A DNA stretch of 64,000 bases from positions 1,093,014 through 1,157,013 of the forward strand of contig NW_003314271.1 in the NCBI RefSeq assembly GCF_000143415.4, given 5' to 3'. Both the position numbers and the translations under genes were made by a program. Positions 1 through 64,000 of this stretch are shown in pieces. The notes below the pieces were generated by a model that was not told the DNA's origin, searched no databases, and saw nothing but the letters and a program-made list of their open reading frames with translations. This DNA comes from Selaginella moellendorffii. Taxonomy: Eukaryota; Plantae; Lycopodiophyta. Position 1 is the stretch's first letter; every line of letters starts with the position of its first letter.

Positions 1-8
1 CGAAAGAG

Positions 9-1472
9 ATGTTCGACGCCATCGCTCCCAAGACCCTCGTCACGCTCACGACAATGATTCGCGCGTATGCCCGGACAGGGCATATCGATCAAGCCCGAGA
101 GATCTTTGATACGATCCATCACCCTGATGCCATAGCCTGGAACATCATGATACAGGGCTACTGCGACGCTGGCTCAATCGATAAAGCAAGAATTTTGTTC
201 CAGATAATGCCAGATCCAGATGCCTTTACTTGCAGCTTGATGCTATCGGGATTTGCCGCGATGGGGCTTGTGGATGATGCAAAAGCTCTCTTTGATCGAT
301 GGCGGCAGGAGGATCCAGTCTCGTGGAATTCAATGATCACGGCCTACGCTCACAATGGCCGTGTTCAAGAAGCCAAATTTCTCTTCGATCAGCGCCCGGA
401 TCATCACAAGCACGTCGCGAGCTCCTGGAACGCGATGATCGCCGCGTATGCCCGAAACGGGCATCTTGTCGAGGCAGGGGGCTTGCTGGAAGCGATGCCA
501 CCGGCGATCCAGAACGAGATCTCTTGGAACACCCTTCTCTGCGCATTCGTGAGCCGCGATATGTTGGTTCAGGCCAAGGATCTGTTCAAGAGAATCCCAA
601 TCAAGTCGGTGCTTGTCGCCAACACCATGCTCGGGGCGTATGCCCTCACCGGGCAGCACATCGAGGAGGCGATGAGCGTGTTCGCTACGATCGATGATCC
701 GGATCCCGTGTCGTGGGCGTCGATCGTGGGCGCCCACGCGCGAGCTGGGCAGGGAAGAGAAGCGATTCATCGATTCCAGCTGACGGATCTGGCCGGGGTG
801 AGGCCGATCGAGGCAGCCCTCACTGCTGTTCTTGACGCCTGCTCCTCGATCTCCTCCTCGGGGCTGCGATTTGGCCGCATCATCCACGGCGAGATTGAGG
901 ACGATCGAGGGCTGGCGCTGGGGAATTCGCTGCTCAACATGTTTGGGAAATGCGGTGCTAGCATCGAGGAGGCCGAGATGGTCTTTGCAAGAATGGCGAC
1001 GAGGAACACCGTGTCGTGGAACGTGATGCTCGCGGGCTATGCACAAAACGGGCATAGCTCGCAAGTTCTCGAGCTCTTCGCGGTGATGATCCTGGAAGGC
1101 GAGGCCCCGCCCAGCAAGATCACTCTCGTCTCGGTCCTCTCGGCTTGCAGCCACGCCGGGCTCCTCCACGACGGCCTCGCTTGCTTCGCATCGATCCGCG
1201 ACGACTTTGGCATCGATGCGCATGAGGATCACTACAAATGCGTCGTGGATCTTTTGGGCCGATCCGGCCAGCTCGAGGCGGCCGAGAGTTTCATCCAGAG
1301 CTTGCCGTTCAAGGCCGACAGTGGAGTGTGGACGGCGCTCTTGAGCGCTTGTAGCAGCCAAGGAAGCGTCCATGGAGGAGCTCGAGCGGCGCTAAGCATG
1401 GTGGATACTGAGCCAGGGGAATCGTCACTGCCATACGTGATGCTCTCCAACATCCATGCCACTACTAATTGA
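9..1472 (+). CDS. PLS-class PPR protein with E-like C-terminus (probably 5'-truncated by the window edge)
   Basis: Intronless 487-aa ORF of tandem ~31-35 aa repeats (WNxMIxAYA...G), ending HYKCVVDLLGRSG...VWTALLSAC...YVMLSNIH; no DYW domain. Confidence 0.92.
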   Translation: MFDAIAPKTLVTLTTMIRAYARTGHIDQAREIFDTIHHPDAIAWNIMIQGYCDAGSIDKARILFQIMPDPDAFTCSLMLSGFAAMGLVDDAKALFDRWRQEDPVSWNSMITAYAHNGRVQEAKFLFDQRPDHHKHVASSWNAMIAAYARNGHLVEAGGLLEAMPPAIQNEISWNTLLCAFVSRDMLVQAKDLFKRIPIKSVLVANTMLGAYALTGQHIEEAMSVFATIDDPDPVSWASIVGAHARAGQGREAIHRFQLTDLAGVRPIEAALTAVLDACSSISSSGLRFGRIIHGEIEDDRGLALGNSLLNMFGKCGASIEEAEMVFARMATRNTVSWNVMLAGYAQNGHSSQVLELFAVMILEGEAPPSKITLVSVLSACSHAGLLHDGLACFASIRDDFGIDAHEDHYKCVVDLLGRSGQLEAAESFIQSLPFKADSGVWTALLSACSSQGSVHGGARAALSMVDTEPGESSLPYVMLSNIHATTN

Positions 1473-1609
1473 TAATGTTGTTGATTATAATTGACCATCG
1501 CTGACTTGGAATTAGAAATTAGAAGCCTATAACCCACAGTATAGATACGCTGGTGTCCTGACATATAGCCAGATGCTTAAAATTTGTACATTTTAAAAAT
1601 GTTGCAAAT

Positions 1610-1681
1610 ATCAGAGTGGCGCAGCGGAAGCGCGGTGGGCCCATAACCCACAGGTCCGAGGATCGAAACCTCCCTCTGATA
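1610..1681 (+). tRNA. Initiator tRNA-Met (CAT), T-stem variant
   Basis: ATCAGAG/CTCTGAT acceptor stem with A1:U72; GTGGG/CCCAC anticodon stem with CAT anticodon; T-loop ATCGAAA (A54/A60), all initiator hallmarks. Confidence 0.93.
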
Positions 1682-1753
1682 ATCGACTCGCTTGGATCTT
1701 ATTGCAATGAATGTTGATACTACCAAAAATGTCTTTTCACTATAGCTAAAAGC

Positions 1754-3376
1754 TCACAGCAATTCTTCTTGCTTTGCTCCTTGCAGTCTGTATTCACAAG
1801 TGTGCAGCTGAGGGTTCTTCTGTCTACATGTTAAAACAGTCCAATTCTCGGCGATCCGTAATGTTTCTGGCTCCTGATGAGTTCTTGAGTTCGTTCCATG
1901 ATCTGCAAGAAAAATGTTCTTGTGAGTTCCTGAGACGATGAAAGAGAAAACCAAGATTAATGCAGTTAACTTGCCTTCAGAGCGATTATTGACGGAGTAA
2001 GTTCACATATGTCCTTGGCATTCATCTCATTCGCAATCACTGCATGCAAAGGATGTGAGCGATAAGAAAACCATCTTTGATAGAAAACTTACTCTTTAGG
2101 CACACGGAAACGTCAGCGTTCTTGTAAGCCATGCCTCTCTCCTCGTAAAGCTTTGTTAATCGAGCTAATGTCTGCAAATAACAGTGACCAGAAAATTAAA
2201 ATATAAGACAAAAGATAAGAATGCTTTCAAGCTATACCTGTTCATGAGCAAACTCTCGCTGCGGCTCTCCCAGAAGTGGTCTCTTCTCCGTCCCAGCAGC
2301 CACAACACGCTTGGCTAATGCGTCCAATGGAACGTCCAGATAGACAGTGATCCCATGTCTCATATAACCCCTGACAACGACACCACAAGGCGTTCTTATC
2401 CTCCTCTCGATTATATAGAGAGAAAACGACTATCTTATCTTACCAGTTTTGTGGTCTCACCACAGCACCTCCTCCTGTCGCTACTACCAATCGATACATC
2501 CCAGATAATTGGCTTAAAACCTCACTCTACATTATCCACAAAACAATGGAAAAAACATCAGGCACTGAAGATAGACACGTTTCAAGGCCGCAAGACAGTG
2601 GGGATCACTCACCTCAGCATCGCGAAAGCCTTCCTCGTTGCTTTGCTTGAAGATCTGAGCTACACTGGCGCCGCCGGCGGCCTGCTCAACAAGCTTGTCA
2701 CTGTTTCTCCACGAAGAAAGTCCATCAAGTGGTGCGACGAAGCAAATCGAAAGAAAAAAACGAGATACACCAACCTGTCAAAGAAGTAGTACCCGAGCGC
2801 GTCCGACAAGTGCTTTCCCACAGTACTCTTTCCACTGCCCATCATCCCTGTGGACGAGAAAACGAAGTTGTGTTAAAGAAAAAGAGAAAGAGAAAGGAGA
2901 ACGAGAGAGAAAAGCGAAGTGGTACCAATTAGAAACAGGCACGTCCCTTTGAGGTCCCTGGCCAATTCCTTGCCTTTGCTCTGAGAATGTATGGTCGTCC
3001 ACTTAGCATTAAGAGGAAAAGAAGAACATAAAAGGAACCTATGGATCGCACCTTTAGAGCTGTATCGACGCTGGTGGATTCTGTGGCTGCGAGAGAGAAA
3101 TCGATCAGACGAAAAAAACGTGTTCTCGAAATTCGAGAGAAATTCTCGGCACATACCAGCTACATTCGCGTTCTGCGAGCACAGCAGCACCACCGAGCGC
3201 CTGGCGCGATGATGAATCTGCGACGGATTCCTGCAAGAGACGAGATTGATGCGCGATTGCCTCCCAAAATGCAGCTCCTCACGAGAGAATCCCAGCCTCC
3301 GGAATCCATCGCCGCCGCGGAGCTCCACGAAATTCGAGGACGATGTCCCTGCCGAAGGCGCCAAGACGCAATCCAT
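1754..3376 (-). CDS. SK: Shikimate kinase, plastid-targeted (multi-exon)
   Basis: Spliced exons give [60 protein letters not shown]; N-terminal transit-peptide-like MDCVLAPSAGTSSS. Confidence 0.9.
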
Positions 3377-3631
3377 GGCGCACGATCGATCGAATGCCCA
3401 CAATTTCTTGAGCTAGGGTTGGGCTTTTATCTGCTGCACAACCACAGCCGTTCGATGTGACCAGCCCAACGGCGGCGATTCAACGCGATCATACGAGTCA
3501 ACAAGCTTACATTTTTGAATGGTAGGCCGCCGGCGCTTCTGGACTTGACAGCCGTTGGATTTGGATCTTGGGAAGGGCAAGGCGGGGTATATTCCGTCCA
3601 CGTCTTAGGGCTAACGAGGCAAAAGAAAAAA

Positions 3632-6093
3632 ATGAGCTGGTGCGCTCGAGCTAGGGCGCCGGGCGGGCGCGCTCTCCTTTTGTCCTCGAGATTTCGCCGC
3701 TTCTACGCGTAAGTCCCTCCACATCCTTCTCGGGCTCGAATTTCTCGTGTTTTTGCGCTAGAATGCTTGAATTTTCGAGATTTTTTGCCTATGGAGCAAT
3801 GCTCTCGAGGCTGGCTGGAGCTTGAAATGCCTCATTTTTGCTACTGATTTATTCCTTTCTCGTTCCTTTCAGCTCTGCGACAGCGCAGCCATCTGAAACA
3901 ATCGATGATTTATCGCCGCAGCCTTCAGCTAGACCACCATGTAAGCTGGAAATTTTCTACTCTTCTTGCGTTTGAATTTTGTAAATATTTTTTTCTTGTT
4001 TCTTTTTTGTTCGTGCAGCAGACGATCTCTTGTCGGCTGAGGCACTCACTCCCGCGAAAGTCGTAGCTTTGTTGGATCGTCACATCGTCGGCCAAACCGG
4101 AGCCAAGCGTGCGGTTGCAGTGGCATTGCGTACGCGCTCGTCAGCCTTTGCTGCTGCCTGTTATCTGACTCCATAGGTGGTGCACTAGAATTTTCTCTTT
4201 CTTTTTTTTTTTCACTTCTTCTTTCATGCCTTCTTTTAGAAACTTGGTTGCTTTTTGCGTGTAAGTTTCTAGATTCTGTTGTACTGAAGTTCTTGAGCCG
4301 TCTGCACGCAGGAAATCGATGGCGGCGACACCGCATTCCTTCTCAATATCGAGAGGAGATTCTTCCCAAAAATATACTTATGATCGGACCAACTGGTTGC
4401 GGAAAAACGGAAATTGCGAGACGGTTGGCTAAAATGGCGGATGCTCCGTTTATAAAAGTGAGGAAGTGTTTTTATTCTTCGTTTGTTTTTAACTCATATT
4501 TTCTAACAGGTGGAAGCTACGAAATTTACAGAAGTTGGATTTCATGGCCGAGATGTGGACCAGATCATTCGCGACCTTGTTGAGAATGCTATATTACTGC
4601 AACGAGAAAAGGTGTTTTAAAACTCAACAAAGCGAGTTTTTTCAACTCTCTTCTTTCAGGTGCGAACAAGAATTTCAAAAGAGGTGGAGGAAGCTGTTGA
4701 GAACAGGATCCTGGACGCGTTGATCGGTTTGACCCTCGCTATTGAGGTTTTTGTTTTTGCGGCTTTTTGGTCTGTCTGTGGCTGAACATGTTTTAGCAGG
4801 AGGACAATGTGGATACGAGTTCACTGGAGACACTACGCAAGGCTTATAAGAAAGGGGAAATTGATAACCGCAAGCTAGTGCTGGACGTTCCCGAGGGAGG
4901 AAGAGTGCGCGTCCCTATTGAAGTCACAGGAGGTGGTCTTCCTATAAACGATCTTATTTTCAAGGTACTACGCCTCTGCATGAAGGAAGTGGTATTGACG
5001 TCTCGATTTCCTCTAGATAGAGAAAGCTTTGAAATCCCCGAAAGTTGAACGCCGTGAAGTAACTGTCGCCGAGGCCAGACAAATGCTCTCGGAAATGGAA
5101 GTCGAAAAACACCTTCAGTCCGATCAGATCATCAAAGATGCAATACGTGTACACGCTAGTGTTTTTGATCTCGTTTCCCTGGATGTTAATGGCTTCCACT
5201 TGCAGGCAACGGAGTCTGACGGCATTGTATTTATAGACGAGATCGACAAAATCGTTACAACTAGCGAAGCCAGATTTGGAGCGGATGCAAGTGCGGAAGG
5301 TGTACAGCGGGACTTGCTTCCTATTATCGAAGGCAGGTAAATTATCACCACGTTGGTTTTCCTTCCGTGCTAAGCTGGTCCTCCTTTCAGCGTTGTAAAC
5401 ACGAGACACGGGAATGTGAACACCGATCACATTCTTTTCATTTGCAGTGGCGCCTTTCACTCTTGTAAGCCAAGTGACATGCTTGCTGAGCTACAAGGAC
5501 GTCTGCCTATCCGTGTTGAACTGAAAGGTCTCACTCGCACGGTAAGTCGCGCTGGAAGTGTTGCAGCATCCCTACCATGCTAACAGCCATTCTTTCCAGG
5601 ATTTGTACCGTATTCTAACCGAGCCTGAAATAAATATGATCAAGCAGCAACAGCTTCTCATGGCTACCGAAAGTGTGGAGCTTGTTTTCTCCGACGACGC
5701 CATAAAGGAACTAGCCAATGTTGCGGCTGAGGCAAGTGTTCTTGTGGGGATTTCTTAGCTTACTCATTACTGAAAAATAAAACACGTTACAGGTGAATAC
5801 TTCTTTGGACAACATTGGTGCTCGGAGACTTCACACGGTAACGCATTTTCTTCCTCAATAGCGAAATGTTCCCACTGGTTTTGTTTGATCCAGGTAATTG
5901 AGAAGGTAGTAGAAGATATCAGTTTCAATGCTCCAGAAAGAGCTGGGCAAGCTTATCACATTGACAAGCAAGTAAGTTTCATCGATCGCTTGACGAATTC
6001 ATGGTTTCTATTTCTTTCTTTCTTTCGCAGAAAGTAAGAGATGCTGTGGGAGAGCTCTTGAAGAAAACCGACTTATCAAAGTTTGTTCTCTAA
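3632..6093 (+). CDS. hslU: HslU/ClpY AAA+ ATPase subunit of the HslUV protease, probably mitochondrial (multi-exon)
   Basis: [95 protein letters not shown] and the C-terminal DLSKFVL HslV-activation tail; Arg-rich N-terminus. Confidence 0.93.
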
Positions 6094-6428
6094 AGAGATT
6101 AAACTCGCCCAGGTAACTGGCCACAGCCTCAACAGGGCCCGGGCACAAGAAGCTCAAGGATCGCGCCATCCCTCACTTATGTTTTGGTTGAAACCCATCT
6201 TCAGCGGAAAGCCACTTGGCATCTCAGCATCCCAAAGGGGACATGACGAATCACCTTGGTGGCGGCGGTATTGAAACCATGCTGAGGCGCAAAAATGTAG
6301 AATCCCGGTTGATCAACGCAAAAACCTTTACACAAAACAAAAAGAAGAGAAAAGAAAAGAAAAGGAGGAGTTGATCCTGAAACCATCGTCTGGAAGACTT
6401 TCTTCGATTTGGATTTGGATTTGGATAT

Positions 6429-6745
6429 TTGCACGGAGATCTCACTGAAGAAAGTTTTGTCCAGCAACCAGAGGGTTACCAGAAGCAGCCTGGAATGGTT
6501 TGTCCCCTGAAGGCTCAAACAATCTCCTAAGGCTTGGTTCAACAAAATGGACAAATTTCTCACCTCTATTGGATTTTCCAGAAACGCTGCTGATCAAAAT
6601 GTATACCAGTATTGAAAAGATGATGGTCCTTATTTCTTTGTATATTGATGATTTGATCCTGGTCACAAATTGTCTTGCTTTCCTACAAATGATCAAAGAG
6701 TAGATTGATCTCGGCGATATTAAGTTCTGTCTTGGTCTTAATATC
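6429..6745 (+). mobile_element. Degenerate Ty1/copia reverse-transcriptase fragment
   Basis: Frameshifted LHGDLTEESFVQQPEGY, LKQSPKAWFNKMDKF, LYIDDLIL, DLGDIKFCLGLNI. Confidence 0.75.
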
Positions 6746-6833
6746 GGGACAATTCATTGCTCACTCACAGTGCTGTTAGGGATGAATTGTCCCAATATTA
6801 AGACCAAGACAAAACTTAATATTGCCGAGATCA
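6706..6833. repeat. Inverted repeat / hairpin with 52-bp arms and a 24-nt loop
   Basis: 6706-6757 matches the reverse complement of 6782-6833 with 3 transitions. Confidence 0.9.
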
Positions 6834-7057
6834 TCTGCTCAGTGCTATGTGGAAGAAAGAGCAATAGCTGAAAGAGCAATAGTGCTAATAGTCACAAAGT
6901 AGCATTGTTGGCTGTTGGCTGGAGTCCACAATCTAAGCCAGACAATAGACTGATGAGCCATGCCAATGAGTAGGCCTTGACCTAACTAACTTTCTTCTGA
7001 CAATTCTCTAGACAGGTAAATACGCCTTTGGATAGCATTGATTTGCTTGATCTAGGT

Positions 7058-7183
7058 GAGAAGGTGGTGGAAAATATTAGTTTCAATGCTCCAGCGAGAG
7101 ATTATCACATTGACAAGTAAGTAAAGAAAAAAAATATGATCGTTGTGAAGGAAACCGGCTTATCGAAGTTAAAAATTAAACTT
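7058..7183 (+). pseudogene. Degenerate duplicate of the last two HslU exons
   Basis: GAGAAGGTGGTGGAAAATATTAGTTTCAATGCTCCAG...TTATCACATTGACAAG...GAAACCGGCTTATCGAAGTT aligns with hslU 5900-6105. Confidence 0.75.
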
Positions 7184-7357
7184 GTGGCTTCCACTGCGCC
7201 ACGTCGGAAAACGCCATCCTTTTGCAATTGGTCCATGTCAGCAAGATACTCGAGCAGTGATTGGTACATGTCAGCAGCCCTAAATACCGATCGGGATTTC
7301 ATCACTCTTGTTCCTCGAGAAACAAGAGCTACATTTTCTCGACGAGGCGCGGGCGCG

Positions 7358-8823
7358 ATGGCGGCAGCAATGTCGGCGGCGAGCGTCGGTAATGTAAAGG
7401 TGGGAGGATTTCTTGGCAGCTCCAGGGGATTCCAGGCGAATCGGGGCCGAAATATCGTGTTTTCCAGGAAGATCATGGCCAGCGCCACGAAAGAGGCCCC
7501 AAGAAAGGGCGCTAAGGAGGCGATGAAGGATACACTGCTGACGCCGCGCTTCTACACCACGGATTTCGACGAGATGGAGCAGCTCTTCAACACCGAGATC
7601 AACAAGAAGCTCAACATGGCGGAGTTCGAGGCGCTGGTGGCGGAATTCAAGGCCGACTATAACCAGACGCACTTCGTGAGGAATCCCGAGTTTAAGGCCG
7701 CCGCGGACAAGATCACGGGGCCAATGAGGAAGATCTTCGTGGAGTTCTTGGAAAGGTCGTGCACGGCTGAGTTCTCAGGGTTTTTGCTCTACAAGGAGCT
7801 GGGAAGAAGGCTCAAGGTACGTTTTTTTTCTTCTCTTCTCACCTCTTTCTTACACTTCTTTTCTTTCTTCTCTTCTCTTTCTTGCAGAAAACAAATCCCG
7901 TGGTTGCGGAGATTTTTACGTTGATGTCACGGGATGAAGCACGGCATGCAGGGTAAGTTCTCAGTTTCTCAGTTGGAAAAAAAGCATCGATCATTTCCTA
8001 TATGTTCATAGGTTCCTGAACAAAGGATTATCCGACTTTAACTTGGCTCTGGATCTTGGATTTCTGACCAAAGCCCGGAAGTACACCTTCTTCAAGCCAC
8101 AGTTCATCTTCTACGCGACGTATCTCTCGGAGAAGATCGGCTACTGGAGGTACATTACTATCTACAGGCACTTGAAGGCCAATCCGGACTACCAGCTTTA
8201 CCCGATTTTCAAATACTTTGAGAACTGGTGCCAAGACGAGAACAGGCACGGCGACTTCTTCTCGGCGTTGCTGAAAGCCCAGCCTCAGTTCTTGAACGAC
8301 TGGAAGGCCAAACTCTGGGCTCGCTTCTTCTGTCTCTCGGTAAAGCAAACCTTTGGCTCTTCTTGGAATTTTTAGATGCTCATGCTTCCGCTCTTGCTCT
8401 TCCAGGTGTACGTGACAATGTACCTAAATGACTGCCAAAGAACTGCCTTTTACGAAGGAATAGGCCTCGACACTAAAGATTTCGACATGCATGTCATCAT
8501 CGAGGTATTTTAAAGTGAGATGAGAATAGGAACTCACGATCGTTTGTTTTCTCTGACAGACAAACAAGACAACAGCACGAATCTTTCCGGCCGTGTTGGA
8601 TGTGGAGAACCCCGCGTTCAAGGAGAAGCTGGATGAGCTAGTGGTGCTCAACCAGAAACTTATAGCTCTCGGTGACTCTACCACTCCAGCTCCTCTGAAG
8701 ACGCTGCAGAGGCTACCTTTGATTGCCGGAATGGTGTCTGGAATACTGAGCTTGTACCTGATGACTCCAGTCGAGTCTGGGTCGCTTGATTGTGTCGATT
8801 TTGAGCCGCAAGTTGTCTATTAA
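7358..8823 (+). CDS. CHL27: Mg-protoporphyrin IX monomethyl ester oxidative cyclase (multi-exon)
   Basis: [57 protein letters not shown] di-iron motifs; transit peptide. Confidence 0.96.
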
Positions 8824-9201
8824 CAAGGTTATTTTTCTTCTTACTGTGGAATTAGATAACTGTAATTTTTATATAGTATAAACTTAAATATTTTTTACAT
8901 TAATCAGCACGAAAGGAAAGTTAAGTTTCCATGCTCAGTGTTCTTGTCAAGGCATTGTGCTCGCTTTCGTCCCAAAACTAGCGGGAAGTTTTTGGGAGCT
9001 TGGGAGCGACGTGTTGAACGACTCCTCTTGCGATTTCCTCTGCGGTAGCCAGGAGCTCCAGAAGAGCTGTGCCAACGTAACCAAGTTTGTGCTACTCTGC
9101 CGAAATTCCTGTCAAAATGATCACTAGCTTTCTGGAAAAGGAAAAAGTTAATGAGACAAAAAAATGGAGCTTTTTTTGACTTGCACTCCATCTTTTAAGT
9201 A

Positions 9202-9627
9202 GATGAAGGCTACGTCAAGTCAAGGATCGAAAGCAAGTAGGTCCAAAAACATTCATGTTACGATCCCGATGCAGCGGCTTAGAATCCTTCTCGCAAATAC
9301 CTTCAAGAATTCTCAAGGTGAGCTAGGCAGAGATAAAGCCATGCGACTTTGAAGAGTATGAGACACTATTGCAAGGCGTCGGATTTGACTTTGAAAACGA
9401 GTCGGGAGGTTCTATCTAGAGAAAGGAAAAAATGCAGACTCTCGAGAAGTACCTTGGCAACGGTTTTCTCGCAGGAAGTAGCATCCATGACCAAGAATGA
9501 TATGAAATCTCTCGGCCTTACTAAACAGCAGCAAGTAAGTACACAAGCATTAACAAAGCTTTACTTGGCCTACCGAATTCGTGATGTCGTTGCAGAAGGC
9601 CTTGGAGCTGAAAGCTTTCTTAGATGA
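9202..9627 (+). CDS. Possible small spliced SAM-domain-like protein or remnant
   Basis: Putative exons give VASMTKNDMKSLGLTKQQQ|KALELKAFLR, resembling the SAM motif MTxxDLKxLG; gene model uncertain. Confidence 0.25.
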
Positions 9628-10551
9628 TCGCGGGCTTTTCGAGTTCTCCATGTGTGAGCAATTGAAGTGCTTAGAGCTTGTTAGATATTTAAGATCATGC
9701 TTCCTAGTTCTGCAAAGTCGTCCTCTAGTTCATTGCTGCTTTTAAAAACATGCTGCGAGTAGCTTGCGCGTGAGAGCTATGATCAAGTCAGGCTCCATCT
9801 CGGACTACCCCGCTTTGGCCATTTGGTTGCTCAACTCGTGCCTTTTCTTCACCCTGTAGTGTGTTATTTTTGGGGTTTAGATATTGCCTTGCACATTCAA
9901 ATGCTCGGCTCTGCTCTTCCACGCCACGCACTAGAGAAAACTGTTGCAATCTGAAGACTCCAGCACCGCCACAGCTCAGGGACATCTTGGATCCTGGCAC
10001 TCGGGATCAGACAAGAATTTAGTGTAGATGAATGGTGGTAAAAGCGAAAATCCTTTGAAACTTACACTATCTTCGAAGTTTTTTTTCCCCGGATGACAAA
10101 TTAGACAGCCTTTTCTCAACAACAAAATTTTAGACACTAGCAAGGTCCATCCCAGATTGAAACTCTGCAAAGCCCAAATACTTACTGCCAAGAGTTTCAA
10201 CATAATATCATATTATCAGTAGTGTTCCTTCCACTGCAAGTGTCCAAAGAATGGCAGCAACAGTGGGCAGTGCACTGCAGAAAAATGTTTTGGGGTGAGA
10301 AAAGAAAACAGAAAAGAAAAAGAAAATACGGTGTGACAAGTTTGATGGTTGCTGAAGAGCTAACAATGTGACTGATTCCGGTGATGAGGAGTGATAGAAC
10401 CTGTAAGCGGAAAAGTATAGTTTTTCGTTCTCAGATTTTCTTTACGAGCCTGCTCCAAATCACGAATTTTTTCTTAGCGGTCAGCACCAGCATCTTTTGG
10501 TGCATTGGTTCGCCACAAACGGAGAAGAGAAAAATGTCAAATTCACATACC

Positions 10552-10676
10552 TTGTAGCATGCACCACAGCCTCTGCCTTTTGAATAGGATGGGCAAGGCA
10601 AGGTGGGAAGTTCACCATAGCCACAAGCTACGCCTGAAAATGCGCCTGAAAATGCGCCTGAAAATGCGGGAGACAA
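10552..10676 (-). pseudogene. Expansin/expansin-like N-terminal fragment
   Basis: SGVACGYGEL...GRGCGACYK matches expansin GACGYG and GxGCGACY motifs; preceded by a 12-bp unit (CGCCTGAAAATG) x3; no complete gene seen. Confidence 0.5.
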
Positions 10677-11272
10677 GAAAAGCGAAGGATTTGCTTACAT
10701 ACCGTAAGTTCCAATATCGCTGTGGCAAGGTCACTTTCCAAGTCTGCAGTTGCCAAAACCATTGGTCTCGTTCGAGCAGCTTCCGGATCGCCCTGGAAAC
10801 TGGCACGTGTTATAATACAGGCCGTTGATTAAAGGTCTCTAAAGAATTATAAACAAAAAGAAAAATATCTACTCCCTAAAGGTTCGGTTCTTGGATTGAT
10901 GAGGTACACCAAGAAGAATGTGAGCTGCCCAGCAGCTTAGCCGATTAAGGGTTGCCCCAATGAGGTGATCACTATGTAGATGCGCATGTTGTACCACTTG
11001 CATCATATTGACAGTAAAGTATGAACAGCAAGATCTAATGAAATTGGAGGATTCTTGGAGATTTCTTCCCTCCGCATGTTTCATGCATTACCCTTGTACA
11101 GTTAGTCTTAGGCGCATAAAAAACCCACACCTTCGAAGCTTTTGCCTTGTCTTGCCTTGCTTAGCTCTTTGTGCAAGTATCTAGTTCTAGTGCTCTTCAA
11201 ACTTCTACTAGTCCACATTCTACCATGCAGCAGCTCCAGCTTGATGGCTTTCATCATCTGTTACAGAAGCAT

Positions 11273-12724
11273 ATGGGATTCTTAGATCTCGATCGAAATC
11301 TAAAGAGCGCTCCGCTGATTCAAACTTTGTCGGAGGATCTTGGCGGGAGAGAGGAGGTAGAAGCTTGGATGCGAGAGTACATTGCTGGGATCTTCATTCA
11401 CTACCGCCACCACCGCCCCTTAGGAGGCTACTTCTTCTTCTCACGGATCCAGACCACCTTGTTCCAATGTCCGTGAGAAATGCCATCTCCGTCTGGATTT
11501 GTTTCTAAATGGTTTTCGTTCAATTTGGATGTTGCAGCTCCAGTGATTCGCAAGGTTCACAACGATTCTGCTCTCGCTGTAAGCATCTTGATCGATTGTC
11601 GGCGCAAAGCTTTCGATTTATCAGGATTAACGAAACTCCACGACCACGTTTTTCCTGTGTTCTCTCGCAGATCAAAGGCAGAGAAGTCGCCGGGGATCTA
11701 AGCGGGACGTGCCTGTTTCTAGTTGGTGAGTTGACCAGTTCGGCATTTTATCTTTTTCTCTTTTTTCCACTTGCAGGGATGATGGGCTGCGGCAAAAGTA
11801 CCGTCGCCAAGGATATCTCAGAGGCGCTCAGCTATGAGTTTCAAGACAGGTTGAAAACAAAATAAATAAAGGAAAAGTGTCACGTTGTTTTTTTCGTACA
11901 GTGACAAGCTTGTCGAGAAGGCCATCGGTGCTACAGTCGCAAAGATCTTCAGCGATTCCAGCGAGGACAAATTCCGAGCAGCGGAGGTTTGTATAGTTCG
12001 AATGTCAAGTGGCAAAACATTGAAGCCTCTTCTTCTCTATGGTATAGAGTGAAGCGCTTAATCAATTGTCCGAGACCTCCAACGTTGTGGTGGCCACGGG
12101 AGGTGGCGCGGTTGTAAGAGACGAGAACTGGTAACAAGAGTTACATCTAAGGTTTATTTTTTTTTTACTGTTTTTTTTTTGACCATGGGATGATTTTTAC
12201 AGGAGGTATTTGAAGCAAGGGATCACCATTTATTTGGACGTTCCCGTGGAAGCTCTAGCACAACGCGTGGTGGCCGCTGGATTGGAAAAGCGACCACTTT
12301 TAGTAGCATCAGGGCCGGACAATTCGCCAGGCAACGCTCACGAACAGGTTTTTCTCGTGCTCGATTGCTTGTCATTGTTTCATTGCAAAAAAATACTTTA
12401 AATTTTTTATTTTTTATTTTCAGGCTTTGGCTCGTCTATCAAAGGTGTACGCGGAGAGGAACAAGGCCTACGAGAGGGCTGATCTTAAGATTAGCGTGGC
12501 GAGTATGTTCATAGCTTGTTTTTTTTGTTTCATTCTTACAAAACGATTGTTTGGGTCCAGAAATTGCGAGTGAGCTAGGTAGAGACTTGAACGAGCTGCC
12601 CCCATCGATGATTGCTCTCAAGGCAAGTTAATCTCCACAAATTCCTTGTTCTTGAAAGATTTCTATAACATTGATCTCTATTCAGGTGTTAGAAGAAACG
12701 CAAAGGCTCATTAATCGCCATTGA
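11273..12724 (+). CDS. Second shikimate kinase paralogue with an atypical N-terminus (start uncertain)
   Basis: Exons give GTCLFLVGMMGCGKSTVAK, VVVATGGGAV, GITIYLDVPVEALAQRVV, RPLL; intron positions match the first SK, including a GC-AG intron. Confidence 0.82.
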
Positions 12725-12838
12725 AGAGCACCCATCAAATTATTCTTGGCATATCCAATAATGGCCGTTGGATGTGAGAGATCCAGCGGTTGAGATTAAG
12801 TGAGATTAAGAAAATTCTTGTACCCCTTTGAGAATGTA

Positions 12839-15800
12839 ATGCCATGGCTCCTCCGCATTCGCAAGCTATGCACTCTCGTCTCCGGCGATGCGATCGGCGA
12901 CCGCGCCCGCGATCGCGATGTCCAGCTCCTGGTCTCGCAGATCCGAGCTTGCGGCATGGCGGGGAGCCTTGCGCGGGGCAAGAGCATCCACGCCCACATC
13001 CTCCACACCCGGCCGGAGCTCTCGCGGGACCGATACCTCGCCAATTTCCTCATCCAGATGTATGGGCGATGCGGCAGCGTGGAGGACGCGCGCTCCGCCT
13101 TCGATCGCATCCAAGAACCCAACGTCTTCTCCTGGGGCGTCTTGATCGTGGCATATGCCCACAATGGGCATATGCGCGAGGCGAAGAGATCGTTTGATTC
13201 CTCCCCCCAGCGCAACGTTTTTCTCTGGAACTCGACCATCTCGGGGTTCGCACAGTGCGGCCACATCCAGGAATCGCGAGCAATCTTTGAAAGGATCCCG
13301 GCGCGCGATGCTTGCTCGTGGAACTCGGTCGTCCAGGCGTATGCCCAGATTGGGGATCTTGCCCAGGCGAGCGAGCTGCTGGATCGAATGCCGCAAAAGG
13401 ATCTCATCTCTTGCAATGCGATGATCGCGGCTTACGCCCAAGGAGGAGAAGTCTGGCGATCAAAAGAGGTTTTTGATGTGATGGAGAGGAGGGAAGTGGT
13501 GTCGTGGAACAGCCTCATGTCTGGGTTTTCACAGAACAAGTATTACAAGGAAGGAAAACTCGTGTTTGATCTCATGCCCGCGTGGAGCATCGTTTCGTGG
13601 ACGGCTCTGATCCAGTTCTTTGCCAGGAACGGGAATCTCGAGGAATCAAAATATACTTTCGACAGAATGCCCGAGAGGAATCAAACTTCTTGGAATGCAG
13701 TCATGTCGGCCTATGCGCAGAACGGCTGCTTAGAATATGCTCTAAATATTCTCGAGAAGATGCCCGAGCAAGACGTGGTGTCCAAGAACACGCAGTTGTC
13801 AGTATATGCCCAATCGGGGCATCTGGAGAGAGTAAAAAGGCTTTTTGATTCAATGGATTGCGATAACCCTCTCACGCTAAGCACAATTCTTCACGCGTAT
13901 GGAGACGCACGTAACTTTGATGCTATGAAGGAAATATTTGAGAAGAGGCCGTACAGGAATCGAATTACCTGGACAGCCATGGTGACGGCATATGCCTCAA
14001 ATGGGCATATCCCGGAATCGAAGAGAATGTTCGACAAGATGCCCGAGCATGGAATCCTCGCTTGTAATTCCATGCTGGCTGCTTACTCTCAGGAAGGTCA
14101 TCTTAAAGAAGCCAAGGAGACATTTGATAAGATGCGCGAGCACAATGTGGTTTCGTGGACGAGCATGGTTCAAGCCTACGCTCAAAACAAGCACTTGGAC
14201 GAGGCAAAAGCCACTTTCGATCAAATGCCCGACAAGGATTCCATCTCTTGGACAAACATGATCACGGCTTACACGCAGTGTGGTTGCCTGGACGAAGCTA
14301 AAGCAATGTTTGAGGATATGAGAAACCGGGGGATTTACTCGTGGACGGCCATGCTCACTGGCTATGCTCAAAGCTCCAACTTGAGTGTTGCGAGGAGAGT
14401 TTTCGATCGAGTTCCACAGCGAAATGTTGTGACTTGGAACGCGATGATCAGTGCGTACTCGCAGGGTGGTCATGTTGCTGATTCTCGTCTGCTGTTCGAG
14501 CAAATGGTGGATCGCAACATCGTGTCTTGGAACGCATTGATCTCTGGATATGCGCAAAATGGCTTCGTAGCCGAATCGAGGAAGGTTTTTGAGCTCATGC
14601 CCGAGCAGGACATGGTAACTTGGTCGAGCATGGTGGCGGCTTACGGCCAAAGTGGTCGTATCGAGGAGGCCGAGCAAGTGTTTCATCGCCTCCCGGAGCA
14701 CGACACCATCTCTCTCACGACCATGGTTGCTGCTTACGGCCAAAACCTGTGCCTCGGTAAAGCAAAATGTCTTTTTGATGGGATTCCCAGGCAGGACTTG
14801 ATCGCTTGCAACGCGATGATCGCTGCCTACACCCAGAACGGCTGCCTGGAGCAAGCAAAATCCATGTTTGATCGCATGACCGTGCTGAGCTCCTTCACCT
14901 GGAACGCCATAATCTCGGCTTACGCTCACTCAGGCCAAGGCAAGGCCGCCATCGAGCTCTTCAAGCAGATGTGTCTTGGAGGCGAGCAAATGGACGAGAT
15001 TTGCTTCGTGAGCGTCCTCACGGCATGTACCCGAGTCGGGCTCCTCGGCGAGGGGCTGAAGTATTTCCTCGTCATGCGCGGCGACTACAAACTTAAGCCG
15101 GCTGGCGAGCACTACTGCTGCATGGTCGACGTTCTTGGAAGATCCGGGCTCTTAGAAGAGGCCGAGGAGCTTATCTACGAAATGCCTTTCCTTCCAAACG
15201 TTGTGGCCTGGGCGACTCTGCTGGGAGCTTGCAAGATCTATCGAGACGTGAAGCGAGCCGAGAGAGCTGTGGATAGATACTCGGAGCTCGATCCAGATAG
15301 CATCACGCCGTTCGTGCTGCTGGCCAACATTTACGCTGCTGCCGGCATGGAGGCCGAGGAAGCGAGCGTGAGAAAGAAGATCAGGGACAAGAAGACGAAG
15401 AACTTTAGAAATCCCGGGTGGCAGAAGGTTCCCGGGATAAGTTTGATCGAGGTGGACAACCGGGTGCACAGATTCATAGCGGGCGATAACGAGCATCCCA
15501 GGATCGAGGAGATTCGCAGCGAGCTCGAGAAACTTCACTGCGCGATGAAAGAAGCTGGTTATGTTCCAGACACGCGGGAAGTTCTTCACGATGTTGACGA
15601 AGAACACAAAGAGGGAATTTTGAGTCACCACAGCGAGAAGCTGGCCATTGCGTTTGGGCTCATGTCGTTGGATGATCGTTGCAAAGAGCCAGTTCGAGTT
15701 GTCAAGAACTTGCGAGTGTGCATGGATTGTCACACCGCTACCAAGTTTATCTCCAAGATCACGGGAAGGAGGATCATTGTCCGTGATGCAAACCGGTTCC

Positions 15801-15844
15801 ACGAGTTTGACAACGGGACATGCTCGTGCCAAGATTTTTGGTAG
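12839..15844 (+). CDS. PLS-E-DYW PPR protein (organellar RNA-editing factor)
   Basis: >20 short PPR repeats, PG box (VPGISLIEV), HSEKLAIAFG, LRVCMDCH zinc ligands, terminus CSCQDFW. Confidence 0.95.
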   Translation: MPWLLRIRKLCTLVSGDAIGDRARDRDVQLLVSQIRACGMAGSLARGKSIHAHILHTRPELSRDRYLANFLIQMYGRCGSVEDARSAFDRIQEPNVFSWGVLIVAYAHNGHMREAKRSFDSSPQRNVFLWNSTISGFAQCGHIQESRAIFERIPARDACSWNSVVQAYAQIGDLAQASELLDRMPQKDLISCNAMIAAYAQGGEVWRSKEVFDVMERREVVSWNSLMSGFSQNKYYKEGKLVFDLMPAWSIVSWTALIQFFARNGNLEESKYTFDRMPERNQTSWNAVMSAYAQNGCLEYALNILEKMPEQDVVSKNTQLSVYAQSGHLERVKRLFDSMDCDNPLTLSTILHAYGDARNFDAMKEIFEKRPYRNRITWTAMVTAYASNGHIPESKRMFDKMPEHGILACNSMLAAYSQEGHLKEAKETFDKMREHNVVSWTSMVQAYAQNKHLDEAKATFDQMPDKDSISWTNMITAYTQCGCLDEAKAMFEDMRNRGIYSWTAMLTGYAQSSNLSVARRVFDRVPQRNVVTWNAMISAYSQGGHVADSRLLFEQMVDRNIVSWNALISGYAQNGFVAESRKVFELMPEQDMVTWSSMVAAYGQSGRIEEAEQVFHRLPEHDTISLTTMVAAYGQNLCLGKAKCLFDGIPRQDLIACNAMIAAYTQNGCLEQAKSMFDRMTVLSSFTWNAIISAYAHSGQGKAAIELFKQMCLGGEQMDEICFVSVLTACTRVGLLGEGLKYFLVMRGDYKLKPAGEHYCCMVDVLGRSGLLEEAEELIYEMPFLPNVVAWATLLGACKIYRDVKRAERAVDRYSELDPDSITPFVLLANIYAAAGMEAEEASVRKKIRDKKTKNFRNPGWQKVPGISLIEVDNRVHRFIAGDNEHPRIEEIRSELEKLHCAMKEAGYVPDTREVLHDVDEEHKEGILSHHSEKLAIAFGLMSLDDRCKEPVRVVKNLRVCMDCHTATKFISKITGRRIIVRDANRFHEFDNGTCSCQDFW

Positions 15845-16998
15845 GAATTACTGAAAAAAAGCGCAATTTTACATTCGAATCTCGAACTGTTTGATAACGG
15901 GTCTTTGCAACTGTGGATTACTGCTCATGAAAGACAGGATTTCTGATAATTTGTGTCGGAATATTTGTCCTTGTTAGCTTACAATCCCTCAAGAACAGCA
16001 TGATCAAAAACCACGAGAAAACAGGAAAAAAAAACGATTTTTTTCTTTGCAGGATCGTCCGCACGTCCTGCAAAAACATGCCATGAAGAGAGCGCGTACT
16101 GTGGATGAAAACAAAAGCGGATCGCAGTAGAGTCATAGTGTCAGCCTTTCGTGACTTTGAGCGCTCACCAGATGTATTCCTTGATCTAGGAGACAAAGAG
16201 CGAGTAAAACTCCATGCCAGGCGAAATTGGTCGATCGATTCATCCAAAGAGTAAATTCTCCGCCAGAGATAGAGAGAAAAAGGTCCATCCATCGATCCAA
16301 AGAGTGTAAGTCTCCCAATCTCCTTGCCGGGAATTACTGCTACAGTGTGAGACTGTATCATTCAATGCAAGCCAGCTCCGTCCACCACCATCGCCATGAA
16401 TGAAACGCTTTTCTTCCTTTGTTTATTTGTTTACCCCTTCATCATTCCCGTGGAGGAATGTGGTGGCGGTGGGAAAGAATTCCGCCCCAGAATCCCCGGT
16501 GTGGAATTCCGTGGCGGAATCGACGGGTACGATGGATTCTGGGACAGAATGTGGCTGGGTGGGGACTCTTTAGCCGTTGGAAGAAGGGAGGAAGTAACAT
16601 TCTTTGCCAGCGAATTATACCGCTCTCTTGGTTTTATAGGTCTGGAGGTCGGAGCAAATATTTTGTGTGTTCCATTCCCGATCGATCGATTGTTAGGGTT
16701 CTTGGAGCGCGCGCGCGCGACAGAGGGATCGTCGCGTCGGCCATCGGCGCCGCATTCGAGGTGTGTGTGTGCGTGTGTCTCCGCGTAGCTTGTCGCATTC
16801 TAGTTTGGGGCTATTCTCTGGTGAATTCTTGGCCGGACAATCCAGGAGCTCGGCTTTTGTCTGTGGCATTCGATCCGTGTTGACGAGGATTCTTGCAGGA
16901 GGATGCTGCATTGCGTGGTCGAGAAGAGGATTATCTCATTCTTGTGAGCGCCTAGCTGCCGAGGGGGAAAGGCTTGCATTGATCGCTAGGATAGAGTG

Positions 16999-18936
16999 AT
17001 GGCGGTATCGAAGAGCTCTAGCGCGCTGCCACCAGAGCTTATCAGGCTTCTAGACGGCGATGACAACCAGAAAGTCCGAGCTCACACTTACTATATCTTC
17101 AATCGGTCTACATTGCGGCATATGAGCCTTCTCAAGGCCTTCTGCCTGTTCGTTTTCCTTCTTGTGACGTAAGTTCTCTTCTTCGGGAAAATCTTCTCTA
17201 CACTCTTTTTCTTTTCTTTTCAATGCAGGGCTGCTTACTTCTGGACTGGATCGTTTCCTTCTCATAACAAGCGGACGGATTACACAAATCCCGCTTGGGC
17301 GGACAAGGTCCAGAAGTCCGCAATGAAAAAGGTGTTGTCCAGTTTCTTAGCTTGGGATGCTTCTTCGTGTACTAACAATGAGTGTGACACACAGAGAGGT
17401 GAGATGGTTGTGCTAGTCACGGGGGCAGCAGGATTTGTGGGCTCACATGTCTCGCTGGCTTTGCGAGAGCGTGGAGATGGAGTTGTAGGGCTGGATAACT
17501 TTAACAGCTACTATCCAGTGGCGCTGAAACGGGCCCGCGCGAAGAATTTGCTCAAAGACGGAGTGTAAGTAACATGCTCATCGTGGCTATTGCTCGCTGA
17601 TTTTGCCGGACAGTTTTGTCGTAGATGGGGATATAAATGATTCGGCATTGCTGGAGAGATTGTTCGCTCTTGTGAAGTTTACACATGTCTTGCATCTGGC
17701 TGCTCAGGTACGTTCGGCTCGAACTTCTTTGCAGTGAACTCAATTCGGTGGAGTGCAGGCCGGGGTTCGGTATGCTGCCCACAATCCTTTGGCGTATGTG
17801 CACAGCAATGTCAACGGTTTTGTCACATTGTTAGAACAATCCAAGGTGGAGAGCTTAAAAAGCAACGAGGTTTTGTTCTAATTATCTGTCTTGACTTTTC
17901 TTGCAGAATAGTAATCCGCAACCAGCAATAGTTTTTGCTTCTTCGAGTAGTGTGTATGGTCTCAATGACAAAGTACGACTGTCGCATCTCAAGCCATTTC
18001 CTGACAAAGTCCGGTGCAGGTTCCATTTTCAGAAGGGGATACCACCGACCGACCTGCAAGCCTCTACGCAGCGACGAAGGTAACAGGTTTTTCAGTCGTC
18101 TTTTCTTCTTTTGCTAATGTCCAGACGTTCTGTCTCGCAGAAGGCGGACGAGGCGCTTGCACACACGTACAATCACATATATGGCTTATCTATCACTGCG
18201 TTGAGGTGAAGCTCACGTTCATTGACTTCATATATAATTTTTTCGACAGGTTCTTCACGGTCTATGGCCCATGGGGCCGTCCCGATATGGCGTATTTCTC
18301 GTTCACGAGGAACATCGTGGAGGGACATGTAGGTGCCGTTGTCCGTCACTGTGAATCACGCGATCTAAACCGCTTATGTTATAACGTGTGTAGGCGATTA
18401 GAATATTTCAAGGTCCACATGGGGAGGAGTTGGCTCGCGACTTCACTTTCATCGACGACGTTGTGAAAGGCTGTGTGGCCTCTCTGGACACGGCGACTCC
18501 AAGCACCGGGAGCGGAGGCAGGAAAAACACCGCCGCACAGCACAGAGTTTTCAACCTGGGGAATACGCATCCTGTGAAAGTCGGCACACTCGTGAGCATT
18601 TTGGAGAAACACCTCAACAAAAAGGCAATCAGACAGTAAGCGCCTTGCTGTTGAAGACTTTTATTCCTTCTCTAACTCTTTGATTGCAGCATTCAACCGA
18701 TGCCAAACACTGGAGACGTGATGTATACACATGCTAACGTGACCAAAGCACGCCTGGAGCTGGGGTGAGAATGCTTTCCCTCTGTTTGACTTACACTCGC
18801 GTTTATTTTTTATCTCAGCTACACACCCACGACCAATCTGGAGCTTGGTCTCAAGCACTTTGTGAAATGGTACCAAAATTATTACAAGTCGGGAAGCGCG
18901 CACGAGGCCAGTATGAGCGGATACAAGCCTTACTGA
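16999..18936 (+). CDS. GAE: UDP-glucuronate 4-epimerase (multi-exon)
   Basis: N-terminal TM anchor; VLVTGAAGFVGSH, GLDNFNSYY, HLAAQAGVRYA, ASSSSVYG, SLYAATKKA, RFFTVYGPWGRPDMAY, ARDFTFIDD. Confidence 0.92.
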
Positions 18937-19158
18937 GGCAGTTTCTAAACCATACTGTGAGTTATACCATAGTACTAATAGTGTATAGATATTGAAACTT
19001 CCAGGTGCTTATATGTATCCTAGCACCACCTCTATACTTTTTTTTTCTGGCGGAAGGTTTCCTCAGAGTGTAATGTAACAATTCTTTCTATTCATTCAAG
19101 TTTGCTTTTCTTCCAGTGTAGGATATTATCGGCGTAAAGATTGGCTTTATGTGAAGCT

Positions 19159-19603
19159 ATGGCGATGGCTGTGCCAGTGCTCCATAGGTTCGTTCCATTT
19201 CTTCATTCACGCTCAAGGGGTGCAGGGCCTTGCCGTTTTCGAGGACGAGATTGGGCTGCTGCTATTCACAAGCAGAGAGATGTAGTGGTCTCTTGTGCCC
19301 CTTCTTCGCCATCTCCACAGGAAGAAGCTCCAAAAAACAATCAATCTCGGGCTCTACTACCGCCGGTATTCCGTCATTCAGGCTTCGTATGTGTTCTCAT
19401 GGCTTGTGTCTCAGGAGGACGTGAGGTACATTGCGAAATTGATCGCTGGATGTGTAGGTGGTGCTATTCTCATCAAGTATGGAAGCTTGATCGTTCCAGA
19501 TGTTGCAAGACCCAGCATTCTCCAGGCTCTGGCAATGATATTCACTCCTGTTGTGGTGAGCGTGGCTGCTTTGTGGAATGCGAGCTCTAGAAAGAAGCCA
19601 TGA
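19159..19603 (+). CDS. Small putative plastid membrane protein (two TM segments, one intron)
   Basis: Transit-like N-terminus, then EDVRYIAKLIAGCVGGAILIKYGS...ALAMIFTPVVVSVAALW. Confidence 0.65.
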
Positions 19604-19713
19604 TAAGGTCTGTTTTGCAAAGTTCGTTTGTTCTTCTCAGACTGAGCAATCGATGTTTTTTGTTTTGTAGATTTGTAAAAGAAAGTCACCAAAAAAAAAA
19701 TCGTATATTTTTT

Positions 19714-21126
19714 TCAAGAGCTCGTGCACACTCTGGAAAGAAGCACGAACGCTTCTGCGTTACCCGGGTCAAGCTCCAGCATTTGCTTCCCAGCGGCGCC
19801 ACCATAGCGTCCAACTTGGTGCACGGAGCTAGCTCCCAGGAGTGCCCTCCACACGGGTCCGTGAGCCTCGAACGGCATGGTGACACTCAGCTCCTCCGCC
19901 CGGTCCAGCTCTCCAGCTCTCGCAAGCAAGCCCACCATCGCGGAGTAGTGCTCCGGCCGAGCACTCAATCCAAAGTCACCACTCAGCGACGCAAAGAGCT
20001 GCCAGCCCCGGTGGACGAGACCGCCATAGCCGCAAGCGATAAGAGCCGCCAGGAAACACACATCGTTGCTGTCAAGCCCACTGCAATTCAGCTCCTGGAA
20101 GCTCTCGAGTCCCTGCCTCCAGTCCCCGGCCAGGACGCTAGATTCGATCAAGCAGCTCCAAGAGACCGTGCTCCGCTCGGGCATTCGGTCGAAGAAGAGT
20201 TTCGTCAAGCTCAAGCTTCCGGAAGTGACGAACGCATGCAGAAGGCCCGTCCAGGCGACGACATCCCGCTCCGGCATGGCTCGAAACGTTTCCAGCGCTT
20301 CCTCGAGGAACCCATTCCGGGCATAGGCGTGAAGCATCGACGTCCATGACTGGAGCGTCAGCTCGGGCATTTGATCGAACAAGCTCTTGGCTTCCTCAAG
20401 ATGCCCGCTCAAGGCATAGGCTTGCAGCATTGTCGTCCACGACGCGACGTTATACTCCGGGAAGCTGTCAAAGATTTGCTTAGAACTGGCAAGATGCTCA
20501 ACCTGGGCATAGCAGTGGAGAAGAGCGTTCCAAGAGATCAAGTTGGTCTCCGGCATCTTCTCAAAACTTTCGCCACACTTTTGGAGATTTCCAAGGCGTC
20601 CGTACATCGCGATCACTGTGTTCCACGAGACGACATCGTGCTCTGGCATGCAAACGAAGATCTCTTCGGCGAGTCTGATATGCCCAGATTCGGCATGAGC
20701 TGCAAGAAATGTGTTCCAGGAAACCATGTCAAGGACTGGCATCTCCTCTTGGAAGATTTTTGCTCCTTTGCAAATCCCAGCTCTTTCGAGAAACGAAGTG
20801 AGTATGATGTTCCACAAGACAATGCTATGCTCTGGTGCGAGCTTGAGAAGCGAGTAAGCTCTCTCTAGATGCCCATTCCTGGCATATGCCGAGAGAAGGA
20901 TACCCCAAGAGAATACGTTGGGTTGGCTGATTTGATCAAAGACTTGGCTTGCCAACTCCAGGCTCCCGCACCTGCCGTACGCCTCCACAAGTAAATTAGC
21001 CAAAAACCTGTCCTGCGTGAGTGAGCTACTGGTGATTTGCTTGTGAATTTTGGAAATCTCTGCTATTGCAACGCAATTTCGGAGATGATCCGCGAGGAAA
21101 ATCCTCGCTTGCTCACTCGAGCACAT
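19714..21126 (-). CDS. PLS-class PPR protein with E-like end
   Basis: Intronless 470-aa ORF with repeated VSWN/T..AYA..G units, HYSAMVGLLARAG, VWRALLGA. Confidence 0.9.
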   Translation of the reverse strand: MCSSEQARIFLADHLRNCVAIAEISKIHKQITSSSLTQDRFLANLLVEAYGRCGSLELASQVFDQISQPNVFSWGILLSAYARNGHLERAYSLLKLAPEHSIVLWNIILTSFLERAGICKGAKIFQEEMPVLDMVSWNTFLAAHAESGHIRLAEEIFVCMPEHDVVSWNTVIAMYGRLGNLQKCGESFEKMPETNLISWNALLHCYAQVEHLASSKQIFDSFPEYNVASWTTMLQAYALSGHLEEAKSLFDQMPELTLQSWTSMLHAYARNGFLEEALETFRAMPERDVVAWTGLLHAFVTSGSLSLTKLFFDRMPERSTVSWSCLIESSVLAGDWRQGLESFQELNCSGLDSNDVCFLAALIACGYGGLVHRGWQLFASLSGDFGLSARPEHYSAMVGLLARAGELDRAEELSVTMPFEAHGPVWRALLGASSVHQVGRYGGAAGKQMLELDPGNAEAFVLLSRVCTSS

Positions 21127-22498
21127 TCAATGTGCTATCCTCTGATGATTTCTTGTCATTCTTGTCATCTACAATTGTGATTCTTCAAGATAAGAATTCA
21201 AAAGAGAAGAACTACCTAGTGAAAAAATAATCAAGTATCTAGTGGAGATTTATTCGTGAGAGTAATGTTTTTTGTGGGTCTTGCAGTGCCCAACTGGAGG
21301 CAGGAGCGCGAAAAGTCGTAACAAATCACCCAAAGGTTTTGGCGTGACAAAGCGAGGTTTTTCTTTGTGATAACGTAATTAGTTTGGAAGTTTGGGGAAT
21401 CCACGCCCCTTGCAAGCGGCGAAGGATAAGAGTCTCCTTTCACAATAGCGTTCTTGAATTTCCAGCTTCAAGGCACTTTGCGACATTCATTTGTATCCAA
21501 AGCTGCCTCATGCTTACGCCATGCGGGAGATATTATCAACAAGATTGGAGAAAAAAAGAAAAAAGGTGGCGCCCAAGACGTTGAACTTCCATGTCGTTTT
21601 TACGTGTGTTATTTGGTTTGTGCTCTCGTGGCGATGAATAGATGGGTGAGGTAAAGTCTACGTGTCAAACAGGACAAGTGCCATCAATTCCAAGTGGGCT
21701 CTTTTGTTGCATGGCCAACTTTCAATGTGGCAGGGCGTAATTTCATCTCAATATATTTCTTGAGAAAGTCTGAGTTAGTAGTTCGCTTTAGAAAACGTTG
21801 TTATGGAAGCAGTGGAGCAAATCATACGGGCACGGACGCACGGACGCGCAGCTTCGTCTTCCCGGATTTTACGAATTAGTCAAAACCGTCACCTCTAGCG
21901 AGGAAATCGGCGGCTCACGATTTCACACGTCCACATGCGCGCCACGTGGTCACCAGGTAGAGAATATGCTTCCGTGCGGCGTCCGTGCGAGCGTTGTGGC
22001 GGATATAAATCGGCCACGCGAAACCATCGCTACCGGGAAAGAAAGGAAAAAAAAAATCACACATCGCGCATTAAATGCTTGCCCTTGAGAGGCGCTCCTC
22101 GCATGTGATCCACTCGCCCTCGCCTCAAAGGATCTCGACGAATCCGACTAGTTTAATCCATCAAATTCCATTCTAGCCGCGATCCATCCATTCTTGTTCC
22201 ATCGATTTCCATTCCATCTCTGCTCGCTCACGCGATCGATCCATCAGCGCTGCGAGAGATTGTCAGGGGTAGCTGGCGGTAGCTCTCAATCGCGCTCGGT
22301 TCTTGTGCGTTGCGCCAGTTTCTCACAGGCAATTTGTCAATCGTTGCAGGAAATCCCAAGAACAGGCTAGGTTCTTGGCCAGGAATTCCAAGAACAGCAA
22401 GATACTTCTCGATCTTGGCAAGACTCCAGAGATTTCGAGGAGATTTCGAGCTCCTTTCTCGATTCTCTCTCCATCTTGGCTGGAACCCAAGAATCTCG

Positions 22499-23074
22499 AT
22501 GGGGAATGCTTGCAGGATATCGTCGATAGACTACTCCAGCGACGACGAGAGCGGCGGTGGCGGCGGCACGAGCCGGTGGATCATCATCCTCCAGGCCAAG
22601 GGCGACGTGATGAAGCTGGAATCCCGCGGCGCCAAGATCAAAGCCGGCGATGTCATGCTCCAGCACCCCCACCATTTCCTCTGCCTCGCCAGCACCATCC
22701 TCGTGCGCCGCAAGAGCAAGATGATCCCGGCCAAGGCGACGCTCCAGCCAGGCAAGATCTATCTCCTCCTCCCCTTGCCAGATCCGGAAGGCCAAGAACA
22801 CGACCAGGAGGAGCGCGAGGGGCACGAGCCGCTACTCCCCACGAGCAACAAGGCCGAGGGCACCACCAAGTTCATCATCTCCAAGCACTACCTGGACAAG
22901 ATCTTGAGCGAGAGCAAGCAGCAGGGCAGCAGTAGCAGGAGGAGCTCCATCCGGCGCAGCGCTCCAATCCCCCAGAGAAGATCCTCCTCCTCCAAGCGGA
23001 GATCCTGCGAGTCGAGCGTCCAGCGGAGATCCATCGTGTGGAGCCCGGCACTGGACAGCATTCCCGAGAAGTAG
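22499..23074 (+). CDS. DUF4228 (PADRE) family protein
   Basis: MGNAC start, KAGDVMLQHPHHFLC, LQPGKIYLLLP, C-terminal WSPALDSIPE. Confidence 0.85.
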   Translation: MGNACRISSIDYSSDDESGGGGGTSRWIIILQAKGDVMKLESRGAKIKAGDVMLQHPHHFLCLASTILVRRKSKMIPAKATLQPGKIYLLLPLPDPEGQEHDQEEREGHEPLLPTSNKAEGTTKFIISKHYLDKILSESKQQGSSSRRSSIRRSAPIPQRRSSSSKRRSCESSVQRRSIVWSPALDSIPEK

Positions 23075-23831
23075 GGAGTGAGTTTTCTCTATTAGCGCGC
23101 GCGCGCCCGGTATTCCTTGTCCGAGGTGTCCGAAGTGGAGTGTCCGAGGTGATAGTCGGTGTCCGAGGTGGTAGTCCGAGCATACGTTTCCATCGATTGG
23201 TCGTTTACGATGTTTTCTTCGTGTTTTCCTCTTGATCTTTAAAACAAAGATAGCTACGAATCAAGAACAGTTCCATTCCACGCCGCCACGGAACAAATGA
23301 TAGTCTAATCTTTTCTTTGCACCAACCTTTTGGGAAATCTCCCTGTGGTTTTGTTTGACCGGGAAGCGATGCATTGATTCAAAGATTTCATGCCATAAAA
23401 ACTGGAGCGACCAGCGCTGCGACAAACTTGGATGAACATGCTATCATGTGGAAGGCGGCACACCAAATCGAGAAAATCCAGCAGCGTAGTTTATATACGC
23501 CGGGACAAACTCGCCGTTATAGAGCGCGCACAAGCTATTAAGCCAACCAGTCAGTTCTTTCGAGACAAAAAAATGGGAAGAACAAAGAAAGCCAATAGCT
23601 GTGTGCTTGCTTGCCGTGGATGGATTGGAAACCAATGCGTTCATACGGAGCAAAGATTTATCTCTTCTCAAAGTCATCCTGCCAAAACAAGCAAACGAGA
23701 GAAAACGCATCAAAACAAAGGAACAAAGATTCGAGACAAAGTGTGCGTGCGAGTACCTCTCTTTAGACACAGACGAGACGATGCATTCCATTTGTTTCTA
23801 AGTCCGCGTTGATAGAAAAATTGGTTTCCTG

Positions 23832-26701
23832 CTAGTAGGCCGCGGCTCCATAATTCCCTCGTCCAGAGCCCGAGGCTTGGTTTGGACAATCTCTGGCCCA
23901 GTGACCGCCTTGGCCACACTTGAAACAACTATTTCCCGAGGCACCGCCTCCACCACCGCCGTAAGATCCTGTATTGCCACGACCGCCACCACCATATCCA
24001 CCACCGCCGCTGCCATATCCACCCCCACCACCGCTACCATATCCACCACCGCCACCACCACCGCTACCATATCCACCACCACCACCGCTACCATATCCAC
24101 CACCACCACCACCGCCGCTACCATATCCCCCACCGTATCCGCCGGTATAGCCACCTGAGTTGTTTCCCCCGAAACCACCGGCGTTTCCACTGAATCCGCC
24201 ACCTCCTGTGTTACCACCGCCGCTGTTGCCACTGAATCCGCCACCATAGCCACCACTGGTAGTACCACCGCCAGTGTTGGCACTGAATCCGCCGCCGCCA
24301 CCATAGCCACCACCAGAGTTGGCACCAAAGCCACTTCTACCACCGCCAGAGTTGCCGACGTAGCCACTGTATCCTCCTCCGCTACTTCCACCACCGCCAG
24401 CATTTCCGCCGTAGCCACCTCCTCCAGCGTATCCACTTGCACTCCCGCCATATCCTCCGCCTCCAGTGGTAGCGTGGTACCCAGCGTCCGCTCCAGACGT
24501 ACCGCTCATCGTTTGCGCCGAGAAGCTCGCCGTGTTGTGGATAGGCTCGCCTCTCCTGAGCTTCCCGATCGCGTCAATCATGTACTTGCTCTCCGCGACG
24601 AAATCCAACTTCTCGGCTCGCTGGATATTTACTTTGACCCGCTGCTCGTCGTTGAAACTTTCTTCCTTGATCCTGACCTTGAAATGGTGCTGGGTGAACT
24701 GGATGCTGGCAATGTGGTCAAGGAACCGGCCGTTGTCCTCCTGTTTCCACATAAAGAGGTCCTTGGCTTTCACGCCCAAGAGTTCTTCCGCGGCCTCCTG
24801 GAAGCCAGTGAGCCAGGTAGCGCCCGTGTGATCCATCACTTGAATGGAGAGCATATATCTGTAGTCGCACTCGGGGACGGTTCGGTCACACCGCTCACAC
24901 CGCCAAGTTCCGTCTCCATTGTTCGTCACCTTTTTGCTGCACTGCCTGTCTCCAATTTGCAGCGGGCATGCTGTGTAGCAGAAGCTGTCCGTCTTTATAA
25001 AGTGGATGGTCGCTCTTATAGTGACGAAGTCTGGCTTCTCCGATCTGCCAAGTCCCTCGTCTTTAATCTGCGACACTGTCTTCCGGTTCTCCGTCCGACC
25101 ACCACCGCCCGCTCCTTCCCTGGAAATAGACTGCGCCTGTGCGTGCCTACCCTCGCGTTCAAACCACAACTGCAGGGAACGTGCTTCTGGATGATCGGGA
25201 TTGATTTGGAACCGCGTCGAGGAAATAGTCCCCAGGCTCTTTCCGCTGAAATCGCTTACTCGACCTGCTTTGATTGCCAGTATGGGACTTTGGCCTGAAT
25301 CACATAGCTCCTGGAGGTGCTGTCCTTCTTGAGTACAAAAGTTGCCCCACATTGTGATCTCGACGCTCTTGCCAGACCTGTCTCTAAGCTGCAGCGTCCT
25401 CCGTTGTGTCTCTGTACCGTTTTTTCTCATTATAGTCGTTGTTTGGTTGACCCCGACCACCACTCCAATGGCGTCAACCATGGCATTGTTCGGCAGATTC
25501 TCGATCTCACTGACCTGCTTGAAGTCAAACACTTGCTGCGGAACTGACGAGTCCTCAGGACACGGGTCGAGCACTGAATCCTTCTCGAACATAATCTCCC
25601 AGTCGTTCTTCAAGTGATTGAACTGCTTCTGTGCCGCTCGGAGGGATCCTTTGGAGACCATATATAACCGACCGACCTGAGCACGCTCGTAAAACTCGTC
25701 CGCAACGTTGTTGAAGCAAGTAACTCTGATCTCACCACCCTCGGCATCCAGAAGATCGAAGCTAAACACCCTGCCATCACCTCGGGCGTTGTTGAAGCGA
25801 CGGAGGTCGCTCTTAGAAGTGATCCTCGCTTTGATCGTCCAGCGGCCGTGATACGGGTTCAAAGCTGCTATAGGAACAAGTCCAGGCGGCCCCTCGTTCC
25901 TTGCAATAGGCCCTCTATTCGTGTAAGTTGGCGGCGGTCCATATGGAGGATTCGGAGCATAAGACCCCATAGACTCTGCCGGTCTTCCACCGTACGCAAT
26001 TGTTTCTCTTCTAGCCTCTGCTGGCCTTCCATAAGGACTCACAGCGGGAGTTGCTTGTCCTCCAAAAGAACCCGGCTCTGGTGTTCTTCCACCGATAGAG
26101 CTCCCCTCTGCTGCTCTTCCACCTAGAGAGTTTGTCTCTGTAGGCCTTCCACCGAAAGAGGTAGCCTCTGCCTGTCTTCCCCCGAAAGAGCTCACTTCCG
26201 TTGGCCTTCCGCCGAAGGAGCTCACCTCTGCTGGTCTTCCACCGTAGGAGCTGACAGCGGACGCTGTTTGGTTCCCACTAGGGCCAGGAGGATCAACTAC
26301 CGCTCCAGGAGGTTGATCGCTCATCTCTGCATTTGTAACAAGAACATCCAAGTTGAGGACAATCACTATCCTGCAAACAAGGAAAAGAAGCTCGCACAAG
26401 AAGACAAGGATAGAAAAAGAGTAGCTTACTTTCTATCTTTCACGGTGTTGCAAATGTACTCTTGAAGCTTCACGATGCTGCTCTTCATCAAGGTTCCATT
26501 CTTGACGACCTCGTTGAGCTGCGTGGCGAGCATGGCCTGCTGCACAGCGGTCCCATCCGACAGCACCAAGCGATAGCGCTCTTGGACGTTCTGATTCGAC
26601 CCAATCTGCTTCACGTCCAGTACCTGGACGATGGGCCGGAGCTCCAAGTCCCCTCCCAGGAGCGCCACAATCGCATTGGGGGTGAGAGACGGCTGCGCCA
26701 T
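23832..26701 (-). CDS. RPA1: Replication protein A 70-kDa subunit with Gly-rich tail and CCHC zinc knuckle (one intron near 26372-26428)
   Basis: N-terminal OB fold (ERYRLVLSDG), PIAALNPYHGRWTIKARIT, Zn motif YTACP...CSKK...CERC, terminal CFKCGQGGHWARDC. Confidence 0.95.
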
Positions 26702-26859
26702 GAGAGGAAAGAATCGCCAAAACCCTAGACGACGGAAACAATAACAAGATCATCACCCAAGCCGCGATCGCGGCAGAGCCTACCCGATCAAACAGCCTGG
26801 CGATCGAGCCGCCTTCGCGATCGCCACGCGTGAGGCAAACAAGCGGTGCCAAAATATCC

Positions 26860-26882
26860 AAACCCTAGATTAGCGCGCCAAA
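26860..26882 (-). promoter_or_regulatory. E2F site (TTTGGCGC) and telo-box-like AAACCCTAG in the 228-bp divergent promoter of RPA1
   Basis: GCGCCAAA at 26875-26882 and AAACCCTAG at 26860-26868; E2F sites are typical of replication genes. Confidence 0.55.
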
Positions 26883-26929
26883 AAATAAAGAAGCTCAATC
26901 GCAAGAACCCTATATTGGGCGGCAAAAGA

Positions 26930-27253
26930 ATGGGGCTGCTTTGGGGGCGCAAGAAGAATGCTGCGCCGACTCCAACTCCAGCGCCGCCAGCGCCAGCGTC
27001 GGACCCAAATCCAGCCGATCCTCCCGTCTCCGCGGATGTCGACGCAGCGGCTTCGTCGGCAGTGAGTAGTAGTAGCGATGGCGTTGCTGCAGGATTGCTG
27101 GCGGCGGAGACGAGCGTCTTCGAATTTGGGAGCGCAGGAAGAGAGAAAGTGACGCTGGCTGGCTACTGCCCGGTGTCCGATGCCCTGGAGCCCTGCCGCT
27201 GGAAGATCCTTCCCTCTGGCGATGGAGCGCCCAAGTTCCGGGTTATCTTTTGA
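26930..27253 (+). CDS. Small plant protein of unknown function
   Basis: MGLLWG start, Pro/Ala linker, C-terminal VFEFGS...VTLAGYCPVSDALEPCRWKILP...PKFRVIF; single exon, head-to-head with RPA1. Confidence 0.7.
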   Translation: MGLLWGRKKNAAPTPTPAPPAPASDPNPADPPVSADVDAAASSAVSSSSDGVAAGLLAAETSVFEFGSAGREKVTLAGYCPVSDALEPCRWKILPSGDGAPKFRVIF

Positions 27254-28285
27254 TAAACCCTAGCTCGTCTTTTTGCCTTTGTTAAGGCACTTGGTTCGAA
27301 TCTTGTGTGGATTTGATTAAGGGCCAATTACCATCCTTTTTATTTTCCCGCAACGTGTACACGTTAACATCACTATTTAATGCCTTCCGTACGCCTGGGA
27401 TGTGGGGAATATCCGGTCCAGTCAAAAAAGTGGACGATGTGGTGCCACTTGTCGCCATCAGATTCATCGAAGGAACTGGAATATCCCCGGAGTTTGTTTT
27501 GGGGGACATGCTACATAGAGGCATATAACAACTATATGGAAGGTGACATCCTATAATCCACCACGTCCCATGATGATAATGGATCACATACATGCATAGC
27601 ATTCTATGCCACAAGTGGGGATGTCTCTCCTTAGAGCACCGGTTGAGCCATAATAATACCGTAGAACCTTGAAATCCCTGGTTGAGGCATACATGTATGT
27701 GGATGGTTAGTCATTAGTGCGTTTTGTCTCACATCCCCCTGGGCTCTGGCCGGCGGGGATAACAGCGTAAACAAGAGAATTTTACCATTGGACGAGGGAG
27801 ATAACATAACATTTGGCCTTCCTTCCCCACAAGTGGCCCAGTTAGCGTCGTGTAATGGCCTCAGCCGCGCTGCAGCCTAACGAGTGGCTAACTGTGGCGA
27901 GTCCAGTTTGTTAGCCTCGCCCCATTGCCCATTAAGAAAGTGGGAGTAGCAATACAGGGAGGTGTGCTGTGTAGTGTGTGTAGGCTATAGCGGCCCTAGA
28001 GTCCTTTGTAATGGGGAAGAGAGAATGTAGGCGCTGGGCGAGGGCGAGGGCTTGGAGGAGGCGGCGATGAGCGCGATCGAGGCACGGGATCGAGGCGGCG
28101 CTGCTCCAGGTGCGTGAGGCGCGGTGTGGAATCCGGCTGCGCGGCCGCGGCATCGAGAATCTGCCCAGGGTCTGGATTTAGGTCATCGAGGACTGTGCGC
28201 GAGAATGCGGCAACGCTCGCGGCAGCTGGGGAAGGAATGTAGGAGTGGCGGTGAGCTCTAGTGTCGAGGCCGGGAGGAGCGAGAA

Positions 28286-30813
28286 ATGGGGTGTGCGTGC
28301 ACCAAGGAGAATCCTCAAGAGGAGTCGGAGAGCCCCAAGGTTGTGACCAGGGCCAGCAAGCGGGTGAATGGATCGGCGAGGACCGAGGCTGCGGTGGCGA
28401 ATGGGATTGTGGAGAAGGAGAGCAAGGAGAGGCCGAGAGGTAGGAAGCAGCAGCAGCAAAATGGGACTGTGGGACTACATGGGGATGTGGTGGAGAGGAG
28501 GAGAATGCCGGAGCCCAACCCCCGGCTCAGCAATCCCGTCAAGCACATAGAGGGCGAGCAAGTCGCTGCTGGATGGCCTGGGTGGCTCTCGGCGGTGGCG
28601 AGCGAGGCCATCCGAGGTTGGATTCCCCGACGAGCAGATTCGTTTGAGAAACTAGACAAAGTACGGCCTACTATTGTTCCTTGCTCTTGTTCCTTGGCTC
28701 TAACAGTGGTGCTTGCTTCCTTTTTCTTCAGATTGGCCAAGGCACGTACAGTAATGTCTACAAGGCACGCGACTTAGATAACGGACAAATTGTGGCGCTC
28801 AAAAAGGTCCGTTTTGATAATCTCGAGCCAGAAAGCGTCAAGTTTATGGCCAGAGAGATCCAAGTTCTCAGACGATTGAACCACCCCAACGTGATCAAGC
28901 TTGAGGGTCTCGTCACGTCCAGGATGTCCTTCAGCCTCTATCTCGTGTTCGAGTACATGGAGCACGACCTTGCCGGGCTTGCTGCGTGTCCAGGCATCAC
29001 GTTTACAGAGCCGCAGGTGAGACGAGACGTGAATGCTTCCTTGATTTCTGATTACTGAATGCGAAAGCCGACAGGTGAAATGCTACATGCAGCAGCTGAT
29101 TCGTGGTCTGGATCACTGCCATACTCGGGGAGTATTGCACAGGGATATAAAAGGATCAAACCTTCTCCTGGACAACTCTGGGATTCTAAAAATCGCTGAC
29201 TTTGGCCTCGCCACTTTTTTTCATCCCGACCAGAGGCAAGCATTGACAAGTCGGGTTGTGACTCTTTGGTACAGGCCTCCAGAATTGTTGCTTGGGGCAA
29301 CGGAGTATGGGGCTGCTGTTGACCTTTGGAGCACCGGCTGCATTCTTGCCGAACTGCTTGCGGGCAAGCCGATAATGCCTGGTCGTACAGAGGTAAAAGA
29401 AAACGTTTTAAATTTCGATTGCTAACTTGAATGCATTCACAGGTCGAACAGCTGCATAAAATATTCAAATTGTGTGGCTCTCCTGCGGAAGAGTATTGGA
29501 AGAAGTGGAAGTTGCCACACGCCATTATTTTTAAGCCGCAGCAGCCTTACAAGCGTTGCATTGCGGAAACGTTCAAAGATTTTCCCGCTTCTGCATTGGC
29601 GCTTCTAGACACCCTTCTTGCTATCGAGCCTGCGGATCGACAAACTGCAGCGGCAGCCTTGGAGAGTGACGTACGTCTTACAGTGGCATATTAAATACTT
29701 TTAGGGAGCTAAAGTGTTTTTGTTTTGCATGGCAGTTCTTCACGAAGAAGCCGTATGCATGTGAACCTTCAAGCTTACCACAGTATCCTCCAAGTAAAGA
29801 GCTGGATGCCAAATATCGCGATGAAGAGGCTCGCAGGTACATGTTTGTTTGTCTTGTCACTGTGGCTGTTTCTTAGAAATGAAATCTGCAGGCAAAGGGC
29901 TGGCAGGCATGCCGGCTCGGATGCCAGACGAGGTTCCAGGGAGCGGAGTAGCAAGGCGGTTCCGGCGCCAGATGCAAATGCAGAGTTACCAAGCTCATTG
30001 CAGGTACACTTTCTTTTTAGATCTCGAACTCTTAGATCTCAAGCTCTGATATACCATCCGTATTTGTACGACAGAAACGCCGTATTCATTCTCACTCTGC
30101 AAAGAGTAAAAGTGAAAAGTTCCTTCCAGCAAATGAGGACCCAGCAATTGGTTTTCCGATAGATCCACCAAGACAATCAGATGTAAAAGGTGCATCGCCG
30201 GTCGGTCGTCTCCCTCCTGCTTCCTCGCGGTCCGGCCCAATGACGAGGAAACAAAAGGAGGATGACGTGAGAATGGCCCCTCCCAGAATGATGACGCGGA
30301 CATCGAAGACGGTCACTGACTTTAATGCTCCCGCCCAGCCAGCCGACTTGTCGAGCTACTCGAGCTTGGTCGCTGCACGGCATGGTGAACGAAGGGAAAG
30401 GCGAGAAAGCAGGCACAGGGAGAAAGAAAAAGAAGGCAACAGCGGCCCCGCAAAGCCGAGTCTTTCGAATGGTAAGGCTGAGAACGTAGAGAAACCGGCC
30501 GAGGCATCCAAGCCTGTGGAAGATTTGCAAAAGGAGTCGTCGTATCTCAAGGAGCAAACTAGTTTGGAAGCTCAAAGAACAGACGGTCTTCCTGCTCTGG
30601 TAAACGATCTCTTCTTAGTTTCTTCTCCTTTGCTTGCTGAAAACTTCGTTCCAGGCACACGAGAACCGGATGTACCACTCGGGTCCCTTGCTCCGCCCAG
30701 GCTACTCCGGAAACGCCATAGACGAGTTTTTAGAGGACCACGAGAGGCGGCTCCAGCAAGCAGCGAGACGAGCGGTACAGGCGGAGCAAAACGCGAAGGC
30801 AGCGGATAAGTGA
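28286..30813 (+). CDS. CDKC/CDK12-like Ser/Thr protein kinase (multi-exon)
   Basis: EQVAAGWPGWL, FEKLDKIGQGTYSNVYKARD, ESVKFMAREI, HRDIKGSNLL, DFGLA, LTSRVVTLWYRPPELLLG, last exon MYHSGPLL...HERRLQQAAR. Confidence 0.93.
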
Positions 30814-31123
30814 CGACCACTATACCACAAGATAACTCAGTATACTCCTACGCCAGGACTACTCACGCAGGTTGGGTCTCGGATTTTCATTCTCTCGCTT
30901 GGTTTGATCGTACTAAAATGAGATCGATCCAGGACCAGAACACACTAAAGAGAGAAGTGAACAAAGAGAAAAAAGAGGGGGCCATTCTTTTTCTTAATCT
31001 GTTCAAACTCATCAGTTTTTACATAAGAGAGAACCATTTTTCTCTTGGGGATGTCAAAGGTTCGTGGTTTTCTCCTTTCTTTCATTCGCAGTTACTAGGG
31101 TAGTAGTGAATAGCGTAGAGGAA

Positions 31124-31916
<793 letters not shown>

Positions 31917-32141
31917 ACTCTTTTCTTTTTCCCCACTCTTTTCCCTGTGGGTATGATCCTAGGTTTGCGATTTTGGAGAGACAGTCGCAACCTCTCGTAG
32001 TTAGAAAATAAAATTTTTATAACACTAATTATTCTTTCTTTTTTCTTTTTCTTTTTCTTTTGGCTAAGCTCGAGTTGTTGAAATTCTCTCCAGCAGTATC
32101 TCCCAGTCGATCACCCCCAATCTCCACAACTCGCTTCTCTG

Positions 32142-33929
32142 TTGTTTATCTCTTTAGTCTTCGCTGTGCCATGTAACTTTGAGAATAGCTCACTCGGACG
32201 TCATAAGCGGCACAACATTTGCTATAAACCCAATGGCCAGCTCCAGAGAAGCAACATCGACCTTAACAGCTGTTTCAATGGAGGCAGCCTCAACTGTGGC
32301 AGAAACTTTGCTGATTCGTGCCAACATAGTCATCACCCGATAGCACCAGACCACGCTGGGAGACACGTCTGCCTTTGTCACAATCTCAATTGAATAGTAT
32401 CAGAACCGATTCAGGATGAGCAGGAGACCAAGGATCATGCGTGTAAAGCGGCCTTAGGGCACTAGGGCAACCTCCTCCTCTTGAAGAGGTCCTCCTCCTC
32501 CTCCAACTGTGAACCTCCAGATGCACAGACCCGGTGAAAGTTGCGTCACGACTCACAAGAGCCTGCGATTTGTGGATGACACTTTAAAAGCCACATATTC
32601 ACAAGTTAATCCGATGGCAATGTCCGAAGCATATCGTCTTCTTACACACGTTGCAGTAGTCAAACAGATCCTGGAAGAGGTAATGCCTGTTGGTGCACAG
32701 ATGGATGAAGAAAGGAATGCAAGCATCTTCTATAGAATCGTGGTATCAAAAGAAAGAGGAAGCATCCATCCCCAAAGCTGGTGAACCTCAGTATTGTTGA
32801 GAGCTATCATCACGTCTCTCGATCTTGGCTCCGGGGATGGAAGGCTGGAGAGCAATGAGGAAATGTGCATAGAAGATGCTCACATTCCTCTTCTTCGTCC
32901 ATTTGTGGGAAAATTATCTGCTTCGTGCTTCAGACATGGTCATCAAGACCATGCTCTCAGCCAATCAAGATATACCAGAAAGTCTCATCAAGACTCTTGC
33001 TAGCTGGTGTGGAAGTTCCTTGCAGCTCTCTTGCATCTCCAGAGGAGGATAAATAGGTTGCAGCTTAAAACAAAGAGTACAATTCCTTCATCAAGAACCA
33101 TTTTCTTTGGTGAAAGCAGCTCCGCCCGGGCGATGTGGATTCCCACCAAGCTCAACCCAGATCATACAGCTACAAAGCACGTCTAGTCAGGATAATGGTC
33201 AGCTTGACCACTGGTGCAAAAGTCTCTGTGTAGTTAACTCCAGCTACTTCTCGCTTGCCCACCAAATGGATGTAAAGACCGCATTTCTGAATGGTGAGCT
33301 CAATGAGGACATCTACACGGAGCAGCCTGAAGGATACAAACTTCCAGGAAAAGCACAAGGTAATCTGTGGCTTGAGACAGTGGTACAAAAAGCTTGATGA
33401 TTTTCTCAAGAGAAAATCAAGAGAGTGGGAGCAGATGCAATCTACATCACTGTCTATGTGAATGATTCTTTTCTTGCATGCAACAGCCAGCAGTTTGATG
33501 TAGGTTTCTTAGGTACTTACATGCTAGGGTGTCCAGACTCTCGCCGATCACACACCGGCTATTTCTTTAGCCTTCATGAACAAGAAACAGAGTGTGGTTA
33601 CTTGTTCGAGCTGTGAAGTGGAGTATCTTGCTGCCAATGCGGCCTCCAAAGAAGCTATATGGGGTACTCTCCTCCAGGTCCTGCACATATTTATTGCCAC
33701 GCAGGACATACCCTTACCAAACCTTTATCTGCGCCGAAGTTGTCCTCGGCTCTCGGTGTCAGCTAGAGAGGGAGTGTTAGGATATCTATGTCGTCCTGGG
33801 AGACACGTCCGTCTTTCATGTTTTTTCACAAATCAATTGAATCACAATTGGACATCCGCGCAATGTTATGGCAATGGCCAGTATCGCGATACCTCAGCTG
33901 TCAACAATGGATTCCTCCAGGAAGAGTGA
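32142..33929 (+). pseudogene. Cyanovirin-N homolog (CVNH) pseudogene copy 1, split by a copia insertion
   Basis: N-half CYKPNGQLQRSNIDLNSCFNGGSLNCGRNFADSCQ (32220-32325); C-half AQCYGNGQYRDTSAVNNGFLQ (33857-33920); both align with copy 2. Confidence 0.65.
32339..33842 (+). mobile_element. Internally deleted Ty1/copia element with short LTR remnants
   Basis: Direct repeat TGGGAGACACGTC...TCACAA.TCAATTGAAT at both ends; PBS-like TAGTATCAGAAC (~32394); QMDVKTAFLNGELNEDIY, RNase H SRRSHTGY / KKQSVVTCSSCEVEY; PPT GAGAGGGAG followed by TGTTAG at 33775. Confidence 0.75.
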
Positions 33930-34025
33930 TATTTCAATATCAAATAAATTGGTTGTTTTATCAAAGAAAACTTCTTACCTTTTCTAGCTCTCTCATGCAA
34001 CAGGTTTGAAGCGGATGTCCAAGTT

Positions 34026-35470
34026 CTAGAGGACACAACCTGGTTCCAAAATCCTCGTCAAAGTGACATGAAAGTTTCTTCCACAAGACGAGCATCTCTC
34101 AAGGACCATGCGGCATAAAGTCGAAGATCTTGTGCCGTTAGGCAGTGAAGAAACCATGGCAGTCCAGCCAAGAGTGTTTGTCTCTGGCATCCCATAGAAA
34201 AAAAACTCTCTGGCCTCGATCATCCTTCTGTTCTTGAGCAATGCCACGAGTATCTTCGAAACATTGACCTTGGACATTATTCACTGGGGGGCCAACTTGA
34301 GTCCCAAACAATTCATTCATCTAATCGAGCATGGCATTGCACGACGGGCATGGCGTCAAATGTCTCTCACGACAGCCAAATAACTTGGGCATACGCGTTA
34401 ATAATCGCTGTCCATGACACGGTGTCTCTTTCGAGCATCCGATCGAACAGGTCTTTTGTTCGATCTAGCTCCTATTCCGGGCGAATCCCGCAAGCATCGC
34501 GTTCCACGATGTCACATTCCTCCGATCCATCGCCTCAAAGGCCTTGCACAGATGCCGGTTCTGGGCATACGTCGAGATGAGGATGCTCCAGGAGAGAAGG
34601 TTGGGTGACGCCATACCCGGCGAGTTTCCTTTTCGCTGCCACAGCACGGGAACGGATCGATCACGCGGCAGCAGATCCGGCGAAGAACCAACACGATCGC
34701 CTGCAGGCACCTGACAAGCTGTAGATCCGAGCAAGCTCCCCCGTCAGTGATCCTCGCCTCCCCATTGATCGTCCACGTTGCTCAAACCTCCTGTGACTTT
34801 GAGAAGAACTCGATCGATGACCAGGACCTCTCGGGTGGCAGGCGTCGTTGGCGCTGGTATAGGAGATTGCCGAGTATGTTTTGTGGCGGTGCTGAGTCTG
34901 ATGGATGCGGCCGTTGCTACGTCTTCGATCGCATCCTGAGATCCAATTGATTCTCTTGGAACATTATGATTCTGGTGAGACATCTCGGTCACATTGACAG
35001 GGAAGGGCATTCTAGACTACTCAAACGCAATGCTCACAGCATATGCCAGGAACGGGCATTTTTATTTACGGAGACAACATTGCGATGGATAGAGATCCGG
35101 AACGTTATGTCATGGAACACACTCTCGTTTTGCTATGCGGAACATGATGATCCAATATACGGATTCACGAGGTGCAGCTTAACTATATCATCGTGGCATT
35201 CGCCCTCGGGTAGAGGGTTGACGTACTCTTCGATTGGATAATGACGGGGCTTCTTGATTGTTGCGGTCCAAGGGGACCGAGCTCTGCCGGGCATAGAGGC
35301 TCTTCCAGAGGATGTCGCTGAGGAACGCGGGCCGCGATGCTTCACGCGCCGGAAATCTCACTGCTCCACCGGATGCGGCAGCAAGAGATGGAGCTTGTCC
35401 TGGCCCTGGTCGCGGCACACCCGAATTCCAGGCGACCTCTGCAAACATTTCCAGAGAGATTCCAAATTTT
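34026..35470. pseudogene. Fragmented PPR pseudogene pieces on both strands
   Basis: Minus strand: PNLLSWSILISTYAQN, RRNVTSWNAMLAGFARN, GWTAMVS. Plus strand: VFDRI, RNVMSWNT. Many stops and frameshifts. Confidence 0.65.
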
Positions 35471-35633
35471 TTGAATGAAATGTCATTGGTGATCCAGTCT
35501 CTTTGGTCAAGAAAATCTAGAAAGAGTTTACTACTTGAAGTTTCGTGTTGGAACTTCTCGTTTTATAAGTAGCTCCCAGTCGATCAAAACGCATACAATC
35601 TCCACAACTCAAACTCCATCCATCCATTCCAAC

Positions 35634-36003
35634 ATGTCACAGTTTATTATCTCGTTAGTCTTTGCTCTTGTGACGCTGTAAGCTCTTCATTCAATTTAAA
35701 TGCTAAACACTAGAACTGTAGCTAATCAAAGTTTTTGCAACAAGACCTCGGAGGCTAGAAGTGGCACAACATTGACTGCCAATTGCTACAAACCAATGGC
35801 CAGCTCCAGAGGAGTAGCATCAACTGCTTCAGTAACAATGGAAGCAGCCTCAACTGTGGCAGAAACTTTGCTGCTTCATGCCAGAACATAGTCATCACCA
35901 TCCTCCAGCTCTAATTGCAGGTGGCCAGTATCATACATGAGTTCTCATTAACAAGTGTGTGCAGAACAACAATGGATTCCTCCAGTGTTGTATTTGCAAG
36001 TGA
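35634..36003 (+). pseudogene. CVNH pseudogene copy 2 (signal peptide plus frameshifted CVNH)
   Basis: MSQFIISLVFALVTL; SGTTLTANCYKP/NGQLQRSSINCFSNNGSSLNCGRNFAASCQNI; LINKCVQNNNGFLQC. Confidence 0.65.
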
Positions 36004-36126
36004 TAAGTTTCAAATAAATTGGTTGTTTCACACTGTCCATCCTTTCCAATATAAACCCTAGATTCCAAGAACATTCGGCAGAGGAAATTTCAAATATGAA
36101 AACACAACGGTCCTCTTTGCCTTTCC

Positions 36127-38468
36127 TCATGAGATGTAATCGAAGTACTTGGGATCGGAGGGGAAATCGTACTCCACTTTCATCTGCAACGTTTCCAGAT
36201 CCAAAGGACCAATCAATCAATCGATCACGCATTGTAAAAGCGTCTAAACTCACCTTGCCTTCGTCCGAGTCGGACTGCCTCTGGGGGAAAACAACGCGCA
36301 AGTCGCCGTAGAGGTAGAACCTCCGCTTGTCCGCCGCCGCCGCTGCTGCCCCGGGCGTGCTTGGCTTCCTCGCCCTCGCCTCCTCTTCCTCCTCCGCGTT
36401 CTCTTCTAGCTCCCGCTTCTTGAGGGGCGCACACATGAATCTCATGTGAAGCGCGTACCGCAACACCGTTCCGGAGCTCTCCTCGAGCCTGGAAGCTTTG
36501 TCCTGCTGCTGCTGGAACAGAATCTCTCTTCCTTTTTCCTGCTGCTGCTCCCGGAATGAAATCTCTCTTGCTTCTGCCTGCTGTTGCTGCTGCTGCTGCT
36601 GGAATGAAATCTTTCTTCCTTTCTCCTCATCCTGCTGCTGCTGGTGCGGCTTATTCTCTGTCGACTGTACAAATCTCTCCTTCCCCGTGTTATTTTTTAT
36701 GCTGCTGCCACTACTGCCGCTAATGATCCCTATCCTGTCCTCTACGCCTCCCAAATCGTTTGTGCCTTTCTTGTCCTCCTGTCTATCCCCACTACTCCCC
36801 TGAAATAGTCTGCGGCCACACGATATGTCGTCCCTCGTGACGCTTCGAGGCTTGCTGAGACTTCCCACAGTGGGTGCTAACGACAGCTTTTGCCGCATGA
36901 ACGTCTACACAAGGCCAACCAAGAGCACATAAGCGCTAGAGCCTGGAGAAAAAAGTCACGCATAGACAGACCTTGGTTCCTGGTGGCATATCTGTCAAGT
37001 CATAGCTGCAGATGAATGTATGTACAGGGGTCTTTTCTGGATTGCTCACCACCTACAACCAATAGAGCCCTTGAGAAAACTAGGACACCTCAACGAATAA
37101 ACACTTTACCAGTTGCACTCGGCCCCGGATTGGAACTCTGAAGCGGGACCCCTTCCATGCACGCGTCTCCTCTTTTATACAAGTGTTTGCCTGCTGCGAT
37201 TTGGCTTTGGAGTCGATGATGTCAATAGAAGCGTAGTATAGCAAGCAACTGTCGCCGTCTATACACGAAACCGAGAACGGGAGCTTGCGCATCTGGGGAG
37301 ACCAGCTACCGCCCGATACACTCAGCAGCGCTAGGAAACCATCCAGTTTCTGCAATCCCATTGTCAGAGAACACTAGGCCAGTAAAGGAGTAAATAGGAA
37401 AAGACGAACCTGACAAGACTTTCCAGCTAGAAAACGTCCAGACAGCAAAGACTCCTCAAAAGAACCAACCAGAGATCTTCTCGTCGGCAAACCATTCTTT
37501 AAGCAAGTTCCCAAACCTGCGTCGTGGAGCGCGAGCTTGTCATCTCTAAACTCGTAGTCATCGTCCAGGGACATGCTTCGTATTTGCAGCCGGTTTGATA
37601 TCGCTGCCGGATCCCACATCTCCGTCTTGGTACCAGGATACCTCCGGCCGAGCGGTGACAGTGTGAGCATCTGAGCCACAGTTTTCTTCTTGGTCGGCGA
37701 CTCCCAGCTCTTGTTGTTGATGGTGGTGATGGTTGTCTCTTGATTCTTAGTGCTCGAGCAAACATCGATGGAGAACTTCAGGCCTTGTTGGACGTCGCAA
37801 GCCCCGGGAATTGGAACGGGCGTGCTCACGCCAACTCTCCTGGAGAACTCGTATACGCATTCGTTCTTCACCTTGCATGGAAGCGCAAGAGCCTGCTCCT
37901 GTTCTTCCGGAGGAGCAACGCTCGTATTGTTCTTGACAGCGCTCGCGGTGTTGTCATCATCGGACGTGTAGTGGAGCAAGCCATCGTTATTTGGATCCGA
38001 CAAGATGTCCGCGAGTGGAGAGATCTTCCTCCTGTTATTGTTCGTGGTGGTGCTGCGGCTGGTAAAAATTCCACCATCTTTCTCTGCCGTCTGTCGAAAT
38101 CCTTGCTCTTGGGCCGGAGGAGACTCAAATCCGACGATCACTTTGCTGTTGGAATTGAATGTACCACGGATCCTCGTCGTCGCTGCTGCTGCTGCCGGGG
38201 AGAGCTTCTTAGAACCGAAACTTGTGGGCGATAGTGGCGGCGCCGGATACTCCCACACGCCACCACCATCGCCACCATTCTTCCCACCGGAATTGCTAGC
38301 TCTGGCCTTGGAATCCAGGGAATCCCCGTGCTTCCTCTTCATCTCATCCTCCGGCTTGAGCTGGACCCTCTTTCCCTGGCGCGAGAAAGATCTACGCGAA
38401 TTGCTGGTATTGCCCGCTACGTGATGCTCCTTTTCTTCTTCCTCAATATTAGGACGCAGCAAACCCAT
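36127..38468 (-). CDS. FAM214/Atos-like protein (DUF4210 plus C-terminal chromosome-segregation domain), multi-exon
   Basis: [68 protein letters not shown]...PKYFDYIS; poly-Q repeats. Confidence 0.88.
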
Positions 38469-39160
38469 CTCTCAAGCCAGTTTGTTGTTCTTGCGAAAGA
38501 AGCTAAGCTGCGCTGCGCAACCTAATCGGAGAAAGAAGAGATTACCTCGTCCATCGCTATGAGAATCCCGATTCGCGTTTGTCGATTCGCAAATCCGTCA
38601 TTGCCGATGGGGAAGAAAGGGGAAAGAAAGAATTCCCAAAGAAGATCGCTCGCTCCCTATCTAGCCAATTGCGGCTGCCTCAATCCGCGATGCGTTGCGC
38701 GGAAGGGCGATCGCGCATCGAGCATCGCGGGCCGGCGCGGCGCAGCGCCCTCGCTCTCTCTGGCCTAGGGCACCCACGAATGATGATGGGGAATTTGGTG
38801 ATATGGGCATGGGCATGGGCAGGGACACAAAGAACACACACTTTTGTGGCGTGGCTTTCAATTTTATTCTCATCTCTCATGGATTTTCTTTAACAAAACC
38901 GATTGGATTCTTTTTTTTTCTTTGCTTCTCTATGACAAGGTTAAAAGAATGATCGATCGCTAGAAGAAAATTTGTTCCAGGCTGCTAAGCACGAAAGAAG
39001 ATCATTGATGCTCCTCCCACGATGGTGGAATTATTTTTATTTTTCTTCTCGCGCGAGACTTTGGTTGCGCGACGAAAATTTGAGTAGAAGTCATACGCTT
39101 TGCCTGCGCACACATAAAGATGGCGCTTGTCAAACCAGGGAAGCGTTCTTCTACCTTGAG

Positions 39161-40158
39161 TTACGCGGTGATGCGGTAGACTCTGGAGCCGAGATCCTCG
39201 ACTTGGAAGCCGGCGTTCCCACAGTCGGCGAAGAACAGTGCCTCGTCCTCTTTTGGAATTCGTCGTCGCCAGCTCATGACAAAGCATGGCTTCCTCGAGA
39301 GTGGGAGCTTCCGTGAATCTCGATCACTGGCTAGTAGAAACTTGAGCGTTTTGACGAGATTCGGGTACTGCTTGACATCTGCCAGGATTGATAGAGGAAT
39401 AAGAAAACGAAAATGTTTACGACGTACACAAGAGAATGTCGCTGGCGATGACCAACTCCCACGCCGGAGCATCTGCAGGAAATCGTTCGCCCCACGTATC
39501 TGAGCAAAGAGAAGTTCATGAGAAATACTTCGAAGAAAAAACTAAAAAACAATCAATCTAGCGAGTCAAGCTTTAAAGACTCTCGAAGACTTACGGCGGA
39601 TATGAGGGACTGGAGCCATGCCATTGAGCTTGCAATTGTGCGCAATGTTCGCTTCGATCTCGTCGTCGTCGTAGTCACAAGTTGTGATGTCCACCGCGAG
39701 TGACTTCTTCAAGAAAATCGCGAGAGCTCCAGTTCCACTGTTACACACTGCGGGTGTCACAGACTCCGCGAGGAACACGAGAGCAGAGTACCTTCCAAGC
39801 TCGAGCACCCGACTGCCCTCGACAAGTTCCCTGTGCTCCACGAGCCACTGCGCAAAAATCGTCGAGCCGGGCCAAAGCAGATTCGCATTGACTTGGTGGA
39901 ACATAAACTCACGAACTTTGAGCGTCTGGAAAGGGATCCATTCAAGTCAGACAAAGAGAAAGATGGTTTTTTTTCTTCAAAATAGAGCTCGAAAAAATAC
40001 CATCTCTGGGAACGAATGCTCTCTTTCGACAAATCCAGCATCAGCTGGGAAACAAGGAAAACAAATTAAGTCAGCACAAGATCACAACTAGAACCTGATT
40101 CTTCGCCATCGCTGTCTTCCCGAAAGAGATCTCCAGCGCAAACAAACGCTGGATCCAT
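39161..40158 (-). CDS. METTL21/23-like (family 16) protein methyltransferase, multi-exon
   Basis: FHQVNANLLWPG, VLELGSGTGALAI, HTWG, VIASDILLY, MSWRRR. Confidence 0.85.
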
Positions 40159-40281
40159 TTGACCGCCTGGAAATCAAAGGCAAGGACCAAAGAAAAACCC
40201 TAGGAGGAACGATCAAGCAAAAGTATTGGAAATTCTTGGAAATCTGTGTTACAGGAGCAAAACACTCAAGATCCGGGGGAA

Positions 40282-40587
40282 TTAGGCGCTGGCGGACTTG
40301 TAGTGGTAGAGCTTGCCTACCACATGAAGCGCCGTCACAAACCCTATGAAGCAGAGGCTCATCACGAGCACCATCGTCGGCGTGATCTTGAGCCCCGGCG
40401 CATCGTCTGTGTAGAACCTAAGCATATTTCCGCCGCTGCCCCCAAATCCTCCACTCCCGGACGAAGCGCGCCTCCGCCGGAGCCCAGATGCGTTGCCGGC
40501 AGCTCCGCGGGGGCCCGATCCGGCGCCTCCACGGCCAGCGGCCACCACCGATGCAGCTTGCTGACTCTGCGACGCGCCTTTGGCCAT
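40282..40587 (-). CDS. SEC61B: Sec61 beta subunit
   Basis: [38 protein letters not shown]. Confidence 0.96.
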
Positions 40588-40708
40588 TGCTCTGTTCTGA
40601 AGAACCCTAAATTTGTAAAGAACCCTATAACCAGTTTATAGAACTTTAAGCCACGTGGCGATAAAGGAATCTGGCATCTTTTGCCCTTTGAGAGAGCCCT
40701 AGGAAGGA

Positions 40709-41656
40709 ATGCTAGCGAGAATTTCCCAGTGGGTCGCCAAGGCCAGTGGCGGCAGGAGTGTGGCGTGGATTGTGAAGCTCAATGGCGGCAAGGAGCTCAT
40801 CGGGCGGGACGATGGCGGGAACACGTATTTCCGGAAGCCTTTCGTCAATGATCTAGGCGTTTGTGAGTAGAAAATTTTCGGTTTTTCCAGTGTTTTCGAG
40901 CGAATTTTTGATCTGGGAATCGTTGCTTCCAGCAACAGAGAAGCGGTGGATGGAGTTTGCAGGCGATCCAGATCCCACTACCGTGCCGGGTATTTTTAAC
41001 TTCTAGATTTGCTTGTTTGTTCTTCCTTCTCAAAGTTTCTCTAGTCGAGTGGAGTAGATGGCTGACTTACACGAGAAAGGATGCGCCGACGCCACAGGCA
41101 AGAAAGATTTTTTTTTCTTCACTTGAGATGATAATTCCTTTTTTCTTGTTTTGTAGGAGTTAGTGGACAAAGCTTTGTATCGCAAGAATGTGAAGATCAA
41201 GGCAGCATGTAATGTTGTGTGAAAAATGGTTTTCACTTTAACACAGGATCGATTGCGCAGTAATACAGAAGGAGGAAGAGAAGCGAATTTTCAGAGCCAA
41301 GAGCTTGAAGAAGGAAGGAGGTATGTTTGCTGGGTTTTTCTTCTTCCAAAACTCACAGAGATTTAAATCTTGTAATGCAGTTGATATGAGTCCCCAGACT
41401 ATGGAAAGGTTTCTACGTCAGGTTTCATCACAGGGTAAATGCTTTCCTCTATGTCTATTGTTTTTCCTGTCCTTGAGTAACATAGCTTTCTTAGATGAAA
41501 AGAGCCAAGATACCAGTGATTGGAGCCCGGTAGATTCTTCAAGGTACCAATTGAATTGCACTTGCCTTGTAAAAAACTCACTCCTTGATTTGGTATAGTT
41601 CAACAGAGCCTTCAGGCACAGGCGACACTTTTGTGCCAGGGAAATGGCGACCTTAA
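40709..41656 (+). CDS. NDUFA12-family protein, NDUFAF2/B17.2L-like complex I assembly factor (multi-exon)
   Basis: LIGRDDGGNTYF, EKRWMEF, VPVEWSRWLTYTRKDAPT, terminal STEPSGTGDTFVPGKWRP. Confidence 0.8.
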
Positions 41657-42916
41657 ATTAGTTTCGAGGTAAGAAAGATTTAAGGAATAAATAATAGATT
41701 TAATTATTTGTGGCCGTTTTTAGAATATCATCATTTAATTAGGACTTTTAATTATAGAAGGATAAGATATTTAGACATGGAACCCTGGCTACTCACCCCC
41801 CTCCCACTCTAACCCATTGAGCTCGTCGCCTAACACCTCACCCACATAGCTCTTAATTAAGTTTATCATATAGCCACTTCAGCCACCCTGGTGATGTTGT
41901 TTGGTGTGATTTTCAAAGCTATATACCACCTCATGGAATGCGAGCAAGAAGCTTGTTATATTCCCTTTGAGCTGGACTATGCCTTTTTAGCTTAGAATTA
42001 TGTCACTTATACAGGAACTCATGATTGAGGGCATAGTTTGTTAAAGTTCAAATACAAAAAAAAATAGCCCAGAAATAATAAGATGCACCCTTTTTTTTAA
42101 TCAATGGTATTTAAAGTTAAACATCCTTAAGTTTTAAATTTTATAATATGAATTTCTAATATAGTTTTGATTTATAATTTACCCTAAGAATAATTTGCTG
42201 AGCACATCTTATTCCACTACTAAAACCCATAGGATGAACAAACATCAGTACTGCTGTGCCTTCCTATACATTTTGAGATGTACAATCTTGTTCAAGACTT
42301 ACAATGATCTGAACGAAATAAAGCTTGTCATTAGAAATAAAAAATGCATCCCAAGCACCTGGTTGTCTGTCTTCCCCATGTAATACACTCCCCTCCTCAA
42401 GACTGGTGGTTTTCGGATTGTACACTGTTGCCACCATTAGGGAAAGGTCACCATGTAGTCTTAACACATTCATCAAAGACCTTATACTGGAAAGTCCTGT
42501 CATTATAGATTAGCTTATGCACTTCCCACTCCACTTCTTTGTCACGCATTTCAGCAAGGTGGACTCCTACAGCTTCTTTCCGGTCCTCAAACAGCATGCT
42601 CTTTGCAACCTCAGCTTGTAGGTTTTCAAGACTAGGCTCCAAATAAAATTTCAGCTAAAATCACAGGTTTTTGTGAGATCTTTGGTAGCTAGGGTTTGCC
42701 TTCCAGACAGCTATGCCCACGAAACAAGTCCCTTTAGTATTTTGGAAGATCACGGATTTTGGGAGGAAATACACATTGTGGAGTCAGCCCCATTGCACCT
42801 CTTGGAGCATAACAATTGAGGGCTTGTAGAGGAGTCATGAGGCAGATGGTCCCTTAAGAGTTTTTGTTCTTGTTTTGTAATAAATTACTAGTTTAACTTC
42901 TAACTGATAAGTTATA

Positions 42917-42921
<5 letters not shown>

Positions 42922-42964
<43 letters not shown>
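42922..42964. repeat. (TA)n microsatellite
   Basis: About 21 uninterrupted TA units. Confidence 0.95.
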
Positions 42965-42968
<4 letters not shown>

Positions 42969-43106
42969 GAGATATGGGAATAAATATGTTAATTATGGTT
43001 TAAAACTCTACTTAAGAATGGATGGACCAAATTCAATAGAAGGTTTATATACTATAATACTATAATTAGGGTACACAAAATAATATATAAATTTACAAAC
43101 CTTACA

Positions 43107-46100
43107 TTATCCTCCCCTTCGGAAGATGAAAAAAGAAGTCAGATAGAACATTTAGAAGTTTTGTTAAGTGATTATAGATTGCTAAAAGAATCTAAAACAC
43201 TCATAAAACCACTAATACAGTTATTAACAATCATGATAGAAACAAAACCCAAAGTCATGACATAAACATCAATCGACTATAGAATTTCAATGAACTAATT
43301 CCAACTACCAAATGCTTAAATCCATTTCAAACCCATAACTTTGAACCAAATTACAAATGAGACACTACCTCCCAACCCTTAAGGCATTATAGCCTGTAGA
43401 CCATAGAATATTCTTAAAATATTGATATGGTTCATATCATCCTTTGCCTTATGACCCAGCTATGAATGGTAGCCTCGAAAAGCTAAATAAGCCTCATATA
43501 AAAGGAATCCAAGGCAATACTGCCATGGAAAAAAGATGTGCAAACAACAATACCAACATCGCGACAAATAACCATGAAAGAAAGAAAGCAATATGGCTTT
43601 CTCACATGACAATATGGTCATAGAAACAAGAGAATGAGAATAAAACAAATGACTCAAATCATATAACAATATAGTTATAGAACTTAATTCTCCCTTTCCT
43701 CAGGAATGCCATCCAAGTCATAATGAAAACTTAAAAACACTCTCTTCATATCAATTTTAGTTTCCCATGTAGCTTCATCCATGGAATAACCATTTCATTA
43801 AACTAACAACTCCCTAGTTGTCTTCTAACATGTTTTAACCAATCTTTGAGCAAAAATATTGGCTAAATCAGCCTTCTTAGCATTAATCTTTGGGACCTAA
43901 ATGATGAATTGATCCATGACATCACTAGAGTGCAAACACGCTTTAAACTTGTTTACATGGAACGTTGAATGAATTTTCGAACTAGCTAGCAAGTCTAAAG
44001 TGTATGCAAGATTGCCCATGCACCATAAAATTGTCCAAGACCCATAATACCATGGAAACAATTTAGTATTGCCACCTCCTTTTAGAGACTGTTGTGCATT
44101 TGACAGTTTAAGGAAAACTTTGTTACCAACTTTGTACTCTTGATGATGACAATGTTCATTAGCCACTCTTTTGTCTCAATCTTGAGCTTACCTTATGTTC
44201 AATTTTGCCAACTCAAGCTCATTTTGCATATCCTTTAGGAAATCACAAGTATGAGGTATTTGAACCAAAGCCAAGCTCAAACTCATGAGAGATCTAGGCT
44301 TATAGCTATATATCACTATAAATGGAGACATGCCAATAGTCAATTGATGAACACTATTGTGAACAAATTGAAGCAAAAGCAAGTACTTATCCCATATTCC
44401 CTGTTTAGTCAAATTTCCTATAAGACTTTAGCATATCGTCTAACAATTGATTTATGTGCTTTATTTGCCCAATTGATTGTGGATGCTCACCATTACTTAT
44501 GCTCAACTTAGTCTCTAACTTCTCAAAGACCATTTGCCAAAACTTGGATGTGAACTTAAAATCTCAATTACTCACAATGTCACCTGGCAAACCATAGAGA
44601 CTGAATAATTAGTCTATACATAATTGAGCTCATTTTCACTAAGAAGAAGTGAACCATCTTTGTCAAATGATTTACAACAACCAAATAACATCATTTCCTC
44701 AAAAGGTCTTGAGCAAACCAGCAATAAAGTCTATTGAGATCCTATTCCATTTATTCTCGAGTACATGTAAAGGATGATAAAGGCTAGTGAGCTTGTGATG
44801 ATCAAATTTGACTGCTTGGCAGGTCAAATAACCATGTATGTACTTCTTAATATCTAATTTCATCCTAGGCTAAAACAAATGCCTCTTCACCAACATATAT
44901 GTTCTCAATACCCTTAGATGCCCAATAATTAGCACATTATGACACTCAACAAAAATCCATTTGATGAGTTTGTCAATACAAGAAACCATCATATGTCCCT
45001 TCTTCATTAGGATTCCATCTTGTATCTCAAATGATGCAAACTTGTCATTATAGAGGTATCCCTTAACAAAACCTTCATGTGAATATGAGTGATAAAAGAA
45101 TTAAAGTTAACAAACTCCTTAAGCTCATCCAAGAGATCATTAAATAGTTTTACAAATAAGATAAAATTTACCATCCTAAATAATGCATCAGCCACCATAT
45201 TGTCACCTCTATGCTTCTATCGGATCTTAACAGACATTTCCTACAGAAACTCTTATCAACAAGCAAAGCGGCTTCGAAGATCACATGAGCCATACCGGTT
45301 TAGACCGCAAAATTAGTTTACTTGAGACAAGGAGTTGTATACTATAATTGCTACTATAAATGAATGGTGACATTATCTGTATGGATCAGATTTCCATGTG
45401 GATTCAAACCATCAATCTCTTTAGTAAGCAAGAGGATGCCCAAATTAAAGCAAGATGGCTTCAATAGTAATGTCACTTGCATTTGTTTTGACCACAAGAG
45501 GCTTCTTAGGATCAAAAATCTTTAACATAAGAGCAAAGATACAACATTGCTTCAAACATTCAAATGCCACTTGACACTTTTTGTCCCAACTATAAATAAT
45601 AGTATGTTTAGACATGTTTTGGAAAAGATTAGTCAACGGAGTTGCTATTTCTAAAAAGTCCTTCACAAATTGTAATAAAACTCTAGCTATACCAAGGAAA
45701 GGAAACTACGGAGATCATGCACTGTCGAAGGTATATGCCAATCGACCATAACCTAGATCTTTGTGGGATCAACTCTTACTCCTTGTACTGAAATCAAATA
45801 CCTAAAATATCCAATCTCCTCCAAGAAAAACTTGCACTTAGATAACTTTGAGTAAAGCTTGTTATCCCTTAAAAGTTGCAAAACACTTCCCATATGCATT
45901 TTATATTCCTCCATTAAAGAGTTGAACACTAGGATATAATCAAAATAATCAATTGTAAACTTTCCCAGATAAGGCTGTAGAACATGATTTATCAGTCTTT
46001 GAAAAGTTGCAAGAGCATTTGTCAAATCAAATGCATCACAAAAAACTTGTAATGACCCGTTCTTGTATGAAAATGTAGTTTTCGGAACATCCTCTAGCTT

Positions 46101-46430
46101 GACACTTATGTGGTGGTGGGTATGAAATGTGCCATTTTTGAAAACTGGTCCACCACCACAAATATCTTATCGAACCTTCATCATGGGACTCCCCCGAAGT
46201 GAGTCTGACGATACCTTTGCCTCATAACAATCTTCAAAAAATTTCAAGCACCATAAAGATGATTAAAAAATTCATTTACATGAGGGATTGGGAACATGTT
46301 TTTCACAATCCTATCATTCAATCCCATCTTTCTTTTTAACCATCATCATTGGAGCAACCTAAGGAAACTTGCTGATTTGTAACCACCCTTTCTAAGGTAC
46401 TCAACAAATTACTTATTAATCTCCTCATCT
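43107..46430 (-). mobile_element. Degenerate Ty3/gypsy (chromovirus-like) pol and PPT
   Basis: RT TNALATFQRLIN...YFDYILVF, RNase H VKTNASD, integrase IGMSPF / IHSTFHV, chromo-like NGYSMDEATWE; PPT AAGGGGAGGATAA then TGTAAGG at 43106; many stops. Confidence 0.85.
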
Positions 46431-47214
46431 TTAGCGGGATGTAAATTCTTGAATTTGGACTTTTCGAGAGGTCATTTAGCCTAATATTATTTAAACCCAA
46501 GAACACTTAACCCCAAATATCCTAAGATTTTTAACCAATTGAAAAACAGGGTGCAAGCTCTATTTCGTTAAAGTGGGATTTATTCAGTAAAATGGGACTA
46601 GGTACAAATTTTCAAGTATTTGAAAATGACGTGAAATTATATGTTTTTTGTCCAGGGGCTAGACATATCTGGGGCATGGTGACTAGCGCGGTGACTTTGT
46701 GTCCAGACTGAGTCCATCTGGTTGTATAATAAATCTCATTGTCAAGGTGAACAAGCCGAATCTGAAGCTAAAGAAGAGCGATGGCATGCGCGCACACACT
46801 ATTTGTTTGTTCATTGAGCGTGTGGTGAGCTTTCCAAGATGAACGTCATTCCTATTAGCCAGACATATAACTTAATGGTGAGAACATTTAGATATTATTC
46901 AATGTTATCTTTTTCTAACGAATCTAATTGTGAAGGTGTAGCAAGAGGCATTGCTAGTCTGGAGAAGTCATTTAACTCATTTGACCCTTAGTGTATTTTC
47001 ATGAAACTAAATAACATTCATATTATTAAGGAATTTCTCTAGTACCTTTTTTTTACGACATAGAGGCTTGCATTTCTTTCAAAGGTGATTTAGTAAAAGG
47101 CCTGAGGGCACATGCCATTCTATTTCTCAAACCGGTATTAAGATATACTAGTGCAAAGGGAAAAAGGTATTTGGTGATCAAGTAAATGGCATGAGGGCAC
47201 ACACCATTATAAGC

Positions 47215-47472
47215 CTAAGCGCTAGTGGACACCTCCTTTTTGGTACTCTCAGCAGTACTATCATCCTTCTCCGGGTCAATTGTTTTGCTTTGGATTGTTG
47301 TCTCTGACGTTACTGGGGCGTTCTCGATAGTTGTTAATGTTGCCGTTTGTTCAGAAAAATGATCACCTGGAGTATAGTACGGGGAGTTTGGAAGACTTAT
47401 ATATTCTACATCTTCACCTATCTCCTTCTCCGTCTCCTTTTCTACCTCACTTACAGATTTTGTGCTTGCCAT
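47215..47472 (-). CDS. Small acidic Ser/Thr-rich ORF inside the transposon, unknown function
   Basis: MASTKSVSEVEKETEKEIGEDVEYISLPNSPYY...; no recognisable motif. Confidence 0.25.
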   Translation of the reverse strand: MASTKSVSEVEKETEKEIGEDVEYISLPNSPYYTPGDHFSEQTATLTTIENAPVTSETTIQSKTIDPEKDDSTAESTKKEVSTSA

Positions 47473-48199
47473 AAGAATGCTCTTCACCCTAAAATATGGA
47501 GTTCGTTGTGTTATAAAAGGAAACCAACACACACGCTGCAAGGGAATGATGGTACATAAAGCACGTAAGCCCACAATATGGGTTTATGTGCCATTAATAT
47601 GGGCCACACGCCATATTATTAGATTTATGCACGTGTGATTGGTAAATGCATATGTCACATCATCTTTGTTTTACCTCACACACTATATCAGGCCTAATGA
47701 ACAATATCACATGTGCGCACATGCTATATATATGGAGAAGTATTATGCAAGGATAGAAAAATTCAATACATGATTGTGGAGAGCAATGGCATGAAGCCAC
47801 ATGCTAAATAACATTTTAGAGAAAGAATTAAAATAAAAACATGCAAACAGTACTGAGTGGACCAAGACTTAGAAGTGCACAATTGAATGAAGTATTTCTA
47901 ATAAATATTTCACTCACCTCATATAGGAATGGCTACCACTCTCAAATGGCGTATCGCCTCATGCCATCACCTCGCAATTTGTTATAACAATCCGATGAAT
48001 TCATATTTGGCTTGTTCACCTTGAACTTTAAGTAAGATTTGCTAGAACAACTAAGAATTTATACTTGTTATTTGTATCATCTCACCTAGGAATGGCGTAA
48101 GGCCACATGCCATCACGCCTCCTCTGATTCAGATTTGGATTGTTCACCTTGAAATAAAATACATTAGAAACTTAGTAAAGGAATATTAATGAATCTCAC

Positions 48200-51095
48200 C
48201 TTGAACCCGGGTTATGAATGCTCTTGCTGCATCTCTTGCATGGTCTAGCAAGGTGATGGTGGCACTCTACTTCCGCATCCAACCATGCACAACATTATCC
48301 ACCGATATGCTCATGCTGGGATCCCTTGGATTCAGCACCCATCTCTTTTCTAGGCAATCCTTCGTATATCCGGAACTTGGCTTGAACCACTCCACAGTTA
48401 CATTGAAGGAGTTAGTTTCCACGTCCTCCTCTACATCAGTGATGCAGCGCCCCACCCATATCATTTGTTTTTTATTACTGGGTCTGACAAGCACGACCAT
48501 TCCTTTGCAGACCTGTACTGGATTGAATGCTGAATCCGGCTTTTTGTTCCTCGGCCCACAATAATGATCCTCAACATCGTTATCTATCACTGCATTTCCA
48601 GAGGACATTGTTCCGCTACTATCTGGTGCTCTGGGTTCTGGCCAAAAGGACTCTTCCAATTCTTCATATACAACCGGCCCATTTTGGATAGCAGATATAA
48701 TCTTCTCCCAGTATTCGAGCAAAGGCTTGCACCTCTGAAAATAGGATTCTCCACCAAACACCAACCCCCTCTTCCAGAAGGCAATATGCTGTCTAATCCC
48801 GGCCACTATACTTTCCTGGTCTTTGAGTCCATCCGGGTGCATCGGCCGTGGGGAACCCTGAGGAATCATAGGTTCCCCAGTTATGGGATCTCTATTGAAG
48901 AGTTCAATGCCGTCCACTGGCAGCCACACTATGTCCCATTCTCTCATCTTGTACCTCATCACTAGAGCATCGTCACGCATGCTGAAATGAAACTGAAGAG
49001 GCTTGGAGTGGCCAATCAGCGTTTCGGATCCGTCCCTGATGTAGCCTCTTACAAACCCCTTAAAGTCTGGAACCTCTGTCACAAGTGCAGCTTCAACAGT
49101 GCCTTTGATGCAATTTTGGAATTCATTGTAGAGTTGTGGGAGGGTGAGGACATTGGATCGCCGGAGGGACTTTGCCAGGTGACTGAACATGGCATCGACG
49201 TCTTCATGAGTGTGCCCAACCATGAGAAAGCCAAGTGTAACCGTTTCAAATATGCCTTTGGCAACAAGCATCGCCAAGTACGCGAAGACGTACATGTTTT
49301 TGTTCTCACTGCCAGCATTGTCTATTTGGAGCAGAAGATGGGGTGGAAGGCCACATCGGCCGCAAGAACTTCCTTGAGATTCTGCTTCGTTTTGATGAGG
49401 CTGTGCATTCACCGGGTGACCAGCCTTGTCGGAATGGCATGAGGCCTCACGTGATAACCCTACAATCTGACGGCCAACATATTCACTGGGATGGCATGGG
49501 GCCCCACGCGATACTGCAAGCCTTTGCTCCTCCTCCAGCTGAACCCTGTATGGGGTTCGATCGACAAGGGCCTTATGCAAGGGTTGGCCGTTCAGCTCAG
49601 TCTGCGCACTTTGCAGAGACCTTAAGTGTTTTGCTAGGGACGCAATCATCATGTTTGCACCCCCGCCACCCCATAGAGGTACAAAGAAGTTCCCATAGTT
49701 CTGGGCACCATGCCCATGAGCGATTATGCCAAACAGAGACACAGGCAGCTGCATGGATGAAGAGATTGCCTTGGGGGCAGGATTGAGTCGAGGTAAGCAC
49801 GTCTTTTTCTGGTCCATTTTGTCGTGGATGATGCAGAGGTAAGAGTCAGGTCTCTCCATGGAGAGAATCCTGTTATGATAATATGCAGTCCTGCAGCTTC
49901 TCTGCTCGATGTTGTGGTCGAGCCGCCTTCTAACCAACGTCTCTCGCTCTTGAGCGCTGCAAGAATTCTTCGACAAAGCCATTTTGATAGCAGTGCACTC
50001 GTCACACTTTGAAAAGCTGGAGTACTTTCCTATACTCACATCCCTGAACCTGTTGCTCCATAATCTACTAAATCTAGATTGGCTCAGCTTCCTGTAGCCA
50101 TTACTCTGGAGTTCCCGATTCACATCTTCCAATATCGCCCCCTTGGTATACATGGAAGGGAGAACTCATTGGGTGTCTCGTGTTCCATCTTCCAAGAGGC
50201 GGGTTTTATGTGGTTGCTGCTCGCTACATGTCTCGACAAACCTTTTGAAGATTGCCTCTCCATATACAACATGACCCCTGGTTTTGTGCGTACCGTCGTT
50301 CCTATGGACTGCCTGTTGAACCCTTTGTTCCTCGAACTCAGTTTTGATTCTGTAGAATGTGGTTCGAGGGACTCCATAAATGATTCTCCATGCCTTCATG
50401 CAGACCAAACCCCTCTGGAAGACCATGCCCCCCACCTGATGTTCTAAAGCATCAACAGATGACCGTAATGCCTCATACACAAAATTGCGAGCTGCCTTCC
50501 AGGACAATGTCTTATATCTTGCTCTCTCCTCTTCAATAACATCCCAATCAGCATGTTGACAGCACCTCCTCTTGCAACAAGCAACTGTCGAGACCATTCG
50601 AACCTCCATCGCCATTTTCTGCCTTTTCGGTTCGTTGCTCAGATCCCTTTGGCTGCGCTTTAGGAAGGTGTACTTTCTTTTCCCATGAAGAGATGTTCTG
50701 TCATCAGTTGTAGTGGTGTTTGATTGTGAATCCTTCACATTCTCAAACACTAAGTGCCTCAATTTCCACCGCACAATGCTTCCAATAGTCAGACTGTTTT
50801 CTTCTGTGTCAATAACCTCTAAAATCGCAACTCCAATATCATCCCAGCCCAATTCTTGATTAGCAACTACATCTCTTGGATCGACAACTGTGGCTAAGCC
50901 CTCAGCTACCACCTCCCCCTCGGGGTTGTTTAGAAACACCTTTGCCTGAATCCATGTAGCACGGTTCTTAAGATCCACGGAGGGAACATGCGTCGCACTT
51001 GCGCTGTCCCCAACATCTGCTTTCTTCTGAAGATTTTTCAAGGCAACAACAACATTTACCCCAACGACCATCTCTCCTCGTTCAATAGCGACCAC
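48200..51095 (-). pseudogene. DDD-type transposase (Sola1/DUF7869-like) interrupted by in-frame stops
   Basis: CCKRRCC, VCMKAWRIIYGVPRTTF, FSRLW...FSKCDEC, IIHDKMDQKK, LQIDNAGSENKN, FLMVGHTHEDVDAMFS. ORFs 50166-51095 and 48267-50153 are in frame across one TGA, and the frame continues past the TAG at 48267. Confidence 0.8.
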
Positions 51096-51593
51096 ATTCC
51101 CATCGAAGACAGTCTCTACTGATACACCCCAAGCCTTTGACAGTGTATAACAAAGTTCCGATCTATAGACACAAGGGTCTCTTTTGCAACTCTCTTCCCA
51201 CCATTCAAAATGTAAACCTTTTCCCCAACCCTAAAGGCCATTCTGAAAGTGCAGAAAAGAAGTTAAGACCATAAAAAAAATGATTGGAGAATGGCCTAAA
51301 TCATAACATACCAAACAACCTCAATAGCATGAGGCCACATGCCATTATTCAAACATGCTATTGACACCCACATGAAATTTCGCATTCACAAAATTGGCAT
51401 GCCATCTTGATATACACACAGCTGCAGGCAAGTAAAAACATACATGACAATACGCTAGCCATGAAATTGCAAGGGCCCAAGATGGCATGTGGCCTCATGC
51501 CATTTCTAAATGTGGTCCTAAGCCATTCCATGGTGAACATACCAGGAAGCACAAGTGCCGAATATCAAGAGGAAGTGGTAGCCACACCAAAGA

Positions 51594-51790
51594 CAGTGCC
51601 GCTCACAACACCGCAACTACTCGTAGCACCGCTCGCAACACCGCAACTGCTCGTAGCGCCGCTCGCACAAACTGCCACTCGCATAAACTGCCGCTCGCAA
51701 TGGCGCTCGCAATGCCGCAACCGCTCGTAGATGCATAAACCACAGCTCACAACGCCGCTTACACAAGCAGCGCTCACTGCGCTCAGCGGA
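51594..51790. repeat. GC-rich minisatellite (30-bp unit GCCGCTCGCAACACCGCAACTGCTCGTAGC and derivatives)
   Basis: Two near-identical units at about 51600-51660 followed by degenerate CCGCTCGCA units. Confidence 0.7.
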
Positions 51791-52522
51791 ACCAAGAACA
51801 CGGCGCACAAAAATGATAGACCTAGGAATGAGTTCGAGAATTCAAAAATAACACACGCTTGAACGTCACATCAAATCCTCTGACAAACCAGACCTTATGA
51901 TTCCTCTGACAAATTTCAAATTGAGTAGCTTCTAGACTTTGCTGTCGGACGTTGAACTTTGTCACATTATGTCCTTGCCTCGATCCAGCTGTGCCATGTC
52001 AGTGATTCGAACTTTGCTATGCCATGTCAGCGATCCGCGCCAAAATTATTCGCTGTGTAAAGGAATAATTATGCTGTGTGTGTACGTCCATTTATGGCAA
52101 TATAAGGCCACACGCCATTCAAAGAATAATGTTAGTCGAGCATTTTTTGGTGCATTTTTGGGTTCAAAATTGCATGAGCCCACACGCTATAAAGTTTACC
52201 TGTACCAAAAATAGAAACAGCTTTATTTACTTGGGAATTTAAGTGGTTGAGGCATTTTTTTACAAACACATGCCCTACTTACATTCCTTTGGTTGCTTAA
52301 AATTCAAAAATATTATAAACCTTTCTTTTTGCATTTTCAATGTTTTCAATTATGGTTTTTGATTTTCGCAGGACCAGCCTAGTAATCTATTTGCATCCCA
52401 TCATGTTTATAGCTAGCTTTCGTTTGTCCCCTTCGCTAGCCTGAGATACATCTGCTCGGCATCTGCCTCTTACAGCATTTGCCCAGAAAGGGCATCTTTC
52501 TTCACGCAGCATTTGCCACATG

Positions 52523-52550
52523 TTTAGGGTTTAGGGTTTAGGGTTTAGGG
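52523..52550 (+). repeat. Interstitial plant telomere repeat (TTTAGGG)4
   Basis: Read directly. Confidence 0.95.
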
Positions 52551-53398
52551 TTTAACAATTCAGTAGCTTGATAAACATGCAAATACAGAACTTGATGCAA
52601 AATCCTTTGATATGTCACAATGCCCCTAGGACTATAAACACATTTCAATAGAGAGGTCCTTTCATTTCATAACTCCTTACGTAGATCTTGGTGAAACCAA
52701 AGTTAGTGAAGTTAGTTTCTTGTGATCCCGCATCTGATTGTGATGTCCCTTTGCAGTGTCGATGGAAAGGTCAATGCACACCAAACTGTAAAATCTTGGA
52801 GCAAAATAACGGTCGGATCTATGGCAAATGCCCCTGAAACATTGTAAGGCTCGTGTGGTCTCATGTGATGTCCGATCGAGATGCTTCTTTGCAGGGTCAT
52901 CAAGAAAGACATTGTATACCATTCTGTAAAATCTAGTTGCGATCTAACGGTTGGATCTCCAGAAAACTAAAAAAAATCTCGCGCGTGTCAGAATATTCTA
53001 GGAATATACTCCTATGTGCCCCTGAAAATGGCATGCGGCCCCACGCCATTCAAGAGATAACGCCAGATGACGCCAAGCATTTTTTGGTGCATTTTTTGGG
53101 ATCAAAATTGCATGAGCCCACACGCTTGAACGTCACATCAAATCCTCTGATAAACTAGATCTTATAATTCCTCTGACAAATTTCAAACTGAGTAGCTTCT
53201 AGACTTTGCTGTCGGACGTTGAACTTTGTCACATCATGTCCTTGCCTCGATCCAGCTGTGCCATGTCAGTGATTCGAACTTTGCCATGCCATGTTAGCGA
53301 TCCGCGCCAAGATTATTTGCCGTGTAACTGCTCGGCATCTGCCTCTTACAGCATTTGCCCAGAAAGGGCATCTTTCTTCACGCAGCATTTGCCACATG

Positions 53399-53431
53399 TT
53401 TAGGGTTTAGGGTTTAGGGTTTAGGGTTTAG
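53399..53431 (+). repeat. Interstitial plant telomere repeat (TTTAGGG)4, second copy
   Basis: Read directly; part of the internal duplication. Confidence 0.95.
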
Positions 53432-54453
53432 CAATTCAGTAGCTTGATAAACATGCAAATACAGAACTTGATGCAAAATCCTTTGATATGTCACAATGCC
53501 CCTAGGACCATAAACACATTTCAATAGAGAGGGTCCTTTCATTTCATAACTCCTTACGTAGATCTTGGTGAAACCAGAGTTAGTGAAGTTGGTTTCTTGT
53601 GATCCCGCATCTGATTGTGATGTCCCTTTGCAGTGTCGATGGAAAGGTCAATGCACACCAAACTGTAGAATCTTGGAGCAAAATAACGGTCGGATCTATG
53701 GCAAATGCCCCTGAAACATTGTAAGGCTCGTGTGGTCTCATGTGGTGTCCGATCGAGATGCTTCTTTGCAGGGTCATCAAGAAGGACATTGTATACCATT
53801 CTTTATTTAGCTGAACATCTGGCATTTTTGGAAATACAAGATGCTTTGGAATATCCAATCATGCATGGTATAAATATAGCGAGGGTATTAAATGATATCC
53901 CAATCATGATCTTTCTTTTGGATTTCGCGTGTATGCAGTCCGAGGAATGATGACGTTGCGGATTTCTTTTGGATTTCACTTGCATGCATGCGTGCGGCGA
54001 TCTAGAAATTAATGGTGGCGCCCAAGTCCGAGGAATGATGACGTTGCGGGATTACCAACCGTCGTGACATTTCGCGCGTGTGAGGTTAGGTTTTGCATTT
54101 TGCTTCGTACTCGCGCTCGCACACTCGCGCTCCCACTCGTGATCACGCTCACATTTGCGCTCATCTACCTTCTCTACAGGTTTCTCGTGTGCATCGGCGT
54201 CCACTCGCGCTTGCATCACACTCGCGCTCGTGTGCATCGGCGTCCACTTCAAGACACACCCAGTTTGTAACTTCGCCGCCAACTCCGCTGCCCACTCCGC
54301 CACCCACACGTAGCCCACTTGGCGTCCCGGGAGATTTCAGCGCCACTCTCCAACTGTAAGTGGCAGAGTAGCCTTGCTGCTACGATCTGCTGCACACAGT
54401 GCATATTCGCCAGCGAGTCCGGCCTTGATTGTCACGCCTCCATTCGGCTTCAA

Positions 54454-57400
54454 ATGGTAAGTCTTTTAGGCCAAGTAGAAAATGGCATGAGGCCACATGC
54501 CATTCAGTAGCAACATTGGCATGCACCGATTGGGCTCTCGAGTGCAGTCCGGTTACAGATGGCGTGTAGCCTCATGCCATCTTAGGATGCAGCCTCAAGA
54601 CATCTGATGTAGTGGTGAATGGCGTGTGGCCTCACGTTATTTCCAGCTGCTAACTTTTCATCTGTCAGCTCTAATTGTTGTGCATTTCTGAACAGGCGAG
54701 GAATTGCGTTCTTCTTCCAGCCACTGTCAATGTGGATGCAGAGAAGGGGGAGGAGCTCATCAGTTGGACTTTCGGGATGGAAGGCGAGGATCTGAGGCTG
54801 TACAACACAGATGGTGGGAGAAAAGAATGCATGGGGATCCTCATCCAAGTGACAGACACTCCATGCAGTTCCATGCAAGAATATAGATTGGCACTTGTGG
54901 TAGAGATAGCGTCCGCCTTCAAGATCCACCTTGCACATCCTAGCGGCTTCCCGGAGGGGGGAGCGGCTATGAGGAATTCCTAGAGGGAGCTAGGGAGAGG
55001 TTGTCCAGGAGGCCCACAATTTCAAAGACGCTGCGGGTCTATGAAGATCACATGGAATCCACGGACCTCACCTACGGCGATGTTCAAAAACTATATTCCA
55101 ACATTGAGCCATTGAGAGTGACTCCAGTTCGCGAAGCGAAGGGGAAGGGGGTCGATCTGGAAACTACCCCGAAGCAGAAAAGGGTGGTCAAGCTCAAGCC
55201 GACGTCTGACTCTCCTGCTCCAAAAAAGAAGCTACTCGGTGATGCCATTGCCTCGGGTTCGAACACTACACCCACCAAAAAGAAGAGCCGCAAAGAGCAG
55301 AAAGAGCAAGAAGAGGCAGCAAAAATCGTCGCAGATAATAGTACTTGTTACTATTCCAACAAAGTATATACAATCGACGTGAGCCACATCGACATCCAAA
55401 GCAAATACAACCACAGACTAGTATCTGATGAGTGGGTGGAGAAACTGAAGCAGAAGATGCTAGCAAGTCCAGTAACACCCGACATCGCAGACATGATCCC
55501 CTACTACCGAACAATGAAGGGCGAGACGAGGTTTCCAGACTTGATCAATAGAAAGGTGTTGGACGATCAGAACATCCGGTTCTATGCCGTCTCCGGGCAG
55601 CATTCTAGCTTGGCGATGCAAGAGATAGTTGTGGATATTATGGTGGGCGAGGAGGTGAAGAAAGTCTTCAAGACAAGAGTTGTCCACCTGATAAAAGGCA
55701 ACTCGCCCCTCCGATCTATCATATACATCTCCCACGCGCAGAATGTCAAGCAAGAAACGTGCTACAAATCGGGTGAGACATTAGCACGAACACGGAAGAT
55801 CTGGGTTCAACTGAAGAAGCCACAAAAACCAGGACAAGGACGTGCACTAGCAACTAGCGCCTGGCAGGTAAGCCTCGTTGCATGTGGCATAGCATGTGGC
55901 CTCATGCCATTTCCATTGCAGGAATTCTCGAGTCTTCTCTTGAAAACACTGGGGGTCAATGACACACTCAGCATCCATAACATTCTACTCGCGACAAAAG
56001 TTGTTTTTGACAAATGGGTAGATGTGTTGAGGAGGTACCATGACGGGGAGTTGCTAAACTCAATGGGTGTGGAGGACGGCCGGAAGCCCAATGATTTGAA
56101 GCTCAACGCCTTGCGTTTCTCGCGGTCTCTAGACGACGACGACCTTCTGACAGTGGCTAATGCTCTTCTACGTGGTGAGGTAGTCTTCAACAAGACCAAA
56201 ATGACTCCCGGCCATATTGTGACATACGAGGACTTGTGCACGACTTTGAGAGCTCGTGCGCTATTGAAGGATTGGATCTTCGAGCAAGTGGCCATGGAGA
56301 GGGTGAGCATCAACACCACGCAAGAGATGATGGAAGAGCTGGAGTTGTCAAATGAAGACATCGACGACTACGTGAAGGGGGCCCCCAAGTTCATCGATCT
56401 ACTACGGGATGCCACGAAAAGTAAAGCTGAGAAGTTGGATCAGTATCCAAATTTCATTAAGAGGGATGTCGACCGCCGGCTTCAGAAACAGCTCGACCCC
56501 GCAGCAGAGGCCTATCGAGAACCTTACCGGGTATATGTGAATTCGGATGAGGATCAAAGGTGGAGGAGCATCGTTTCTCACGGAGATGAGTAGGTCAAGA
56601 ACATCTTTTGTGTGATGGACTTCACAAACGAGGAGATCACTCATGCAGACGAAATCAGCTCCATCATTGACTTAATGGTGGGACTTGCGGAGGTGGAATC
56701 TTCAGTCCACTATATGATCTACGACTCCGAATCCTATCACAAGTTCTGGAAGGCCTTGAACGAGGTGAAGGCTCGGTTGAAAGGCAAGGAGATGCGGGAG
56801 ATCTATGGGATAATGGCTAAGAAGAAGATACCGACGAATGTCCGCATCTTCACACTTGCCCTTGTTATTGGTCCTGCAGCAGAGTGGGACTGGAGTGACT
56901 TCCCAGCTTCGTTCGACAAGGCCAATCGAATTGATCTGAGGGAGGTCAATTTACCCGTGCCTGAGGAACTGAAGACGGCTATAGAGCTTTCGAATCCAGA
57001 GAAAGCTCCAGGTGCAGCATGGGAAATGCTCAGCTGGGTCTTCAACGCAATAGCGGGTGGGTCACCTGCTTCCAACTCCAAGAGCAAATGCATTGTCGAG
57101 TACAACTGCGGTGGACTATTCTTTCGAGCCGCACTACTCAAGGGTGTCCCGTGTGTTGCGGTGACAAACTCCATTGAAGAGGTGACTTCAATGGAGCATA
57201 TAATTACAGTTGCCAAAGAAAAACAGTATCTTCTCTACGAACCTGGTGAGTACGCACTTTAAGTTTAAATGTTATCTCACAAGCTCTGTATGCAGGAGCG
57301 TGGCCACCCCCAGATGCTGAAATGGCGTTAACAGCTACTGTTGAAGATACCCATGTTGGGCCGAGCTCACAACCTGCACAAGGTAAGGTCATGTGAAGCC

Positions 57401-60400
57401 TCACGCCATTTTGATTATAGATCATTGTGAATATTCAGACACGAGGACTGAAAAGCGCACTGGTGGCGCGTCGAAGAAGGACAAACAGACAAGCAATAGG
57501 AAAAAAGGAGGTACAAATTATATTTGCAATGGCGTGTGGTCTCATGCCATTCCTTGCAAGAGACACTTCTTCAAAGGCAAAACAGGCAAGCATCAGCCAA
57601 GTACAACAGACGAGAGGTACCAATCATTTTGTTATACGTGAATTCTCATGCCATTGCTTCTTGCAGCTTAAATTCCAAAGAGACTAGGGCAAGCAGCGCA
57701 GACCTCATGACAAGAACCTGAAGGTTTGATGGCATGTGGCCCCACGCAATTAACTAATGTTCTTGCAGATCGCGTCGAGGAAATCGAATGGAACAACGTG
57801 CCTCCAGTGGAGGAGGGGGAGGCCTCGGAGAGTGATAAGGAGAGTTCCGAAACAGGTACGATCATGACATATGGCCCCATGCACTTATCTAAGTTTGTAT
57901 TTTAGGGGAACGAGTTGAACCAATGGAAAACTTTATGAAAGGTAACTTAAAAATATTATGGGATGTTGCATGTGTTGATGCAATAATATATAGTTCAAGT
58001 GCCAAGGAGACGTCGTGAACCTCGAATTAGGCTACATGCAAAACAGCTTTCAGACGCTGTAGACAAAGAGATGGACAACCAACTAGGGCAAAGGAGGAAG
58101 GGTAAAAGCATTTGTGTGCTTATCGCGTATGTCCTCATGCTATTTCTATAGAACGGGCGCATAAAAAACGAAAGCGAAAGGGAATTGAGGAGCAGGCACC
58201 TGAGGATGCGGAAGGCACGACAGAGCCTCCAAGGACGGGAAGTAAAGCGTCATGGTTATTGCGTGGGTCCTCATGCCATTTCTTGCAGATCAAGCTCAAA
58301 CTGACAGTGGTCATAAAAAGCGAAAGCATGTTGGACAATCGTCGGGATCAGAGGCGTTTGATTCGAAAAGGAAGAAGGGCAACGAAAAGATGATAGGTAA
58401 TGCCTCGCGGTTATGGCGTGTGTGCTCATGCCATTCATTGCAGATCAAGGGCTGAGTGAAAGCAGCCAGTCACCACCTCCTGACTCAGATTCCTATGGCG
58501 GACTCCCCTTCCCCAATCTCAATGGAGAGGTACAATGGATGAGGGATGCTTTTCAAGTCAGGGCCACATTTTTCTCATCTCGTCGTCTTCGAAGGGTGCA
58601 AGAACGTGCAAAAACCATGTTAAGACAGTCGGGTGAGGATACGGTCCTAGGTCACGCACTAAAACAGGCTATGGATGTCTTGTATTTTGAGATGGAGACT
58701 CGGCCAGATGATTTTCCCAAGATGGTCCTGGAAGAACAAGCCATCCAGCCTGAGCAGCCTATGGAAGAAATGCAGGAGGGGGATGAGGAGCCAGAGAAAG
58801 ATAATGAGCAGGAAGAGCAGAAGGACGAAGAGGAGGACAAAGAAGAGGAGGACGAAGAAGAGGAGGACGAAGAGGACTTGGATGGTCCTCACAATGGTGA
58901 CGATCACAATAACGACGACGACGATGATGACGACGATGGCCAGCCTGAGGTGGCCAAAGAGCAACGGAGGAAGGTTATACAAGACAAACCATCAGGTAAA
59001 TAATAGTACATCCATTCCTAACCTTTTACCATTTCTAACATTGTCCATGTAGGTTGCAAAGCAAATGGTAAGTAGAGATTATTCAGTTGAATTAAGATAC
59101 AAACTCTAGCCTTTAGTGTCGAGGAAGGATAGTGCCAAGCAAGGGTCGAAACGTATGTCCAATCCTTCAGAATCAGCAGTGTGCCCAAGTGATATCGGTC
59201 CTAGTTCCTCAATAGCAGTTGATGGTAAATACAGTATAGTCGATTCAATGTGCTAATGAGTTTGTTTTTAGTAGCCAGTAGGGAGGATACCATCTCAATT
59301 GAAGGGAGATATTTGGACATGCATATGGATTCGCCAGTGGACTCTACTTGCCTGCAAGAGTCATCAGAGCTGGTGGAGGCTACTATCCATATCAACGCCA
59401 AGCAAGCTGACCACGCTCCACTTGATGCTGCCCATACCACTGAGTCAATCTTGTCCACGTATCCAACTGACGGTGACCAGGCGCCATTGGACCCGCATGA
59501 GGCCGCCCCAGCCGCCGAGCCGGTCGTATCCTCATTTCCAACGGACTCAACGTGTGCCCAATCGTCTGACTACGTGCCGTTGGAACCTCCCTACACCGCC
59601 CCTGCTGCCTGTTCGGTCATGTCCACTTTGCCAATGGAGGCACCAGCTGAAATGGTGTGTGATCACACGCCATCGGAACCACCCCATGCCACTGTTGAGC
59701 CAGTTGTACTAGAGTCTACAGCTGAAATGGCATGTGCCCACACGCCATCGGATGCGATTGACCCCACATTGCAGAGGAGAGTATTTCCGCCCTTCATGTT
59801 TCCTTGACCAAAACCCTCTCAACGACCATCGGGAGCACCATTCGCTAATATTGTAGATGGTAAAATTGACTTGTACCATTTTTTATGCTGACGCATTTCA
59901 TTTCAGAGTCACAGCGAAAGTACTGTATCATTTTTTATCTGAACGGTGTCCTTTTCTCCCATGAGCGTGGCTCGTCCTCGAATGTCACTGCACCCTCCAA
60001 AGCCTGTGGTCGCAAGTTGGTCAAAAGAGACAGATTCACATTAATCACACGGGAGAAACTGCGGGATCTAATAATGACCATGCGACACTTAAAATAGAGG
60101 GCCGGGTTCAATTTGCAATTGGGAGTTTGGACATCCATGATGCGCCACAATGCATTAACGTTGCTACAGATGATGCACGATCAGACGCGAGTAATATTAC
60201 CATTTGACTTTCTCCTAACGCAGGAGGATTGCTTGACTATGGTCCATGTGAGGGGTAGCAAGCCCATCTTCATCAAGCCAGAGGCTGTAGTGATGAACCG
60301 GACTGCTAGGTCAAGTGAAATCCTCATCATCGATGACTCACCGATTAAAACTGCAGCGAACACGCACACATATGCAGTGCACCCCATCTCTTGCAGTATG

Positions 60401-60769
60401 GAAACTAGGGAGAAGAAACCGTATGTTCTGGGGGACCTTGCAAAACGGCTTGGAGCAATGGTGATAGAGAACCGGCCAGTCCAGGAGGTGGCTGCAGAAA
60501 TCAACCAAATGGCAGATGGAACGGTATATCAGAAGCCATTTGATCGGACAGACACCAGTCATCATTTATGGCATGTATATTGTCTAGCCAAGCACTATCC
60601 GCATCTCCATAATCTGCTCAACCGGATGGGTTCTTCGACCACTGAACATGAGCATGGACGTATTAGAGAAGAGATGGCATTACTATTGGGTTTAAATCCT
60701 GATAGTGTGGAGAGTGATGAAATTCCAAGATTATTGTATAGGCGTTGGAGGCAAAAAATAACAGTTTGA
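54454..60769 (+). pseudogene. Transposon cargo gene: ParB/Srx-like domain + degenerate N4/N6 DNA-MTase-like fold + disordered/acidic region + FCP1/NIF-like HAD domain; multi-exon and disabled
   Basis: IDVSHID...HRLVSDEWVEKLK...FYAVSGQHSSLA (ParB-like); PEKAP...CIVEYNCGGLFFRAALLKGVPCVAV (MTase-like); IIFYLNGVL...GVWTSM...TQEDC...ILIIDDSPIK (NIF-like). Linked by GT-AG introns of about 50 nt; in-frame stops at 56591, 59805, 60095 and a frameshift near 54958. Confidence 0.6.
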
Positions 60770-61211
60770 GATGGCATGTATTTATTTTAAAATGTAACTT
60801 ATTATGGCATGGGGTTCCATGCCATTGTATTAATATTAAAAGACAATTCTTTGAGAGGATTTGCATTATACTAGAAGTGTTACAACATGTTATTGGAAGT
60901 CTACGAAGTTGTTTTATTAATAATGGGAAAGTAAAGATTGAATGGGGACTTGGGCTCCACCTAGACTCGGAGCAACTGAGCCAATATTAAAAGGATGGAA
61001 AGAAATTGGACGACGATGACAAGGAGAAGAGAGAGGTGAAGCAGTGGCAGGGGGAGGAGAAGTGATTGAGTAGACATTTCCTTGTTTAAAATAAAATGGC
61101 ATGTGCCTCAATGCAGTTGAATTTTGTTATATTTATATACTATATAAAGGTTTAGAAACCTTATTTTACAAGTGGGATAATGACAATTCCCACTTTAACG
61201 AAATAGAGCTT

Positions 61212-62938
61212 TGAACGAAATTATACCACCACCGAGAAAGAAGCTCTCGGCATGATCTACTCACTTCAGAAGTTCCAACACTACATACTGTCAACCAAAG
61301 TCATCCTTTTCGTCAACCACAAAGCACTCCTTTACCTCATCAACAAGCCGATACTATCTGGTTGAATATCAAGATGGTTCCTTTTAGTACAAGAATACAA
61401 CTTCGAGATTGTCCACAAACCCGGCAAAAATCATGAGCAAGCAGACTATCTCAGCCGGATCACCACTGGTGACAAACCTAAAAGACTTACCGATGACTTA
61501 CCCGACTCAAACCTATTCCAAGTTTCAATACCAACAACCTGGCTCGACGACGTCTTCAGTTACCTGAACTCAGCAAAAGTTCCAGATCAGTACTTTACGT
61601 CCGACCAAAAGAAGACTTTTGTTGCTAAAACGCGACGATACTCAGTCATCGGAGGCACTCTCTACAAACTCAGAATTGACAACATTCTTCGCCGATGCAT
61701 CAAGCTGCCAAGCACAACTCAAATCATCAAGGAAGCTCACGATGGACCTTCCAGCAGACACTTTGCCGCTGACACCACAACTTGGAAGATTCTTCAAGCC
61801 AGCCTCTGGTGGCCGACACTCTGGCATGACACTGAAGAATTCTGCAAATGCTGCAACACATGTCAATGACACCAATTACCGCCAAAAACTCAAACTCAAC
61901 AACTCAACCCAACATTCCCAATGGCACCATTTCAGAAATGGGGACTCGACTTCGTCGGACCCCAAGTCAGGACCCATCGACGAAATCAGTACATTGTCAT
62001 CACCACCGATTACACTACCAAGTGGGCCGAAGCAATACCTCTCCAACATGCCACAGTGAAAGCAACAGCAACCTTCATCTACGAAAATATCATCACTCGT
62101 TTCGGCACACCACTCGAACTCGTCACCGACAGAGGCACCCACTTCATCAATGAAACAATCGAACATCTCGCCACCAACTTCAAATCCGACACAAAACGTC
62201 AACACCATACTATCCTCAAGGTAGCGGTCAAGCAGAAGCAACAAACAAAACACTGAAGACCATCCTCAAAAAAGTCATCAACGATTCTGGCAAAGACTGG
62301 GACGATAAACTTCTCGACATACTTTGGGCCTATTGAACTGCTTATAAGGTCAACACCGACATGACACCATTCAAACTCGCCTTCGGAACAGAAGCCATCA
62401 CGCCAATCAAATTCATCGTCCCAAGCATGCAAGTCACCGTCAAGTATAATCTCGACACCCGACATGCAATTCGAGAAAGGCTTCAGCAACTCGAACATCT
62501 CGATGAACTCTGACTCAATGCCCTCTGGACACTTCACGCCATCCAAAAACAGAGAAAAGCTCAGCACGACCGACAAGCATCCTGGCACAACATTCCCAAA
62601 TACAGTGTCGACGATCATGTTCTCTGGTACCGAGGACCCATTGGCAAACTTGGCCGAAAACTCCACACCAAATGGCAAGGACCTTTCAAAATCATTGAAC
62701 TATACCCCAACGGCACTGCCAAAGTCAGCACACTCGCTGAAGACTTCATTGAGATTGTCAACAGCTTCGACCATATCACGTCGACATGTTCAGCATCAGC
62801 ACCTCAGCAAATTTCCGATCCAAACCGATAAACACCCCAAAACCAACAATCGACAATCACCCCGGCAGACAAAATTTAACTCAAATCAGTTCGACACAAC
62901 AACTTGACTCAACACTAACTCATCCACCAACTTCAGCA
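61212..62938 (+). mobile_element. Ty3/gypsy RNase H-integrase fragment
   Basis: ERNYTTTEKEALGMIYSLQKF, ADYLSR, HHCC zinc motif, PFQKWGLDFVGP, DYTTKWAEA, IITRFGTP...TDRGTHF; frameshifted. Confidence 0.88.
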
Positions 62939-64000
62939 AAGCTCTATTTCGTTAAAGTGGGAATTGTCATTATCCCACTTGTAAAATAAGGTTTCCAAAC
63001 CTTTATATAGTATATAAATATAACAAAATTCAACTGCATTGAGGCACATGCCATTTTATTTTAAACAAGGAAATGTCTACTCAATCACTTCTCCTCCCCC
63101 TGCCACTGCTTCACCTCTCTCTTCTCCTTGTCATCGTCGTCCAATTTCTTTCCATCCTTTTAATATTGGCTCAGTTGCTCCGAGTCTAGGTGGAGCCCAA
63201 GTCCCCATTCAATCTTTACTTTCCCATTATTAATAAAACAACTTCGTAGACTTCCAATAACATGCTGTAACACTTCTAGTATAATGCAAATCCTCTCAAA
63301 GAATTGTCTTTTAATATTAATACAATTGCATGGAACACCATGCCATAATAAGTTACATTTTTAAATAAATACATGCCATCTCAGACTGTTATTTTTTGCC
63401 TCCAACGCCTATACAATAATCTTGGAATTTCATCACTCTCCACACTATCAGGATTTAAACCCAATAGTAATGCCATCTCTTCTCTAATACGTCCACGCTC
63501 ATGTTCAGTGGTCGAAGAACCCATCCGGTTGAGCAGATTATGGAGATGCGGATAGTGCTTGGCTAGACAATATACATGCCATAAATGATGACTGGTGTCT
63601 GTCCGATCAAATGGCTTCTGATATACCGTTCCATCTGCCATTTGGTTGATTTCTGCAGCCACCTCCTGGACTGGCCGGTTCTCTATCACCATCGCTCCAA
63701 GCCGTTTTGCAAGGTCCCCCAGAACATACGGTTTCTTCTCCCTAGTTTCCATACTGCAAGAGATGGGGTGCACTGCATATGTGTGCGTGTTCGCTGCAGT
63801 TTTAATCGGCGAGTCATCGATGATGAGGATTTCACTTGAGCTAGCAGTCCGGTTCATCACTACAGCCTCTGGCTTGACGAAGATGGGCTTGCTACCCCTC
63901 ACATGGACCATAGTCAAGCAATCCTCCTGCGTTAGGAGAAAGTCAAATGGTAATATTACTCGCGTCTGATCGTGCATCATCTGTAGCAACGTTAATGCAT
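62939..64000 (-). mobile_element. Right end of a second, inverted copy of the large TIR transposon (runs off the window)
   Basis: Starts AAGCTCTATTTCGTTAAAGTGGGA and is a near-identical reverse complement of 60150-61211, including the NIF-like ORF (63381-63989). Confidence 0.93.

What the first reader, a model, noticed from the sequence alone, without database searches (positions are those of the whole stretch)
54457..58443. One palindrome per intron across the cargo gene
Predicted introns 55868-55921, 57383-57439, 57511-57559, 57617-57667, 57724-57768, 57856-57906, 58102-58150, 58242-58288 and 58397-58443 are each about 45-57 nt and each holds one copy of the palindrome. The first intron (54457-54695) holds three, and 57942-57993 has only a degenerate trace. 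The rest of the intron sequence is diverged. Inference: the introns let binding sites be spaced every ~100-150 bp through a coding region without altering the protein. Alternatively the introns arose by exon-intron tandem duplication or are introner-like insertions.
Basis: partly seen in the sequence, partly recalled or inferred. Interest (0 to 1): 0.85.

Follow-up and report, generated by a model that had tools for sequence, protein, structure and literature searches.

The report
Transposon docking sites parked in introns
A broken copy of a plant jumping gene carries one 22-letter palindrome throughout its length, including in 10 of the 16 predicted introns of its passenger gene, and these are likely docking sites for a protein the element makes, a variant of a design already described in algae and Arabidopsis.

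Summary
Real, but not one palindrome per intron. The gene lies in a 14.6-kb Sola-like (DUF7869) DNA transposon, likely of a clubmoss. The palindrome ATGGCRTG-N6-CAYGCCAT is confined to the element (24 copies at ≤2 mismatches, 0.06 expected). It sits in 9 of 15 short introns (0.03 expected) and three times in intron 1; six short introns lack it and four copies are in coding sequence. No RNA read showed splicing. The introns rest on 13 of 13 internal exons being multiples of three and on a RefSeq homologue lacking exactly intron 2. A distant relative has intron 2 without the motif, so that intron is no introner. Arms show 0 compensatory changes, which favours a DNA site over a hairpin. In 6 of 9 introns the right arm sits at the branch-point position. 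In one DNA sample the dominant form skips six of these introns in frame, so dense spacing looks dispensable. The passenger protein has an amino-methyltransferase fold lacking the catalytic motif, plus weak ParB-like and NIF-phosphatase matches. The layout is published (Ectocarpus Sola1-1; VANDAL/VANC) and this scan found it before on other DNA. Verdict: new variant of a known kind.

The parts
46560..61206 (.). Sola-like DNA transposon, 14,647 bp; 19-bp terminal inverted repeats (46560-46578, 61188-61206), each abutting AGCT (4-bp target duplication or part of the repeat, not resolved)
   Evidence: all motif copies with ≤2 mismatches lie here or in the second copy
48267..51239 (-). Transposase gene (DUF7869, three invariant Asp motifs), broken by an in-frame stop at 50166; likely continues into small 3' exons near 48085-48260
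   Evidence: Pfam E=2e-43; 62 homologues; tblastn with relatives; Asp columns 24 of 24; 3' exons inferred
54454..60769 (+). Predicted accessory (cargo) gene, 17 exons / 16 introns, about 1,777 codons; this copy has a frameshift near 54955 and several stops
   Evidence: family contigs differ from the window at the frameshift and at the 56591 stop
54457..54695 (+). Intron 1 (239 nt, right after ATG) with three palindromes (54482, 54559, 54619)
   Evidence: GT-AG and open frame in exon 2; not seen spliced
55340..55867 (+). ParB/Srx-like region (motif SGQHS); lead only
   Evidence: hhalign 73.6%, 48 columns, against motif-selected phage DGQHR proteins; no Pfam, PHROG, NCBIfam or PDB match
55868..55921 (+). 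Intron 2 (54 nt, phase 0), palindrome at 55889; old intron position
   Evidence: RefSeq XP_024528744.1 lacks exactly these 18 aa; L001 has an intron at the same codon boundary without the motif
56510..57245 (+). Beta-class N6A/N4C DNA methyltransferase fold; catalytic (D/N/S)PP(Y/F) motif not present
   Evidence: top 10 VIA rows are amino-MTases, best Z 8.5, rmsd 5.7, 165 aligned; relative L001 hits PF01555 E=8e-4 and PHROG E=5e-6; alignment
57246..57295 (+).
57383..58443 (+). Array of nine 45-56-nt phase-1 introns (57383-57438, 57511-57559, 57617-57666, 57724-57768, 57856-57905, 57942-57993, 58102-58151, 58242-58288, 58397-58443); eight hold one palindrome (57388, 57529, 57633, 57729, 57864, 58122, 58258, 58413); exons 36-108 nt, low-complexity peptides
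57598..58290 (+). 693-bp block (six introns, five palindromes) skipped in frame by the dominant form; 4-nt CAAG microhomology at the ends
   Evidence: joint at depth 140 and 98.8, block depth 4.3-9.4 against 83-133 on the flanks, two runs of one sample; frame and motif count
58996..59906 (+). Four further phase-1 introns without palindrome (58996-59052, 59068-59116, 59225-59271, 59860-59906); two exonic palindromes at 59652 and 59727
59907..60769 (+). Last exon, NIF/FCP1-like HAD phosphatase-like domain (weak), one stop
   Evidence: PF03031 E=0.0015, below the curated cut-off
46781..53128 (.). Further palindromes outside the cargo gene: 3' and subterminal region (46781-48092), transposase CDS (49434, 49491), upstream of the transposase ORF (51324, 51482), intergenic (52169, 53028, 53107)
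62944..64000 (-). Right end of a second, inverted copy of the element (11 differences in 1,064 nt)

Best explanation
The palindromes lie throughout a Sola-like transposon and are likely double-stranded DNA docking sites for a paired protein that the element encodes, most likely its ParB-like/methyltransferase-fold accessory protein, which would let the element recognise and likely reactivate its own copies. Shown: the motif is confined to the element, biased to non-coding DNA, and has no compensatory changes between arms. Inferred: (1) sites collect wherever they cost no amino acids, so short introns are preferred but loops and low-complexity exons are also used; (2) the phase-1 intron array arose through old duplication and loss of intron-plus-exon units in the low-complexity tail, while intron 2 is older than the motif and was colonised; (3) in six introns the right arm (CTCAY) doubles as the branch point, so splicing adds a second constraint that would hold the site in place; (4) the methyltransferase fold is probably inactive, so the protein would act as a reader or scaffold rather than a writer; (5) the purpose is local site density for anti-silencing, as with VANC, not an exact ruler.
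For: Confinement and excess: 24 copies at ≤2 mismatches against 0.06 expected, none in 1-46559. Intron bias: 12 of 14, p=3e-9. No hairpin signal: 0 of 33 deviating pairs compensated and 0 pairs with changes on both sides among 29 copies. Gene model: 13 of 13 internal exons are multiples of 3, 11 of them open in one frame; a RefSeq homologue lacks exactly intron 2. Old intron without motif in L001. Branch-point overlap: CTCAY with its A 14-18 nt from the 3' end in 6 of 9 motif introns, the same distance (14-16) as YTVAY in 5 of 6 motif-free introns; CT before the right arm in 6 of 6 such copies against 8 of 24 others, p=0.005. Spread with flanks: pairs 58258/58413, 46781/48092 (inverted), 52169/53107. 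Accessory protein fold. Published parallels: ParB+MTase gene opposite the transposase in Sola1-1_Ec32 (PMC12477816); inverted-repeat arrays next to a ParB-like gene in Plavaka (10.1101/2025.02.11.637652); VANC motifs in introns with gain and loss by tandem repeats (PMC5735166).
Against: No binding, methylation or expression data. No splice joint in 3 raw RNA runs (about 12% of each read) or in 3 contig runs guessed to be RNA; their few pieces were unspliced. The ParB-like assignment is weak and motif-biased and no library confirmed it. The methyltransferase part of the model has pLDDT mostly under 60 and Foldseek found nothing at E≤0.001. The dominant form lacks 5 of the 14 gene copies, and four intronic copies carry 3-4 mismatches, so some sites look dispensable or decaying. 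The branch-point copies may not be independent if they arose by duplication. The only relative with DNA (L001, 2 kb) shows no clear palindrome of its own in two introns, so co-evolution of site and protein was not shown.
Confidence: 0.55

Rival explanations
1. The sites are real DNA docking sites, but the binder is the transposase or a host transcription factor (the half-site GCCAT resembles a YY1-type core, recalled from memory, not tested), not the accessory protein.
For: Copies also cluster near both ends (46781-48092, 60804, 61096). Transposases and TnpA proteins bind clustered motifs and activate their own copies (10.64898/2026.08.24.746577, passages). The ParB-like match is weak.
Against: The motif is absent from the 19-bp terminal repeats and runs through the whole interior. 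It is essentially absent from 46 kb of neighbouring host DNA (0 copies at ≤2 mismatches), which is unlike a general host site.
Confidence: 0.2
2. The pattern is a by-product: one intron that happened to contain the palindrome was copied by tandem exon-intron duplication, and only splicing signals (branch point, 3' site) keep part of it.
For: 14 consecutive phase-1 introns and symmetric exons; residual likeness of 58242/58397. Right arm 85% against left arm 62% identity. Units are lost in blocks.
Against: Exons are unrelated (mean z 0.17 over 55 pairs, best 3.1) while both arms stay recognisable. The same motif occurs in at least 16 places outside cargo introns, on both strands and in coding sequence. 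Intron 2 is phase 0, old, and gained the motif. Five phase-1 introns have no motif.
Confidence: 0.13
3. The palindrome acts as an RNA hairpin that hides the branch point and throttles splicing, a self-limiting switch.
For: It overlaps the branch-point position. The few RNA-run contigs are unspliced. Some introns fold at -14 to -16 kcal/mol.
Against: 0 compensatory pairs, below all 500 shuffles; A-C mismatches in 9 of 28 copies. Copies also lie in intergenic DNA. The unspliced contigs may be DNA.
Confidence: 0.06
4. The introns are introner-like insertions of a 50-bp mobile unit, or are not introns at all.
For: Similar length (45-57 nt) and an internal palindrome; no spliced read seen.
Against: No shared ends beyond splice signals and 32-46% flank identity. 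Intron 2 is shared with distant relatives. The motif is found without intron ends elsewhere. Frame logic and the RefSeq homologue support splicing.
Confidence: 0.06

Closest known systems
Sola1-1_Ec32 of Ectocarpus (PMC12477816; passages and supplement rows seen)
   Same: Large Sola-type element with 4-bp target duplication; accessory gene on the strand opposite the transposase encoding ParB-like plus N4C/N6A methyltransferase domains; proposed to bind and modify its own sequence.
   Different: Here the methyltransferase lacks the catalytic motif, a NIF-like domain follows, terminal repeats are 19-24 bp (282 bp there), and palindromes sit in short introns; the passages seen describe no such motif. 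Direct sequence comparison was not possible.
VANDAL/VANC anti-silencing system of Arabidopsis (PMC5735166, passages and section 9; PMC10398659, passages)
   Same: Accessory gene; short motif enriched in introns and other non-coding parts of the element; gain and loss of motif-bearing repeats among copies; variable exon-intron structure tied to tandem repeats.
   Different: VANDAL is Mutator-like, VANC has DUF1985/DUF287 domains and binds a 9-bp non-palindromic motif in tandem arrays. Here the site is a dispersed 22-bp palindrome, one per short intron, and no function is tested.
Plavaka elements of Bostrychia with PAG2/PAG3 (10.1101/2025.02.11.637652; passages seen)
   Same: ParB-like accessory protein next to arrays of inverted repeats; N6A-methylase accessory gene; self-binding proposed.
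   Different: Different transposon superfamily; domains in separate genes; arrays adjacent to the gene rather than spread through introns.
Beta-class amino-methyltransferases (M.MboIIA, CcrM, M.PvuII, rotifer N4CMT)
   Same: Fold and motif order of the 56510-57245 region.
   Different: About 10% identity; DPPY-type motif absent in the window and in the 11 aligned relatives where covered.

Membership tests
Sola superfamily | DDD transposase | tested here: met
   Asp in HDKMD, QxDN and GHTHxDxD invariant in 24 of 24 aligned proteins; that these are the catalytic triad is inferred; DUF7869 match. Definition from PMC10741241 (passage).
Sola superfamily | 4-bp target site duplication and terminal inverted repeats | tested here: inconclusive
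   19-bp repeats found; all 3 ends abut AGCT, but the left and right flanks are not one continuous target, and no empty site was available.
Sola superfamily | Similarity to a reference Sola1 transposase | not testable with these tools
   No reference sequence held; original paper not held. Relatives include moss, liverwort and, weakly, Ectocarpus proteins.
ParB-methyltransferase accessory proteins of transposons | Amino-methyltransferase fold | tested here: met
   (partly through relative L001)
ParB-methyltransferase accessory proteins of transposons | ParB/Srx-type N-terminal domain | tested here: inconclusive
   hhalign 73.6% to motif-selected proteins that weakly hit GmrSD_N/DndB; other libraries blank
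Active N6A/N4C DNA methyltransferases | Catalytic (D/N/S)PP(Y/F) motif after strand 4 | tested here: not met
   Window reads CVMDFTN, relatives ICDANS, IADLRR, VLDATT; motif definition recalled
VANDAL/VANC | Mutator-like transposase and DUF1985/DUF287 VANC protein | tested here: not met
   Pfam gives DUF7869 and neither VANC domain
VANDAL/VANC | Motif enriched in introns and non-coding regions, varying among copies | tested here: met
VANDAL/VANC | Protein binds the motif and removes silencing marks | not testable with these tools
   needs binding and methylome experiments
Introner elements | Near-identical introns at new positions, absent from relatives | tested here: not met
   flanks 32-46% alike; intron 2 shared with L001; host genes genome-wide not searched (no genome held)
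Spliceosomal introns | Removal from mRNA | tested here: inconclusive
   no joints, but almost no coverage in RNA runs; indirect support

The most novel reading that the evidence does not exclude
The element has fused its self-recognition site with the branch point of its own introns. Each 50-nt intron plus a symmetric exon is a cassette that adds or removes one docking site without breaking the frame, and splicing locks the site in. A catalytically dead ParB-methyltransferase-phosphatase protein loads on these sites like ParB on parS and licenses transcription of its own family.
Probability: 0.22. Interest if true: 0.78.

Novelty: new variant of a known kind. Interest (0 to 1): 0.5.

Why it matters
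Sequence-specific self-activation by transposons has been tested only in Arabidopsis families; the ParB-methyltransferase version is so far a prediction. This element gives a sharp candidate site (22 bp, 20+ copies, none in flanking host DNA), a candidate binder and a natural deletion variant, so the prediction can be tested directly in a non-seed plant. If the branch-point overlap is functional, it would be a clear case of one sequence serving both a DNA-binding and a splicing code, and a route by which selfish DNA multiplies introns.

Tried and rejected
RNA evidence: no listed holder was on record as RNA. Raw RNA runs X8-X10 gave 197, 119 and 253 laid reads, nearly all on a 40-nt rRNA-like patch, with no joints. 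Contig runs X1, X12 and X20 gave unspliced pieces only. This is no evidence for or against splicing. No genome is held, so copy counts, empty sites and host introns could not be examined. A host-intron control for branch-point distance found only 5 candidates (1 with the signal) and is uninformative. Homologue searches for the cargo protein: none among longer proteins, none with alignment A2, five weak hits among representatives. Single-sequence fold failed (pLDDT 31). Foldseek gave no match at E≤0.001. PDB sequence searches were uninformative. The Atlas gave only a sub-0.9 methyltransferase lead for a homologue. No transposase relative in viral contigs; one cargo relative in metagenome contigs. 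Rfam found nothing credible in the element. RNA hairpin rejected as main function. An in-frame intron around the two transposase-CDS palindromes was considered; relatives have a variable loop there, so it was left as coding. Literature searches (listings only unless stated) returned 0 papers for DUF7869 and 0 for ParB+methyltransferase+transposon+Selaginella; I did not search for 'branch point', so the overlap is not shown to be absent from print. Four look-ups of Sola/DDE classification papers were not held, and one guessed id was an unrelated paper. bioRxiv supplements were not seen and may describe the Plavaka repeats in more detail.
Full report
Setting. The window is plant DNA: a PPR-DYW gene, TTTAGGG tracts, and a best cargo-protein hit in Selaginella moellendorffii. 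An earlier scan note on this genome also calls it a clubmoss. The finding lies in a 14,647-bp element, 46560-61206, bounded by 19-bp inverted repeats that each abut AGCT. The right end of a second, inverted copy starts at 62944 (11 differences in 1,064 nt). The element holds two divergent genes: a DUF7869 transposase on the minus strand (E=2e-43; Asp motifs invariant in 24 of 24 relatives) and the cargo gene on the plus strand.

The motif. ATGGCRTG-N6-CAYGCCAT occurs 24 times with at most 2 mismatches, against 0.06 in shuffles; 23 copies are in the element, one in the second copy, none in the first 46.5 kb. The spacer is also near-palindromic (G in 47 of 52 half-sites). A stricter 22-mer gives 17 matches against 0 in 100 shuffles.

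Checking the introns. Seven of 11 listed introns have the right ends and four are off by one base. With corrected ends the gene runs from 54454 to 60769 in 17 exons, about 1,777 codons. All 13 internal exons from 57296 to 59859 are multiples of three, 11 of 13 are open in the same frame, and the 14 introns from 57246 on are all phase 1. Boundaries were picked mainly on splice signals, with two choices helped by frame (57559, which ends in AA here, and 59271, where 59274 also fits). Independent support exists for intron 2: the RefSeq protein XP_024528744.1 reads WQEF where the window has 18 extra residues, and relatives' genomic ORFs stop or start at the same boundary. RNA gave no verdict: no joints and almost no coverage in three raw RNA runs and three contig runs.

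Motif and introns. Nine of 15 short introns hold one copy (0.03 expected), intron 1 holds three, and six short introns hold none or a trace. Twelve of the gene's 14 copies are intronic (p=3e-9). Two are in a proline-rich exon and two more in a variable loop of the transposase. So introns are preferred but neither necessary nor sufficient. Identity among the nine introns is 62% (left arm), 59% (spacer), 85% (right arm), 32-46% in the rest and about 30% in flanking exons; exon pairs show no general likeness (mean z 0.17, 55 pairs).

DNA site or hairpin. Of 33 arm pairs that deviate from consensus none is compensated, and the R and Y positions vary independently. Among 29 copies no pair changes on both sides, fewer than shuffles give. 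Deviations are mostly G>A and C>T (20 of 38), as expected from decay of methylated DNA (inference). This fits a site read on double-stranded DNA by a paired protein.

Branch point. In 6 of 9 motif introns the palindrome ends 8-12 nt before the acceptor, which puts CTCAY with its A 14-18 nt from the 3' end. Five of 6 motif-free short introns have YTVAY at 14-16 nt. All 6 such copies have CT before the right arm, against 8 of 24 others (p=0.005; copies may not be independent). The branch-point consensus is recalled knowledge and the host control was too small. I infer that the right arm doubles as the branch point, which would explain its higher conservation.

History. Relative L001, an AT-rich metagenome contig, has a 101-nt intron at the same codon boundary as intron 2 (WK|SF against WQ|EF) with no motif (best 8 mismatches), and a phase-1 intron after the methyltransferase region. 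Intron 2 is thus older than the motif or lost it in that lineage; it is not a fresh insertion. Elsewhere the motif did travel with its flanks (46781/48092 inverted, 52169/53107, 58258/58413). In two DNA-like runs of one sample, contigs join 57597 to 58291 at depth 140 and 98.8, while the skipped 693 bp has depth 4.3-9.4 against 83-133 on the flanks. The skip is in frame, has a 4-nt microhomology, and removes six introns and five motif copies. Caveats: one sample, short side 26 nt, letters between not known, and contig depth is not a copy number. I infer that most copies lack the block and that it was deleted from an older long form, because its motif copies are among the most decayed. Dense spacing is then dispensable for spread, at least in a family that may be mobilised in trans. 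The same contigs lack the window's frameshift and its 56591 stop, and differ from the window almost only by transitions, so this copy is decayed.

The candidate binder. The 56510-57245 region has a beta-class amino-methyltransferase fold: the top ten structural rows are all N6A/N4C enzymes (best Z 8.5, rmsd 5.7, 165 aligned), from a model with mean pLDDT 60 and lower in this part; L001 hits PF01555 (E=8e-4) and a PHROG methyltransferase (E=5e-6). The catalytic DPPY-type motif is missing in the window and relatives. The region before intron 2 has an SGQHS motif and aligns weakly with DGQHR-type ParB/Srx proteins (73.6%, biased by how the templates were picked). The last exon resembles NIF/FCP1 phosphatases (E=0.0015).

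Comparison with what is known. Ectocarpus Sola1-1_Ec32 has the same two-gene layout with a ParB-like plus methyltransferase accessory protein, proposed to bind and modify its own element (PMC12477816, passages and supplement rows). Red-algal Plavaka elements have inverted-repeat arrays beside a ParB-like gene (10.1101/2025.02.11.637652, passages). VANC binds short motifs in introns and other non-coding parts of VANDAL, with gain and loss through tandem repeats and variable exon-intron structure (PMC5735166, passages and section 9; PMC10398659, passages). Dense motif clusters also direct TnpA (10.64898/2026.08.24.746577, passages). Other papers seen as passages only: PMC10741241, PMC4738411, PMC6839031, PMC9033089. 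Earlier scan notes report the same design with palindromes in at least three other genomes; they are unchecked leads, and one led me to the Ectocarpus paper.

Verdict. The pattern is real and far beyond chance, but overstated as one per intron, and splicing and binding remain unobserved. It works most likely like VANC or ParB-parS self-recognition (0.55), is probably a Sola-type element (target duplication unresolved), and is not a VANDAL. What is distinctive here is the placement at branch points of symmetric phase-1 intron cassettes, the in-frame loss of a six-intron block, and an apparently inactive methyltransferase with a NIF-like tail. New variant of a known kind; interest 0.5.

Noticed in passing
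window 54353-54392: A 40-nt patch just upstream of the cargo start codon matches very abundant RNA reads (119-253 laid per run) whose loose ends look like the 3' part of large-subunit rRNA (recalled; Rfam did not flag it). Possibly a captured rRNA fragment in the 5' UTR.
   Followed up: partly
window 52452-53805: The region between the two divergent genes holds a duplicated unit of about 480 bp (98-99% alike), each with a short TTTAGGG tract, plus a 209-bp duplication. Telomere-like tracts near promoters may act as telo-boxes (recalled).
   Followed up: no
window 46740-46802 and 47940-48150: A small exon-plus-palindrome unit at the transposase 3' end appears in tandem and once inverted near the left end (30 of 40 flanking bases alike for 46781/48092).
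   Followed up: partly
window 60150-64000: Two copies of the element sit tail to tail around a 1.7-kb Gypsy RNase H/integrase fragment; the left flank of the first copy is different retroelement DNA, suggesting a rearrangement.
   Followed up: no
P0063/P0068 (S. moellendorffii LOC9650508): A 449-aa annotated gene matches the helical and methyltransferase-like part of the cargo protein without the low-complexity tail; it may be a domesticated or truncated relative.
   Followed up: no
L001:219-319 and 1911-1994: The relative's intron 2 holds a duplicated 27-nt AT-rich stretch, with a weaker third copy in the next intron; could be that lineage's own motif or chance in AT-rich DNA.
   Followed up: no
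window 54575 and 55905: Family contigs read CACG where the window has CATG in two right arms, so arms contain CpG that decays; binding could be sensitive to methylation.
   Followed up: no
window 6706-6833: A 59-bp inverted repeat with 90% complementarity and a 10-nt loop in host DNA, MITE-like or a hairpin RNA.
   Followed up: no
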